Assembly (NCBI GenBank): GCA_034530875.2
Contig: JAVRCJ020000030.1
Span: 1-64,000 of the forward strand
Origin: Nostoc sp. DedSLP01
GTDB taxonomy: Bacteria; Cyanobacteriota; Cyanobacteriia; Cyanobacteriales; Nostocaceae
Direction: 5' to 3'
DNA length: 64,000 nt
Shown here: positions 1-64,000 of the stretch, in pieces
How positions within the stretch are numbered: the first letter of the stretch is position 1
How the letters are laid out: each line of letters begins with the position of its first letter
Translations under genes and position numbers: made by a program
The notes under the pieces: model-generated
The model's input: the letters and a program-made list of their open reading frames with translations, nothing else
The model's database searches: none
Told to the model about the DNA's origin: nothing

Positions 1-48
1 GAGTAGAACCATCCTCTCCATGTAATACACGGTAAATCCGCCGTTTTT

Positions 49-2547
49 ATGTTAAGTAATATTTCGCCAACGGTATCCGAAGCTTGGCACAACCGGGGTC
101 TGGCGCTAGGTAATTTCGGGCGATTTGAAGAGGCGATTGCATCTTACGACAAAGCCATACAATTAAAACCTGACGACTACTCAGCTTGGAACTACCGGGG
201 TCTGGCGCTGGCTAATTTGGGGCGATTTGAAGAGGCGATCGCATCTTACGACAAAGCCATACAATTAAAACCTGACTACTACTCAGCTTGGTACAACCGG
301 GGTAATGCGCTGAATAATTTGGGGCGATTAGAAGAGGTGATTGCATCTTACGACAAAGCCATACAATTAAAACCTGACAACTACTCAGCTTGGAACAACC
401 GGGGTAATGCGCTGAATAATTTAGGGCGATTTGAACAAGCAATCGCATCTTACGACAAAGCCATAGAATTCAAAGCTGACGACTACTCAGCTTGGAACAA
501 CCGAGGTAATGCGCTGGATAATTTAGGGCGATTTGAACAAGCAATCGCATCTTTCGACAAAGCCATAGAATTTAAAGCTGACGACTACTCAGCTTGGTAT
601 AACCGGGGTAATGTGCTGGCTAATTTGGGGCGATTTGAACAAGCGATCGCATCTTTCGACAAAGCCATAGAATTAAAACCTGACTACCACGATGCTTGGA
701 TTAACCGGGGAATTGCAGCAGGAAATGTAACTGGAAACAGGACAGATTTCTTTTTCACATTTACTTTACCTGGTGCAGCGACATATCCCAACCTCGCTTT
801 AAAATTTAATAATCGCGATCTAAACCAGCGTGGCTATGATGGTAAACTGGCAAGCTATGAGGAAGGGTTAAAGCATTGTCTACACCCAGAAGGGTCAGGA
901 AAATTGCATCAGGCGATAGGTGATGCTCATTACTTCCGAGGGCGAGGAAATTATAAAGCCCGTTATTTTTGGGACAAAGCTGTTAAAAGTTACAAAACAG
1001 CACTGCAAACTCTCACAGCAACAGATTTTCCTGAGTTGCATTTAGAGGTTTTGCAAGACTTAATTCGCGTGCAGTTAGATTTGGGTGAAACAGCCGAAGC
1101 CACAGAACTCCAGCGACAGGGTACTGATTTATTGCGGCGCTTATTAGATGAACCAAATCGGTCAGATAAAAGTAAAAAACAACTAGCTCTAAAATTTGCA
1201 TGGCTTCAACAGTTAACTGTTGATTTAGCAGTGCGGTCTGGAGATTTGCTGCAAGCGATTGAATTAGCAGAAGAAGGAAAAAATATCTGTTTGCGTTGGC
1301 TTTTAGATAGATGGAGTGAGAAAATTTCCTCTCCCAGTTTTTCAGAAATCCAACAACTGCTTAATCCTTCAGCTGCCATTATTTACTGGCATCTGAGTTC
1401 TTACGCCTTACACACCTTCGTTCTCAAACACAACGCCTCATCACCATTTGTCTTAGGAAAAACCGAGTTTGTTTCTCACCCACAACGCCTACAAGATTTT
1501 GAAGCCTGGGTGAAAAATTGGAATCAACAATACGCTGATTATCGAGACAAAGCAAAAGACGAACAAAGTCGCAAAAGCTATCCTTGGCGACTATTGATGT
1601 CAGAGAAACTTGAGCAGTTAAAAAACATCCTCAATATTTTTGCTATCGAACAAGAGTTAAACAATATTACAAACTTAATTCTCATTCCTCATCGAGATTT
1701 GCACCGCTTACCACTCCATGCAATATTTACAGATAACTTCACCATTACTTATTTACCTAGCGCCCAAATAGGTATTACCTTAAAAAGTTTGAGAGAAACA
1801 AATATCACAGCAATTCATCAATTACCTTTGCTGAGTGTAGAACATCCCGACAGTGAAGGTTTTGCTATTTTGCCTCATGCAGAAATCGAATCTGCTGCCA
1901 TTACTCAGCTATTCCAAAACCCTACACCAAAGCGAATTTATGGAGAAGCTGCGACAAATACCACAGTTAAAGCAGCCCTACAAGATAGTTACAATATTTT
2001 TCACTTCACAGGACATAGCACTTATAATTTCTATAATCCTCAAGAATCTGCTTTGGCTCTTAGCGGTAAAGACTTTCTGACTTTAGGTGAAATTTGCAAT
2101 TTCGAAAATCTGAGAATATATCAATTAGTTAGCCTTTCATCTTGTGAAACCGCCATCACTAGCAACCAAACTATCACTGCTGAATATGTCGGTTTAGTTA
2201 GTGCCTTTCTATATCAAGGCGTTACCAATGTTGTGAGTACATTGTGGACTGTGACTGATGATGCTAGTAGTTTTTTGATGATTTACTTTTACTGGCAAAT
2301 TAAGAAAGGGAAATCGCCAACATTTGCGCTGAATAAAGCAAGAAGATGGTTACGTAATTTAACATTTAGTAAACTCGAAAGAATTTATCGGGTAATCTTA
2401 GCTAAGTTACCAACTGAGGAAATACCTTTGCGACCTTTTATTAGAAGAAAACTGAATCAAATTAGTCAAATGGAGTTATCAGAAAAGAAAGAGCAGCGTT
2501 TTCAACATCCCTATTATTGGGCAGCCTTTATAATTACTGGTAACTAA
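49..2547 (+). CDS. TPR-repeat + CHAT (caspase-like) domain protein
   Basis: Six to seven 34-aa TPRs (AWxNRGxALxNLGRFEEAIASYDKAI). C-terminal CHAT motifs LIPHRDLHRLP, FHFTGHS (His), LSSCET (Cys), VVSTLW, HPYYWAAF. Confidence 0.92.
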   Translation: MLSNISPTVSEAWHNRGLALGNFGRFEEAIASYDKAIQLKPDDYSAWNYRGLALANLGRFEEAIASYDKAIQLKPDYYSAWYNRGNALNNLGRLEEVIASYDKAIQLKPDNYSAWNNRGNALNNLGRFEQAIASYDKAIEFKADDYSAWNNRGNALDNLGRFEQAIASFDKAIEFKADDYSAWYNRGNVLANLGRFEQAIASFDKAIELKPDYHDAWINRGIAAGNVTGNRTDFFFTFTLPGAATYPNLALKFNNRDLNQRGYDGKLASYEEGLKHCLHPEGSGKLHQAIGDAHYFRGRGNYKARYFWDKAVKSYKTALQTLTATDFPELHLEVLQDLIRVQLDLGETAEATELQRQGTDLLRRLLDEPNRSDKSKKQLALKFAWLQQLTVDLAVRSGDLLQAIELAEEGKNICLRWLLDRWSEKISSPSFSEIQQLLNPSAAIIYWHLSSYALHTFVLKHNASSPFVLGKTEFVSHPQRLQDFEAWVKNWNQQYADYRDKAKDEQSRKSYPWRLLMSEKLEQLKNILNIFAIEQELNNITNLILIPHRDLHRLPLHAIFTDNFTITYLPSAQIGITLKSLRETNITAIHQLPLLSVEHPDSEGFAILPHAEIESAAITQLFQNPTPKRIYGEAATNTTVKAALQDSYNIFHFTGHSTYNFYNPQESALALSGKDFLTLGEICNFENLRIYQLVSLSSCETAITSNQTITAEYVGLVSAFLYQGVTNVVSTLWTVTDDASSFLMIYFYWQIKKGKSPTFALNKARRWLRNLTFSKLERIYRVILAKLPTEEIPLRPFIRRKLNQISQMELSEKKEQRFQHPYYWAAFIITGN
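79..720 (+). repeat. 102-bp tandem repeat encoding TPR units (6 full copies + 1 partial)
   Basis: Units start at 79, 181, 283, 385, 487, 589 and 691, with near-identical DNA (GCTTGG...CGGGGT...GCATCTTACGACAAAGCCATA). Confidence 0.95.
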
Positions 2548-2612
2548 AATTTCTTCTTTGCGTCTTTGCGCCTTTGCGTGAGACATTAATAAATTGTCTC
2601 TAAAACATCCCT

Positions 2613-3011
2613 ATGAAACCTAACAATATAATTACTCTTACAGCTTTTCTTAGTGCTTTAACTCAGTTGGATGAACCATTGCCAAAGGATATTCAAACTC
2701 AGTTAAATGATATTGGTAAGGTGCTAAGAGATAATCCCGATAATATAGGAAATTTAGATGCGATCGCTGAAAGTTATCCACCCTTAGATAAACTTTATCA
2801 AAGAGAACTTACTAAAATTGAAAAAACTGGCGAACGTACTAAAGGTTTACCACCTCTGCCTTTACCAACTGAACCAACTAGGGAATTAACTAATGCAGCA
2901 ATTAATACTTTTAGCGAAAAGAATTCCGTATCTGCTGCAAAGGAAGCTGTAAACCCAAATCTACTGCAAAAGCTGACGGACTTCATTCATGGCAGAATAG
3001 TAAATGACTGA
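2613..3011 (+). CDS. Small hypothetical protein co-located with the TPR-CHAT gene
   Basis: 132-aa ORF with predicted helical segments and a central Pro-rich linker (ERTKGLPPLPLP). Its stop overlaps the next start. Confidence 0.8.
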   Translation: MKPNNIITLTAFLSALTQLDEPLPKDIQTQLNDIGKVLRDNPDNIGNLDAIAESYPPLDKLYQRELTKIEKTGERTKGLPPLPLPTEPTRELTNAAINTFSEKNSVSAAKEAVNPNLLQKLTDFIHGRIVND

Positions 3012-4407
3012 AAAAATTATTTATCCTACTATTGATTTATTCCTCTATGATTTAAAAGATGGTTTAGGAGAAGACGAAACCAGAGTAAACAATAATTGCC
3101 AAGATTTTTGTCGCAAAATATATGGCGATTTAGACAAACCAAGCTTTCAGGAAAAGTATAGAGAATTCCTGAAGTATAAAGATAATGCTGGAGATGTAAT
3201 TGAGTTGTTAGGGAAAGCCCAAACAAGAGAATTTCCATCACCTCTAGATGGCTATTACTATCCGCTGCAAATTGGTGATACTTACGCACTGCAAGTTGAC
3301 TATTCTGGTAAATTAGATGCTAACGGTAAAGCTAATGATGCTCCTCAAAATATCGACGATGCACCTTTTATAAAAATCAAAGAAGAAATTACAAATCGTC
3401 TGTCTCAGCAAACAGGTACAATTGGACAAACTTGGTTACTTTGGGGAAAACTAACCGAGACTAAAACAGAAGCCGAAGTTGAAGAGATAGCCAAAGAATG
3501 CTACACAAAAATCGTCAGCAATTATAAATGGCAACGGGATTTTATTGGCAAAGGTAAGTTAGGAGACGGAACGATTTTTGAGTTGTGGTATTGTCCAGAA
3601 AATTTAGGCGTAAATGGTAAAGAATTTTGGGATGAATTTAGAAAATTAAGCTATCACGTCTTAATTTGGTTGTTTCCCGAACATATTTCGCCTGATGAAA
3701 TGAGGAAACAAGTACAAGGTTTATATTATGATTTTTTGCGCTTATGGCAATACCGCCATAAAGTAGTTTGGTCATATTATCAAAGTCGCTATCAAAAACA
3801 TATCCTCAAAAGAGAATATATCGAAATTCAGCCATCGATTCAGCAGACAAGCGAATTACCAAAGCTACTGCAAAGCAATAACCTAAAATTAAGCAAACTC
3901 CAAGAAAGTTTGACAAAGAATTTAATCAACTTATCAGACTATACAATTGCGTTAAACTATCTAGAAAATCAAAGCCGGACAATTCAATTAAACTTAGAAA
4001 ATTATCAATCTCATTTAGCAGACATCCAGCAAAAGTACCCAAAGAGCGACTTGAAATTTCTGGAAAAGTTTAGCGAAAGTGAATTTTATGGCAAAAAATA
4101 TCAGCGACAAGTAGAAGTAGATTATGCAATTCTCAGCCCTGGATTAACTTTATTGCAAAATCTCAATAACACTATTCAAGGTATTATCGACCTAGAACAA
4201 ACCAAAAGCGATCGCACCCTCAATACCACTATAGCGATCGCAGGTGTCGGACTTGCCACCAGCCAAATAGCCTCCGCCGTCATTCTCGCCCAACCAAACG
4301 ATTATCAACAACATCTGCGGTTTCGGGCTGAAGTTTTTGGCTGGAGTGTAGGCATCGGTATCTTCTTTGCTGTGCTAATCTTTATAAGCCTCCGCTTTCG
4401 CCGCTAA
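3004..4407 (+). CDS. Hypothetical membrane protein: large soluble domain, coiled coil and two C-terminal TM helices (CorA-like layout, no GMN motif)
   Basis: 467 aa. Hydrophobic segments TIAIAGVGLATSQIASAVILA and FGWSVGIGIFFAVLIFISL with a basic tail RFRR. 8-nt overlap with the upstream ORF. Confidence 0.8.
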   Translation: MTEKIIYPTIDLFLYDLKDGLGEDETRVNNNCQDFCRKIYGDLDKPSFQEKYREFLKYKDNAGDVIELLGKAQTREFPSPLDGYYYPLQIGDTYALQVDYSGKLDANGKANDAPQNIDDAPFIKIKEEITNRLSQQTGTIGQTWLLWGKLTETKTEAEVEEIAKECYTKIVSNYKWQRDFIGKGKLGDGTIFELWYCPENLGVNGKEFWDEFRKLSYHVLIWLFPEHISPDEMRKQVQGLYYDFLRLWQYRHKVVWSYYQSRYQKHILKREYIEIQPSIQQTSELPKLLQSNNLKLSKLQESLTKNLINLSDYTIALNYLENQSRTIQLNLENYQSHLADIQQKYPKSDLKFLEKFSESEFYGKKYQRQVEVDYAILSPGLTLLQNLNNTIQGIIDLEQTKSDRTLNTTIAIAGVGLATSQIASAVILAQPNDYQQHLRFRAEVFGWSVGIGIFFAVLIFISLRFRR

Positions 4408-4447
4408 CAATTCCCTTGGCGTCTTGTGCTTATTGAATATTTTAACC

Positions 4448-5356
4448 ATGTCCATCCAACTCACAATCGAAAGCATATATACAGACGGTGCTTGCACTGG
4501 TAACCCCGGCCCTGGCGGTTGGGGTGTCGTCGTCTATTTCAGCGATGGCTCAATTCACGAAATGGGCGATGCATCCCCTCATACCACAAATAATAAAATG
4601 GAGATGCAAGCTGCGATCGCTGCCTTAAAATTTTTGCAATCATCTCAACAAGCCCAACCCATCACCCTATATACTGATAGCGAATATTTAATCAACTGCG
4701 TTACTAAGTGGGTGAAAGGCTGGAAAAACAAAGGCTGGAAAAAGTCAGATGGTAAACCCGTCCAAAACCAAGACCTTTTAGAAACCTTAGACGAACTCAA
4801 CAGCGAAAAAGTAAAATGGCAATATGTCAGAGGGCATTCTGGTAACATAGGTAACGAACGCTGTGATGCGATCGCTCGCACCTATGCCAGTGGCAAAACT
4901 CCTTCACTACAGCAAATTTCTTCCGCTGAATTTTATAAAACTTTACCTACCCAAAACCAAATAAATGTAGCAAAAGTAGCTGATTATGACGAAAATTCTA
5001 GAATAATTAACCAAAATATCCACCAAGTCACTACTTCTGCACCAGAAATAACCGTTATGGAACCATCAACTGGGCTAGCTGCAACTGCAACCGATGAAAA
5101 ACCGGCGGAAATGAGGGTTTTGCAACTCCGCAACTTGGTCGAAACTCTGCGTATAGCTGATGAAATTTCGGAAAAAGGCTACTTAATCACCAGTTCCGAG
5201 TTAGCAGATTTAATGGATGTCCACGCTAGCGCTGTTACTAGTAGAGGAGATCAATGGCGTTGGCGAAATTGGATAGTGTCACGGGTACGCCGTGAAGGAA
5301 ACCAAATTCTTTGGGAACTAGAACGCGGGGATCGAGTGGGAGGGGAAGAGGAGTAA
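4448..5356 (+). CDS. rnhA: Ribonuclease HI with cyanobacterial C-terminal extension
   Basis: YTDGACTGNPGPGGWG, TTNNKMEM, YTDSEY, VRGHSGNIGNERCD motifs. ATG at 4448 preferred over TTG at 4424. Confidence 0.95.
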   Translation: MSIQLTIESIYTDGACTGNPGPGGWGVVVYFSDGSIHEMGDASPHTTNNKMEMQAAIAALKFLQSSQQAQPITLYTDSEYLINCVTKWVKGWKNKGWKKSDGKPVQNQDLLETLDELNSEKVKWQYVRGHSGNIGNERCDAIARTYASGKTPSLQQISSAEFYKTLPTQNQINVAKVADYDENSRIINQNIHQVTTSAPEITVMEPSTGLAATATDEKPAEMRVLQLRNLVETLRIADEISEKGYLITSSELADLMDVHASAVTSRGDQWRWRNWIVSRVRREGNQILWELERGDRVGGEEE

Positions 5357-5492
5357 GGGAGATGGGGAGATGGGGAGATGGGGAAGTGTGGGGAGTGTGG
5401 GGGGAAATAGAATTTATGTTTCCCCCTCTTTCCCTTTCGTTCTTCCTACACCTCCCACACCTCCTGCTTCCCCAATGCCCTATGCCCCATAC
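5357..5492. repeat. Composite STRR intergenic repeat (G-rich arm / C-rich arm)
   Basis: GGGAGATG and GTGTGGG(G)A units followed by CCCACACCT and TGCCC units. Confidence 0.85.
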
Positions 5493-5493
5493 C

Positions 5494-6708
5494 CTAATCA
5501 GCACTATATTTTCTGCCGCGCCATTCGCGTGGGGTGCGGAATGCAGATAAGAAGATTCTGAGGACGGCTAGGGGATCGGCTAAAGGGGAAAGCCAGAATA
5601 ACCAACCAGCTTGGGCAGTTTGGCGATCGTAGGAAGGTGCGATCGCTAATAGCATACCAAAGCGAATCGCTAGTAAAAACAAATTCAGACTAACTAGGAC
5701 AAATAGAGGAGTGGGTAACGCGATTAATCGCGTCTCTACTAGGCGGGAAATCAACAAGTAAGCCAAGATTATTAAAAGTGGTAAACCTTGGACTGCAAAC
5801 AGTAGCCATAAATCTCCCCACAACTGAGAACGAGAGGTTGCGTCTTTGAGGTCGAGACTCCGCCCCCATTCCTTCCATGTCTCCATCGCCCCTTCATACA
5901 TGCGTACTTTTAATACTTTTGCCCCATCTAAAAAGCCGACTTTATAACCTTGAACGGCAATATTTCGTGCCAAGGTGACATCATCACAAAAAGAACTACT
6001 CGCACTGCTGTAGCCACCCACAGCCGCTAACACGGAACGACGGCACAAAAAACACTGTCCATTTGCCATTACCCGTTCCGGTTGCTGTGTATCGATTCCA
6101 GAGGGGTCAAATCGATAAAGCAGAGTCATCAACAAAGCCGGTTGTAGCCAGCATTCTCCTGGATATTTGAGGATGAACTGGGGTGAAAGGGAAACCAGGT
6201 CGTAACCTTGTGCTTCGGCTGTTTTCACCAAGCCAGCAACCAAACCAGGATGCGGCTGAATATCAGCATCCAGACCCAAAAACCACTCGCTAGCCTCTGA
6301 GCTATATAAAAAACCATTATGCAACGCCCAAGGACGCCCTACCCAACCGGAGGGTAAGGGGTCGTCAGTCATCAAGCGAAAGCGGGGATCTTTTTGCTGC
6401 GCTGCTTTTACCAAATCGGGAGTACCATCGCTGGAATTACTATCTACAACAATAATTTCCCGAACTTCGTAGCTTTGCTGACTCAAACCAGCCAACAGAG
6501 GGCTAATACGCAGCGCCTCATTCAGCGTCGGAACGACAACACTAACCCTGCCCAACATTTCTGGTGTTGGTTGTTGCGGTTCTATTGGCCGATGGCGTCC
6601 TAGCCCCTTTAAGAGACGTGAAAGTAGAATCGCCGTTGCTGGTACTTGGATAAGCAGCAATAAAAGCGAAATGGCGCTTTCTAGTATTAATGTATTGTCA
6701 TTTGTCAT
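5494..6708 (-). CDS. cruG: Carotenoid (myxol) 2'-O-glycosyltransferase, GT2
   Basis: GT2 motifs VVVPTLNE, LDAD, MANGQCF, FCDDV, RMY. Directly downstream of cruF. Confidence 0.88.
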   Translation of the reverse strand: MTNDNTLILESAISLLLLLIQVPATAILLSRLLKGLGRHRPIEPQQPTPEMLGRVSVVVPTLNEALRISPLLAGLSQQSYEVREIIVVDSNSSDGTPDLVKAAQQKDPRFRLMTDDPLPSGWVGRPWALHNGFLYSSEASEWFLGLDADIQPHPGLVAGLVKTAEAQGYDLVSLSPQFILKYPGECWLQPALLMTLLYRFDPSGIDTQQPERVMANGQCFLCRRSVLAAVGGYSSASSSFCDDVTLARNIAVQGYKVGFLDGAKVLKVRMYEGAMETWKEWGRSLDLKDATSRSQLWGDLWLLFAVQGLPLLIILAYLLISRLVETRLIALPTPLFVLVSLNLFLLAIRFGMLLAIAPSYDRQTAQAGWLFWLSPLADPLAVLRIFLSAFRTPREWRGRKYSAD

Positions 6709-6714
6709 TTTTTA

Positions 6715-6880
6715 TTGGGTATTGGGCATAGGGCATGGGGCAAGTGGGGGGTGTGGGAGGTGTGGGAGGTGTGGGAGGTGTGGGAAGAAATCTTTCCCCC
6801 CTCTCCCCCCACACTCCCCACACTTCCCCATCTCCCCCTCTCTCCCCACACTTCCCCATCTCCCAGTCCCCAGCCCCCAT
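6715..6880. repeat. Composite STRR intergenic repeat
   Basis: GGGCAT units, (GGTGTGGGA)n, core GAAGAAATCTTTCCCCC, then CCCCACACT and CCCCATCT units. Confidence 0.9.
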
Positions 6881-6884
6881 TTAT

Positions 6885-7793
6885 CTATTTCAAAACAACA
6901 TTAACGCTTGGTACTGTGACTTCTTGAGTTACTGGTTCAATAGCAACTTGAGGAGGTGTGGTTGAACTCCTGAACCACAGCGCGACAACAGGAACTACAC
7001 CGAGTACTGAGCCAAGTAACACAGGGATAAAGAAACCACTCGCCAAGCTGAGTCCGGCGGCGAAGGCAAAGTTACTTAAATAAACTACTAAAGGAACATT
7101 GAGTTGCGATCGCTCTAATTTTATCGAGGCTTTTCTCCAAAATAATGCTGCCACACTCATAAACACTGCACTAGTGCCAAACCAACCTGCATAGTTTTGG
7201 TAAGGCGTTCCAAAGAAAGCTCCTGGTTGCTCCCAATACCAAAATGGTAGGGCAGATTGGCTCATTGCTGGCTCAAGGGCAAAGTCCCAGCAAGTGAACA
7301 GCAAAGCACCAACGGCTATAGCAGCAAGATGGCGTGCCAAACTGGGTTTTTGGGCTACTTGCAAACCACATCTGGAAATTAAGTAAGACGACAGCCCAAC
7401 ATAAAACCAAGACAAAGGAATTGTAAAAGGAACTAACCCCCCAATCTTGTAACCCAAGCCACTCAAGTAGTTATAATCGCCAAATGGAAAACCTGTGCTG
7501 GTTCCCAATAATTCACTTCCTAAAGAGATAAACATAGCCGGGAGCATAAATCCCAACCAAGTTTTTAATCCCAATGTCCGGAAGGCATAAATAGAAACGG
7601 CTACTGTTCCAAAGATGATATCAACTACACCGCCGTTAGTCATGCTTAACCCTATGGCAGTTTCTCCAACCTGGGATACATTTAAAATTATTTCAGGATG
7701 AGGTAAAACCAGTAGCATCCCCGCCAGCCCAAAAGCCTTTGACAAGATATGAGCAATCAGGCATACGCGCTCAGCAATAACAAGTCGTTTCAT
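6885..7793 (-). CDS. cruF: Gamma-carotene 1'-hydroxylase (carotenoid biosynthesis membrane protein)
   Basis: SELLGTSTGFPFGxYxY, VPFTIPLSW, WD...EP, PxQNYAGW motifs. Multi-TM and paired with cruG. Confidence 0.9.
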   Translation of the reverse strand: MKRLVIAERVCLIAHILSKAFGLAGMLLVLPHPEIILNVSQVGETAIGLSMTNGGVVDIIFGTVAVSIYAFRTLGLKTWLGFMLPAMFISLGSELLGTSTGFPFGDYNYLSGLGYKIGGLVPFTIPLSWFYVGLSSYLISRCGLQVAQKPSLARHLAAIAVGALLFTCWDFALEPAMSQSALPFWYWEQPGAFFGTPYQNYAGWFGTSAVFMSVAALFWRKASIKLERSQLNVPLVVYLSNFAFAAGLSLASGFFIPVLLGSVLGVVPVVALWFRSSTTPPQVAIEPVTQEVTVPSVNVVLK

Positions 7794-7843
7794 GATAATT
7801 CCTTAAGTTAAGATGTGACACCCGGCGATTCGGCTGCTAATAG

Positions 7844-7861
7844 TTTACAAATCTTTATAAA
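7844..7861. promoter_or_regulatory. Possible HLR1 (RpaB-binding) direct repeat upstream of cruF
   Basis: TTTACAAA-TC-TTTATAAA has one mismatch to (G/T)TTACA(T/A)(T/A)-N2-repeat. The context is AT-rich, so a chance match is possible. Confidence 0.35.
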
Positions 7862-8009
7862 TATATTTAAATACTTTGCGCTCTAATTTTGTACAAACTT
7901 GTTTGCCTTGCTTGGCAAAAGTATGACAGGCTATAAGTAAAATCGAGTCTCTAGTGACTCGACGTCGCGATGGAATAATCTTTTAGCTCTGTACTGGCAA
8001 TATTAACCC

Positions 8010-8459
8010 ATGTCATTTTTGAAAACAGTTCCTTGGGTGTCCCTAGCGCTAGTACTGCTTAGCTACAGTACTTTGGGTTGGGTAGTATCTGAGACACATC
8101 CTCCGATGTTTGTGTGGTCAGCGATCGTAGCCGCTATCTTGCTGTTAATACTAACTTTGACAACTCCTTGGCCAAAAGTGACATATTACTACACTATAGT
8201 GTTTGAATCAAATGTCAGAGCTTTTGGCGTTGCCGTTTTAGCAGCTTTCTTGTTCTTTATTATGGTTGCCTGGTTTAGGGTATTTCTTGATACCTTACTA
8301 ATTTTTTCTGCAACTATATTAGTCAGGATAGACTTTCAAGTAGCGGGTCTGAAGAAAAAACTAGCTTTTTGGTGTGCATCTATTTTTTCCTTGACAGGTT
8401 TAGTCTTAGGTGCATTTATTTACAATTTAGTAAATTCTGAAACTTTACTAAAGTCATGA
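8010..8459 (+). CDS. Hypothetical integral membrane protein
   Basis: 149 aa with about 4-5 hydrophobic helices. Confidence 0.8.
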   Translation: MSFLKTVPWVSLALVLLSYSTLGWVVSETHPPMFVWSAIVAAILLLILTLTTPWPKVTYYYTIVFESNVRAFGVAVLAAFLFFIMVAWFRVFLDTLLIFSATILVRIDFQVAGLKKKLAFWCASIFSLTGLVLGAFIYNLVNSETLLKS

Positions 8460-8586
8460 ACTAGCGAATATTATCAGCAATTCCTAAGGATTGAATATGC
8501 AGAAGATTTCGATCCCCAAGCTAAGTTATAGGATTTTCTAATTAACGCATGATGTGGATTAGACGCTAAAATCCTTGATTTATCGT

Positions 8587-8617
8587 TGTAGAGACGTTGC
8601 ACTGCAACGTCTCTACA
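8587..8617. repeat. Small palindromic dispersed repeat (GTAGAGACG...CGTCTCTAC family)
   Basis: TGTAGAGACGTTGCACTGCAACGTCTCTACA. Relatives at about 5718, 14251, 23304 and 32474. Confidence 0.85.
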
Positions 8618-8687
8618 GGACTAAACTAAACGTAAATTGCGATAGTTCATATATTGTCTGCAATTCTAGAACAAAGAATTTTCTTGT

Positions 8688-9461
8688 TCAAAGTTCAACG
8701 CCTTCAAACAGGAGCAAAGACAGAAAAAAGTCCATGATAAAAATTGAGACCCAACTAGTAACCACTGCTTTTGTTGCTGATTCTCCTACTTCCTTTGCTC
8801 CACCTTTAGTAGTTAATCCCCAGCTACAGCCAATCACAGCAACTAACACTCCAAAAATCAACCCTTTGAGCAAAATAATTAATAAATCTGACGGTTCTAA
8901 AAAATTTCTGACTGATTCTAAGAAGACTTCTGGAGTAATTGTGTAAAACTGTAATCCAGCAAAAACTCCGCCAAGAATCCCTGTCACTAAAGCAAAAATC
9001 GTCATCAAAGGCACCATCACACAACAAGCAATTACTCTAGGAAGTACTAGATAATCGATTGGATCGGTTTTAAGCATATAAAGTGCGTCAATTTGCTCTG
9101 TCACTCGCATTGCACCTAATTCGGCTGCAAAAGCAGAACCTACTTGTCCGGCCATAATGCTAGCTGTCAAAATTGGAGCTAATTCTCTACAAAAAGCTAA
9201 TGCAAAAGCACCTCCGACAGCATCGACAGCACCAAATCGTACTAATTCTCTCGCTGTTTGAATAGTAAAAATCATCCCTGCAAACCCGCCTACAAGCAGC
9301 ACTGGAGAGATAGAATCTGGACCTGCCTTGACCATGTGTTGCATAATCTTGCGGTAGTATGTTTTTCCTTGGAGTAAATGCAGCCACACTTGGCCAAAGA
9401 GTAGTAGTGCTGCAAAACACCGTAGAACCCAATATTGTTCAAAATTTGTTTTTGGTTGCAA
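8688..9461 (-). CDS. mlaE: MlaE-family lipid ABC transporter permease
   Basis: RELAPILTA, GSAFAAELGAMRVTEQIDAL, DPIDYLVLPR, GGAKEVG motifs. Confidence 0.92.
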   Translation of the reverse strand: MQPKTNFEQYWVLRCFAALLLFGQVWLHLLQGKTYYRKIMQHMVKAGPDSISPVLLVGGFAGMIFTIQTARELVRFGAVDAVGGAFALAFCRELAPILTASIMAGQVGSAFAAELGAMRVTEQIDALYMLKTDPIDYLVLPRVIACCVMVPLMTIFALVTGILGGVFAGLQFYTITPEVFLESVRNFLEPSDLLIILLKGLIFGVLVAVIGCSWGLTTKGGAKEVGESATKAVVTSWVSIFIMDFFLSLLLFEGVEL

Positions 9462-9517
9462 TGCAAAGTCTTGGAAATTTAATAAGATTTTCCATAATGT
9501 AATGTCAATAATCGTTT

Positions 9518-9826
9518 ATGAACATGATAAGAATTATATTTTTTTTGTTGTTATTAATACTCTCTTTTTCAGTATCGCTTCCGGCTTATGCATCTTTATG
9601 CCGGAATTATAACGATCGCGAGATTTGTATTGTCAGTATTAGCCGAAGCGCCAAGAATTATTGGGAATACAGGGCAGCTGTTAGTGTGGATAAAGTCAAA
9701 ACGCCAATTGAAGTCTACAATTGCCGTCAACGAGTCAAGATTCAACAAAATGGAACTGTCGTGCGTTTTGAGCCAAAAAGCGCTGGTGAAATGATATGCA
9801 GCTTTTTTAATTCTTCTGGGCGCTAA
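9518..9826 (+). CDS. Secreted hypothetical protein (signal peptide, 4 Cys)
   Basis: N-terminal hydrophobic stretch with an AYA cleavage-like site; RSAKNYWEYRA segment. Confidence 0.75.
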   Translation: MNMIRIIFFLLLLILSFSVSLPAYASLCRNYNDREICIVSISRSAKNYWEYRAAVSVDKVKTPIEVYNCRQRVKIQQNGTVVRFEPKSAGEMICSFFNSSGR

Positions 9827-9911
9827 GTACCCGCCAGATAATCAAGACTGTGAAACCTAGATAGGCGAATACAGTTACCCATTCTTGCCAGTTACTCAAT
9901 GTATTGTTCAT
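9807..9911 (-). CDS. Putative 34-aa single-TM small protein (not in the ORF track)
   Basis: Hand translation: MNNTLSNWQEWVTVFAYLGFTVLIIWRVLSAQKN*. Converges on the upstream gene with a 20-nt overlap. Confidence 0.45.
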   Translation of the reverse strand: MNNTLSNWQEWVTVFAYLGFTVLIIWRVLSAQKN

Positions 9912-10140
9912 CAGCGAAAGCCGAAAATAAATATCTCTAAATCCTACACTAGAGTCAAGAATAATTGACGCGCCTACATCTTGGCGCCGGATTCATGCCA
10001 TCGCCTCTGAATATCCCTACATCTTCTTCAACTTGCTAGTTGCTTGTTGTATTTTGCTCATTGCCTGAGCGATTAAAATCACTCTCAAAATTTTTCAGAA
10101 ATTTTCCGGAATTAAGAATACTAGCCCGGTATTACATATC

Positions 10141-10237
10141 AGAGCATCGATAATTATACTGAACTTCTATAACTAACCTCTGGGGAATATAGCCCCATTA
10201 CTTCAAAAGCCTAGTTTTCATAACTAGGCTTTTGATA
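10141..10237 (+). ncRNA. Candidate small RNA
   Basis: No ATG in the segment. GGGG-AATATAG-CCCC hairpin followed by a 14-bp terminator stem. Upstream TCCGGA-N18-GTA and a TATACT box. The 5' end is uncertain. Confidence 0.35.
10203..10235. terminator. Rho-independent (bidirectional-type) terminator hairpin
   Basis: TCAAAAGCCTAGTT-TTCAT-AACTAGGCTTTTGA, a perfect 14-bp stem. Confidence 0.75.
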
Positions 10238-10344
10238 TTTAATACACTGATGCAAAAAACATAGAATAATAGCAATTTTTAATGATGCATATAAATAGCT
10301 CAATAAAAAATTTTCATGCTTGAAAGCATTATCAAAAATCTGCT

Positions 10345-10574
10345 TATAGCAATTACCAAGCACATGAAATACACCCCAACCGCGCTATCGCGCACCCTCC
10401 CCTTGGCAAGGGGAGGGTTGGGGAGGGGTAATTTTGTACCTCACCAGAATTGGAAACGCTATATTTATACCAAAAATTCCGATAATCTTGGCGATACATT
10501 AATTGTAGAAGCGCACAGCTATCTGTGCGCTCTGAACTACTCTATTGCTGGCATTATTTTTTTTAATTGGTATT
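10345..10574. mobile_element. Two adjacent MITE-like elements
   Basis: TATAGC...GCTATA (10345-10463) encloses the palindrome CCCTCCCCTTGGCAAGGGGAGGG. TATACCAA...TTGGTATTA (about 10466-10574) encloses GCGCACAG...CTGTGCGC. Confidence 0.6.
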
Positions 10575-10727
10575 AGTTGGCAAAAAAGTGCGATCGCCAG
10601 TTGAAATTGCTCTCTAAATCAGCTCTTCGTGTTATTTAGTTATAAATTGGTTTGTTAGCATCTGCGGTAGAGTCGCACAGCTAGCTACCTGTGCAACCCT
10701 ACAATATGTTTCAATCCATTAGTAGGC

Positions 10728-11882
10728 TTACTTTGCCTGAATTGGTGTTAAAGCTACACCTTTGTAATAATGTCCCAAAATTTGTAGGTGGTTCACTCCT
10801 TGACGAGCCAAATTGTAAGCCCCCCATTGGCTCATACCTAAACCATGACCGAAGCCAAGTCCTTGGATGACAAAAGTACCATCTGCTGCTTTGGAGACGC
10901 TAAAACGGGTACTTTTTAGTTTGAGTGCTGTCCGCACTTCTTCGCCCTGTAAAACTTTCGTCCCTTTGTTGCCGACAATTTTCAAGACTTTGACACTCCT
11001 AAAAGGTGAGAATGTTTCTGGAATCATCGCCGTCACAGTGCCTAACTCAGGATACTTAGCACTAATTTCACTGGGTGAGAAGCTTTTTACCCAGTTACAT
11101 TCTTTAATATTTTGGTCGTAGTCTTGAACAGCACGTAAGTAAGGTAAATTGTCTCCCCAAACATCTTCTACGTTTTCGGTGTGTCCTCCAGAACAAGCGT
11201 GGAAAACTGAGAGAATAATTTTGTTTTTATAAGTTAGTACTTGCCCTGCTGTTTCATCAACTGCTTTGTAGGTAGAAGGAGATTCGCTAATCACACCTTT
11301 ATAAATTTGCCAGCGATCGGGCGTGTTGCCTAAATCGTAAATGGGATTGTTCCGCTGTTTTTCTCGTTCGTAGAGAGCATAAGTACGGGCTGCGATCGCT
11401 TGTGCTTTCAAAGCTTCTTGAGGCCAACTTGCATCCATTTCGCCACCGAGAACGCTGTAGAGATATTCTTGGTCATCAACCCAGTTAACAGCAGTTAAAC
11501 CTTTGTTTGTAGGGACAACCAGAGTTCTGCCTCGATACCAGCGATCGCCAATGTAAACAAATCCTTTACCTGTTGGCTCAATCCAAAATAAACCAGACTG
11601 CCACTTATCTAAAGCCACTCCTCCAGGAATCGGTTGGGCATAAAATGCACTCATCGCCGGCAACTGTCCTAAAGTCCGGCCAGTGCTATCCTTAACAATC
11701 CCAGTTGTGGAACTGCCGACTTTTACCTGATTAACGTCTCTCTCAATTGCTACGCGTAGAATTACAGCAGCTTGAGCTGGGGCAACCAAAGCTATCCACA
11801 AAAGAACCCCGATCCACCAATGACGTACTTTGATCTGCGAAAATAAAGAGCCTAAGTAAAGTTGGAATTTCATGCTGGTCAT
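10728..11882 (-). CDS. SpoIID/LytB-domain lytic transglycosylase
   Basis: EYLYSVLGGEM, EALKAQAIAARTYA, CSGGHTE, GFGHGLGMSQWGA, ILGHYY. Confidence 0.93.
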   Translation of the reverse strand: MTSMKFQLYLGSLFSQIKVRHWWIGVLLWIALVAPAQAAVILRVAIERDVNQVKVGSSTTGIVKDSTGRTLGQLPAMSAFYAQPIPGGVALDKWQSGLFWIEPTGKGFVYIGDRWYRGRTLVVPTNKGLTAVNWVDDQEYLYSVLGGEMDASWPQEALKAQAIAARTYALYEREKQRNNPIYDLGNTPDRWQIYKGVISESPSTYKAVDETAGQVLTYKNKIILSVFHACSGGHTENVEDVWGDNLPYLRAVQDYDQNIKECNWVKSFSPSEISAKYPELGTVTAMIPETFSPFRSVKVLKIVGNKGTKVLQGEEVRTALKLKSTRFSVSKAADGTFVIQGLGFGHGLGMSQWGAYNLARQGVNHLQILGHYYKGVALTPIQAK

Positions 11883-12018
11883 CTAATCAACACATTAGTA
11901 TCTGTTTGACGCTCTGGATTGTGGCGTCTACTACTTTAAGATGAGACACTTCTCCAACGCCGGAGGTTGCCACCTCCTACTAATTATGCATTTTGGTTCA
12001 GCTATAGGGTAGAAATTG

Positions 12019-12146
12019 GCTATGGGGCAAGCGGGGAGGTGTGGGAGGTGTGGGAGGATCGGGAAGAAATCTTTCCCCCCTCTCTCCCCACACTCCCCAC
12101 ACTTCCCTATCTCCCCATCTCCCCATCTCCCCATTCCCCACCCCCT
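12019..12146. repeat. Composite STRR intergenic repeat
   Basis: GGGGCAAGCGGGGAGGTGTGGGAG...GAAGAAATCTTTCCCCC...(CCCCATCT)n. Confidence 0.9.
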
Positions 12147-12176
12147 TTTCACTTTCGGAAATTTCCTAATTCACTA

Positions 12177-13016
12177 ATGCACATCAAATCAACAGAAATT
12201 AATTTGCTTACTTCATCTCATAAATTACCTTTATATAACAAGAGAATTTTAGTTACAGCACCGAGAAATTATGCTTGTAGGTTATCCGAACAAATTATTA
12301 AAAAAGGTGGGCTACCTGTTTTGATGCCTACCATAGAAACTTGTTATTTATCAAACTATACTCAGTTAGATACAGCTTTGCTCGATATCGAAAAATTTGA
12401 TTCTATTATCTTCACAAGTAGAAATGGAATCACTGCATTTTTCCACCGGATGAATTATTTGGATATTCCTGTATCCGCGCTCAAAAATTGCCAATTGTGT
12501 GCATTGGGAAAAGATGCAGAAAGCTTATTGTCCTTTAGCGGCAAGGTAGATTTAATTCCGGAAGACTCTAGCCCAGTGGGAATTATTGCAGAATTCAAAA
12601 AACTTGCTCAAATTCACGAAAAAAAAGTGCTAGTACCTGCTCCAGAAGTTGTAGGCTTACCGGAACCTGATGTTATACCGAATTTAATTACAGACTTAGA
12701 AAATTTGGGCGTCGAAGTAACTCGCGTACCTACATATATCACCCAGGGGATAGATAAAAATATCTACACTGTTGAATTAAACCTGATTCGTGAAGGAAAT
12801 ATTGATGTAATTGCTTTTACTAGCACGGCAGAAATAGAAAGCTTTTTGAGTATGGTCAACTCCGAGAGTGATTATGCAGATTCAATTATTGCCTGTTTTG
12901 GCCCTTATACAAAAGCTAACGCTCAAAAGTTAGGACTTAACGTTTCTATTGTGTCGAAAAATTATAGTTCTTTTGAGGGATTTGCACAAGCGATCGCCAC
13001 ATTTTTCGCTGTGTGA
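12177..13016 (+). CDS. hemD: Uroporphyrinogen-III synthase
   Basis: KRILVTAPR, IIFTSRNG, IAFTS, ACFGPYT motifs. The longer ORF from 11967 runs through repeat DNA, so the start is placed at ATG 12177. Confidence 0.85.
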   Translation: MHIKSTEINLLTSSHKLPLYNKRILVTAPRNYACRLSEQIIKKGGLPVLMPTIETCYLSNYTQLDTALLDIEKFDSIIFTSRNGITAFFHRMNYLDIPVSALKNCQLCALGKDAESLLSFSGKVDLIPEDSSPVGIIAEFKKLAQIHEKKVLVPAPEVVGLPEPDVIPNLITDLENLGVEVTRVPTYITQGIDKNIYTVELNLIREGNIDVIAFTSTAEIESFLSMVNSESDYADSIIACFGPYTKANAQKLGLNVSIVSKNYSSFEGFAQAIATFFAV

Positions 13017-13163
13017 TTTTTGTGTCTACCTTCTGGTAGATATAAACTAGCCCTGCTAGCGTGCTTTTTGACTTTAGAGTACTCAAAAACAATCAACTCT
13101 AGACTAGCAGCACATAAACTCGTAGTATCAAAAATGGAGTTTATATTAGTTAGGGATTTTTAC

Positions 13164-13463
13164 ATGGCAACTTACAAGGTCACATTAATCACCCCAGATG
13201 GTAAAAAAACAATTGATGTTGATGAAGATGACTACATCCTAGAGATTGCTAACGAGGACAACGGGATGGACTTGCCCTATTCCTGTAACGCTGGTTCTTG
13301 CTCTACCTGCGCCGGAAAGCTAGTTTCAGGTGAAGTTGACCAAGACGATCAAAATTTCTTAGACGACGACCAAATAGACGCAGGATGGGTGCTGACCTGC
13401 GTGGCTAAACCACTTTCTGATTGCACCATCGAAACCCATCAGGAAGATGCGCTCAACGCTTAA
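13164..13463 (+). CDS. Plant-type [2Fe-2S] ferredoxin (PetF paralogue)
   Basis: MATYKVTL...[17 protein letters not shown]...VLTCVA...IETHQE, with four Cys ligands. Confidence 0.93.
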
Positions 13464-13680
13464 CTAAGAAATCTGGATTTAACAAAGAGCAAGTTTCTAG
13501 GTGGGTTACGGATATTCTCCCTAACCCACCTAAAATCTCAAGTAGTGAGTTATCCTACGCGATAACACAACGCCAGTTGCTACAACTTTGGCAAGCAAAG
13601 CAACGCACTGGCTCCCCTACAAGATTTAAAATTTTGCCCTTTCCTCAAAAATCTGTATAGGCTCAGCAAATTATTAGAGA

Positions 13681-13711
13681 AAAAAGCGCTTCTTTTTTAA
13701 GAGCGCTTTTT
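13681..13711. terminator. Bidirectional terminator-like hairpin
   Basis: AAAAAGCGCT...AGCGCTTTTT. Confidence 0.6.
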
Positions 13712-13890
13712 ATTACGTTTAACGAATTACTCTAAATTAAAATATCCGATTTATTTTACCAGTATATAGTTGTAGTTTTATATACTTAATAAATTTGCAT
13801 AATGGCTGGTTATAAACTAGCTGATTTGATTGAAATTTTAAATTTTTATAGACATAATAAAAGATTTATAACCAACTGCTTACAAAAAAT

Positions 13891-14208
13891 ATGACAATAA
13901 GTTGGATTTATCTGATTGCAGCAATTATTTTTGAAGTTTCTGGCACAACTTGCATGAAATTATCGCAAGGATTTACTAAAATAGCCCCTTCTGTATTAAT
14001 ATTTGTTTGCTATGGACTTTGTTTGACTTTTTTGACTTTGGCTCTCAAAAGAATTGAAGTCAGTGTGGCTTATTCTATTTGGGCAGGATTAGGAACAATC
14101 TTAGTCGCTATGATTGGTATAATTTGGTTTCGTGAATCTGCGACATTGACCAAACTAATATCTATTACGTTAATAATTATTGGTGTAATTGGTATAAATT
14201 CAAACTAA
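13891..14208 (+). CDS. SMR-family (small multidrug resistance) transporter
   Basis: WIYLIAAIIFEV, KLSQGFTK, VAYSIWAGLG; 4 TM, 105 aa. Confidence 0.93.
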   Translation: MTISWIYLIAAIIFEVSGTTCMKLSQGFTKIAPSVLIFVCYGLCLTFLTLALKRIEVSVAYSIWAGLGTILVAMIGIIWFRESATLTKLISITLIIIGVIGINSN

Positions 14209-14338
14209 TAATTCCAAGAAACTAAGAATTAGTGGCTAGGAATTAAAAAATACAGAGACGTTGCATTGCGACGTCTCTACAAGGGTTTTGATATCATGCA
14301 CAATCGTTTTCATGCATGAAATCAGTAACGACAAAAAT

Positions 14339-15157
14339 TCAAACTTGGCTTGTCGCGCGAGTTGGTAAAGTAACCTTTAATCGCTGAAACATTGCTTCCC
14401 GTGCTTGAACGGCAAGACTATCATCTAATGATTCTAGGGTAATTGGTTGTTGATACTTTAACCGCAATGCTGTTTGAATTAGCCAATCAGCTACAAAAGG
14501 ATTTTTAGGTAACAAAGGGCCGTGAGAATAAGTAGCGATCGCATTTTGATAAAATGCTCCCTCTGTCCCATCTTCACCATTATTACCTAAACCGTAAACT
14601 ACTTTTCCTAAAGCTTCTACTTTCCCCAGTTTGGTACGTCCGCCGTGATTTTCAAAGCCTACTAAATACGGCGTACTACCCGTCATCTTTTGCAAATCTT
14701 CTGCTAAACGTGAAGCTGTAACTTCAATTACTAAGTTACCAATACAGCGCTTAGTATTTTCGCCAGGATGTACAGAAACTAAATCGAGGATTCCCAAACC
14801 TTCAATACGTTGCCCCAAGCCTGGTTCGTAATAATGTCCCAGCAATTGTGGGGAACCGCAGGTAAAAACTCCTGGCGTGCCATTTTCGATTTTCTCGCGC
14901 ATAGCGTCGGCTTTTGCGCCTTGTAAATCGCGCATAACAATTTCTTGCTGGCGGTCTTGTGCGCCACCACCCACTATAACATCTACAGATTTAATATCAT
15001 CGGCTGTAGCGTCTCGATCTAAAGGTAATACTTTAACGCTGTATCCCCGCCACTGAGCGCGACGTTCTATAGTAATGACATTACCGCGATCGCCATAAGT
15101 ACTCATCAGCGTCGGATACAGCCAACCAATTGTTAATTCTAAATTTTGCAAACTCAT
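14339..15157 (-). CDS. gatD: Type 1 glutamine amidotransferase, GatD/CobQ-like
   Basis: LYPTLMSTYGDRGN, GGAQD, CGSPQLLG, GFENHGG, YSHGPLLPKNP. Downstream of murT. Confidence 0.88.
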   Translation of the reverse strand: MSLQNLELTIGWLYPTLMSTYGDRGNVITIERRAQWRGYSVKVLPLDRDATADDIKSVDVIVGGGAQDRQQEIVMRDLQGAKADAMREKIENGTPGVFTCGSPQLLGHYYEPGLGQRIEGLGILDLVSVHPGENTKRCIGNLVIEVTASRLAEDLQKMTGSTPYLVGFENHGGRTKLGKVEALGKVVYGLGNNGEDGTEGAFYQNAIATYSHGPLLPKNPFVADWLIQTALRLKYQQPITLESLDDSLAVQAREAMFQRLKVTLPTRATSQV

Positions 15158-15162
15158 AATTT

Positions 15163-15278
15163 TGGGGAATGGGGAATAGGGAATGGGGAGTAGGGAATGG
15201 GAAATTAGGAATCGGGAAATGGGAAAAAAGTTCTCCTTTGTTTACCCCTATTCCCTACTCCCTATTCCCCACTCCCTA
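15163..15278. repeat. STRR inverted heptamer arrays (GGGAAT(G/A)/TATTCCC)
   Basis: A G-rich heptamer run followed by a complementary C-rich run. Confidence 0.85.
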
Positions 15279-15280
15279 AT

Positions 15281-16618
15281 TTAAAGAATTTTCCTACCAG
15301 TGAGAACTTCTCGCACTTCTAGCATGGCTGAATAAGTGGGGAGAATATGCAGAGTTTCATTCTCTGGTGTATGCTCTAGGGCAGTAGCGATCGCTTCTCG
15401 CAAATCTTCTTTGACAATTAAATTTACTGTACCTTCAGGAGACTTTTGGCTGTAACGCAGGCGTAGTGCCATATCATAGACCCGATCGCCACTGACTACT
15501 AAAGTTCCTCCACGTTCGACTAATTTCTCTGTATCTACGTCCCAAATCCACGATACATCGGTACCGTCAGGAGTGCGATCGTTTAATACTAACAGTGTAG
15601 TTTTATCTCTACTTTTAGTTACCACGCGAATTGTTTCGTTTGTACCCACAGGGTTTTTCGATAACAAAATCCGTACTTTTTTACCATTAATTACTAAATC
15701 TTCAGCACGACCAAAAGCGGCTTGAAAATTGCTAATAGTATTTTTAATTGTTGCTTCATCAACTCCTAATTCTTTAGCCGCTGTTACTGCTGCCAAAGTA
15801 TTGTATTTGTTATATAAACCAACAAGAATTTGGGGCCATTCGCTACTTTCTAGATTCGGTTTACTTTTACTAAAACCACACTTAGGACAAGTAAAATCTC
15901 CCAAATGCGACAAATAAACACCTTTATAATCTAGGGAATGTCCGCATTGGGGACAATAGATAGAATCAACAGCGTGAGGAATTGCTTCGAGATAATTTTC
16001 TGGTTCGTTCAAGCCGAAGAATAACACTCGTTGCGGTAACTGTTGACCCAGGCGAGATAAAGTTGGATCGTCAGCATTAGGAATTACTACGGTTTCTGGT
16101 GGTAGGGTAGAGATTACCTTTGTCCAACGCTTGCTGATTGTGTCTACTTCCCCGTATCTATCGAGTTGGTCGCGGAACAAGTTTAAACAAAGGATGATTT
16201 GCGGCTGGAGTGGAGTTAAGACTTTCGGTACTATATTTTCATCAACTTCCAAGATGGCGTAGTCAACATCTAATGTGCCTACCAAGTTGGTGTCCTCCAG
16301 CAAAGCTGTCATTAAACCATTTTCCAGATTTGCACCTGTAGAATTATGAGCAATGCGGTAGCCTTTGTTTTCTAGTATCGTTTTTAAAAGCAGCGATGTT
16401 GTGGTTTTGCCGTTAGTACCAGCAATTAAAATCACTCCTTTTTTAACTTGCTGACTCAATAATTCTAAAAGTCGCGGTTCAATGCGACGAGCCAGCGAAC
16501 CTGGTAATACACTAGCAGCACCAAGACGCAGCGATCGCACTAAAAATGTGACGCTTTTTGCTGCTGACACTGCGAAACCTAGTCGTACTCTATCTATAAG
16601 TTGTATTTTGTTTCCCAC
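15281..16618 (-). CDS. murT: MurT-like Mur ligase (DUF1727)
   Basis: GTNGKTTT, EVDE, NLFRDQLDRYGE, CPxC...CPxC, LSKNPVG, DGTDVSWIWDVD, TYSAML. Confidence 0.9.
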   Translation of the reverse strand: MGNKIQLIDRVRLGFAVSAAKSVTFLVRSLRLGAASVLPGSLARRIEPRLLELLSQQVKKGVILIAGTNGKTTTSLLLKTILENKGYRIAHNSTGANLENGLMTALLEDTNLVGTLDVDYAILEVDENIVPKVLTPLQPQIILCLNLFRDQLDRYGEVDTISKRWTKVISTLPPETVVIPNADDPTLSRLGQQLPQRVLFFGLNEPENYLEAIPHAVDSIYCPQCGHSLDYKGVYLSHLGDFTCPKCGFSKSKPNLESSEWPQILVGLYNKYNTLAAVTAAKELGVDEATIKNTISNFQAAFGRAEDLVINGKKVRILLSKNPVGTNETIRVVTKSRDKTTLLVLNDRTPDGTDVSWIWDVDTEKLVERGGTLVVSGDRVYDMALRLRYSQKSPEGTVNLIVKEDLREAIATALEHTPENETLHILPTYSAMLEVREVLTGRKIL

Positions 16619-16853
16619 ATCTATACCCTAGTCTTCTGGCGGTTGCTGATTGAAAATTTTTAGTTACAAATTTAATTTTGTGAGTTTAGCGAATCCTAGC
16701 TGAAAATGCCAGCCTCAAAATCAAAATAAAGGAGATAGGGAGGTGGGGAGATAGGGAAATAGGGGGACAAGGAGAAAACTTGCAATCAGCCTTTCTCCTG
16801 GTTCCCCCATCATCTTGCCATCTAATTTTGACTTCTGAATTCTGCGATTGAAA

Positions 16854-16938
16854 CGGAGAGGGGGGGATTCGAACCCCCGTTGGGTTTCCCCAAAACGCAT
16901 TTCGAGTGCGTCACCATGAACCGCTCGGACACCTCTCC
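16854..16938 (-). tRNA. tRNA-Ser (CGA)
   Basis: Reverse complement GGAGAGGTGTCCGAGCGGTTC...ACGCA-CT-CGA-AA-TGCGT...long variable arm...GGTTCGAATCCCCCCCTCTCCG. CCA is not encoded. Confidence 0.97.
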
Positions 16939-17375
16939 AAATTATTTTTCACTGATTTGAGATTTATATCTAGATTCAAATCTGGTGAAATTAGGCAAAT
17001 CTTAGTGAATGCCCTTGACTATTATAGCATTCTGACTCATCAAGCGATCTCAATCACTTCAACAAAAGCGATCGCACCAAGGAATTCATGCTGAAACCAG
17101 CGCTCTCAGGCTTGGCATAACTAGCAAAATACACCCGAAAAAACTTCTTTCTATATCTCAAAACTAACCATGCAATATATTTTACAGCTTGAAATGCAAG
17201 CATCATAGAGGTTGCAATTGTCGCTGGTCATTTCTTTTCATAAAAATCGATCTAATTTCAGAAGAAGAATTTCAACCTGTACGCAAAAAATTAGTACAAA
17301 CAAAAGGGAATCAGGATCTGTCTTTAGATATATCTGATTCCCCTTATAAGAGTGATTATCATTATTGTGGGTATT

Positions 17376-17558
17376 TTAGGTATGCGAAAGCGAGGCACCA
17401 TTAATTGTTCCTATCAAAATATCTTCCTGACATCCAGTATACCTACAATACCACGGTTTATATCCACCTCTTATTGTTTCCATCTCAATTTCCGATAACT
17501 CCTGCCACAGTTCAACATTTTTCGATGTTATAAAGTGTTGCGAATTTTTCTTTTTCAT
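17376..17558 (-). CDS. Double-glycine-leader peptide (bacteriocin/RiPP-type precursor), 60 aa
   Basis: Leader ends ELSEIEMETIRGG; core YKPWYCRYTGCQEDILIGTINGASLSHT. GAGGA RBS 8 nt before ATG 17558. Confidence 0.75.
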   Translation of the reverse strand: MKKKNSQHFITSKNVELWQELSEIEMETIRGGYKPWYCRYTGCQEDILIGTINGASLSHT

Positions 17559-17857
17559 GATGTATGTCCTCATCTAATTTTTTGGTAGTTGAAAATGTGT
17601 CTGCTAACTGCAAAATCGATGATTTTGAGCTTCAGTATGTTTATTATAGAAATTACACATTTACTTCTATACATAATTTTGGTAAATCAATCATATTTGT
17701 AATAAAATTTATTTTGTTGTTACATGGTTTTTCATTCGATATTTAAATTGCCAAAAAATTTTAATTTGTACTATAAGACTTCAAATTAATTGTTATACAC
17801 TGTAGTTCGCAGATCTAAACTATTTAGAAACGATCCTCAAGCCTAAAAATAAGTAAT

Positions 17858-18409
17858 TTAACCAAGATAAGGATATTGTGGCGGTTGAACTTTCAATAAT
17901 TCTTTCCAGTATTTGATAGCATTCTTTTTAGTAGTTTCGATGTCCCGTAACTTGTGAACTTTGCCTATTTCCATCATAAAATATGTAAGTTTTATAGCAG
18001 GAAGTAAGTTGATTAATCCTAAAATCTTGAAATGTTGTAAAAATAAGTGAAGCAGAATTGAAAATTTCTGTTTATGACGAAAATACATCCACCATTTCAT
18101 TTGATGTATAGCGATGCTTCTCTGATAAGTTAATATGTTTTCTATTTGAGTAAATTTATCTTTAACTTGATAATAAAACAGCATTTCCTCATCAAAATTG
18201 CCTGCTTCCTGGGCATTCACAGCATCATCAGATAATTGATAAGCTTGACTAATTAAGTTACCTGCTGTTTTAGCCTGTTGTTGAGTATAACCAAGTTTCA
18301 TATATATGGTAGCTGCTACTGACGCCAATTCTGTAAACTGTTCGGCATCATGTAACCAATATATTTGTGCTTGTAATTCGCCGAGTATTGCTGCTAAACT
18401 CTCATTCAT
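17858..18409 (-). CDS. Hypothetical helical protein
   Basis: 183-aa ORF in AT-rich DNA; no recognised motif. Confidence 0.7.
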   Translation of the reverse strand: MNESLAAILGELQAQIYWLHDAEQFTELASVAATIYMKLGYTQQQAKTAGNLISQAYQLSDDAVNAQEAGNFDEEMLFYYQVKDKFTQIENILTYQRSIAIHQMKWWMYFRHKQKFSILLHLFLQHFKILGLINLLPAIKLTYFMMEIGKVHKLRDIETTKKNAIKYWKELLKVQPPQYPYLG

Positions 18410-18838
18410 ATTAAATTTGAGATTTTTTGTAAAATAATTTCCCGCAACATTATTTTAGACTAAGTGATTCCCTTATTCTAAATGATAAATTTTTGTTTTA
18501 TAGTAAGCCTTTGCCCCTTATCTTCTATCCCTAATTTACAATCTTATAACAAATGAACTCTTCCCGTGAAATTATAGCTGTAACCAGGCATATTCTCAAT
18601 AAACTGTTATTTACTAGTGTTTGCTGTAATTATGATTTTAGGTGGATGCTTATCCGATTGGTGAATGTTAATAGTTGAAAGAAGGTTGTGAATTAGCCAG
18701 GAGTTTTAAGTGTAGAGAAAGCGATCGCTAAAATGAATCTTATGCAAGTTCGTCAGAATACCGCTTTTTGTTTCCAACCAAATTTCTAGTTACTTTGACG
18801 TAAAACAAATTGAAAGTTTACAGGTTTACAACGTAATT

Positions 18839-19519
18839 ATGTCAAGCATCCAAACAACTGTAATTCTTGCTGTGACGGCTGATGGAAAAATTAGTCCCGT
18901 AGATCCTAAAGCACCCCGCAATTTCTATCCAGTCGATCATGCACACTTAGAGTATCAAGTCTCTCTAGCCGATTTAGTCCTCATGGGAGCAGGAACGGCT
19001 CGGAATGAGGGGGTAGCGTTCACAATTGAGAATCCTGAATTGGTAGCGGCGCGTAAGTTTCGCAATCAGCCTCCCCAACCGATTACTTGTGTTGTCACAA
19101 GTTCGCTGAATCTACCGCCAGATATGAAATTTTTTTCCCAAGACATTGAGCGATGGATATTTACGACAAAGGCTGCTATAGAACGCAGTTCTGATGCCGC
19201 AACCCTAGACAAACTGTCAAAATTGATTGAAGTCGGTAACACAGACTTAGATTGGGATAAAGCTTATGACTTAATGGCAGAACGCGGTATTCGTAAAGTT
19301 TTTGCTTTGGGAGGTGGTTCTCTAACAGCTTCTCTAGTGGAAGCAGGGCGAGTTGATGATTGGTGGTTGACCATTTTGCCCGTTATTTATGGAGGAGCTA
19401 ATGCACCTACTCTTGTAGAAGGTAAGGGTTTTCTTCCTAGCGATGCTCCTAAACTCGAACTCCTTGAAACTCGTCAGGTTGGAAGCGAGTTATTCTTGCA
19501 CTACCGCACGCTCAAATGA
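18839..19519 (+). CDS. RibD C-terminal (dihydrofolate reductase-like) domain protein
   Basis: AVTADGKI, VLMGAGT, LGGGSL, VDDWWLTILPVIYGG, ELFLHY. Confidence 0.88.
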   Translation: MSSIQTTVILAVTADGKISPVDPKAPRNFYPVDHAHLEYQVSLADLVLMGAGTARNEGVAFTIENPELVAARKFRNQPPQPITCVVTSSLNLPPDMKFFSQDIERWIFTTKAAIERSSDAATLDKLSKLIEVGNTDLDWDKAYDLMAERGIRKVFALGGGSLTASLVEAGRVDDWWLTILPVIYGGANAPTLVEGKGFLPSDAPKLELLETRQVGSELFLHYRTLK

Positions 19520-19604
19520 CAATTAGGAATTCGTAATTCGTAATTCGTAGTTCGTAATTAGACTTCTTGCACAAGTCGGGAAAACATACTGAATTCTTTA
19601 TTCA

Positions 19605-20489
19605 TCAATACAAAGAACCCGCAATCATCCCACCAAGTAAGATAAAGCCAATCCAGACGTTTTGCCGGAACATCTCACCATAAACTGGGTTAGGTAAGCT
19701 TTGCGCTCTTAAGCGCAGAGATTGCCAAACCCAGACGCTAGTAGCCAGTCCCAGGCTAATCCAAAAAGGTAGGTGAAGATCGATCAGTGCACCTAGCCAA
19801 GCTAATAACAAGATAGTGCCAGCAAAGAAAATTCCAATCGCTAAAGGAGCGCGCTCGCCAAAAAATAGAGCGCTAGAATTAACACCAATGCGGCGATCGT
19901 CTTCTTTGTCGCTCATGGCATAAACTGTATCAAATCCCAATGTCCACAATACAGTCGCGCCCCAAAGTAGCCAAGTTGGTTGGGAAATATTTTGCGTCAC
20001 GGCACTCCAGCTAATCAACACAGCAAAACCCCAGGCAATGGAAAGTACTAGCTGTGGTATTGGAAAGACCCGCTTTGCCCCAGGATATAGTATAATTACT
20101 GGCACCGCTGCCACAGATAACCAGAAACTCAAGGGATTAAGATAAAAAGCTAGAACTGCTGCACAAGCCATCGCTACTATAGCGACGACAATCCCAACTT
20201 TCACCGATAAAGCACGAGACGCAAGGGGGCGATCGCGCGTTCTGTGCACTTGGGGATCGATATCTTTATCCCACAAATCGTTGACAACACACCCAGCCGC
20301 ACTTGTGGCGAGAGTACCCAATACAATCACACCAACTAAAGGTAAAGGCGGTTTCCCAGCAGCTGCCAAAAACACAGCCCACAGAGCAGGAATCATCAAT
20401 ATTAATCGTCCTTCTGGTTTATGCCAACGCAAAAGGCGAATAATTACGAGCCATATTGGTTTTTCGTCGCGTTCTGGTGTCGTTAACAT
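19605..20489 (-). CDS. ubiA: 4-hydroxybenzoate solanesyltransferase (UbiA family, plastoquinone synthesis)
   Basis: GCVVNDLWDKDIDPQVHRTRDRPLAS, YPGAKR, FDTVYAMSDKEDD. Confidence 0.93.
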   Translation of the reverse strand: MLTTPERDEKPIWLVIIRLLRWHKPEGRLILMIPALWAVFLAAAGKPPLPLVGVIVLGTLATSAAGCVVNDLWDKDIDPQVHRTRDRPLASRALSVKVGIVVAIVAMACAAVLAFYLNPLSFWLSVAAVPVIILYPGAKRVFPIPQLVLSIAWGFAVLISWSAVTQNISQPTWLLWGATVLWTLGFDTVYAMSDKEDDRRIGVNSSALFFGERAPLAIGIFFAGTILLLAWLGALIDLHLPFWISLGLATSVWVWQSLRLRAQSLPNPVYGEMFRQNVWIGFILLGGMIAGSLY

Positions 20490-20492
20490 AGA

Positions 20493-20615
20493 ATTGGGGA
20501 TTGGGGACTGGGGATTGGGGACTGGGGATTGGCGATTGGCGATTGAGTATCAGAAAATAATACTTTTAATCTATTCCCTAGTCCCCAGCCACCAATCACC
20601 AGCCACCAGTCCCTA
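20493..20615. repeat. STRR inverted heptamer arrays (TGGGGA(C/T)/CCCCAGT)
   Basis: A (TGGGGAY)n run followed by a degenerate complementary run. Confidence 0.85.
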
Positions 20616-20893
20616 ATTCACACATCTTTACATCTATAGAATAACGTTATTTGTTATTTGTAAAAACATAACGCCACGTGGCAACTTTAAAGACCTTTAA
20701 ATAGTCACTGGAGTTGTAAGCACTAGGGTGAATATACTTAGCTCAGGAAATCTCAAGCAAACTGAGTGCCCAGTGCTGAGTCACCGAAGTTCAAATGCCT
20801 GGGGCAAAGCGCTTTTGGGCGTCTACGGCGGTATTGCTTCCGAAAACGGGAGAATAGCCGTCGTTATGACTTTTCGCTGAGTAGACAATTTCA

Positions 20894-20996
20894 TATCAAG
20901 TTCGGATAATTACTTACTAATAAAAACTCTCCGCATTCCTGGATTCTTGGGTCTGCGTGTGAGTGCCAATGATAAGTCCTTAACTGAAGCTGATAT
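20894..20996. mobile_element. Degenerate MITE-like element (ATATCAAGTT...TGATAT)
   Basis: Short terminal inverted motifs. A related element starts near 26774 (ATATCAAGTTTGG...ACATCATAT). Confidence 0.4.
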
Positions 20997-21122
20997 CGCT
21001 TCTTTACTCACAATTCGGAACTTAGCACTAAATCTGAGGGAGTGTGTTGCAATAAATATCAGTGCCAGCTATCCCAAAATACCTCCGTTTGCCATTACTT
21101 CTTAATACAGAGAGAAAACTAA

Positions 21123-22772
21123 ATGCAGAATTTAGTGACTAACTGGGAGAGTGTTCCAACTCAACCAGTTGAGCAACACCGGATTATTGCTGCCATTGAC
21201 TTAGGAACAAATTCTTTACACATGGTAGTGGTCAGGATCGATCCCACACTACCAGCTTTTAGCATTATTGCTAGAGAAAAAGAAACTGTCAGGCTAGGCG
21301 ATCGCAATCTGACGACAGGGGAACTCAAACCAGAAATCATGAAAAAAGCGATCGCTGCTTTAGGACGTTTCCAAGAAATTGCCAAAACTAGCAACGCTGA
21401 AACAATCATTGCTGTGGCTACTAGTGCTGTCCGGGAAGCCCCCAATGGTAAAGATTTTTTGCACGCGATAGAAGCAGAGTTGGGTTTAAACGTTAACTTA
21501 ATTTCTGGTCAAGAAGAAGCGCGACGAATCTACCTTGGCGTCCTGTCGGGGATGGAATTTCACAACCAGCCCCACATAATTATTGATATTGGTGGCGGTT
21601 CCACAGAATTAATCTTGGGAGACAGTCACCAAGCCCGTAGTCTCACGAGTACCAAAGTTGGTGCAGTGCGGCTGACTGGCGAACTAATTACCACCGATCC
21701 CATCAGCAATACCGAGTTTCAATATCTGCAAGCTTATGCACGCGGAATGTTGGAACGTTCCGTAGAAGAGATACAAGCAAACCTGGAGTTTGGAGAATCT
21801 GTGCGTTTGGTGGGTACGGCTGGCACCATCGAAACTGTGGCCGTGATTCTCGCACGGGAAAAGTCTGGTGCTATACCCTCGACTCTCAATGGCTACCAGT
21901 TCTCTCTCAAAGACTTACGCGAGTTAGTAAATCGTTTGCGCAAACTCAGTAATGCAGAAAGGGCTGCTGTACCTGGAATGCCGGAAAAGCGGTCGGAAGT
22001 AATACTTGCAGGGGCAGTAATTTTACAGGAAGCAATGACGCTTTTGGGTCTTGAGTCCGTGACAGTTTGCGAACGTTCTCTCAGAGAAGGCGTAATTGTA
22101 GACTGGATGCTTACTCACGGTTTAATTGAAGATAAGCTGCGCTATCAAAGTTCAGTTCGAGAACGCAATGTTCTCAAGCTTGCCAATAAGTACCACATTA
22201 ATTTAGAACATAGCGATCGCGTGGCCAAATTTGCCCAGAGTTTATTCGACCAAATGCAAGGTACGCTGCACCATTGGGGAGCTGACGAGCGACAATTGCT
22301 GTGGGCAGCTGCAATATTACACAATTGCGGTCATTATGTGAGCCATTCTTCTCACCACAAGCACTCCTATTATTTAATTCGCAATGGTGAATTACTCGGT
22401 TATACGGAAACCGAGATTGAAATCATTGCCAATTTAGCCCGTTATCACCGCAAATCGCCACCAAAGAAAAAACACGAAAATTATCAAAGTTTGCTGACTA
22501 AACAACAGCGACAGATAGTCAGCCAATTAAGCGCCATCTTAAGATTAGCTGTGGCGCTAGATAGGCGACAAATTGGCGCGATCGCTCAAGTTAAATGCGA
22601 ATATTATCCCCAATTTCGGCAAGTTAATTTATTGATTTTCCCGTCTCAAATTGATGATGATTGTGCTTTAGAACTCTGGAGTCTGGATTATAAAAAAGGA
22701 GTCTTTGAAGAAGAATTTCGGGTAAAGTTAGTAGCGAATTTGGAAAAATCCCCAATTGGTAATTTCTCGTAG
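21123..22772 (+). CDS. ppx: Exopolyphosphatase Ppx/GppA
   Basis: AAIDLGTNS, ATSAVREAPN, ISGQEEAR, DIGGGSTE, SLREG, C-terminal HD-like region. Confidence 0.95.
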   Translation: MQNLVTNWESVPTQPVEQHRIIAAIDLGTNSLHMVVVRIDPTLPAFSIIAREKETVRLGDRNLTTGELKPEIMKKAIAALGRFQEIAKTSNAETIIAVATSAVREAPNGKDFLHAIEAELGLNVNLISGQEEARRIYLGVLSGMEFHNQPHIIIDIGGGSTELILGDSHQARSLTSTKVGAVRLTGELITTDPISNTEFQYLQAYARGMLERSVEEIQANLEFGESVRLVGTAGTIETVAVILAREKSGAIPSTLNGYQFSLKDLRELVNRLRKLSNAERAAVPGMPEKRSEVILAGAVILQEAMTLLGLESVTVCERSLREGVIVDWMLTHGLIEDKLRYQSSVRERNVLKLANKYHINLEHSDRVAKFAQSLFDQMQGTLHHWGADERQLLWAAAILHNCGHYVSHSSHHKHSYYLIRNGELLGYTETEIEIIANLARYHRKSPPKKKHENYQSLLTKQQRQIVSQLSAILRLAVALDRRQIGAIAQVKCEYYPQFRQVNLLIFPSQIDDDCALELWSLDYKKGVFEEEFRVKLVANLEKSPIGNFS

Positions 22773-22781
22773 AAGGGAGAC

Positions 22782-22815
22782 AATAGGTGCATTACAAAGC
22801 GTTTATGCACCTGTT
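22782..22815 (+). terminator. Terminator-like hairpin after ppx
   Basis: AATAGGTGCAT...ATGCACCTGTT followed by T/A residues. Confidence 0.5.
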
Positions 22816-23731
22816 TAATAAAGTATAAGCGCACCAGTATACGTTTATACGAATAATTTCTCATTTACATATTTACTTCATGATTCCCTTACATTTCATC
22901 CGGCTTGAGAAAGAATATATAAATCTCCTTAAGAAGTATTTAAATAAGCAGAATTAGCTATTAGAATGTAGCTAACAGTTTAATACTGTTAGGTTATGTT
23001 GCAAGGGGATATCTAGGCTTGAGAAACCGAGGTATCCTCATTCTTTATTGGTTTAAAAATTTAAATATAAATTTAAATTTGTCAAAAGTCTGGACTTAAC
23101 AATACTCAAAATTAACTATATTAGTTGTTACACCTTAAAAAAGCCCAATTCATCTAGCTAAATTCTTTGCTAGCACTCAGTTTCATGAGATTACTTACAA
23201 AAGTAATTCCTTTACCGTTCTGGTTTAGACTCGGTAGATTGGTTTGAGAAACCAAACCTAATTACAAAACTTTATATCTCTTTTGAAAGTATATAGTAGA
23301 GAGTGTTTACAGACGCCATAAATCGCACCTGTAAACAACTGGGAAATAAGAAACAAAACTTTATTTTAGTTGCGGTTTTTTCTATATAGGTTGCTGCAAA
23401 ACTTCAGATCGAAAGAAGCCTTATTGATTGGTTCTTCGCTTGATTAGCTGAAGGCTTCAGCAATTAAGTAATTCTGTATTCTCAGTCATCTTGATATTCG
23501 ATCGCACTTAAAATAAAGCCATGCAGCAACTAACATCAGGTGTTTGAAGCTACAGATAGTATTATCTTTGGATGAATACTTTGTAATAGCTGACGCCAAG
23601 ACAGCAAGAGACGCCGACACAGACAGTCTTAAATTATAAATAATTATGCAAACTTAAGATAAGTATTTTTTCTTCACAAAACGACATAATTCGGTAGAAT
23701 TGGGTAAAGCAATCTTTACGCTTGTAAAATC

Positions 23732-24799
23732 ATGCAGCTGAAACTCAGTGCATTCCGACTTACCTTAGCTCCTGTTTTGTTAATTGCCCCCTTTTTTCTA
23801 TGGGGGACAGCAATGGTGGCAATGAAAGGAGTGATCCCTCACACTACACCCTTATTTATGGCGGGTGTGCGTCTGTTGCCAGCTGGAGTATTAATTTTAA
23901 TAGCAGCAGCATTGATGGGTAGGCCTCAGCCGAAAAGTTGGACTGCGTGGCTATGGATTGCCTTATTTGCCTTAGTAGATGGAACCTTGTTTCAAGGATT
24001 TTTGGCAGAGGGATTAGTCAGAACCACAGCTGGGTTAGGATCTGTGATGATTGACTCGCAACCTTTGGCTGTTGCTTTGCTGTCGTTGTGGTTATTCCAG
24101 GAACGTATTGGTTTTTGGGGATGGCTGGGATTAGGCTTGGGAGTCACGGGTATTAGTTTAATTGGCTTACCAGACGAATGGATTTTCCATATTCTCAATT
24201 CCGGTACAAATATCACAATTGGCACTTGGCAAGATTTGTTTGCTAGTGGCGAGTGGTTAATGTTGTTGGCAGCCTTATCAATGGCAGTGGGAACAGTATT
24301 GATTCGTTTCGTGTGCCGACATACGGACCCTGTAACCGCTACAGGATGGCACATGATTTTAGGAGGATTGCCACTATGGGGAATTTCATCAATTGTGGAA
24401 TCCCAGCAATGGCAGAATCTAGGAGCATCAGATTTAGTAGCTCTAAGTTATGCTACTGTATTCGGCAGTGCGATCGCCTACGGATTGTTTTTCTACTTTG
24501 CCTCTAGTGGCAGCCTCACTAGCCTGAGTTCCCTTACCTTCCTGACACCAGTCTTTGCGTTAATATTTGGTCATCTCTTTCTCTCGGAAGTCCTCAGTCC
24601 CTTACAGTGGGTAGGTGTTTTACTGACTTTAATCAGTATCTACCTGATTAACCAACGCGATACTTTAGCAGGGCAAAATAACACAATTAATCTAAGCGAA
24701 CAAGCTAATATACAACAACCAGTTTTAGAAGCATCTGGGAAAAAATTTAACCCCGTAACTTTGGGGATTAGAGAATCTGAACCAGAAATATTGCCATAA
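23732..24799 (+). CDS. DMT/EamA-family transporter
   Basis: FFLWGT, AGVRLL, LFQER, FLTPVFA, LSEVL; about 10 TM. Confidence 0.92.
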   Translation: MQLKLSAFRLTLAPVLLIAPFFLWGTAMVAMKGVIPHTTPLFMAGVRLLPAGVLILIAAALMGRPQPKSWTAWLWIALFALVDGTLFQGFLAEGLVRTTAGLGSVMIDSQPLAVALLSLWLFQERIGFWGWLGLGLGVTGISLIGLPDEWIFHILNSGTNITIGTWQDLFASGEWLMLLAALSMAVGTVLIRFVCRHTDPVTATGWHMILGGLPLWGISSIVESQQWQNLGASDLVALSYATVFGSAIAYGLFFYFASSGSLTSLSSLTFLTPVFALIFGHLFLSEVLSPLQWVGVLLTLISIYLINQRDTLAGQNNTINLSEQANIQQPVLEASGKKFNPVTLGIRESEPEILP

Positions 24800-24804
24800 A
24801 GCGA

Positions 24805-24995
24805 GTGGGGAGATGGGGAGATGGGGAGATAGGGAGATTGGGAAGTGTGGGAAGTGTGGGGAGTCTAGGGAGAGAGGGGCGAAATGAGGAAATGGCCAAG
24901 TGTGAGGAGTCTGGGGGGAAAGATTTCTTCCCCATCCTTCCACAACTCCCCATCTCCCCATCTCCCCATCTCCCACACCTCCCCGCTTGCCCCAA
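24805..24995. repeat. Composite STRR intergenic repeat (inverted relative to the 6715 and 12019 copies)
   Basis: (GGGGAGAT)n...GGGGGAAAGATTTCTTC...CCCACACCTCCCCGCTTGCCCC. Confidence 0.9.
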
Positions 24996-25094
24996 CTCGG
25001 ATAAAAAGTAACAAACACCAGTTAACATTTAGGCGGCTTGAAGGTATCGTAATATGCATGACTTCAAAAGCACGTTCAGGCTGAAACTTGCAAT

Positions 25095-26246
25095 ATGAGG
25101 CTATGTCATTCCTCAATCCTGGTATTTACCTGTTTTTCTTGCCTGGGTTTTTCTACAAATACCCCAAGCACAGCTACATCTATTCCAGTAGCTGAAGTTT
25201 TAGAGTTTGCACAAGCTAATTCAACGGTTTCTCCTATTCCACCTACTTTAGGACTTGATAGCGAAGGGTCAGATGTCAAGAGGCTACAAGTCCAATTAAA
25301 GAAATTAGGATATTACAATGGCGTAGTAGATGGGAAATATGGCGTTACTACTGAAATCGCTGTGGCTAAATTCCAAAAAGTCAAAGGCTTAAAAGTAGAT
25401 GGCATTTTTGGTTTGGAAACGAGGAGAAAACTGCAAACAGCCGTAGCAGCCAAAACTCAGTTAATTACTTCTCCAATTGTTACCCCTCCAATTGTTACCT
25501 CTGACGTTGAGACTCCCGAACCAACTGCACAACCTAAATCCACCGAGAGAGGTTTTCTTTGGTGGTTAATATTTGCCCTTGGCGTTTTAGGAACTATTGG
25601 AGCATTTCTTTATTTAGTAAGGTGGTTTCTTCAAGTCAAGCAAGTGCAAAAGCTGCAAATATCAAATACTAAAAGTTTGACTGAAGTTAAAAAAGACTCA
25701 ATAGCAGTTCCTTCATCAGAGAATTTAACTAATCTGCAAATAGATAATGTACCGCCTACTACAAAATTACTGCTACCAGAAAAAACTTCCCGCCTTGCAA
25801 AACTCAATATCGTTGACGAATTAATTCAAGACTTACGCAGCCCTGACCCGACAAAGCGGCGTAAGGCGATTTGGGATTTGGGGCAGCAGGGAGATTCGCG
25901 GGCAATTCAGCCAATGGTTGACCTGATGATTGATGCTGATTCTCAAGAAAGCAGTTTAATTTTGGCAGCTTTAGCAGAAATTAGTTCCCGGACACTCAAA
26001 CCGATGAATCGCGCTTTGGCAATATCCATGCAAGATGAAAGTCCACAAGTGCGGCAAAATGCAATCCGGGACTTGACGCGTGTTTATGACATGATGAGTC
26101 AAATGAGTCAGATACTATGTCATGCCTTAGATGACCCAGATGCCGAAGTCCAAGCAACAGCACGATATGCTTTGAATCAGATGAATAAAATACGCGCCTT
26201 GCCCGAACAACAGAATATACCAAAAGATTCGCAAACTGATTCGTAA
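25095..26246 (+). CDS. Peptidoglycan-binding domain + TM + HEAT-repeat protein
   Basis: PG_binding_1-like DVKRLQVQLKKLGYY...DGKYG...FQ...DGIFG; Pro/Thr linker; TM FLWWLIFALGVLGTIGAFLYLV; HEAT repeats (D-P-VR/VQ-A). Confidence 0.85.
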   Translation: MRLCHSSILVFTCFSCLGFSTNTPSTATSIPVAEVLEFAQANSTVSPIPPTLGLDSEGSDVKRLQVQLKKLGYYNGVVDGKYGVTTEIAVAKFQKVKGLKVDGIFGLETRRKLQTAVAAKTQLITSPIVTPPIVTSDVETPEPTAQPKSTERGFLWWLIFALGVLGTIGAFLYLVRWFLQVKQVQKLQISNTKSLTEVKKDSIAVPSSENLTNLQIDNVPPTTKLLLPEKTSRLAKLNIVDELIQDLRSPDPTKRRKAIWDLGQQGDSRAIQPMVDLMIDADSQESSLILAALAEISSRTLKPMNRALAISMQDESPQVRQNAIRDLTRVYDMMSQMSQILCHALDDPDAEVQATARYALNQMNKIRALPEQQNIPKDSQTDS

Positions 26247-26268
26247 GCTTCCCTAGATTGGGATAATT

Positions 26269-26721
26269 CTAAAAATATTTCAGTTGGACTTGGATATTAG
26301 TGTTCGGGCCTGCTAAAAAAAATGCTGCTTCGCTAAATTTGGGAGCACCTGTTTTGATTTCTGGATTGCTGGAAAATCCAAAGCCTTCGACAGGTATACC
26401 AAGAAGATTACGATTGAGTGTCGAATCGCTGTTGCGATCGTGGATGACAGCAACGGCATAATTACCTGCTTTTAAGTTCTCAAAGGTCATTAACAAGGGA
26501 GTTTCAGTAATCTTGATACACTGCTTTTGTAAAACGCGATCGCCTTCGTTAGGAAATCCTTTACTGCTAGCAAAGATACCCGCACAAACTTGCCCTTCTT
26601 TATTCTTTAATCCATCAATTTCCACAGTCAGTTTGCCATTATAATTAGCCTTGGCACTCAATGACCATGCTAAACTTCCCAAAACTGCCAATAGCAGTAC
26701 GCTAATCAATCCTCTCGCCAT
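26269..26721 (-). CDS. DUF2141-family secreted protein
   Basis: GNYAVAVIHDRN, GIPVEGFGFSSN, PKFSEAAF; signal peptide. Confidence 0.85.
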   Translation of the reverse strand: MARGLISVLLLAVLGSLAWSLSAKANYNGKLTVEIDGLKNKEGQVCAGIFASSKGFPNEGDRVLQKQCIKITETPLLMTFENLKAGNYAVAVIHDRNSDSTLNRNLLGIPVEGFGFSSNPEIKTGAPKFSEAAFFLAGPNTNIQVQLKYF

Positions 26722-27002
26722 AAAATTTTTCCTTTCTTATTAATTATTAGTCATTAGTGATTAGTCATTAGTTATATCAAGTTTGGCCGATCGCTTAGCA
26801 TAAAATATATTTGCATTTCTTTGAATCGCAGCGCCTTTGCATCTCCCTTAAGAGAATTTCAGATTACTGTAATTTACTGCTTTGACTTTTGTTTGAGCTA
26901 GCCTAAATTATCAGTCTTTAAGGGGACATCATATCATCATTCTTTGCGATTTACTATTTATCTAAAACAAATGACCAATGACTAATGACCAATGACTAAT
27001 GA

Positions 27003-28820
27003 CTAATCACTATTAATAGGTAATGTAAACCAGAATGTTGCTCCTGCTTGAGGGCTGGTATTAATACCAATTTCCCCGCTATGAGCGTTAATGATTTGCT
27101 TGCATATATACAAACCCAATCCCAAACCTACAGAATTGCGGATATTAGTACCTCGAAAGTAAAGTTCAAAAAGGCGATCGCTTTGTTTTTGGCTAATGCC
27201 CACGCCGTTATCGCTAACAGTACAATAAATTTTGTCGTCCTCAACACTAGCATTAATTGTCAAAAGCAATCCAGGAGGATTGTGTTTGAGAGCATTGACA
27301 ATTAAGTTAGAAAAAACTCGCCATAATTGTGTGGGATCTACATTTACTAATGGTAAATCTGGCGATACTGAATTTGTGAGAGTTGCTTGATTTTGTACTA
27401 AAAACGGCTCTAAATCTGCGATCGCTGCTTCGACAATTGATAATAATTGTACGGGTTGACGTTGTAAAACAATACCTTGCACTTCGCTGATATGAGCTTC
27501 CATCAAGGAATTAATTAAGCTCAGCTGGCGATCGCTACTTTGAACCATTCGCTCTAAAATTGAGCGCGGCACAGGGATTGTCGAATCTGAAGAGGCAGAG
27601 GGGCGGGGTGCAGGGGAAAACTCTTGTTTGCTGCTCCCTGCTCCCCTGCTTTCCCCTCCCTGATTTAACAAATTATTTAGCACCATCAAAGTACCCAACA
27701 CCGGGTTGCGTAAGTCGTGGGAAACTGCATGAAAAAATACTCGCAGTTCTTCTTGGGCTTGTTTGCGCTGTGTGATGTCTTCAGTCAAACCTTCGTAGTA
27801 CAAAAGGTTTCCTCCTTCGTCACGGACTGCATAACCTTTTTCAGAAATCCAAACAATACTCCCATCTCGGCGATAAATTTGAGACTCGAACTCGGAAACT
27901 CTGCCATATTTTTCCATCAGGCGGACAAATTCTGCTCGGCGGTTGGGATCGACATACAATTGATGTTCGATATCAGTGAAATTTGCTGTCACTTCCTCTG
28001 CTGAAGAGTAGCCATAAATACTTGCTAAAGCCGGGTTTGCCGTAATATAACGTCCATCGGGACTGCTTTGAAAGATACCTTCAACGGCGTTTTCAAAAAT
28101 GCTGCGATATTTCGCTTCTGCAACTTTGAGTTTTTGATAGGCAGATTCAAGTTCTTGACGGGCGAAAAACTCAGAACCTTGCAGGCGATCGTAGAGATAA
28201 ACGCCAATATCACATATCGTACAAAACCAAAAAATGTATAAAACAAACGTTACATTATATATTTGTGGGTGTTCTGGAATTGGGGTTTTTAGTCCAAGTA
28301 TTGTATTTACACCAAAATAGTAAATCAGCACTGCTGCTTGAGACAACAAGTGAAGCACCCAGCAGACTGGCATTAATATAGCTTGACTCAAGAACAACAG
28401 CGACCACCCGATGCTATCGGGTAGTGCAAAACCTTTGAAAGTTGCAAATAACTGCGATCCTAAACTAATAGACCAAGAAGAACCCAAAAATAATAAATCT
28501 GGACGATTGCGGCCGAATTGAGTTTTATGTAAGGCAAAGCAGATAAGTAGATTTAGAAGCATTGCAACATTAATTACAAGGCTTCTAGGTTGAGCTAATC
28601 CTGACAGCTTCTTCAACTCTTGAAACGGAAAAAAGAAGCCATAAATATCTCGCAAAATAAAAGACAACAAACAAATCAGCGCCAGCCACAACCATAAACG
28701 CAATCTCTGCCACAAAAATCGGTTGCGCCAACTTTGGTAAAGAAGAGTGATTTCATCTGTTTTTGGTGCAGAAAAGGTTTCTCTCCACCAGCTTTGCACT
28801 GTTGTAAATGGGGTAGCCAT
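27003..28820 (-). CDS. Membrane PAS-domain sensor histidine kinase
   Basis: N-terminal TM bundle; PAS (YRSIFENAVEGIFQ...EDITQRK); H-box SHDLRNP; N-box NLIVNALKH; DNGVG; GLGLGL. Confidence 0.93.
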   Translation of the reverse strand: MATPFTTVQSWWRETFSAPKTDEITLLYQSWRNRFLWQRLRLWLWLALICLLSFILRDIYGFFFPFQELKKLSGLAQPRSLVINVAMLLNLLICFALHKTQFGRNRPDLLFLGSSWSISLGSQLFATFKGFALPDSIGWSLLFLSQAILMPVCWVLHLLSQAAVLIYYFGVNTILGLKTPIPEHPQIYNVTFVLYIFWFCTICDIGVYLYDRLQGSEFFARQELESAYQKLKVAEAKYRSIFENAVEGIFQSSPDGRYITANPALASIYGYSSAEEVTANFTDIEHQLYVDPNRRAEFVRLMEKYGRVSEFESQIYRRDGSIVWISEKGYAVRDEGGNLLYYEGLTEDITQRKQAQEELRVFFHAVSHDLRNPVLGTLMVLNNLLNQGGESRGAGSSKQEFSPAPRPSASSDSTIPVPRSILERMVQSSDRQLSLINSLMEAHISEVQGIVLQRQPVQLLSIVEAAIADLEPFLVQNQATLTNSVSPDLPLVNVDPTQLWRVFSNLIVNALKHNPPGLLLTINASVEDDKIYCTVSDNGVGISQKQSDRLFELYFRGTNIRNSVGLGLGLYICKQIINAHSGEIGINTSPQAGATFWFTLPINSD

Positions 28821-28858
28821 CTGGCATTGCTTAGCAGTCTTTAGTAATACTTAGCATA

Positions 28859-28971
28859 TATAGCAGGGAACAGGGAAAAGGGAAAAGGTAACAGGGGGAT
28901 AAGTTTGAAAGCCGCTTAGTATCTATGTTTGATAATTAGTCCTTGCCCTAATCTATCTGGCAACTGCTATA
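28859..28971. mobile_element. MITE-like element with TATAGCAG/CTGCTATA ends
   Basis: 8-bp terminal inverted repeat enclosing AGGGAA(C/A) heptamers. Confidence 0.6.
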
Positions 28972-29216
28972 GATCGCTAGTATTTACTTTCCCATTTTTT
29001 GGTAATTTATGGGTCAATACAGTCAGTTGAGATAAAACTTTTTTTCTTTCTCTGCCTCCTGTGCTTCCCCTGCCTGCCTCAAAAGCCAAGCTTATTGATT
29101 TATCGTAAATAAAAAGGTTTAAGACCCCTACCTCTACAGGTAGCCCCAGTTTCACTCGGGGTAACAGTCCCCTTGAAGAAATTGTCTTTAATTTTGAATT
29201 TTGAATTTTGAATTGT

Positions 29217-31832
29217 TTATGGGTGATTTGTGGTGGATGGAGTTGCCAGAGGTAATGTGAACCAGAAAATTAACCCACGTTTGCGGTTATTCATGACACC
29301 AATTTCGCCGCCATGTGCCTTAATAACTTGGCGACAAAGATACATTTTTAAACCAATGCTTGTGGAACAACAATCTTGGGGATCGCGGACGTGTAGATCG
29401 AAAAGGCGATCGCACTCTAGTTTAGTCATGGCTACACCGTCATCTTGAATCTGAGTGCGAATCATTCCCGCTTCAACGGTGGCGCTGAGGGTAAAGTTTA
29501 ACCCTGGCGGATTATTTTGCAAGCTATGGGTAACTAAGTGCGCCACAACTTTTTGTAAGCGAGTTGCATCAGCCATGACTAAGGGTAAATCTGCGGTAAC
29601 CAAGTTTTTGAGAGTCGCTTGGTTTTGTGTCAGCGTGGGTTCCAACTGAGCGAAGATTCCTGTTAGTAAGGTGCTAAACTGCACGAGTTCGAGTTGAATT
29701 TCCAGACCTTGTTTTTCACAAGAATTAATTTCTAACAATGAGTTAATCATCGTCAGTTGGCGATCGTTTCCTTGAATCATGCGCTCGATGATTGAGCGAG
29801 ATACGGGAATTGGGGATTGGGGACTGGGGACTGGGGATTGGGGATTGGGGATTGGGAATTGCAGACTGGTTATTCCTCTTGTCCCCTTGTCCCTTTGTCT
29901 CCTTGTCCCCTTGTCCTCTTGTTCCCAGTCCCCGGTTCCTAGTCCCCAGTCCCCAGTCCCCAGCCCCTGATTTAACAAATTCTGCAACACCATCAAATTA
30001 CCCATGACGGAAGTTCGTAAATCGTGGGCGACTGTGTGTAAAACTACATCTTTAACACGATGTAATTCTTCAACTTCTTGGATTTTCTGTTGTAATTGTG
30101 CTGTACGTTCTCGTACTTGGTGTTCTAAATTAGTGTTGAGTTGTGCTAGTTCTCGGTAAATTCGGCTTTGGTGAATGGCGATCGCTACTTGTTCTGACAT
30201 TTGTTGTAGCAAATCAATTTCTATTGGCTGCCAATGACGCGGTGCCGAACATTGATTGGCAATTAACGCACCAAATAGTTCTTCATCTAACATTATTGGT
30301 ACTGCCAAAGCAGCCCTTGTTTGAAATTTTTCACAGTGTGTTGTCACTTTAGAAGATGCTGGCATTTGCGTTATATCTTCAACAACACGCACGACATTAT
30401 CTTGAAGAAAGTTTTTTAATTCTTGGAGATAAGCTTCATCATTTGTAGACCAACCAGAAACTGATGGATATTTGGGATCTACCGATTCGGCAAGAGTTCT
30501 AACCCCGGAAGTAGCATTATACAAACCAATAAAAACTCGGTCGGCTTGCAAAAACTGCCTGACTTCCGTTACCGTAGTTTGGAGAATTTCTTCTAAATTT
30601 AGCGAAGATCGAATTCGCACTAGAGTCTCTGCTAACAAGCGATCGCGTTGTGCCGCTATAAGTAATTGGGCTTCTACTTGCTTGCGTTCTGTAATATCAT
30701 GATGAACTGCTAGTAGGCAAGGATTACCATCTAAATCAATGATTTCCGCTGAAAGCAAAATTGTAATTATCTTTCCAGATTTTTGTCGAAAATCTAATTC
30801 TAAATTTCGGATTACTCCTGTAGTTTGTAATTCTTGTATTATCTTCAAGCGATCGCTTGCATTTATCCACAGATTTAAATCAAAAGAAGTCTTCCCAATT
30901 GCTTCATCTCGCTCGTAACCTGAAAGCCTTACAAAACTGTCGTTAACTTCTATGAAGCGTCCTTCTATGAGCGTACTAATGGTAATTGAATCGGGGCTGC
31001 AACTAAAAGCTTTTGCAAATTTTTGGGCGAGATTTTGGAGAGTAATTTCTGCTTGTTTGCGTTCTGTAATATCTCGAACAATTGCTACTACCTCATCTAT
31101 ACCACTAACTACCAACCGCGCTTCATAATCTCTGATTCCCAAAGGCGTTGCTAGCTGATATTCGTAAGTTTGTAAACTTCCAGTGTCTAAAGTTTTAGCG
31201 ATCGCTTCTTGGCTAATGGCTGCAACATCACTCGGCAATAATTCTTGCAAATTTCTTCCTACTATTTCTTCTCGATTCAGGGTGACATTTGCTCCCTCAC
31301 TTTTCAAATCGAGATATTCGCCATCACGGCTAATGCGAAACATCAAATCGGGAATCGCAGACAAAATTGCTTTATACTGCGCCTCACTTGCTTGCAATTT
31401 TGCTTGTGCTTGTTTTTGCTCTGTAATATCTATAACTAAGCCATTCCAAAGCACATCCCCCTCTTGTTGGGTTTCTGGGGCAAAATTAGCTTGAACCCAC
31501 TTTAATTTGCCACTAGGCGTAAAGATCCGACCTTCCCATTGCCAAGGTGTTAAAGTTTCCTTACAAACAGTTATAGATTTTGTAAAAGCTTTTATATCCT
31601 GTGGATGAATCAGTTCATATAACACGCGAAAGTTTGCTTCTATAACTTCTGGTTCTATTTCATACAAATTTTTACAACCAGAACTTACATAAACCACGGA
31701 CACAGAAGCATCCTGTTGTTGCAGAACTTGGAAAATAACTCCTGGTAAATTGACAGCAATTTTTGATAGCAGGTTAGTAACATGTTGCTGGCAACTTGCT
31801 GTATGCACTGATTTTGTAACGATTTCACCCAC
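29217..31832 (-). CDS. Soluble PAS-PAS-PAS-GAF histidine kinase-like protein with degenerate ATPase domain
   Basis: Three DITE-ending PAS domains; GAF (LQADRV); H-box AHDLRT. The N/G boxes are altered (HLVTHSLQN, DDGVAM, SIGLKM). Confidence 0.88.
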   Translation of the reverse strand: MGEIVTKSVHTASCQQHVTNLLSKIAVNLPGVIFQVLQQQDASVSVVYVSSGCKNLYEIEPEVIEANFRVLYELIHPQDIKAFTKSITVCKETLTPWQWEGRIFTPSGKLKWVQANFAPETQQEGDVLWNGLVIDITEQKQAQAKLQASEAQYKAILSAIPDLMFRISRDGEYLDLKSEGANVTLNREEIVGRNLQELLPSDVAAISQEAIAKTLDTGSLQTYEYQLATPLGIRDYEARLVVSGIDEVVAIVRDITERKQAEITLQNLAQKFAKAFSCSPDSITISTLIEGRFIEVNDSFVRLSGYERDEAIGKTSFDLNLWINASDRLKIIQELQTTGVIRNLELDFRQKSGKIITILLSAEIIDLDGNPCLLAVHHDITERKQVEAQLLIAAQRDRLLAETLVRIRSSLNLEEILQTTVTEVRQFLQADRVFIGLYNATSGVRTLAESVDPKYPSVSGWSTNDEAYLQELKNFLQDNVVRVVEDITQMPASSKVTTHCEKFQTRAALAVPIMLDEELFGALIANQCSAPRHWQPIEIDLLQQMSEQVAIAIHQSRIYRELAQLNTNLEHQVRERTAQLQQKIQEVEELHRVKDVVLHTVAHDLRTSVMGNLMVLQNLLNQGLGTGDWGLGTGDWEQEDKGTRRQRDKGTRGITSLQFPIPNPQSPVPSPQSPIPVSRSIIERMIQGNDRQLTMINSLLEINSCEKQGLEIQLELVQFSTLLTGIFAQLEPTLTQNQATLKNLVTADLPLVMADATRLQKVVAHLVTHSLQNNPPGLNFTLSATVEAGMIRTQIQDDGVAMTKLECDRLFDLHVRDPQDCCSTSIGLKMYLCRQVIKAHGGEIGVMNNRKRGLIFWFTLPLATPSTTNHP
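29806..29967. repeat. In-frame STRR array inside the kinase gene
   Basis: (TGGGGAY)n, (CCTTGTC)n and (AGTCCCC)n translate as GLGTGDW...DKGTR...PQSPVPS. Confidence 0.92.
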
Positions 31833-32243
31833 TCTTCGACCCTTTATAAAGAACTTATTAATGTATAATTAAAATCTAGAATAGCCAATTAAGCAGTTTT
31901 GATTCTGTGAGCGATGATGCTTATAGAATTAAAACTGCATCTTCTTTTAGAGTAGTTCGTGAGTGGGCGATCGCATTCACCCGATTGGGTGAACCATTTA
32001 TCGTGGGTCGAATCAGTTCCTTAGTATATTAAGTTTTAAGCCCGGGATTACCGAGATATTGTTTGGTAGAAGTTAACACTCCAAGTTTATCGAGTTGACG
32101 AGCCTTAATTTTGTTTAACGAGAAATAGCGCGATCGCTAACAACCAAAGCAACTACATTAAAAAATATTAAAAAATTGATTAAATTAGGGTTTTTAAATA
32201 CATATAAAACAATACGGTTGGTGTTAACGTTTTAATCTTCTTA

Positions 32244-32465
32244 AGATCCCCCCAACCCCCCTTAAAAAGGGGGGCAAAAAAGTCTCAAAGTCCCCCTTTT
32301 TAAGGGGGATTTAGGGAGATATAAGACGATTTTGGCTTTGTTCCAGAGATGTGTGTACACCGTAGGGCTTATAAAGGGGGGAACCAGAAAAACGATCGAA
32401 GTCCCCCTTTTTAAGGGGGATTTAGGGGGATCTAGATATGTGCAACTTCACATTAAATTGGTATA
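32244..32465. repeat. REP/MITE-like palindromic repeat cluster
   Basis: CCCCCCTTAAAAAGGGGGG and two copies of AAGTCCCCCTTTTTAAGGGGGATTTAGGG. Confidence 0.8.
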
Positions 32466-32530
32466 ACCCTGTTTGTAGAGACAATTTATCTATTGTCTCT
32501 ACACAAATCACACTTATTTGTCTTAACTGC

Positions 32531-34303
32531 TCATAAATGCGCCATCGCCTCACCTGATACCCTAGATTCCGATTTAATATCTTTGCGTTCTACATAATAG
32601 GAACCCAAAACCAATGCATCCATGTGAGTTCTCAAAAAGCACCCAATTGCTTCTGTAGGCGTCCTTACAATCGGTTCGTTTTCATTGAGTGATGTGTTTA
32701 AAACGATGGGAACGCCAGTACGTTGAGCAAAAATATTAATCAAATCCCAATAAAGGGGATTAGTTTGGCGGCTGACACTTTGTAAGCGACCGGTACCATC
32801 AACATGAGTAACAGCTGGAATTTGCTCTCTTTTTTCAGGGCGAATTTTAAAGACTTTTTCCATGAATGGTGCTGGTTCATCAATCTCAAAAAATTCGCTT
32901 ACCCGTTCTTCGAGAATGCTAGGAGCAAAAGGACGGAACTTTTCTCGGAATTTAATTTTGAGGTTGATAATATCCCGCATATCGCCACGACGGGGATCGG
33001 CGAGGAGGGTTCTGTTGCCCAAAGCTCTAGCAGCAAACTCCATTCTCCCTTGAAACCAACCGACTACTTTTCCTTCACAAAGGGCGTCAACAACATGATG
33101 TAACAGTGCTTCTTTTTCTAGTTTTTGAGGTTGTAAATCGTGAGATTGCAATGCTAGCAAGCATTCTTCATCAGTAAACTCAGAACCCCAATCAGCACGA
33201 TCTAAAACAAACTGACGTGGTTGCTTGAGCAGATGATTCCAGATAAAAAAGGCCGCCCCAATTGATGTACCATTGTCAGCAGCACCAACTGGAATATAGA
33301 CATTTTTAAAGGGTGTATTTTGAGTAATCTTGCCATTAGCAACAGAATTCATCGCTACACCACCTGCTAAGCAGAGATTTTCACTCTCGTAGCGATCGCT
33401 CAATCGATTAATTAAATGAAAAATGATTTCTTCGGTCACCGCCTGCACAGAAGCAGCAATATTTTGATGCTTTTGGGTAACTTCTGACTTCGGATGTCGC
33501 GCCGGCCCGAATAATTTTTCTAGTTCTGGACTGTGGAAAGGTTCAACAATTGGCGCTCCATTATCCCACTTCATGGCAATACCTTGTTCGTGGTGAGTGA
33601 AGTAATCTAAATTCAACTCAAAACTATCACCTTGAGGATAAATAATTCGTCGAAACGCTTCCAAATATTCTGGTTCTCCATAAGGTGCTAATCCCATCAC
33701 CTTATATTCATCTCCATAAGCAGGAAACCCTAAATAAAGGGTGATGGCATTGTAAAGATAACCGATGGAATGAGGGTAATAAGTACGAGAAAAGTACTCT
33801 AAATGGTTACCTTCACCCGCAGCAGCCAGCGTACTTACAAAGTCTCCCATACCATCAATAGATAAGATGGCTGCTTTTTCAAAAGGAGAAACAAAAAAAG
33901 CACTTGCTAGGTGAGTTGTATGGTGTTCCAGGTTATGGATTGTCGCCCTAATCTCTTCAGGTTGAGAATAACAAGCTTCTGCTAACTGTTGCTTCAGACT
34001 CGTAGATTTACTTTGTTTGTTAAACCGATCTAAAAGCGATGATAGGGAAGGACGTTGTTGGAGAGTAAACAGAAGTTTGCGATTGAGGTTGGCTTTGGGG
34101 TTAAAAGATACCGCCACATGGTCTAAATCTGCGGCACTAATACCACCAACTTTCAAGCAATAGCGAATAGATTCTGCGGGAAATCCAGCCCAATGTTTAA
34201 CTCTATTAAACCTTTCTTCTTCAACTGCGGCAATCAATTGACCATCTTGAACTAGACAAGCTGAAGCATCACCGTGGTAAGCGTTAATTCCAAGAATATT
34301 CAT
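32531..34303 (-). CDS. O-carbamoyltransferase (NodU/CmcH family)
   Basis: HGDASA, EEERFNRVKH, EHHTTH, DGMGD, EYKVMGLAPYG, GGVAMN, RALGNR, REKFRPFAP, HVDGTGR, LNTSLN. Confidence 0.95.
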   Translation of the reverse strand: MNILGINAYHGDASACLVQDGQLIAAVEEERFNRVKHWAGFPAESIRYCLKVGGISAADLDHVAVSFNPKANLNRKLLFTLQQRPSLSSLLDRFNKQSKSTSLKQQLAEACYSQPEEIRATIHNLEHHTTHLASAFFVSPFEKAAILSIDGMGDFVSTLAAAGEGNHLEYFSRTYYPHSIGYLYNAITLYLGFPAYGDEYKVMGLAPYGEPEYLEAFRRIIYPQGDSFELNLDYFTHHEQGIAMKWDNGAPIVEPFHSPELEKLFGPARHPKSEVTQKHQNIAASVQAVTEEIIFHLINRLSDRYESENLCLAGGVAMNSVANGKITQNTPFKNVYIPVGAADNGTSIGAAFFIWNHLLKQPRQFVLDRADWGSEFTDEECLLALQSHDLQPQKLEKEALLHHVVDALCEGKVVGWFQGRMEFAARALGNRTLLADPRRGDMRDIINLKIKFREKFRPFAPSILEERVSEFFEIDEPAPFMEKVFKIRPEKREQIPAVTHVDGTGRLQSVSRQTNPLYWDLINIFAQRTGVPIVLNTSLNENEPIVRTPTEAIGCFLRTHMDALVLGSYYVERKDIKSESRVSGEAMAHL

Positions 34304-34411
34304 AGTTTAAGTTTGATTATTTGAAATATTGAAATTGCTTAAATATCAGCAATCCAGAATATTGGTATGAATAAGCAACGCCTAAAACTTCTTGTTGCTC
34401 GTAATCTTCTT

Positions 34412-35536
34412 TCATACAAGAGCTTGGGAATGTCGCTTCCGGAAATAAGGTGCTTCAAGCCAATGGTAGGAGAGAGAAGACAAGGGAATCAACACTACGA
34501 GGGACAATATTAGGGCAATATGCTGAGTAAAAGGTGTTTCACCAAACTGTTTGGCAACTAATTGTGAAATCCATGCACAAGGATACCAATGCCATAAATA
34601 AAGGCTGTATGACCAACGACCAATGGCTTGGATGAAACGATGACTGAGCCATTTTTCAAACACAGAACTGCTGGCGATCGCATTCCAGAGCATGAGGCTA
34701 TAGCCGAGAGTTAAAACAGGTTCGGCTAGAATTTTACATATATATCCAAAAGAGCTAGCTAAATTTACTACTTCAGTAACCATTAACAAACGACCGAAAT
34801 AGGCGATGCTAAATGCAATTAAAAAACCCTTCTCCGCCGACAAAATTTTCGGGGGCATAATTTTTTTGATATATAACCAGGCTATACACATACCCCAAGC
34901 AAACTCCACTAGGCGGATAGGTATTTGAGGTTTCCAAATCAGTTCTAATTCGGCAGGACTCGCATACATCCAAGTACGGCATCCCATCGAAAATAAAATA
35001 GTTACAGTAATTACAGGCCAAAATCCCCACTGTGCCGCAGCCCAAATAAATAAAGGCACAAACAGGTAAAAGTGCCACTCTGTTGCCAGCGACCAAAAAG
35101 GAGAAGCTAACCTTCCTGTATTCGGAAAAAAGATATGGGTAAAACTTGCATGAGACAACAAATCAACCCAAGGTAAAGATTTGCCTACAAAAATATAGAT
35201 AATTGCACATACTGATGCTGATATATAGAAAGCCGGGGCAATTCTTAACCAACGGTTTTTCAGAAAAGTAACGTAACTAGTCCAGGCAAACTGAGTTTGT
35301 TGGCGGGTATACATTAAATACATGCAAAACCCACTAATCACGAAAAACATATCTACTCCCGTGCCAATCATTGACACAGCTCTATTCAAGTCCAAATCAA
35401 TAGAAGCAATTTTTCCCAATGATAAAATTGGGTTACCGCAGAAGAACCAAACATGGGCCCATACTACTCCTAGAACGGCGATACCACGCAAGCCGTCCAC
35501 TGGGACAATTCGAGAATTAGCACGAACTTCAGCCAT
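34412..35536 (-). CDS. Acyltransferase-3 family O-acyltransferase
   Basis: DGLRGIA, GVDMFFVISGF, RWLRIAP, WSLATEWHFY, SYSLYLWH, SYHWLE. Confidence 0.93.
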   Translation of the reverse strand: MAEVRANSRIVPVDGLRGIAVLGVVWAHVWFFCGNPILSLGKIASIDLDLNRAVSMIGTGVDMFFVISGFCMYLMYTRQQTQFAWTSYVTFLKNRWLRIAPAFYISASVCAIIYIFVGKSLPWVDLLSHASFTHIFFPNTGRLASPFWSLATEWHFYLFVPLFIWAAAQWGFWPVITVTILFSMGCRTWMYASPAELELIWKPQIPIRLVEFAWGMCIAWLYIKKIMPPKILSAEKGFLIAFSIAYFGRLLMVTEVVNLASSFGYICKILAEPVLTLGYSLMLWNAIASSSVFEKWLSHRFIQAIGRWSYSLYLWHWYPCAWISQLVAKQFGETPFTQHIALILSLVVLIPLSSLSYHWLEAPYFRKRHSQALV

Positions 35537-35624
35537 AATAAAATTAAATTTTGAAGATTGCAGAAAAAATAACCAACCAAATTCTGATGGCTGACCAAGC
35601 CCCGTTGGGGCGCTTTGTTGGTTG

Positions 35625-35776
35625 TAGGGTGTGGGGTGTTAGGGAAGAAAAAGCCCCAACCACCTCCTTCTTTACAAGCCCTGCCCTTGAGGGCAATTGT
35701 GTTGGTAGGGGATACAAGCCCCTTCCAACACACTTTTCACTACACCCTACACCCCACACCCCACACCCCACACCCT
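35625..35776. repeat. STRR inverted arrays (GGGTGT(G/A)/CACACCC)
   Basis: TAGGGTGTGGGGTG...CACCCTACACCCCACACCCCACACCCCACACCCT. Confidence 0.8.
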
Positions 35777-35802
35777 ATTTTTGACGTCTTGATTTTTTCT
35801 AG

Positions 35803-36576
35803 TTAATTTGTATTTTCGGCTTCTATTAGCCGAATTACTAGCAGAATTTCTGCCAGTACGCGCTGCAATGCATAGTACCAACCATGCCAGCCATCTAAAA
35901 TACCTCCTTTCAATATCAGGCAGTAAATTAAGATGATGAAGGGAGCTAGGATTTTTTGTTTGCGGATGCGATCGCCTAAACTAAGTTCGTTTTCTGGAGT
36001 TTCTAGTAATTTTTTTGCTTCGATCGCCATATAGCGATCCTGCGCCCACAACCAACGGCTTAGGGGTTTGCGATCGTCGTGAAAAATGCAAGCTAAAAGT
36101 TTTTGAGAATTTCCCTCCACAATCACGCGATGCGCGTGTCCATCATCTTGATAAATCGCTTTTTTTGACTTATATAAAACTTTCCGTGGTGGTAGTAACG
36201 TACCGTGCAAAGGTTTGCCAAAAATACAATATTTAAATGGCACAATATAACTATTTATTTCCGATTTTTCTGGTAAAAAATTAATTTCATTAATTAATTC
36301 TTCACTCAGAATATAATCAGCATCTAAAGAAAGAACCCAGGTAGTATCAATTTTTGATAAGCCATAATTGCATTGATTGGCAAAGGAATCAAATTTTCTA
36401 TAAAAAACTTTTACTTGAGGATAATTTTGCAGGATGTCTACAGTATCATCATCACTATAACTGTCAATAACAATAATCTTGTTTGCCCAGGTCAGGCGCT
36501 CGATGACGCGATGAATATTTGGGGATTCGTTGTAAGTAAGGATGAGAGGAGTAATTCTCTCTAAGATAGATGCCAT
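35803..36576 (-). CDS. Glycosyltransferase family 2
   Basis: ILTYNE, IDSYSDDDT, QCNYGL, SLDAD, LKGGILDG. Confidence 0.92.
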   Translation of the reverse strand: MASILERITPLILTYNESPNIHRVIERLTWANKIIVIDSYSDDDTVDILQNYPQVKVFYRKFDSFANQCNYGLSKIDTTWVLSLDADYILSEELINEINFLPEKSEINSYIVPFKYCIFGKPLHGTLLPPRKVLYKSKKAIYQDDGHAHRVIVEGNSQKLLACIFHDDRKPLSRWLWAQDRYMAIEAKKLLETPENELSLGDRIRKQKILAPFIILIYCLILKGGILDGWHGWYYALQRVLAEILLVIRLIEAENTN

Positions 36577-36715
36577 AAATCAATCAAGTTTATTAAGGAT
36601 TGCCGAGTGTTTTCACTTAATCGCAGTCCACAAGAAAAAGCAGTCTGACGAATAAATTTGATGCGCTAGTCTTGAGAGCGATCGCTAAATACAGTCTCTT
36701 GATGACTTCGATATG

Positions 36716-37912
36716 CTAAATTATTGTTTGAGATAGTAATTCTTGCTTGAGAAGTTTCGTATATATATCCATAAGATTTTTAGCAATGCGATTCCAGGTA
36801 TAGTTCTCCAAAACTAATTGACGAGCGCGATCGCCCATTTCTATACCGACTTGAGGATGGCTCAAATAGCGATCGATAGCTTCGGCAATTGCTGAAACAT
36901 CCATTTGGGCAATGTAACCAAGCTGATTTTGTTGCACCACACTAGCTAAAGCCACACCAGGAGTTAGTAAAACGGGAACGCCTACAGCTAAAGCCTCCAA
37001 AACAGCTACTCCAAAATTTTCCGAGTGGGATGTGAGTGCAAATAAATCCGAGCCTTGGATGAATAAGTTTTTTGTCTCTCCAGCCACAAATCCAGGCAGA
37101 TAGGTGCGATGGCGAATGCCAGTTTTGACTAGAAGAGACTCTATTTCCGCTTCGTATTCTTTGGTACCGCTACCTGCTAAAACAAAACTAAAACGGCGAT
37201 CGCTCAATTTACCCAAGGCTTTGATGAGATAATCTAGTCCTTTTTTAGGATGCAAACGAGATAAAAATAAGATCACAGGTTCATCTGCTGGCAGGTTGAG
37301 GTATTGACGGAGGCGATGACGAGCGTTAGCTACAGGTTCGGGAATCAACAGTCCGTGAGGTAAAACAAAGCTAGGAACCCTCAAACCTAAATCAGCAACT
37401 TCCTGTTGTTCTTGTTGTGAGGTAAGGTGCAGTGCTTGGGCGTGGTTGAGGTTAGCTCGTTCGATGGACTGGAGATAAATCTGTTTTTTGCGGGCACTTT
37501 GCTGGAGCGACCATTCACACAGTTGTCCTAAAGGGCGAACAATGTAAGGAATGTTTTTAATTCGAGCGATCGCCATCGCCACTGTAGAAGCGTATGAAAA
37601 AATAGCGTGGACATGTAACAAGTCGTAGTTACCAGCATTTTGCCACAACCACCAAGTTAGCTGACTAGAAAAGGCAAATTCCCTAATGAAGTTAACTTGA
37701 GGAGAAAAACGCGAGAAAAACCAAATTGGTACTTGTTTATACTCGATGCACTGTTTTAAAGGCACATCAAGTAAATCGTTGCCATTATCATTAGTGGTGG
37801 CAATTTCTGCTGCAACTCCTTGATTTCGCAGTGCTTTAACTGTTTCTAATACTGCTTGACTAGGCCCGCCTCGCACTGATGCCACAGAAGGAATAATATG
37901 AAGAATTTTCAT
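36716..37912 (-). CDS. Glycosyltransferase family 4
   Basis: GGPS, FLSRLHPKKG, ENFGVAVLEA. Confidence 0.92.
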   Translation of the reverse strand: MKILHIIPSVASVRGGPSQAVLETVKALRNQGVAAEIATTNDNGNDLLDVPLKQCIEYKQVPIWFFSRFSPQVNFIREFAFSSQLTWWLWQNAGNYDLLHVHAIFSYASTVAMAIARIKNIPYIVRPLGQLCEWSLQQSARKKQIYLQSIERANLNHAQALHLTSQQEQQEVADLGLRVPSFVLPHGLLIPEPVANARHRLRQYLNLPADEPVILFLSRLHPKKGLDYLIKALGKLSDRRFSFVLAGSGTKEYEAEIESLLVKTGIRHRTYLPGFVAGETKNLFIQGSDLFALTSHSENFGVAVLEALAVGVPVLLTPGVALASVVQQNQLGYIAQMDVSAIAEAIDRYLSHPQVGIEMGDRARQLVLENYTWNRIAKNLMDIYTKLLKQELLSQTII

Positions 37913-38054
37913 GTTTATCCAAAACTTTTACGTTTTGAAATAGGAGTTATCAAACTAAGAATATTTGTTTTCTTACTATATAGAAATATAAATTTAATTT
38001 ATTCTACAAGATTTCTAATTTTGATTGTGGGAATTTTCTCGTTCATTTTAAAAC

Positions 38055-39863
38055 TTATACTGCAACTTGCTGCCACCAAGAATGGAGAATTGCTAAACTC
38101 CAACGACGATACCATAGTTTGAGATTAATATCTTTACTGAATTCATGAACTGGAAAATAATCGCTCCAATCTTTCTCTATCCATTCCTGGAATGGAAAAA
38201 AGAATCCTCGCTTGGGACGATTAAGCAACCAACTTGGTAACTCAGGAATTGCTTGAATTAATAATTGTTTACCTGGTGCGAGACGCATCTGGCTAGGAAT
38301 AGAAGCGATCGCTTCTAGTAAAGCTCGGTCAACTAAGGGAACTCGCAATTCTAAACCCCATGCCATACTCATAATATCGCTATCGCGCAACAACTGATTA
38401 CGCATATAACAGCTCAGTTCTAAACGGCTAACTTCATCTTCCAAAGAAGGGAGATTTTTAGTGAGGTTGCTATCTGGAAAAATCATTCCCTCCCAAATCG
38501 GAAAATAGGAATCTTTGAGGTAGTGCCGAGTAATTTTCCAAGCTTCTGTTTGGGAGAAAATGCCTCTAAAACTACGGTAAGCTGCTGCACTTGTTGGCTT
38601 TTGTTGTAAAAAGTCTCCTAAACGTTTGATTCGTGGCGATGTCCCCCAAGTTGCTAATCCTTTGCCTACAGTGTTACTGATGGGTTGAATTTTGTGGAGT
38701 TGCTGACCCCAACGAACCATATTTGGCACTTGCTGAAATGTTTTATAGCCACCAAATAATTCATCTCCACCTAATCCAGATAAAACTACTTTAGTCCCAT
38801 CTTTGCAGGCAATTTGGGAGACACAAAAAGTATTGAAGCCGTCAATACTAGGTTGGTCGATACTTGCTAAAAATTTTGGTAATAAATCTCGTCCTAAAGA
38901 GGAAGTTACTCGATATTCTGTATGTTCGGTATCAAATTCTTGAGCAATCTTTTGGGCGAGTTCTCCTTCATTCCACTCATTTTCTTCAAAGCCAATTGAG
39001 TAGGTGCGTAAATTCCCTTTTTGAGTTTGACGAGCTAAGGCAACAATTGAGCTTGAGTCAATTCCACCACTTAAAAATATTCCTACTGGCACATCGCTGA
39101 TAAAGTGATGTTCGGTAGAGTCAATGAGTGCATTACGGACTTTTTCTTTAGCTTCTGCCAGAGAAATTGTTTCCGAACCAAAGTTAATTTGCCAATATTG
39201 TTTTTGGATGAGATTACCTGCTTGCCATCGCAACCAATGGCCGGCTTGTAAACAGCGAATTCCGGCAATTAAGGTGTGAGGTTCTGGTACTGTTCCACTG
39301 ACAAGATAGCCATATAAACCCTCTGGACTTAAGGCAATGCTAGGTAATTTCGATGCTAGAATTGCTCTAATTTCTGAAGCGAATATTAAATTCGCTCCAG
39401 ATTGCCAATAGTATAAAGGTTTAATTCCTAAAGGATCGCGGGCAATAAAGCAGGTTTGTTCTTGGTTATCCCAAATCGCAAAAGCAAACATACCGCGCAA
39501 TTTATCGACGCATTCTGCTCCTTGCTGCTGATAAAGTTTGAGAATAACTTCAGTATCGGTTTGGGAAGAAAATTTTTCTCCTTTTGCTTCTAGAGTTTGC
39601 CGCAGTTCTAGAAAGTTGTAAATTTCTCCATTAAAAGTAATCCAATAGCGTCCGTCAGCTGTAGACATCGGTTGATGTCCTGCTGCACTCAGGTCAAGAA
39701 TGGAAAGGCGAGTATGAGCAAAACCAACTTCTCTATCTGGAGAAATATAAATTCCTCGGTCGTCAGGGCCGCGATGCTGGAGCGCATTTTGCATTCTCAG
39801 CATTAAGGTTTCCAAACTGTTTTTAATCTCAGTTTGCGTTAAAATTCCGGCAATGCCACACAT
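38055..39863 (-). CDS. asnB: Asparagine synthase (glutamine-hydrolysing)-like amidotransferase
   Basis: MCGIAG, HRGPD, FNGEIYN, ARDPLGIKPLY, LSGGIDS, LSGLGGDELF. Its position in the glycan cluster suggests sugar amidation. Confidence 0.93.
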   Translation of the reverse strand: MCGIAGILTQTEIKNSLETLMLRMQNALQHRGPDDRGIYISPDREVGFAHTRLSILDLSAAGHQPMSTADGRYWITFNGEIYNFLELRQTLEAKGEKFSSQTDTEVILKLYQQQGAECVDKLRGMFAFAIWDNQEQTCFIARDPLGIKPLYYWQSGANLIFASEIRAILASKLPSIALSPEGLYGYLVSGTVPEPHTLIAGIRCLQAGHWLRWQAGNLIQKQYWQINFGSETISLAEAKEKVRNALIDSTEHHFISDVPVGIFLSGGIDSSSIVALARQTQKGNLRTYSIGFEENEWNEGELAQKIAQEFDTEHTEYRVTSSLGRDLLPKFLASIDQPSIDGFNTFCVSQIACKDGTKVVLSGLGGDELFGGYKTFQQVPNMVRWGQQLHKIQPISNTVGKGLATWGTSPRIKRLGDFLQQKPTSAAAYRSFRGIFSQTEAWKITRHYLKDSYFPIWEGMIFPDSNLTKNLPSLEDEVSRLELSCYMRNQLLRDSDIMSMAWGLELRVPLVDRALLEAIASIPSQMRLAPGKQLLIQAIPELPSWLLNRPKRGFFFPFQEWIEKDWSDYFPVHEFSKDINLKLWYRRWSLAILHSWWQQVAV

Positions 39864-39930
39864 AATTTTTTAATTACTAAAAAATTTTTACATAATAAGA
39901 GATTGAAAATAATTGTCATTTTTAAAGCAT

Positions 39931-41118
39931 TTATTTGCAATAATTATGGTTGAAAATAAATGCTTGGTAAACATCAATAATTTTAGTTACTATTTTCTCC
40001 CAAGTGTATTTTTCTCTAATCGTTTGACGAGCGCGATCGCCCATATTTTTACCTTCTTGGGGATGAGTCAGATATTTTTCGATAGCTAAAGCGATCGCCA
40101 CTACATCCATTTGAACAACGTAACCCAGTTGGTGTTCTTGAACCACACTAGCCAAAGCAACACCAGGGGTAAGCAAAACGGGAACGCCGACAGCTAAAGC
40201 CTCTAGAACTGCTAAACCGAAGTTTTCAGTATGCGAAGTTAAGGCAAACAGATCCGAGCCTTGAAGTAAGAGGTCTTTTGTCTCTCCAACAACAAATCCT
40301 GTAAAATGAGTGCGATCGCGAATGTTATTTGCAACCAGCGCCGACTCAATCTCTGTTTCATATTCTTGAGAACCACTACCTGCGATCGCAAAGGTGAAAC
40401 GATGGTGAGTGAGTTTGCCCAAAGCAGGAATCAGATAGTCTAGTCCTTTTTTGGGATGCAGGCGGGATAAAAATAAAATAATGGGTTCGTCTGGTGGGAC
40501 TTTTAAATGTTGGCGGAGTAGATAACGGGCATTGAAAATCGGTTGGGGTGTAGAAAGTCCGTGAGGTAATACAAAAATAGGGGCTTTGAGTCTTAATTGA
40601 GCAACTTCTTCATGTTCTTGTTGGGAGGTAAGATGGATAGCCTGAGAGCGATCGAGGTTAGCTTGCTCGATTAACCTCATGTAAATTTGCTTTCTGCGGC
40701 TGCTTTGCTGCAAAGACCATTGGCATAATAAGCCATGCGGCATCGTAATATAGGGAACATTTTTTAGGCGAGCGATCGCCATTGCGATCGTTGATGTATA
40801 AGAGAATATCGCATGAATATGTAAAATATCGTAGTCGCAAATATTATCCCACAGCCACACTGTTAGCTGCCAAGAAAAAGCGTATTCTCTGATAATTTTT
40901 ATCGGGGGTGAAAAGCGATAGAAAAACGTAATTGGAACTTGTTTATATTCAATAAGTTTCTGTAAAGGAACATCAAGTAAGTAGTTGCCATTGTCGTTAG
41001 TTGTGGCAATTTCAGCATCAATATTTTTAGCTCGTAATGCCTTAACTATATCCATAACAACAAGACTTGGGCCGCCCCGCACATGAGAAACAGATGGAAT
41101 AATATGGAGAACTCTCAT
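39931..41118 (-). CDS. Glycosyltransferase family 4 (close paralogue of 36716-37912)
   Basis: GGPS, FLSRLHPKKG, ENFGLAVLEA. Confidence 0.92.
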   Translation of the reverse strand: MRVLHIIPSVSHVRGGPSLVVMDIVKALRAKNIDAEIATTNDNGNYLLDVPLQKLIEYKQVPITFFYRFSPPIKIIREYAFSWQLTVWLWDNICDYDILHIHAIFSYTSTIAMAIARLKNVPYITMPHGLLCQWSLQQSSRRKQIYMRLIEQANLDRSQAIHLTSQQEHEEVAQLRLKAPIFVLPHGLSTPQPIFNARYLLRQHLKVPPDEPIILFLSRLHPKKGLDYLIPALGKLTHHRFTFAIAGSGSQEYETEIESALVANNIRDRTHFTGFVVGETKDLLLQGSDLFALTSHTENFGLAVLEALAVGVPVLLTPGVALASVVQEHQLGYVVQMDVVAIALAIEKYLTHPQEGKNMGDRARQTIREKYTWEKIVTKIIDVYQAFIFNHNYCK

Positions 41119-41156
41119 AATGGAGTTTTGTAGCACTGTCGAGGAATATCCACTAT

Positions 41157-42317
41157 TTAATCTTTTGAAACAAGGCGTTGTTTACTCGCTATAAAATTAA
41201 ATTTTTCATTAATGGCCTGATGATAAACTTTAATATACTCGTAAACCATTTTATCTGCGGAAAATCTTTGAGAATTCACAAATCCTTTTAACTTTAATGT
41301 TTTTAGTGTAGGCAGATTACAAATAATAATTTCGGCAGTTTCTTGTGGTTGATCCGGTTCTATATATATAGCTGCTTCTCCTCCCACATCTTTCATTGGA
41401 GAACGATTTGATGTAAATACAGGGCAACCACAAGCTTGAGCTTCTATAATCGGCCAACCAAAACCTTCATACAGAGAAGGAAAAAGTAAGGCTGTCGCAG
41501 TAGAATAAATAGCTCTGAGATTTTCGTTATCAATTTCTACTAGCTCTATTACCTTTTGAGCAATATTATGAGTTTTGATAAAGTGATGCATTTCATCAGT
41601 CATGGGTTTACCTACCATGACCAAGTAAAACTCTGGTTCGTTCAATTGCCCAATCAAATTATAAAAGATTGATAATACTCCCAATCGATTTTTATACCAG
41701 TGATTTGCTCCTACATGCAGAATAAATTGGCAATTTTCCGGAATTCCCAAAGCTTTTAAACGTGCTTGCGATTCTGTAGATGCCATCGGATTATAGGGAT
41801 AGTTTAAGCCCATCTGAATCACAGATACAGCACTATCCGGCAGAGAAGAAAGACGCAACACATCACTTTTAGTCGCTTGGGAAACACAAGCAACTTTTTG
41901 CGCTTGATTAAGTCCCCTCATCACCATCTGCTGCAATTGCTTACCAGTCCATCCAGTACGATATTCTGGAAATTCTCCCAAACCAGAACGAATCGGGAAT
42001 AAGTCATGACAAGTAATAATATGGGGAATATTTTGTAAATATTTTGCATAAAACGCATTACCTTGATCGCAAATATGAACTACATCTGCCCAAGATAATG
42101 CTTGACGCAATTGCACCGGGAAGATAACTAATTTATCAATATAACCTAACCATTTTCGTAAAAAAGCTGATGAAATTAGATTCCCAAACCAAGGAGTTGG
42201 GCGAATAACTTGTACTTGATGCCCAAGTTTGGTTAAGTAATTTTCCAACATAGAGGCAAATATATCCATACTTATAATTGCATCTAATTGGTAATTAGCT
42301 ATTAACAAAATTTTCAT
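41157..42317 (-). CDS. Glycosyltransferase family 4
   Basis: TCHDL, FPSLYEGFGWPIIEA. Confidence 0.92.
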   Translation of the reverse strand: MKILLIANYQLDAIISMDIFASMLENYLTKLGHQVQVIRPTPWFGNLISSAFLRKWLGYIDKLVIFPVQLRQALSWADVVHICDQGNAFYAKYLQNIPHIITCHDLFPIRSGLGEFPEYRTGWTGKQLQQMVMRGLNQAQKVACVSQATKSDVLRLSSLPDSAVSVIQMGLNYPYNPMASTESQARLKALGIPENCQFILHVGANHWYKNRLGVLSIFYNLIGQLNEPEFYLVMVGKPMTDEMHHFIKTHNIAQKVIELVEIDNENLRAIYSTATALLFPSLYEGFGWPIIEAQACGCPVFTSNRSPMKDVGGEAAIYIEPDQPQETAEIIICNLPTLKTLKLKGFVNSQRFSADKMVYEYIKVYHQAINEKFNFIASKQRLVSKD

Positions 42318-42332
42318 TAATTATTATAAATT

Positions 42333-43301
42333 TTATTTGTGCCGAGAATATTTTGATTTTAGACACCAGAGTATTCGCTTGGCATTAATTATAGTTTCTG
42401 GAGGCAATATAGACTTGATAAGGTTTTTGTTAATTGCCTCAAAGATTTTGGGTAACAATTGCTTTTGTAACTCTAAAATATCTTCCAGTTTCATAGTAGC
42501 AATAGAAGTGTTAGGAAAAGCTGGATAATCTCTTTTAAAACCAAATCCCAGATAATCCATTACCTCTGGTGTGAGATTATCAAGATACTCAGTATTTACG
42601 AGATTTTTCTCACCATGTCCTATATTTTTACTCCCAACTTCATCGACTTGAAAAAGTAAGGTAGTTCTGTCGTAGGTTTTATCTTGAAAAGGTTCTGCTC
42701 TATGTATTCCGTGGATATCGCATAAGATAAAACTTCCCTTGGGCATGGGAAATGTTAGGATATCTTTGCTATATTTACTCTCAATATAACTATCGCTCAA
42801 GTAAATCTCATTTCTATATTTTCTAGACCATTTATGAGAATCCTTGATATATTGAAAAGCATTTTTTTCAACATCAGATAAATAAAACAAAAATAACAGA
42901 CCAGGCATATTATGTTTTTCAGATAATTGTTTGCCTACTTGACGGTTGTTATCCGTATGCCAGGGCATGTGCGAATTTTTAGATATTTGATAAACTCGAT
43001 GATTAGTTAACTTATAACTATCCGTAAAATATTGTTTACAAATCTCTAAAACTTTTTTTGAAGTAATGACATCGTAGGTTTTTTTAGATCCGGCTAGGCA
43101 ATGAGTAAAAAATTTAATATCTTGAGCCTTAACTACACCAATATCATTAGTATTTAGAAGTATTTGATTGAAATCAATTTCTTGAAGTAGTTCGTCAATA
43201 TATTGTGAGTTTAATGCTTGTTCAAAAGCAAAATAACCTTTATTTCTCAGGTCATTTACGATTTTACTAGTACTAAAATTGGCAAAATATGGATTAAACA
43301 T
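42333..43301 (-). CDS. PhyH-like Fe(II)/2-oxoglutarate dioxygenase
   Basis: WHTD (HxD), FYLSDV...SHKW, distal GIHRA His. Confidence 0.75.
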   Translation of the reverse strand: MFNPYFANFSTSKIVNDLRNKGYFAFEQALNSQYIDELLQEIDFNQILLNTNDIGVVKAQDIKFFTHCLAGSKKTYDVITSKKVLEICKQYFTDSYKLTNHRVYQISKNSHMPWHTDNNRQVGKQLSEKHNMPGLLFLFYLSDVEKNAFQYIKDSHKWSRKYRNEIYLSDSYIESKYSKDILTFPMPKGSFILCDIHGIHRAEPFQDKTYDRTTLLFQVDEVGSKNIGHGEKNLVNTEYLDNLTPEVMDYLGFGFKRDYPAFPNTSIATMKLEDILELQKQLLPKIFEAINKNLIKSILPPETIINAKRILWCLKSKYSRHK

Positions 43302-43325
43302 AATTTATTAAATTTTATATAACTA

Positions 43326-44489
43326 TCAGTTACATATATAATATTTTTCTAAATAGCTACCTAGAGTTTTTTTAAATTGTTCAAAGCCAAATTTTTCAAT
43401 TACCTTTTTTCTCAAAGTCTCTGGTTGATAGATGAGGGGATTAGGATAAGTACCCTGTAGGATTTGAATTATTGTTTTGGCGATCGCATTTATATCATCC
43501 GGATCGACTAGCGCACCTAACTCGCCCTGACAGAGGGCATCTTGCGCCCCATCTTGATTGCCTCCAAGGGTAGGTTTACCGCAGCCGAGAGCCTCTAGGT
43601 AAACAATACCAAATCCTTCTCCTTTGCTTGGCATCGCAAATAAATCGCACAGCTGGTAATGGGAACTAAGTTCTTCATCAGCAACGAAGCCAGTTAAAGT
43701 TACGCAATCTTCGAGTTGATATTGAGAAATTAGCTGTTCGATTCGGGGTTTATCGTCTCCCTTACCTACTAAAATGTAACGAACATCAGGAATTGCCTGA
43801 CGAATTTGGGGTAAGGCAGCTAGAATTTTATCGTAGCCTTTGTAATGCTCTGATTGGGAAAGCCGAGCAACGGTAAGGATAATAGGTTGTTCGGGTTTCA
43901 AACCATATCGTTTGAGGAGGCTATCTGGTTTAGGTGCAATCTGAAAATTATTGGCATCGAAAGTATTGGGTAGAACGACGACTTTATCGGGGTCGAGGTT
44001 TTGTTCTTGGAGGAGGCGATCGCGTGTATAGTGACTAACGGCTAGAATTTTGTCAGCATATTTCAGGGCTGTCTGTAGATTAGAATTCTGAAGATTCCAA
44101 ACCTCAATTCCATGAGCTACAACCCAGTAAGGAATGCCTATTAGTCGTTTTAATAAGTAAGTAGCAACGCTAAAGTTGAGATGAGAAGTGATAATCAAGC
44201 TAGGAGATTGTAGAATTCCATATCCGATAATTTGACTAGCAAAGACAATTGTCCGTAAAGGTAACGGCCAAGTTCCTGCAAAGTAAAATTCGGTGTTAGC
44301 GTTAAAAAAAGATTTTTTTGAGCAGCGAGTATCTTGTTTGAGAAAAATATTATAGTTTACCTTGGGATATAAGTATTGTAATGCTTCCAGTAAAAATACT
44401 GAATAAACTTGAATTCCACCCTTCAATTCAAAAATCTCCGGAAACCATAAGGAGATTTTTTTATATTTTTGATATTTGTATTTTTCCAT
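43326..44489 (-). CDS. Glycosyltransferase family 4
   Basis: GGIQ, AHGIEVW, LTVARL, EGFGIVYLEA. Confidence 0.92.
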   Translation of the reverse strand: MEKYKYQKYKKISLWFPEIFELKGGIQVYSVFLLEALQYLYPKVNYNIFLKQDTRCSKKSFFNANTEFYFAGTWPLPLRTIVFASQIIGYGILQSPSLIITSHLNFSVATYLLKRLIGIPYWVVAHGIEVWNLQNSNLQTALKYADKILAVSHYTRDRLLQEQNLDPDKVVVLPNTFDANNFQIAPKPDSLLKRYGLKPEQPIILTVARLSQSEHYKGYDKILAALPQIRQAIPDVRYILVGKGDDKPRIEQLISQYQLEDCVTLTGFVADEELSSHYQLCDLFAMPSKGEGFGIVYLEALGCGKPTLGGNQDGAQDALCQGELGALVDPDDINAIAKTIIQILQGTYPNPLIYQPETLRKKVIEKFGFEQFKKTLGSYLEKYYICN

Positions 44490-44525
44490 AACAAAACCTC
44501 AGACTATGAGTCTGAATTATCTCTA

Positions 44526-45995
44526 CTATAATGCTGCTTGTTGTTTGATTCGCTGCCTACGCAAGATAAATCTAAAGAGGAAATATATGGATAATGTAAT
44601 ATTAAAAACACTTCCAAACATCAGGGAAAAATTCCACTCGTGGGAAGTAAAAAAATACAAAACCGCAATTCCTATGACAATTTCTAGAGTACCCATTTTC
44701 GGAGAATTAAGCTTTTGCTCAAACAAAGCAAATAAAGCTCCTAAAAGTGACATTCCTATAGGTACGCCTAAAGCTCCGAAATTAGCATACATTTCTACCA
44801 TCAATGGTAGATTAATAGTAGTAGAGTAATCATTTTTTTCTACATATTTGTAACGCCTCCCAAATACATTGCCTATAATTTCTGAAGGTTTATTAGGCCA
44901 CAAAATACGTGGAATAAACTTTGTCAAGATGCCCAAGTAACTTTCACCATTCCAATAAGGAATTCGTTTAGGAGTATCTGCAATGATATTTGAAAAAAGT
45001 ATAATGTGTGCCGTTCTGGACATAGCAGCGGCCGTCGAAGACTCTTTTTTTTCTGATTGATTCTCAGGATTAAAGTAATGTTTCATTGTAATATCTATAA
45101 ACAATTGAGCCTTTTCTATCGGACTTGCATTAGAGTATGGCCCGTACCAAGTTAACTGACGATACTCTCCTTTTACTACATTAAAAGTAATAAAAAATAT
45201 CAATAATATACCAATCAACAGAAATGGGATGCGTTTGCGTTCGTAGAAAATAACTATACCCATGAACGTACCGATAAATCCAATATTTGCTAAAGCACCT
45301 CCAACAAAACGTAGAAGCAAATCGAATAAAAAACATGAACCGACAATTAGTTTAGTTTGAAGAGATAGTTTTTCACCGCGAGACCAGAGAATATAAAACA
45401 TTCCATAACCTATATTCCCAATTGCATCTGAAAGTTGATCTACAGATGGAAGTTTAATAAAGTAAGAAAAAATAATATGCGATATTACTAATAATCTCAC
45501 TGGAATTACCAGATTAGTTAAAGAATAATTAGGTAACTTCAAATAAGAAACTTTTTTCCATAGAGAAAATTTCGATACATAGAAAGACACGAGCATCGCA
45601 AGTAATCCGATCGCCGTCAGTTGCAACGACTCAGTACTAACATGAATTTGAGACCAACGACCTATGCCTAATTTCTCATGAGAAAACATAGGTAAAGCGA
45701 AGCTATTAGCGTAAAAAATGCCCATTAATGGCAGAAATGGCATCGGTGGACGCTGACGATCTAGTAGATAATGGATACTTGGGAGAAAGGCTAGCCAGAT
45801 TATATTCAGTGCAAGAATTGCTTTATCACTTGAGAGTGATGGTGGACAGTGTTCCCATAAATAAAAACTACCTCCACCAAGACCAAATAAAAGCAATAGG
45901 CAAATTCTTTTTAAATAACTATCCTGCTTTTTTTTTACTCGAACAACAGCAATTTCATAATGGTTTTGTGTCTGTTCGGTATAATAATTATGCAT
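44526..45995 (-). CDS. Wzy-like polysaccharide polymerase
   Basis: About 10-11 TM with a large periplasmic loop; FIPRILWPNKP, EMYANFG. Confidence 0.75.
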   Translation of the reverse strand: MHNYYTEQTQNHYEIAVVRVKKKQDSYLKRICLLLLFGLGGGSFYLWEHCPPSLSSDKAILALNIIWLAFLPSIHYLLDRQRPPMPFLPLMGIFYANSFALPMFSHEKLGIGRWSQIHVSTESLQLTAIGLLAMLVSFYVSKFSLWKKVSYLKLPNYSLTNLVIPVRLLVISHIIFSYFIKLPSVDQLSDAIGNIGYGMFYILWSRGEKLSLQTKLIVGSCFLFDLLLRFVGGALANIGFIGTFMGIVIFYERKRIPFLLIGILLIFFITFNVVKGEYRQLTWYGPYSNASPIEKAQLFIDITMKHYFNPENQSEKKESSTAAAMSRTAHIILFSNIIADTPKRIPYWNGESYLGILTKFIPRILWPNKPSEIIGNVFGRRYKYVEKNDYSTTINLPLMVEMYANFGALGVPIGMSLLGALFALFEQKLNSPKMGTLEIVIGIAVLYFFTSHEWNFSLMFGSVFNITLSIYFLFRFILRRQRIKQQAAL

Positions 45996-46007
45996 TGGTT
46001 TATTTAA

Positions 46008-47195
46008 CTAATTTTTTGCTAACTTACTAAAATTGGCTAAATCCTGTATCTTCGCAAACAAAGATGAAAAAGCCGACTCGTAATTGTACTTCTCTTCAAA
46101 AGCTCGTCTAGCTGATAAACACATTTTTTCGTATTTATCAAAGTTAGTTAATATATTTTTAACAGCAAATGCAATAGATTCAGGATTATCAGGATCGGCA
46201 AAACTAACCCAAGTCTCGCCTGCAAGATGTTCTCGATAGTCAGGCTGATCGCTAACAATCACAGGTAATCCGCAAGCAGCATATTCATAAATTTTATTTG
46301 ATGCTGTTCCCATAGTTTGATGGTTAACGTTTGTTTTTTGATATAAACAAACACCTATAGAAGCCTCCCAAGTATGCCAAGGAAGTTCATTGTAGGGAAC
46401 TGGCGGAACATACTGAACGCGTTCGGCTACCTGATTGCGGATAACCAAATCTTTCATTAAATCTTTTTCTTCTTCTTTAATTGGCCCGATAAGTTTAAGT
46501 TCTACGGAACTATCTAAATAACTGAGAGAATTAATTAATTCCAGCAAAGAATTTTTTATGGAGATAGTACCTTGTAGTAATATATTAGGTTTTTGAAACC
46601 GTTCTAATATAAGTTTCGTGAAATTTACATGTTCTTTAAAATATGATTTTCTCGGGAAATTGGGTACTATCATGAGTTCCCCATTGAAATTTGTCAGCCT
46701 TTTGAATAACAAAGCTCGTTCTTGAGAGGGAAAGACAAGAAGATTAGCTTTATGTACCCACTTTAGTTCTCCTCTCTGAACCCATCCTGATAAAGAAGAC
46801 AGACTAAACAACTGATAGTTTAGGTCATGATTATGGTAGATAAGTGGAGTTTGCTGATGTTGGAGTAGCCGACAAAGGTAGGCAGATGTATATCCAAAAG
46901 CATCGTAAGCATAAATTAAAGATACATTTGTGAGAAGGCGGCTTGCTTGAGCAATAAATTTAATATATTCCCATAGTTTAACCCCCGCAGAAGCTTGCTC
47001 CCGTTCTTGTACTGATGTGTATTCACCCAAACGATGAACGCTGACATTAGAAGGATATTGCCAATGAGGAGGATGTTGATTTCGGCCAATCAAAATGATA
47101 TCAAAATGTTCTGATAATAAATGAACAGCATTAATTGTTGGAGGATAGTAATCTGGGTTGGCATATATAAGTATTCCAATACTTTTTTTACCCAT
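46008..47195 (-). CDS. Glycosyltransferase family 4
   Basis: SNKIYEYAACGLPVI. ATG 47195 preferred. Confidence 0.88.
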   Translation of the reverse strand: MGKKSIGILIYANPDYYPPTINAVHLLSEHFDIILIGRNQHPPHWQYPSNVSVHRLGEYTSVQEREQASAGVKLWEYIKFIAQASRLLTNVSLIYAYDAFGYTSAYLCRLLQHQQTPLIYHNHDLNYQLFSLSSLSGWVQRGELKWVHKANLLVFPSQERALLFKRLTNFNGELMIVPNFPRKSYFKEHVNFTKLILERFQKPNILLQGTISIKNSLLELINSLSYLDSSVELKLIGPIKEEEKDLMKDLVIRNQVAERVQYVPPVPYNELPWHTWEASIGVCLYQKTNVNHQTMGTASNKIYEYAACGLPVIVSDQPDYREHLAGETWVSFADPDNPESIAFAVKNILTNFDKYEKMCLSARRAFEEKYNYESAFSSLFAKIQDLANFSKLAKN

Positions 47196-47260
47196 TGCTG
47201 TATTTGAGATAGAGTTATTAAAAATTTTTGATCCACTTAAGAATTTAAGCAAAGCAAGAT

Positions 47261-48208
47261 TTAATGGGAATTATTAAAGGCTGATTTCATGTTATGAACC
47301 AGTAAATCTGGTGGTTGCATAGACTCAGGATCGAAACCCCCCTCAAATACAGTTTGGCTGACATCGGCAGAGAAAACACCTGCATGGAAATGTGCTGGAT
47401 GCCATATAGTAGGGCACTTTCCTAAATACGAAGCCCAGTAGCTAAATGTACTTCCACTAGAAGTAATTAAGACCTTACTTTGAGATAAAGTAAGCATATC
47501 GGATAAAGCAGAGGCAGTAGATGCACGCGAAATTTGGGAAAGCGTGAGTAATTCACTTAGCTCGCGATCGCGACCATCTGAGAATATAGTCACAGGCACA
47601 TCATAACCAGCAATTGCCCGAATAGCATCAATAACCCTAATAAACCAACTAAAAGGAGTGCGAACACCACCTAATTTAGTAAAATCATCCTCTGGTTTTA
47701 GGGCTTTAAAGTCACCCATTCTAATATGAATTCCGATTTGGGGTGCTGGACGCACAGAAATAGCTTCAAGTACAGAGGGACGAATAGTAGTAAGTAATTT
47801 CTCCTTGATAATGGGTTGATATTCTTTTAAATCTACAAAGAAGTCGCTCCAATGCGGCAATTGGTTAAAAATAAATAAATAAAAATTTGCTTCTGATGGT
47901 TCTAAATTAAATAGTTCTATCTTAGATATGGCAGGATTGTGATAAATATGTATGTTCTTTTTTAACCTTGCCATGAAATAATTAATCGACGATACATAAT
48001 TTTTGTTAGAAAATAGATGACCGTAATATCTTTTATCTCGTTCGCCTCTTATATAAGGCCCAATTACCAACTTACCCCAAGCTGGGGCAACAATATGAAG
48101 GTCATTAATATGAGCAAATAAAACAGCTCTAGCCCAAACTAAAAGCATATTGCCTAAGCCCGCTTTTGGTAATTTGGGATAGACTAAAAATTTATATTTT
48201 TTAGACAT
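47261..48208 (-). CDS. GT11-like (alpha-1,2-fucosyltransferase-like) glycosyltransferase
   Basis: GLGNML, GIHIRMGDF, IFSD, STFSYWA. Confidence 0.78.
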   Translation of the reverse strand: MSKKYKFLVYPKLPKAGLGNMLLVWARAVLFAHINDLHIVAPAWGKLVIGPYIRGERDKRYYGHLFSNKNYVSSINYFMARLKKNIHIYHNPAISKIELFNLEPSEANFYLFIFNQLPHWSDFFVDLKEYQPIIKEKLLTTIRPSVLEAISVRPAPQIGIHIRMGDFKALKPEDDFTKLGGVRTPFSWFIRVIDAIRAIAGYDVPVTIFSDGRDRELSELLTLSQISRASTASALSDMLTLSQSKVLITSSGSTFSYWASYLGKCPTIWHPAHFHAGVFSADVSQTVFEGGFDPESMQPPDLLVHNMKSAFNNSH

Positions 48209-48254
48209 CTGCATACATTTTGGCAATAATTAATTGATATAAATAAACTTAAAT

Positions 48255-49403
48255 TTACTGTAATATCTTTGAATAAGCACTAATTATTTTCTGTCCGTAG
48301 TCATCCCAAGAAAGAGATTTACGAGCCTGCTTTAAAGCGTTATTTGCCATTTCAAGTCGCCTATCGGGGTTTTCATATAAAAAAAGAATTTTTTCTTTAA
48401 TAGCCTCTACATCTCGAATAGGCACGCAAAAACCATCAATCCCATCTCGTACAATATCCTCACCACCTGTATTAGTGGTATGAATTATAGGTAGCCCGCA
48501 AGCCATTGCTTGAGGTTGAACCATTGCTAAACCTTCTTCGATTGATGCAAGGCAAAATACCGAACATTGGGAATAGAACCATCGCAATTGATTTTGAGGC
48601 TGCTTACCTTTGTAGATAATTTTATCGTTCTGATATTTTGCTAAAAAAGGCTCTATTTCTGGATCGGTTGAACCTACAAACCAAAGTTCGGCATCTGGTA
48701 AATTTAATTCATGAAAAGCTTGCAATAAGTACTGTACGCCTTTACGCAGTGAAATAGTACCACAGTGAATAACTCGAAAGATATTATCTTCCTTTGGAAC
48801 TGGATAAAATTCTGCTAAAGAAGTTCCATAAGGAACATGAATGAGCTTCTTTTCTGGTATTCCCTGTTCTAAAAAAGTTCGCTTCACGAAGAGACTAGGA
48901 ATAGCAATTTTATCAGCATCATCATAAGATTTGATTTCTCTTGTATATATTCCAGGATGAGTTTCTGTAAATTGCAATCCCCACCTTTCATATTCTTCTT
49001 TGAGAATTTCTGTTTGGTAATGTATGTGGCTGCTACCGCGCTCGATTATTGTTTTAGCGCCGAGTTCTTTAGCCTTATGCACAGACCAAAAACTAGCTCC
49101 CGACCAACCTACAAATAAGTCAAAGCCAGGTGATAATAATTTTGTGACTGAGGAATCAAACTGCTCTAAAAACCATAATTGTAAGTTGCGATCGCCCCTT
49201 AGCCAATTTGGTAATCGATACCAACTACGCGATAGAACTTCTAAATACCAAATAGAACTAATAAAATCTCTATCAATACCATACTTAGTAATTTCAAAAG
49301 TTGGATATGTAGAAATTAACCTATGTAAATAATCTCTTTTTTGCAATTGCTGGGCTAGGTAAAATCCCCAAAAACGCCCAAAAACCGATATAGTAACTTT
49401 CAT
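48255..49403 (-). CDS. Glycosyltransferase family 4
   Basis: LRKG, SIEEGLAMVQPQAMACGLP. Confidence 0.9.
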   Translation of the reverse strand: MKVTISVFGRFWGFYLAQQLQKRDYLHRLISTYPTFEITKYGIDRDFISSIWYLEVLSRSWYRLPNWLRGDRNLQLWFLEQFDSSVTKLLSPGFDLFVGWSGASFWSVHKAKELGAKTIIERGSSHIHYQTEILKEEYERWGLQFTETHPGIYTREIKSYDDADKIAIPSLFVKRTFLEQGIPEKKLIHVPYGTSLAEFYPVPKEDNIFRVIHCGTISLRKGVQYLLQAFHELNLPDAELWFVGSTDPEIEPFLAKYQNDKIIYKGKQPQNQLRWFYSQCSVFCLASIEEGLAMVQPQAMACGLPIIHTTNTGGEDIVRDGIDGFCVPIRDVEAIKEKILFLYENPDRRLEMANNALKQARKSLSWDDYGQKIISAYSKILQ

Positions 49404-49425
49404 TATTAAGAATAAAAACCGATTG

Positions 49426-50256
49426 CTAGATTTTTTCAGCCATCACGATAACAACATCTTGCTGACTTTTAGCCACTGCTTTTTCTGGAAACGCATCCCA
49501 TGAATTATAAAACCCTCGAATTTTAAAGCCATATTTCGGAAGATTATTTTCAAAAAATTCACTTGAAAAACCTAATGGATGGACTGCTCCTATAATAGAT
49601 AAAGATTGTTTGCCAAATTTTGTATAATCAAAATTTGGTACTTCAATCAAAAGTAAACCTTTACTATTCAGAAGCAAGTAAATATCTTTAAAGATAGTTG
49701 AGAGATCGGTAAAATGCTCTAGAGTATGTGCTGTATAAACAATATCAAACAGTCTGCAATCCAGCTTGTTAATATTTTCAACAATCTCTACTCCCAGATT
49801 TTGGATTCCAAATAAACGGCGTGGCTCGCTAATTTCTAAACCAGTCACTTTAAATCCATACTGTTGTGCTTGATAAAGAAAATATCCCCAAGACGAACCA
49901 AGTTCTAGGAGATTACCTTCTGGAGAAAGTAACTTAATTGCTTTGAGTCGATCGCCAAAGTATTTATCCGATCCTTGGAAACAATTGTTTTTTAGTGCAA
50001 TTAATTCATCATTACTTGGTAGGCGAGTAATAGAACCCTCGGCAGAGTAGAAGTAATCATACAAACTAGATGTGAGTAAAGGCTGATAAATCGGGCTTGT
50101 AAAACATAGTTTGCAAGAACAGCATTGCTTAACTTCCACTAAAATATATTTTCTGGCTATTGTTTGATAATGTTGAGTTTTACAATGAGGGCAAAACTCT
50201 TGTTTTCTGAACAAGGACTGTGTTAAAAATTCTAATCTTGGTAGTATGTTGCTCAT
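49426..50256 (-). CDS. Class I SAM-dependent methyltransferase
   Basis: N-terminal CxxC...CxxC; LLELGSSWG; HTLEH; IEVPN. Confidence 0.88.
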   Translation of the reverse strand: MSNILPRLEFLTQSLFRKQEFCPHCKTQHYQTIARKYILVEVKQCCSCKLCFTSPIYQPLLTSSLYDYFYSAEGSITRLPSNDELIALKNNCFQGSDKYFGDRLKAIKLLSPEGNLLELGSSWGYFLYQAQQYGFKVTGLEISEPRRLFGIQNLGVEIVENINKLDCRLFDIVYTAHTLEHFTDLSTIFKDIYLLLNSKGLLLIEVPNFDYTKFGKQSLSIIGAVHPLGFSSEFFENNLPKYGFKIRGFYNSWDAFPEKAVAKSQQDVVIVMAEKI

Positions 50257-50323
50257 TTATTTTTGATTTACTTTTCAATCTCTAACCTTGGTTTTATTAA
50301 AAATAAATGGTAAAACTGTAGAA

Positions 50324-51358
50324 CTAAACTTGTAATTTTTTAGATTTAATATTATTGTAAATACTGAAAATTTCTAAAATTCTATGGCTAATTTTATTTT
50401 TTAATGTTTTTTGATAACCAGCTTTATTAATAGCTTCAACTACATCAGAATTGTTTAAAAGATATTCAAACTTTCGTCTTAATTCATCAGGATCGGAAAA
50501 ATAAACTGCTTCTTTATCTTCTACAAATAAATTTAGTAATTCCTCACTTCTTTCACTAAGCATCAATCTGCCTGTTGCAGGAATTTCGTAAGTTCTAATG
50601 TTATGTCCATCTTCATTTTGAGGACGGAGAATATTAAGACCCATTTTAGCAGAGCCTAAAACTTGAGGAATTTCTTGGTAACTGCACATTCCTTGACACA
50701 GACCTTTTAAAGAGGCTTCTTGGCAATGAGTATTCCAGTAATTTGAACCCCAAAGTCCTAATCGATAATCAGCGATCGCTTTTAAATATCGCTCTCGTTT
50801 ACGGCTAGCATCCCAGTTACCGATAAATGCCAAATCGTATATTGGATTAGTTTGTCGTTGAGGAAAATGATATTCAACATCGCTACAAAAGGGATGAAAA
50901 AAAGCTTGTTTAACACCATTTTTATTTAAACGCTCAACAAGTTGCTGACTCCAAATAAAAGCTGCATCCCATAAGGGAAATCCACGTTTTATCCAGGAAT
51001 TAGTGTGGGTATGATGAGCATCTACAGGGTTATCTGTATAAAATACAAAGGCTAAACCATTTTGCTGTAAAGCCAAAATACTATCAGGGTGAATTAGCCG
51101 AGGTGAAATGACTAAAGTTAAATCAGGTTGAAACTGATTTGCCTGTTCTACTAATTTAGAATTCGCTGACTTTGCTAGTAGTTGCCATGCTAATCGCCAA
51201 GCAACTCTATCCCACAAGCTACCCAAAGATAAATTAGATGTTACTTCTTTCCAGCTGAAATGTTGTACCTTACATCCGAAGGCAGAAAACCCTCGTCCGT
51301 ACAGTTCCTCGGTACGCCCTATTTCTAATTCTTCTCCTACAATTAATACTTTTTTCAT
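50324..51358 (-). CDS. CgeB-like glycosyltransferase
   Basis: AFIGNW, LNILR, NIRTYEIPA, LFVEDKEAV. Confidence 0.82.
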   Translation of the reverse strand: MKKVLIVGEELEIGRTEELYGRGFSAFGCKVQHFSWKEVTSNLSLGSLWDRVAWRLAWQLLAKSANSKLVEQANQFQPDLTLVISPRLIHPDSILALQQNGLAFVFYTDNPVDAHHTHTNSWIKRGFPLWDAAFIWSQQLVERLNKNGVKQAFFHPFCSDVEYHFPQRQTNPIYDLAFIGNWDASRKRERYLKAIADYRLGLWGSNYWNTHCQEASLKGLCQGMCSYQEIPQVLGSAKMGLNILRPQNEDGHNIRTYEIPATGRLMLSERSEELLNLFVEDKEAVYFSDPDELRRKFEYLLNNSDVVEAINKAGYQKTLKNKISHRILEIFSIYNNIKSKKLQV

Positions 51359-51427
51359 TTCAGGTATTTTTACTTACAAAGTAAATCTAAATAAGTTGCC
51401 AACAATCAATAAATATGTTTGCTACTC

Positions 51428-52345
51428 TCATTTTTTAAAATATCCTACTATCCATTCTCCTCTTTGAAAGCGATTGCCTAAATTATTTATAATAATTGGT
51501 AAATAGTATTTGAAAAATGGCTTAACAGAAATATTCTGCCATTTTTTTCTAGTTAAAAGTCCATCGTAAAACATGGGGTAATAAGTTCTATCTCCCATGC
51601 TCGTAGTAAATACATTGATTGATTCAAATAGCATCAAGCTAGTCAAATTTATTAGAGATTTTGGAGAAAAGCCGAGAACGTGCATGTCAGGGTAAACAGC
51701 ACAAGTTAATCTTGGTTTCTCCGACCTCAGCCGCCGAAATATATTCACCACCATAGAACATAGTGGTTCGCAATTCGGCACAATAATCATCAAAATGCCG
51801 CCTGGCTTGAGAATGCGATGTAATTTTGCCAAAAATTCTTGTGGTTCTGGTACGTGTTCTAGAACATGAGATATCCGAATAACATCAAATGTATTTTCGG
51901 AGAATTCATCTAAGTTAGACGTATATTTAATATTAAAATTATTTTTAGCAAAATAAGTACCATGTTCGCTTTCTTCAGCACCGAATACCTGCCAATTTTT
52001 ATTTTTAGCTATTGCTAGAAATATCCCTATACCGCAACCAATATCAATAATTTTTTTTCCTGGAGCTAACTTTTCTAAAACAGTAAGCTGTCTTGAATAA
52101 GCTTCTTCCATGTCACTAATAAAACTATCAACCCAACTCTGAGGGCAATCCTTAAGGTCTTCATACCAATCGTTATCATTAGCAGAATTAGGACGGATAG
52201 ATTTTTTCAAAAAAGATAAATCGCAAGAATGGCAATGAATGACTTCTGCTGACAATGATGTTCCAATTACTAAGCCTTGGTTTCCACATGAAGGACATTG
52301 ATATTCGCGATTAGCTGCAAATTGAGTTAGTTTCTGTTCCAGCAT
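51428..52345 (-). CDS. Class I SAM-dependent methyltransferase
   Basis: CxxC...CxxC; IDIGCGIG; HVLEHVPEP; LKPGG. Confidence 0.9.
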   Translation of the reverse strand: MLEQKLTQFAANREYQCPSCGNQGLVIGTSLSAEVIHCHSCDLSFLKKSIRPNSANDNDWYEDLKDCPQSWVDSFISDMEEAYSRQLTVLEKLAPGKKIIDIGCGIGIFLAIAKNKNWQVFGAEESEHGTYFAKNNFNIKYTSNLDEFSENTFDVIRISHVLEHVPEPQEFLAKLHRILKPGGILMIIVPNCEPLCSMVVNIFRRLRSEKPRLTCAVYPDMHVLGFSPKSLINLTSLMLFESINVFTTSMGDRTYYPMFYDGLLTRKKWQNISVKPFFKYYLPIIINNLGNRFQRGEWIVGYFKK

Positions 52346-52441
52346 AAGTATCTTTCTTATTGTTATGTAATTTTTTTTAAATCAAATTAATGCTTTAGGT
52401 TCGCTAATTTATAACCACACATTTAATAAATAGATTAATAA

Positions 52442-53626
52442 TTATGTTGATACCAGGGAATTTAAAGCTTGTTTGAGTCCTTGTATATCTTCTTGATAGC
52501 TCCACTTCTGAATTATTTGGAGGCTGCAATCTCCAGCCAAATTATAGTTAGCGATCGCCCAGCGAATTGACTCTGCTAAAGCCGCAATATCCCCTACAGG
52601 ATAAATCCGTCCATTTTGTTTTTCTTTCACTAAATTCAATGCACAGCCTACCCGATCGCTCACAACTACTGCTTTACCTGCATTCATGACTTCATTGATT
52701 GCTAATCCCCAAGGCTCGAAACCAGATGGTAAAACAAATACGTCGCACAAATCGTACATAACAGGCATTTGAGATTGATTCTGAAAACCTAAAAAGCGAA
52801 TTGACTGCCAACCTGTTTCTTGGGCTTGAGATTCCAGAGTTGGGCGTAATACTCCATCTCCCACAAACAAAAGGTAAGGCTCTGGCTCTTGCACGCCATC
52901 GGATGAAAGCAATCGATAAGCCGCTAACAAATCATAGGGACGCTTAACATCAATGAGTTTGGCAGCATAAAGAATAATCGGTCTATGTGGATCTAAATTG
53001 AGCGATCGCCGTAGTTCTTCGCGCTTAGCGCTAGCTAGTATCGCCCGCTTCTGGAAATAGTCATTATCAACGGCATACGGCATAGAAAACAGGCGATCGT
53101 CCTCAATCCCATAACTCTTGTAAAACTGATAGTTGGAAGTTCCTATGTACAAAAACCCAGCAATTTTCTCAAACAGCCATTTCAAAAAAACTCTTTTTAA
53201 TTTTTCTTTAATGAGATTGCTCGGTTTGCTTAAGTTATTAGCTTCTCCTCTGAGCAACACAGGAATCTCCAAGTGATTTGCTGCTAATACTGCTTGGATA
53301 CCACAAAACCAAGACCATCCATGCACCCAAACCGCATCAAATTGACCTTGTTTTAACTGTTGAAAAATATCTTTAGCAAGAGATTGTTGTAAACCACTTT
53401 GCTGTTTATTACTCCGCCAACAGTCTAAAAAGTGATAATCATAGCCCTCTGTTAGAGGCACATCCCACTCAATTAATCGTCCAAAACCTTCATCTTGATA
53501 TGCTTTTAAAGAAAAATCACTGTAGAAAAAAACTTTGAGATCGATTTCAAAGTCAGCTGCGATCGCTCGCAACAAAGGAGCCTGATACTGAATTGGATGA
53601 GAAACAAAGTAAGCTAAATGCAGCAT
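52442..53626 (-). CDS. Glycosyltransferase family 4
   Basis: SHPIQY, YAVDN, EPWGLAINE. Confidence 0.9.
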   Translation of the reverse strand: MLHLAYFVSHPIQYQAPLLRAIAADFEIDLKVFFYSDFSLKAYQDEGFGRLIEWDVPLTEGYDYHFLDCWRSNKQQSGLQQSLAKDIFQQLKQGQFDAVWVHGWSWFCGIQAVLAANHLEIPVLLRGEANNLSKPSNLIKEKLKRVFLKWLFEKIAGFLYIGTSNYQFYKSYGIEDDRLFSMPYAVDNDYFQKRAILASAKREELRRSLNLDPHRPIILYAAKLIDVKRPYDLLAAYRLLSSDGVQEPEPYLLFVGDGVLRPTLESQAQETGWQSIRFLGFQNQSQMPVMYDLCDVFVLPSGFEPWGLAINEVMNAGKAVVVSDRVGCALNLVKEKQNGRIYPVGDIAALAESIRWAIANYNLAGDCSLQIIQKWSYQEDIQGLKQALNSLVST

Positions 53627-53667
53627 TAGCAAGCAAGGTTGTGAAGGTATATAGTATTTATTTAGTA

Positions 53668-54444
53668 TTAATGATTGCTGTGAGATGGTTTAACTACTTG
53701 TACATACAGTGAAAAAGGCACGCTTGGATTCAAATAATCCAATCGTTGTAAAGGTAAAGCGAGAAGAAATAAGGGTATTGCTGGTATCTCTCCCAATTTG
53801 CATCTGACAGCCACCATTGCCTTGTCTAAGGCTACTAATAATGGAGAACCTAATCCTACACTTTTGACAATTTGAAAACCTACTGGTTGTAAAAGCTTTT
53901 TATAGCTTTCCAGTGTGTAGCCATCTCGAACGTGGCCTCCATCTTCTGGATCGTCTATACGTCCTAAATTATGGTCTGGGTGTAGTGAAAACGGACAGCA
54001 CAAATGTAGAACACCTCCGGGTTTGAGGATATCATAAAAATATTTCACGATCGCATCATCCTTCTGGATATGCTCTAGAGTTTCACTACAAATAATTTGA
54101 TCGAACTTACGATTTAGTTGAGATAGATCGTAAAGGTTACAAACTTGGAACTGTAACCGTTCTGGATCGGTATTCAGTGCAGAGAAAAAAGTACGAGCTT
54201 TTTCTACTTGTGTGCGATCGTAAGTTACACCTAATACGCGATTACCCAGATTGTAAGCAGCATAAGAGAGCGCACCATTACCAAATCCAGCATCTAGTGT
54301 CTCAATTTCTCCAGAGCGAAAGAATTTTGGTAAAAAGTGGCTACGACATCTTGTGTGTAAATCAATTCCAGGAAACAACAATCTCTTGCCTAATAATTTT
54401 ATTTGAGAGATTGGAGATTGTTCTGCAACTATAGATTGTTCCAT
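53668..54444 (-). CDS. Class I SAM-dependent methyltransferase
   Basis: LDAGFGNG, ETLEHI, LKPGG, GHVRDGY. Confidence 0.88.
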   Translation of the reverse strand: MEQSIVAEQSPISQIKLLGKRLLFPGIDLHTRCRSHFLPKFFRSGEIETLDAGFGNGALSYAAYNLGNRVLGVTYDRTQVEKARTFFSALNTDPERLQFQVCNLYDLSQLNRKFDQIICSETLEHIQKDDAIVKYFYDILKPGGVLHLCCPFSLHPDHNLGRIDDPEDGGHVRDGYTLESYKKLLQPVGFQIVKSVGLGSPLLVALDKAMVAVRCKLGEIPAIPLFLLALPLQRLDYLNPSVPFSLYVQVVKPSHSNH

Positions 54445-54557
54445 GCTCGAAATTTATCCCTTTTTTACACTTGAAGACATTTGTTAAATAGCTTTGTGCG
54501 TTTACTTTTTTCATTTAGAAGATATGGTGTTGGATAATACTTAATATCTCAAAACCA

Positions 54558-55535
54558 TCAACCCAGAAAAGTTGTTGCCAGCCGAGGAAGTCCGCGACTG
54601 TAGAATAAACTAGCCCAATAGCCACCTCCACAGTAGTGTCCAGCTACCAGGCCGGGTTCATCTGTACTTGGGCAAATTGCATAGGTATCTGGTAAGGCAA
54701 CGGTATTTGATTTGCTTAATTCCATAGCCCATAGAGTTAGTTCAGCATAATAATTACCTGTACCATCTGCATTCCAAAAATGAGGATGTTGCAGATATCG
54801 CTCTATCCTCTCAAAATCTAGAGTATCTTTACGAGAACGAACCACGCCAGGATTAAATTTTTCGATACAATCTTTTCCTAATAAATTTGCTAATTCTGTT
54901 GATTGCAAGCAATATCTATAACCATTATCAGGAGAATATAAATTAGTTACCTCAGAAGGATATGCAGTAGCTTTCATTCCTGCAATCAGTTCTTTAGGGT
55001 GAGAAAAAAATAAGACGTCAGAATCTAGCAATATAAAAAAGTTATTTTTTGAGAAAAAAAACGGATCGAATAATTTCAGCGCAAAAATCAGTTGCTGACG
55101 GAATTGGGCACATTTGATTAGTCCTCTACTAGTAAAATAACTAATCACTACTGAGTCTGCTGTCTCCCTGTCTATAATCTGACATTGAGGAAAAACTTTA
55201 TTTAATATCTCTAAATCTAAATTAGTTAAAGACCCATCATTATGGACTACTATTCGGCATGGTTGAGCGCAAAAATAAGCAAAAGAATATAATGACCACA
55301 AACCTTCATAAATGCGTTTATGATGCAGAAGCATGTGTACTTCGATCGCACCTTCTCCTGCGGAAATAGGCTTGGCGTTTAAGATATTAGTTAGGTAGTA
55401 ACGTTTAGCTAGATTCATCTTAATCGCTCCTGGAATAGTGAGCGCCCTAAGTTGATGAATCTTGAGAAGTGCTTTACCAAGTTTGAGCTTGCGAACGTTT
55501 GTTTGCAGCAATTTTATTAATTGATTTTCACTCAT
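54558..55535 (-). CDS. Putative GT-A fold glycosyltransferase
   Basis: HNDGSL, KLFD, LLDSDVLFF (DxD), FNPG. Confidence 0.65.
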   Translation of the reverse strand: MSENQLIKLLQTNVRKLKLGKALLKIHQLRALTIPGAIKMNLAKRYYLTNILNAKPISAGEGAIEVHMLLHHKRIYEGLWSLYSFAYFCAQPCRIVVHNDGSLTNLDLEILNKVFPQCQIIDRETADSVVISYFTSRGLIKCAQFRQQLIFALKLFDPFFFSKNNFFILLDSDVLFFSHPKELIAGMKATAYPSEVTNLYSPDNGYRYCLQSTELANLLGKDCIEKFNPGVVRSRKDTLDFERIERYLQHPHFWNADGTGNYYAELTLWAMELSKSNTVALPDTYAICPSTDEPGLVAGHYCGGGYWASLFYSRGLPRLATTFLG

Positions 55536-56869
55536 AAAGACACTATTTTATTTTTAGTATTTAAACTTGAATAAATCCTTTGCATTTCTTGTGCAACGGT
55601 AGCCATTGTTTGAGGTTGTCGAATACCAGATCTCAGATGCATCAATAGATCTCTGTTGTGGCATAGTCGCTCTAGGGCTTGACTCCAAGCTACAACAGAA
55701 GCAGGTTCTACTAAAATGCCATTAACTCCGGACTCAACAAGTTCGGCAATACCGCCTAAATCAGAACCGATTATCGGTACTTTAGCTGCAAACGCTTCCA
55801 ATACTACCAAAGGCCCAGTTTCCAACAACTGAGACGGAACAGCCAATAAGTCATAGTTGGCTAAGGTTGCTGTCACTTGTGCTGACGAAACTGGAGCTTT
55901 GAAGTTAATTCGGGAGTCTTTTTGTGCCAAACTATGTAATTTCTGTTGGTAGGGATCGTTTGCGCCACGAGAAATGCCATAAATGTCTAAGCAAATTGGT
56001 AACTGAGGCACTGCTTGCAACGCTTCGATCAAAATGTGAATTCCTTTTGTCGGATCGAGCCGACCCAAGAAAGCAATTTTTAAGATTGATGCACTATGCT
56101 TTTGACTGTGGTTGGTTTTTTCTGGTAAGTTTTGACAAAGAGCTTGGCGAATAACGGTTATTTTGTGAGACGGGACATGGTTGACTAGCAAAACATCCCT
56201 GACCCAGTTACATACCGCTACAATACGATCGACCTCGGACAGTAGAGCCTCCAGAACAGTATGGTGCAGGCTAACTAACTCTGTCATTCGCAAGGCTGTA
56301 CATACTCTCCCCTGTAAATTCAAGTTGCCTAGCCAACGTCCTACCTGAGGCGGTACACTAGCGATCGCCTTAGCACTACTTCGATCCAGCCCCAAACCCT
56401 GTAACGTACACTGGGTGCAAGTATGCAAATCTATTTTTCCATCACATATCTGAGTACCCCATCGCATCATAGTTCCCCGTTGACAGCTCGCTGTGGGAGT
56501 ATGGTAGGTAAACACAACGGGTATTTGCAGCTTTTTAGCAGCTTGCACTAACCGCAGGGAAACGCCACTTGTAAAAGCGTGGAGATGCACGACATCAGGC
56601 TGTTCTGCTTCTAAAATGCGGCTGAACTCCAAAGCAGCTTGGCGATCGCCTTGTCCATAAATTTCACGCAGATTTTCGATTCTTGGTGATAATGCAAAGC
56701 GGCGTACTCTTAGCTGGTTATGTAGGTAGAATTGATTCACTTGCCCAGGAGCAGCCACCAGAATCTCAATTCCTTGTTGCTGCAAGTGCTGGGATAAAGC
56801 TTCTACATAGACTTCAGTACCGCCTACAGAGTCAGGGTAGAAACAGAATGGAACTTGAATAACTCGCAT
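55532..56869 (-). CDS. Glycosyltransferase family 4 with Cys-rich insert
   Basis: GGTE, PDVVHLH, C..C..CxxC, LGRL..KG, ETGPLVVLEA. RBS GAGGA before ATG 56869. Confidence 0.9.
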   Translation of the reverse strand: MRVIQVPFCFYPDSVGGTEVYVEALSQHLQQQGIEILVAAPGQVNQFYLHNQLRVRRFALSPRIENLREIYGQGDRQAALEFSRILEAEQPDVVHLHAFTSGVSLRLVQAAKKLQIPVVFTYHTPTASCQRGTMMRWGTQICDGKIDLHTCTQCTLQGLGLDRSSAKAIASVPPQVGRWLGNLNLQGRVCTALRMTELVSLHHTVLEALLSEVDRIVAVCNWVRDVLLVNHVPSHKITVIRQALCQNLPEKTNHSQKHSASILKIAFLGRLDPTKGIHILIEALQAVPQLPICLDIYGISRGANDPYQQKLHSLAQKDSRINFKAPVSSAQVTATLANYDLLAVPSQLLETGPLVVLEAFAAKVPIIGSDLGGIAELVESGVNGILVEPASVVAWSQALERLCHNRDLLMHLRSGIRQPQTMATVAQEMQRIYSSLNTKNKIVSL

Positions 56870-56983
56870 AATCAATCCTCTAGTGGCAAAATAATGTTAT
56901 TTCTAAATTGACTTGCCACAAATTTCTCATGCTTCACGAACAGATAAGGCGTAATTTTTTAACTGCTGGAATCATTTTTCTTA

Positions 56984-58063
56984 TCAAATATGATTACTAT
57001 ATTCGATCCTAGACTGTCGAAATTTATCTATAGGTTCTTCTATATACAACACAAGAAGACTAGAAAATATCGTAGTTAGTATTACAGCTATCAAGCCATT
57101 ATTCGTCTTGATAACCAATGTCTGTATTTGTATTAATAGCATGTGCGATACATACATCGGGTAAGATAAATTACCGATAAATCTATCTATTTTATTTTGA
57201 CTAGTCAGCAAAAATAATGGTTTCAACAGAATCGCAAAAACTAGATAAATTAAAGGAATATAGATAAAACTTAAACTAGATTCTCCAATGAAAGGAAATG
57301 CAATTACTAAAAAGTTAAATAATATCCAACAACTGATAATTGCTATTTTGCCAAGATGAATACTTGGGAAAAATTTTTCCTTATATATCAATATACCCAA
57401 ACAGAAAAAGCATAACTGAGGCAGAAAGAAAAAGTAATTCCAATTACTCCCAATAGAAAATAAAAATATTTTTAATATGGCAGTTAAAAAAATAATTATT
57501 AAAAGCTTGCTAGTGCTAATTCTAAACAACAGTGGAGCTAAAAAATAAAACCATATTTCTACACCAATAGACCATGCTTGACCAATTACTCGAAGATTAC
57601 CACCCCAAATTAACCCAGAATCAGTTTTTCCTGTATCCATGCTATTTAAAATAGCTATAGAACCATCGGTGTCAATGTAAAAGATAGATAGTAAATCTAT
57701 TCCAAATAGTGAGGTGTTAGAAAATAAGGTAAATAGCTTTAGTAAAATTGGCATATTACTAAAGGGTTCTCCCCAACTTGTTGCAGGCATTTTGCCAAGA
57801 TAAAGCCATACCATAGCAAATAGCACCCAGGAAGCAGCCAAAACTATTAAGTAAGTTGGAAGCAGCCTCAAAAAGCGATTGCTAATGAATGTTGTAAACT
57901 GATGATGCGTATATTTTTTGTCAAGAATCAGACTCATGTAAAAGCCAGAAATTATAAAGAAGAGTTGAACAGCATGATTTCCTGGTAGTAAAGTAGTGCC
58001 AAAAATTGATGTCGAATGAGACACAATCACACTTAATGCAAGTAAAAAACGTATAAATCCCAC
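56984..58063 (-). CDS. Acyltransferase-3 family O-acyltransferase
   Basis: RFLLA, FFIISGF, RFLRLLP, WSIGVEIWFY, LSYPMY, IEEP. Very AT-rich. Confidence 0.9.
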   Translation of the reverse strand: MGFIRFLLALSVIVSHSTSIFGTTLLPGNHAVQLFFIISGFYMSLILDKKYTHHQFTTFISNRFLRLLPTYLIVLAASWVLFAMVWLYLGKMPATSWGEPFSNMPILLKLFTLFSNTSLFGIDLLSIFYIDTDGSIAILNSMDTGKTDSGLIWGGNLRVIGQAWSIGVEIWFYFLAPLLFRISTSKLLIIIFLTAILKIFLFSIGSNWNYFFFLPQLCFFCLGILIYKEKFFPSIHLGKIAIISCWILFNFLVIAFPFIGESSLSFIYIPLIYLVFAILLKPLFLLTSQNKIDRFIGNLSYPMYVSHMLLIQIQTLVIKTNNGLIAVILTTIFSSLLVLYIEEPIDKFRQSRIEYSNHI

Positions 58064-58107
58064 GATATTCCAATCTAATTTTATGTATTTAACCTGACTT
58101 GAATAAG

Positions 58108-59121
58108 TTAAAAAATAGCGGTAGGTCGGCTAATAGCCAAAATTGAGGAAAATACAAACATTAATTTATTTAAAAACTTCTTAACTCGACGGTAAGCTAA
58201 AGCCATCGCTTCAGCCTGTTCGTATCCAAACCATTTTGAAAGCTGTCGCAAAGCTCTAGGACGAGAAGGAAGGTAATTTGGATTTAGGTTATAAATTATA
58301 GCTAGTACTTCATAAAACTTTGAGCGATCGTGTTCAAAGTAGAACCGGGCTAAGTGTTCGTAAGCTTCCAGAAGGAATTTTTGTCGCTGCGTAAATATTG
58401 TATCTGTTTGTTCTTGCCAAGCTGCTTCTACGAGTCTGACATTAGTTAAACAACCTGCATAAAATTCTAGAGAATTCCGAGTTCCTAAAGAGGAGAAAGT
58501 CTGATATTTGCGATACAAAAGACAAATTTTTTCAGACTTATCTTTAACAAATTGAGCGCCACTTAAACCTAATCTTAGATATAGATTGACATCTTCGATA
58601 CAATGCATATCTACTCTAAACCCACCAACTTTTAGAATTGCTTGGCGACGAAACAGTATCGCACCAATTTGGCAGAAATTGTCAGCACCCAACAAACGGA
58701 CTATCAGATCGCCAGAGTAATCAGGAATTGTTACATCCTGTGGTACAAAAATTCCTTTCTCCATTTCCTGATAAGCTTGCCACGAGCCGTACACAACATC
58801 TGCTTGATAACTAATTCCTATTTGTAGATGTCGTGAGAGTTTCCCAGGCATGAGGATATCATCAGCATCTAAAAACTGTATCCATTCACCACGAGCGCAA
58901 GATAAGCCAGTATTCCGAGCTGCACTCACCCCTCTATCTAAACTTGAAATCACTCTTATGGGCAAAGTAGAAGAGTACAAATTTGCTACTTTGACACTCT
59001 CATCTGTAGAGGCATCATCGACTAAAATAACCTCAGTAATATTTTCCTGTTGCTGAAGGCTAGTTAAAGTTTCAGGAAGCCACTGAGCAGAATTATGACA
59101 GGGTATGATAACTGAAATCAT
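58108..59121 (-). CDS. Glycosyltransferase family 2
   Basis: SVIIPCHN, VDDASTD, AARNTG, FLDADD, ED. Confidence 0.92.
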   Translation of the reverse strand: MISVIIPCHNSAQWLPETLTSLQQQENITEVILVDDASTDESVKVANLYSSTLPIRVISSLDRGVSAARNTGLSCARGEWIQFLDADDILMPGKLSRHLQIGISYQADVVYGSWQAYQEMEKGIFVPQDVTIPDYSGDLIVRLLGADNFCQIGAILFRRQAILKVGGFRVDMHCIEDVNLYLRLGLSGAQFVKDKSEKICLLYRKYQTFSSLGTRNSLEFYAGCLTNVRLVEAAWQEQTDTIFTQRQKFLLEAYEHLARFYFEHDRSKFYEVLAIIYNLNPNYLPSRPRALRQLSKWFGYEQAEAMALAYRRVKKFLNKLMFVFSSILAISRPTAIF

Positions 59122-59196
59122 AGGTTGGTTCGTAAGCCCTGTTTGTCGATAATTTATTGTAGATATTTCGCTATGTCACTTATTACAAATTTATTC

Positions 59197-60864
59197 TTAA
59201 AGCTTTATTGAGGGCAGCTTCATAAACAATTGAGATAAGCGCCAGTGAAGCCATTGGGGTAGCAGAAGGTTTAACCGACCCATCCGACCAAAGCCGCGCA
59301 TTTTAAGCAGTTTGAACCACAGCCGTAAACGTTCATCAAATGGCATAAACCCTACATTGTTCTGGATTGTTTCGTCAATATTGATATGTTCTTTATTCGG
59401 TAGCTGATAAAATGCGCGTTGCAAGAAAATATCAGGTTCGCCAAGAAAAATTCGATCGCTTGTTACGGTTCTCAAGTCTATCCTGGGGACAGTGTTGACC
59501 CTGACGTATAGATCCTCTAAAAAACACTGCCAATTACTTGTTGTATGTATATTGACAATCTGTTTTTTGGTTCTCTCTCCAAGGCACAACCTGAATTCCT
59601 CATTTTCTACTAAGTGTGACAGTACTGCTATGTACTCCTCAATGTCCCGCACGCGAATGAGATTGCCAGTCAAACCAGGCATATCAGCACCAAGGATTTG
59701 GCACTCATCGGAGTATGGGTAACGACTAACCAAAGGCACTCCGTAGCTTCCTGCTTCTAGTAAGGATGTAATTGACACAAAGGGGAACGAGTCCACGTAT
59801 ATGTCAGCAGCCTGATAAAAAACAGCAGTGTCTTCACGCTCAGCAAATACTTTTATTCTTCCTTGAGTTTGCTGGATGGCTGCCGACCAATCTTCTTTCT
59901 CGCCGGGACCAACAACAATTAAAATACCTTGCTCGTACTGTTTGAGTAAAGGAACGTGTGCATCAGCAAAATTAGTACCATCAATTGTTTTGTACTTCAC
60001 TGCTCTGGCAATAGAGAGTAGCAGGATGCTCTTTTCGGGAAGGCCGAGCTGTCGTTTCGCTTCTGCTTGGGAAAGCACTCTTTGAATAGGTTCGACAATA
60101 GTAGGAAGGAGAGTGTTACGCTCTGCTTCGATACCTCTACGTTCTCGCGATAACTTCATACCAGACTTACGAAGATTAGCGACGATATCGGCAATCCCAA
60201 CTCCCAGCCAAAAGCGTTCGTCGGCATGATTTACAAAAATAACTGGTGGAGATTTCTGTTTATCTGCAAATGCGATGATTGGAATGATGTCATCAATTGT
60301 ATGCAAAACCACGACATCTGCTGATGCAGCAATTTCACGCAGTCGTTTCGCTTTTGCGATATAGCTACCGATTGTTTTGTTCAGTGTGTATATCTTGCCA
60401 TGACTATTAAATACAGAGTCTTTGAGCGATTTAGGCACAGAAGCAATAGATTGCTGGGTCAACACAACTGAATGGACTCGCTGATTATCTTGCTGAATCC
60501 AGCGCCAAATTAGTCTCGAATGCCCACCTATGCTCCATACACCGAAAACAACATGCAGTATATTTTTTGGTGTTCCATTCAGAGAGTTATTTTTGCAGCG
60601 ATCGCCCTTACTTTTTATCGCCTTTGTTCCAATTGTAAGCAGAATCTGTTCGAGTTCCGGGCTAGAAAACAAACCACAATGTTTAATGTAAGTTGCATGA
60701 TAACTGGCTATACTTGCGTAAACAGCGGCCATATTATACTTCCCAATCTCAGTGAAATGTCTCGCCTGAGAAACCAGGTTATGAAAAACCTCAAAGTTTT
60801 CTTGAATGAGGTGGGCGTCTTCTTCTTGCCAATGGGTGAGTGTATCGTGAGTTATTTTCTCCAT
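59197..60864 (-). CDS. GT-B fold glycosyltransferase-like protein
   Basis: GGHSR, NHADERFW, ADIYVDSFP, SLLEAGSYGVP. Confidence 0.78.
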   Translation of the reverse strand: MEKITHDTLTHWQEEDAHLIQENFEVFHNLVSQARHFTEIGKYNMAAVYASIASYHATYIKHCGLFSSPELEQILLTIGTKAIKSKGDRCKNNSLNGTPKNILHVVFGVWSIGGHSRLIWRWIQQDNQRVHSVVLTQQSIASVPKSLKDSVFNSHGKIYTLNKTIGSYIAKAKRLREIAASADVVVLHTIDDIIPIIAFADKQKSPPVIFVNHADERFWLGVGIADIVANLRKSGMKLSRERRGIEAERNTLLPTIVEPIQRVLSQAEAKRQLGLPEKSILLLSIARAVKYKTIDGTNFADAHVPLLKQYEQGILIVVGPGEKEDWSAAIQQTQGRIKVFAEREDTAVFYQAADIYVDSFPFVSITSLLEAGSYGVPLVSRYPYSDECQILGADMPGLTGNLIRVRDIEEYIAVLSHLVENEEFRLCLGERTKKQIVNIHTTSNWQCFLEDLYVRVNTVPRIDLRTVTSDRIFLGEPDIFLQRAFYQLPNKEHINIDETIQNNVGFMPFDERLRLWFKLLKMRGFGRMGRLNLLLPQWLHWRLSQLFMKLPSIKL

Positions 60865-60940
60865 ACAAGTCCTTGATTAAAATTTGCGCCGCTTTCTTGT
60901 CTGAGCATTTTATCTTTTCAAGGAGAAAAAGTAATGTGCA

Positions 60941-60978
60941 AAGCGATCGCATGATGGTTATGATTCATGCGATCGCTT
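60941..60978. other. Perfect hairpin built from two HIP1 sites
   Basis: AAGCGATCGCATGA-N10-TCATGCGATCGCTT. Confidence 0.8.
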
Positions 60979-61179
60979 ATTTTTACTTTCTCTGCACTTC
61001 AGCCTAAATTCTGGGAGTTTGGCTGTTATTTGTTTTGGAAATTGGTATTAATACTTTCTTATTTCTCAATCAGTTGACTATATCTTTCCTGAAAAATTGA
61101 TATTTTAGTATTTCACGTATTTCTTCAAACAAACATGGAAAATTAACAGCAGAACATTATGGCAAGTCAGATTCTAGTA

Positions 61180-62202
61180 CTAAAAAGAGAACGCCAACTT
61201 TTCTCCTAGAAACTTACCTACTAACTCCATGTCACCAGTTTTTACCTCTACCCTAAACAGGACATTGCTTTTTCTACTACTGTCAGCAGCTAGTGCGTAC
61301 AATTGACCAGAGGAAGAGAAAGCCAAGTCTTTAACATCATCAATCAAATGGCGTCCTTGATATTTCAAGGCGTTCAGCCTTTTAATTTTGACCTTGCCCG
61401 TAATTATAGCTTTTTCCTGCAAGTTCATCGCGATTAAAATGGGAACACCGTCGGGGCCAGTCTCAGTTGCGAAAATATTTCCTTTAAGATCTTGGCATAG
61501 GTTAGCAAATCGATGATTGAGTGGCAGTGAGGGTAAAGCTAGTTCATTTCCAGGAAGAATTTTACCTGTTGTGTAATCTAACGTTGTCATGGTAAACGGT
61601 GGAATCCCATCAGTTCCTACCAGACACAGAAGTTTATTATTAGGAAGGTTGAGCAAACTTTCAACAGTCTGATTAGATTTTTTAAAGTCTAAAACTTTTT
61701 TCGCTCTGATTTTAATGTTATTACTATTACCACTTCCAACAACAGAAACAAGATGGTTGAAATAACCTTTGTTGGTGTGAGAGACTGTAGAAATTACAAC
61801 AGTCTTATCTGCAAGTACTATCCCTTTCGTAATGCGATCGGACTCAGGTAAGAAGAAAGCGCGAGGTTGTTTAGGTACAGACAATGGATTGTCAACAGAC
61901 ACAACTGGCAGATTCACCTTAGAAAGAATCTTCACATCTGGTAGATTCACCTTCAAATCTAGCAGATTAGCTTTAGGCAAAACCTTTAGCGTCGCTACAT
62001 CGATAGTATTTAACTCTATTGGCGGAGTTTGATTTTCTCGGTTGCGAGAGTTAGACGAGCTAGAAAGATTTAGTGCGTAAAGAATATCTTTGCTCGACTC
62101 ACTTGACTGAGCAAGTACCTTACTCGAAATGTCGGCAACAACAGTAGAAGTAAAACTGGCTGCTACGAGCTTGCCAAATTGACGGCGTTGTAGTGGTGTC
62201 AT
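61180..62202 (-). CDS. Tat-exported hypothetical protein (beta-rich, possibly a propeller)
   Basis: QRRQFG twin-arginine motif and VLA-Q cleavage-like site; DLAFSSSGQLYAL blade-like motif. Confidence 0.75.
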   Translation of the reverse strand: MTPLQRRQFGKLVAASFTSTVVADISSKVLAQSSESSKDILYALNLSSSSNSRNRENQTPPIELNTIDVATLKVLPKANLLDLKVNLPDVKILSKVNLPVVSVDNPLSVPKQPRAFFLPESDRITKGIVLADKTVVISTVSHTNKGYFNHLVSVVGSGNSNNIKIRAKKVLDFKKSNQTVESLLNLPNNKLLCLVGTDGIPPFTMTTLDYTTGKILPGNELALPSLPLNHRFANLCQDLKGNIFATETGPDGVPILIAMNLQEKAIITGKVKIKRLNALKYQGRHLIDDVKDLAFSSSGQLYALAADSSRKSNVLFRVEVKTGDMELVGKFLGEKLAFSF

Positions 62203-62225
62203 TCTTGTACTCCTGGTGGAATGTT

Positions 62226-64000
62226 TTAAGGAACAATCAGGTTTGCGCTTGGTGCTTGGGGTCTAGCTCCCATATCTGCTAAGATATTGGTAGTTATTTG
62301 CTTGACGCGATTATCTTCCCGAGCTGGGCTGACACCATCACTATCTAATCCCCATGCCCATTGAATAGTCCCAGAAGCAAAGACTTTAGCTCCACTAGCG
62401 GCGGTGTAGCGGGCTGAGTGGGATATAGTGAAATTCTGGTTAGCAGGGAGGGCTTCTTCTCCAGGCGGTTCGTCAAAGTTTGGCAATAAAGCAGCAGGCT
62501 GGACTGGTGATTGCGATAAAGTGACAAGACCCGGAGGAGTAGAGCCGTTATTAACGATAAAATCCCATTCATAACCTACTAACAAACTCAGCTGATTCCC
62601 ATTCTGGAGTCCTGTGTTCGCATAGTACGGATCGCTACTATTGCTGACAACAAAATTAAAACCACCGTAGATATCTAAGTCACTACCGTACATGACTCCT
62701 AACAAAGCGTTTTCTGGCCGCTGGTTCTGGACGCTGCGAAATTTATTAGTGGCTGCCAAGGGGCCTTGTTGTTGGGCGACTGGATCTAATGTCCAATCTT
62801 GTTTGTAACAGGCCATCACTCGGTTGGGCTTCAGTTGCCCAGCAGCAATAGTAGAACTTTCAAATCTCACACGCCAATAGCAAGTATTGGCAGAGAAAAA
62901 CCCTAAATTAATGCCGCTATTACGAGCAACCTCGACGGCATCGCGCATTTCTTTAGACCAGTACTCATCGTGGCCAACAGACAAGAATACTTTGTGACTG
63001 AGCAATCTTTGACCATTGGTATGAACCTGCATATTATCCGTATAGGTCACATCGTAACCTAGAGATTCCAACCAACGCACCATATTGTATTCCCATCGCA
63101 GAGGTGTATCGGCCTCGTAGGACTCTTGATAAGTTGCTTGGGAGAAGGGCCGATCGTAAGAAACCTTGTAAGCTCTTTGCCCGCCAATGCTGTTAAAGCT
63201 GTATAAGCTGTAACCCCCCATTGTGCTGTAGGCTAAGACACAAGAAACGGCGCTCTGGAATAAAATATCAGCTGTGCTGCTATCATCGCGGACAACAAAC
63301 CACACGTGCGCTATTTTGCTACTTGCTTGGTCAGTCAGCTTAGCAACGTAAATACCGCTAGTCCAATTATTCCCTACCTGCAATACGTAGGAAGTTGTCC
63401 AGTTACATTCGACTAACCGGGTATCAGGATCTATAGTACAAGCGGCTTGAGTCGTACCATTGAGCAGGCCACTGCTCTTCATCAGCCTGCCGCCCTTGCC
63501 CCCATAATAGCCCAAGCGGTAGACGTCGATGCTAAACTGTCCGGGTTGTGCCAGAGAAACCTTAATGTCCAGAGATCCTCCTTTGTTGACACTGGTTGCG
63601 GAGGCATAACCAGCAATTTCTCCACTACCTCGGTTGACAAGCTTCCAGTCAGTTGTGCCAGGATTTTGATTTTCTAAATAGATGGGATTGGGGTTGGCCG
63701 GAATTGCTGAAGCCGAGAAAGTAACACTGCCGATGCCTTCTGCTGTCGCTGTTACTACTACCCCTCCAGGGGCGGTAGGAACGGCCCCTAGTATTAAACT
63801 TGTACTTGCTTGACCGCTAGCATTAGTTACTACACTGGCAGACGAAAATGAACCCCCACCGCTAGTAACAGCAAAGTTCACTGTTACCCCTGGCTGAGGA
63901 CTATTTTGAGCGTCTATGACTTGCACGACTAACGGATTGGGTAGAGGCGATCCCGTCGCACCAATCTGATTGTCTCCACTAAATTTAAGCAAGGCACTTC
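62226..64000 (-). CDS. Ig-like (Big_1) + N,N-dimethylformamidase large-subunit-like domain protein, 5'-truncated by the window edge
   Basis: GDNQ...PLVVQV...GVTVNF...TNASGQA; ENQNPGT, RLGYYGG, VSYDRP, SVGHDEYWS, LVGYEWD, VFASGTIQW. The frame is open to the window end. Confidence 0.8.
   Translation of the reverse strand, partial: SALLKFSGDNQIGATGSPLPNPLVVQVIDAQNSPQPGVTVNFAVTSGGGSFSSASVVTNASGQASTSLILGAVPTAPGGVVVTATAEGIGSVTFSASAIPANPNPIYLENQNPGTTDWKLVNRGSGEIAGYASATSVNKGGSLDIKVSLAQPGQFSIDVYRLGYYGGKGGRLMKSSGLLNGTTQAACTIDPDTRLVECNWTTSYVLQVGNNWTSGIYVAKLTDQASSKIAHVWFVVRDDSSTADILFQSAVSCVLAYSTMGGYSLYSFNSIGGQRAYKVSYDRPFSQATYQESYEADTPLRWEYNMVRWLESLGYDVTYTDNMQVHTNGQRLLSHKVFLSVGHDEYWSKEMRDAVEVARNSGINLGFFSANTCYWRVRFESSTIAAGQLKPNRVMACYKQDWTLDPVAQQQGPLAATNKFRSVQNQRPENALLGVMYGSDLDIYGGFNFVVSNSSDPYYANTGLQNGNQLSLLVGYEWDFIVNNGSTPPGLVTLSQSPVQPAALLPNFDEPPGEEALPANQNFTISHSARYTAASGAKVFASGTIQWAWGLDSDGVSPAREDNRVKQITTNILADMGARPQAPSANLIVP

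Follow-up and report, generated by a model that had tools for sequence, protein, structure and literature searches.

What is a TPR-CHAT protease gene for when it stands directly ahead of a small gene of no known family and a gene for a membrane protein, and can the copy found here still serve that purpose? We addressed this in the window, the whole stretch of 64,000 nucleotides that was analysed (positions 1 to 64,000 of the forward strand of contig JAVRCJ020000030.1, Nostoc sp. DedSLP01). The trio is a conserved cassette of filamentous cyanobacteria. The account that we favour, with confidence somewhat above even, is that a sensor protease cuts the small protein, that the cut switches on a CorA-like channel and that the cell dies or arrests, the copy in this window being likely impaired. 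Filamentous cyanobacteria carry many caspase-like proteases without a known substrate, and for a large group of these the cassette offers a candidate substrate, a candidate cut site and a candidate membrane effector; with all three named, regulated single-cell death in filaments becomes directly testable.

Results

Three genes lie on the forward strand. ORF1 as called (49-2547, 832 aa) is the 3' portion of a TPR-CHAT protease gene; ORF2 (2613-3011, 132 aa) is helical and a predicted protease substrate; ORF3 (3004-4407, 467 aa) yields a CorA/Mrs2-like model and is the predicted effector channel. The ORF coordinates confirm the 65-nt gap and 8-nt overlap described in an earlier note on this DNA, which was also right about the repeats, the CHAT domain and its dyad. 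Six 34-residue TPR repeats (82-700, forward strand) form the candidate sensor, and the caspase-like CHAT domain (1606-2544, forward strand, aa 520-832; PF12770, 152 bits against a cut-off of 24, E 3e-44) has both His656 (2014-2016) and Cys699 (2143-2145). By comparison with related proteases the Ser that follows His656 is not decay, because among 72 CHATs of the cassette loci that bear both residues the position holds Gly in 49, Ser in 14 and Ala in 9. Of the 73 CHAT rows of cassette loci that could be read, 72 retain His and Cys, as against only 11 of 23 readable rows for a partner-less paralogue of the same clade, which is near-universal (54 of 60 family genomes). Clades were taken from a quick CHAT tree, with five rows left out, that served this purpose only. 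The closest solved structures to ORF1 are those of Csx29 (E 1e-5 with the single sequence, 1e-16 with a profile).

What did not survive is the reading of ORF1 as a complete gene. Window positions 1-77 are the right end of an insertion element of about 2.4 kb, whose terminal inverted repeat ends at 77, and native ORF1 sequence begins at 78; because the boundary lies there, the element supplies both the ATG at 49 and the 10 codons with which ORF1 starts. The same 7-bp sequence flanks the element on either side, as a target-site duplication at 78-84 (forward strand) and as a second copy ahead of the element's left end (G000:C14:205113). Contig C14 ends in that other end of the element, after the missing 5' portion of this TPR gene, which runs for 231 codons from its ATG and encodes an amphipathic N-terminal helix, a helical domain and one TPR. 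Positions 1-77 are identical to G000:C27:80-156, the terminal repeat closing them recurs at several contig ends, and the body of the element is absent from the assembly. Three sequencing-run assemblies, possibly from this genome's source, contain a 2,396-bp contig that ends at window position 77, at about twice the local depth. Relatives have only ends or short derivatives of the element. Given that a transposon splits the protease gene, this Nostoc copy of the cassette is likely crippled. ORF2 and ORF3 are full-length, and the genome has 3 copies of the cassette, with paralogous trios on contigs C12 and C19; as the copy here is interrupted, those trios or an intact relative are better suited to functional work.

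How widespread is the trio? ORF3 homologues are present in 68 of 401 cyanobacterial genomes, and the cassette is confined, within this sample, to the host's order; ORF3-like sequences form 988 clusters at 50% identity. We examined 80 loci, hand-picked from 150 listed matches as mostly full-length and away from contig ends, and since they are selected and related, their counts overstate independence. A caspase-fold protease adjoins the ORF3 homologue in 70 of the 80, a co-oriented TPR-CHAT in 61 (60 found by script, plus L132, where it abuts) and a small-protein homologue in 71, so that the synteny implied by the earlier reading is found, across many families. Nine loci have a Peptidase_C14 domain, with His and Cys present, instead of CHAT; eight of these are divergently transcribed and six have a listed nSTAND1 domain. 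Fusions join the small protein to the CHAT C-terminus in three loci (L112, L130, L132), ORF3 to a trypsin domain in L126, and TPRs to ORF3 in L121. In six loci (L007, L057, L065, L101, L120, L129) an intact ORF3 stands without a usable small gene, which is frameshifted or absent. It may be that ORF3 genes orphaned in this way are silent. The cassette is patchy and multi-copy, appears on 13 plasmid records and is broken in 7 of the 11 closest Nostoc loci. Several homologues keep a fixed site next to the RNase H gene (rnhA) across families, and the window trio itself is neighboured by rnhA and housekeeping genes. Among 92 pattern matches on viral contigs, none was a relative.

The earlier note had left the substrate between the 132-aa protein and the membrane protein; ORF2 is the better candidate and ORF3 the lesser, as it is the former that has a conserved basic loop, predicted to be exposed. 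The ORF2 model (pLDDT 86) has a single low-confidence internal loop, aa 72-85 (2826-2867, forward strand), and this loop, with E74-R75-T76-K77-G78, is the likely cut site, the Arg75 codon (2835-2837, forward strand) marking a predicted cut position. Of 22 clade A proteins, 20 carry a basic motif, defined by a regular expression picked after the sequences had been seen, within the first 16 loop residues; the share of control windows with such a motif is 2.7%. It is not universal: the clade D loop is hydrophobic-Gly, and among nine caspase-linked proteins two or three have no obvious Arg. Past the loop the most conserved residue is Asn94 (2892-2894, forward strand), found in 22 of 22 clade A rows. 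Small-protein profiles of four clades detect one another, with 1 match in reversed controls. ORF2 matched no family or model in Pfam, NCBIfam and PADLOC, and its fold search gave nothing at E<=0.001.

For ORF3, the model (pLDDT 91.5) consists of an alpha/beta domain, a long helical stalk and the two C-terminal hydrophobic helices that had been noticed before, and its architecture agrees with the former guess of a CorA-like protein. In Foldseek the 24 rows shown are without exception CorA/Mrs2, with a best E of 6.9e-4 and weak top rows (TM-score 0.2-0.3, rmsd 16-18 A). In VIA-align, generic helical bundles (top Z 12.8) do as well as CorA-family chains (Z 9.5-11.2), which span just the stalk and transmembrane part; Atlas neighbours are MJ1566_N (0.91) and DUF3422 (0.88). 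The GMN selectivity motif, which follows TM1 in the CorA superfamily, is absent throughout sets of 130 and 61 homologues, of which 6 and 5, respectively, have any GxN. ORF3 is predicted to be a channel of CorA/Mrs2-like fold without the GMN filter. Searches of Pfam, NCBIfam and PADLOC gave no match to ORF3, and a PDB sequence search with its profile returned coiled-coil noise only.

Discussion

How would such a cassette work? The TPRs of ORF1 would sense a trigger, upon which the CHAT domain would cut ORF2 in its exposed basic loop, after Arg75 or Lys77. The cut product would act as an activator, not an inhibitor, of ORF3, opening an oligomeric channel and likely depolarising the cell; an infected cell would be killed or arrested, in a presumed anti-phage role. 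The cassette is probably a cell-suicide defence. Two unrelated sensor-protease designs are combined with the same ORF2-ORF3 pair, and therefore protease activity is the plausible input. There is precedent for a bacterial caspase cutting an effector at R-G (10.1101/2025.11.14.688446) and for a CorA-family effector in SAM-AMP type III CRISPR (PMC12255297).

Does cleavage turn ORF3 on by making an activator or by destroying an antitoxin? In the second case whole ORF2 would keep the channel shut and its cleavage would free it, as with Csx30 and CalpT. In favour of this, ORF2 and ORF3 are translationally coupled by their overlap, their sequence distances track (rho 0.68, permutation maximum 0.08, though shared ancestry alone could yield this), and in its model ORF2 folds as a single unit, the loop being set among helices that pack together. 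On the other hand, intact ORF3 survives in the six loci that lack a usable small gene, so that an activator fits better than an antitoxin, and the three ORF2 fusions are to the protease, not to ORF3. We consider the opposite sign unlikely.

A regulated stress or developmental signalling module, in which the protease would control a channel for ions or solutes without killing the cell, is in our judgement improbable. A parallel would be HetF-like CHAT proteases, which have a part in filament development. Such a role would suit the fixed chromosomal place beside rnhA in several families, which a housekeeping role would fit too, as well as the restriction to one order within the sample and the near-universal ORF1 paralogue. 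It sits badly with a patchy, multi-copy cassette carried on plasmids, swapped onto caspase-nSTAND1-WD40 sensors, often broken, and in L126 fused to a trypsin domain.

Cleavage of ORF3 itself, in the manner of gasdermin, with ORF2 as adaptor or ligand-binding subunit, seems quite improbable: the ORF3 model has no run below pLDDT 50 and no long disordered cytoplasmic segment, and the conserved basic loop belongs to ORF2. In favour of this reading are the TPR-ORF3 fusion of L121 and the listing of CATASP as a ligand-binding domain (10.64898/2026.10.19.760177). That the genes are neighbours by chance, or a remnant now fully dead, without joint function, would suit the interrupted protease gene but is a very remote reading, given the full-length ORF2 and ORF3 here and a trio conserved across many families with its dyad intact, and for the family it is largely refuted.

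To which known systems does the activator cassette come closest? The CATRA ternary conflict system (caspase/TPR, CATASP and CATRA-N/C) was reportedly described by Burroughs and Aravind in 2020. Its partner protein ends in CorA-like transmembrane helices. The system is named in both PMC8195603 and 10.1101/2025.11.14.688446, and the latter counts CATASP among protease-associated modules without experimental study so far. As in CATRA, a small gene and then that of a larger partner come after a caspase-family protease fused to TPRs; unlike CATRA, the cassette also includes sensors of the C14 caspase-nSTAND1 type and fusions of CHAT with the small protein. The membership that the earlier note had raised finds no backing in Pfam. 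The CATASP model (PF20271), silent in control genomes too and so of unproven sensitivity, has no match to ORF2 at E<=1 and none in its own genome or 201 genomes of the order; CATRA-N (PF20269) and CATRA-C (PF20270) have none in ORF3, in sets of 94 and 99 homologues, or in the own genome. The one CATRA-C match among the 201 order genomes is a Wzc-like coiled-coil false match. In mode of action the cassette would resemble the predicted CATRA system; the Pfam models of CATRA find no match in it, and remote kinship is conceivable. Our literature search returned no description of the cyanobacterial trio, and the original CATRA study, outside that search, may cover it.

The cassette shares a variable sensor-protease and a constant small protein, here the putative substrate, with the protease-activated death effectors EACC1, Pepco, alpha/beta-hydrolase and MBL, which are cut at exposed sites, at R-G for the caspase-linked hydrolase (10.1101/2025.11.14.688446). 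There the cut protein is the toxin, whereas in our cassette the effector role would likely fall to a third protein, CorA-like and anchored in the membrane. With Csx29 of Craspase, which acts with Csx30 in type III-E CRISPR, ORF1 shares the His/Cys dyad and, by prediction, TPR-controlled activation, yet it scores 52.8 bits against the NCBIfam Csx29 cut-off of 300, no cas gene is among the neighbours scanned, and the partner is not a sigma-factor regulator. Modelled ORF3 resembles CorA/Mrs2/ZntB and the SAM-AMP CRISPR CorA effector in its alpha/beta domain, long stalk and two C-terminal helices. It differs from CorA by a larger N-terminal domain and the lack of a Pfam or NCBIfam match and of GMN, and from the CRISPR effector in being associated with a protease and a small protein, not with a nucleotide signal. 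Bacterial gasdermins with CHAT or caspase proteases likewise carry out protease-gated membrane attack, as we propose for ORF3; ORF3, however, is alpha-helical with two transmembrane helices, and neither Pfam nor the fold searches matched it to gasdermin.

A more specific version, which we hold as doubtful, is a cyanobacterial immunity module apart from CATRA in which swappable TPR-CHAT or caspase-STAND sensors would cut an ORF2 zymogen, and the fragment with the Asn helix would be the ligand opening a filter-less CorA-fold channel. If true, it would amount to a peptide-gated CorA, and multicellular bacteria would have a death cascade that leads in two steps from protease to pore.

Is the protease Arg-specific? 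In separase D2151 reads the P1 Arg, and its equivalent in Csx29 is K670 (PMC9729208). ORF1 has Ser741 at that position, eight residues past the conserved Trp, instead of the Asp of a separase-like Arg-specific protease; therefore Arg specificity is unsupported by that position. As a predictor of Arg specificity we rejected an acidic residue lying 3-4 positions past the Trp of the CHAT domain, as five clade A proteases are without it and the separase P1-reading residue lies elsewhere; it may serve as a weak lead.

A promoter and terminator scan gave 11 hits against 11.3 expected, the chance level. The short dispersed intergenic repeat at 2550-2583 is found on many contigs of the genome and is not part of the TPR-CHAT/ORF2/ORF3 system. 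In clade D, 10 of 11 CHATs are neutral 3-4 positions after the Trp, and these are paired with non-basic ORF2 loops.

A split copy of a conserved cassette

The cassette comprising a protease, a small protein and a predicted channel is real, conserved and unannotated, a variant of a predicted kind of system, and the copy in the window is split by a transposon. As the earlier note had it, three genes lie here in one orientation with a 65-nt gap and then an 8-nt overlap: ORF1 (49-2547, +, 832 aa as called), ORF2 (2613-3011, +, 132 aa) and ORF3 (3004-4407, +, 467 aa). A Pfam profile search finds TPR repeats and a CHAT domain (aa 520-832) in ORF1, the catalytic dyad is present at the expected codons as His656 and Cys699, and both sequence and model confirm two hydrophobic helices at the C-terminal end of ORF3. 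Close homologues, from Nostoc, are 88-93% identical. Searches of ORF2 and ORF3 against Pfam, NCBIfam and PADLOC gave no match beyond Pfam coiled-coil noise.

ORF1 had been taken as one whole gene, a view that did not hold, as an insertion element interrupts it. The window starts at the first base of contig C30, and its bases 1-77 are identical to C27:80-156; a terminal repeat closes this stretch, and C14 and C2 each end in an inverted copy of it. C14 finishes with the first 231 codons (from the ATG) of the TPR gene to which ORF1 belongs, followed by the left end of the element, which is flanked by the same 7 bases on C14 and C30. The two gene parts share one reading frame, and both match single intact genes in relatives. 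In three run assemblies, possibly the source of the host genome and so not independent, a 2,396-bp contig ends at window position 77, its depth roughly double the local value (900 vs 482, 886 vs 474, 380 vs 196). Given that window 1-77 is the element's end and the native 5' part is on C14, the ATG at 49 is the element's own. ORF1 as called lacks an N-terminal helix that is strongly amphipathic, a helical domain that fits no known family, one TPR and the native promoter. A second copy of the 2.4-kb element (C2 end and C27 start) shows the same pattern with a different 7-bp duplication, interrupting a gene that by eye resembles a tyrosine integrase, and short elements with identical ends lie at C7:200975-201086 and C16:25961-26072.

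Distribution and synteny

Of 401 cyanobacterial genomes, 68 contain a match to the ORF3 profile, every one in the host's order, with up to five copies per genome; ORF3-like proteins form 988 clusters at 50% identity, the named hosts belong to filamentous or colonial genera, and 13 plasmid records carry a homologue. The host itself has three trios (C30, C12, C19). We examined 80 loci of the 150 matches listed, hand-picked for full length and flank; they are related to one another, so the counts do not represent independent events. In 61 of the 80, the 2.5 kb upstream of the ORF3 homologue include a co-oriented CHAT gene. In nine its place is taken by a Peptidase_C14 caspase that has both His and Cys (eight are divergent, six have an nSTAND1 domain listed, and WD40 repeats occur in most). 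The other ten comprise three at a contig edge, one TPR-ORF3 fusion, one small gene with ORF3 only and five ORF3 alone. A small-protein homologue is found in 71/80, and L112, L130 and L132 have it fused to the C-terminal end of the CHAT protein. Synteny of the trio, proposed earlier as a check, is upheld in these loci.

Three caspase partners have unusual C-terminal portions: TPR and RelA/SpoT (L074:4380-10118), nSTAND1 and the CARF-like Cas_APE2256 (L086:4641-8102), and nSTAND1 and trypsin (L051:3508-6465). L126:1265-3724 encodes an 820-aa ORF3 homologue with a C-terminal trypsin-like domain and two or three CHAT genes upstream, and L121:5585-7702 a 706-aa direct fusion of TPR repeats and ORF3 homologue, with protease absent nearby. 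The plasmid trio at L050:1-2871, directly 3' of Tn7-like genes (TnsA-domain and ATP-binding), is perhaps cargo. At window 4445-5356 is an RNase H with a fused C-terminal extension of ~150 aa, found 3' of ORF3 homologues in several families.

The cassette matches the layout of CATRA, a caspase-dependent ternary conflict system (PMC8195603). The Pfam models CATRA-N, CATRA-C and CATASP find no match in ORF2, ORF3 or their homologues, but positive controls were silent too, and the cassette may still be a remote member of CATRA. CATASP appears as a protease-associated module bearing no mark for experimental study (10.1101/2025.11.14.688446) and as a ligand-binding domain (10.64898/2026.10.19.760177). 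No published account of the cyanobacterial trio was found in the literature searched, mostly at listing level and with the CATRA-defining paper outside its scope; PMC7475262 yielded a single passage, on an unrelated matter.

A weak CorA resemblance of the ORF3 model

The ORF3 model (pLDDT 91.5, pTM 0.84) comprises an alpha/beta domain, a helical hairpin, a long stalk continuing into TM1, and TM2. The predicted fold agrees weakly with the CorA-like pore suggested earlier: each of the 24 Foldseek rows shown belongs to CorA or Mrs2, at low similarity (E 7e-4 to 2e-2, TM 0.2-0.3). In VIA-align, four CorA-family chains score Z 9.5-11.2, amid generic bundles. The GMN filter is missing in every homologue tested. 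We call ORF3 CorA-like rather than a Mg2+ transporter. A CorA-family defence effector is described in type III CRISPR (PMC12255297).

ORF2 as candidate substrate

The ORF2 model is all helices (pLDDT 86) with a single internal low-confidence loop, aa 72-85, lowest at 75-77, and matched no PDB fold. In clade A of the CHAT tree a basic motif opens this loop in 20/22 proteins vs 2.7% of control windows, the pattern having been written post hoc, after the sequences were seen. The loop has Arg-x-Pro or Arg/Lys in clade C, hydrophobic-Gly in clade D and Arg-Ala/Gly in most caspase-linked small proteins, and an Asn in the following helix occupies 22/22, 8/8 and 8/9 rows in three clades. Against Arg specificity, separase D2151, the P1-Arg residue, equals Csx29 K670 (PMC9729208), a position that aligns with Ser741 in ORF1.

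As the most likely mechanism we lean slightly towards one in which the TPRs would sense a trigger and activate CHAT, which would cut ORF2 at Arg75/Lys77; the product would bind and open an ORF3 oligomer acting as a channel, collapsing the membrane potential of that one cell, presumably in defence. ORF2 might instead inhibit ORF3, a reading we prefer less than activation because intact ORF3 survives in six loci lacking a usable small gene.

A conflict role is favoured, judging from plasmid carriage, the swap to STAND sensors and broken loci. Among the 11 closest Nostoc loci seven are broken, three intact and one cut by a contig end; the breaks consist of genes that are split or carry frameshifts, an inserted transposon and remnants, and some of those seen in metagenome bins could reflect misassembly. 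Counting against this role is rnhA, which adjoins the cassette at a fixed position in several families.

Activity is kept beside partners

After six of 79 CHAT alignment rows were left out (three were fragments or frameshifted, one had unreadable bases, one was not a CHAT and one was the lone paralogue), His and Cys are retained in 72 of 73, a count including two opposite-strand neighbours and some near-duplicates. The clade of ORF1 includes a paralogue present in 54/60 family genomes, a Nostocaceae TPR-CHAT protein of ~1250 aa (host copy at C5:274742-278629, L003; others L145-L174). At all 30 of its loci, both the small gene and ORF3 are missing within a distance of 1.5 kb, and the catalytic His is kept in only 11 of 23 readable rows (Tyr in nine, other in three; seven rows not parsed). 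This contrast indicates that activity is kept where the partners are: as far as sequences can tell, the cassette protease is selected for activity, whereas the paralogue is likely a pseudoprotease with a conserved role. A 232-aa gene with the paralogue's N-terminal domain lies just upstream of it.
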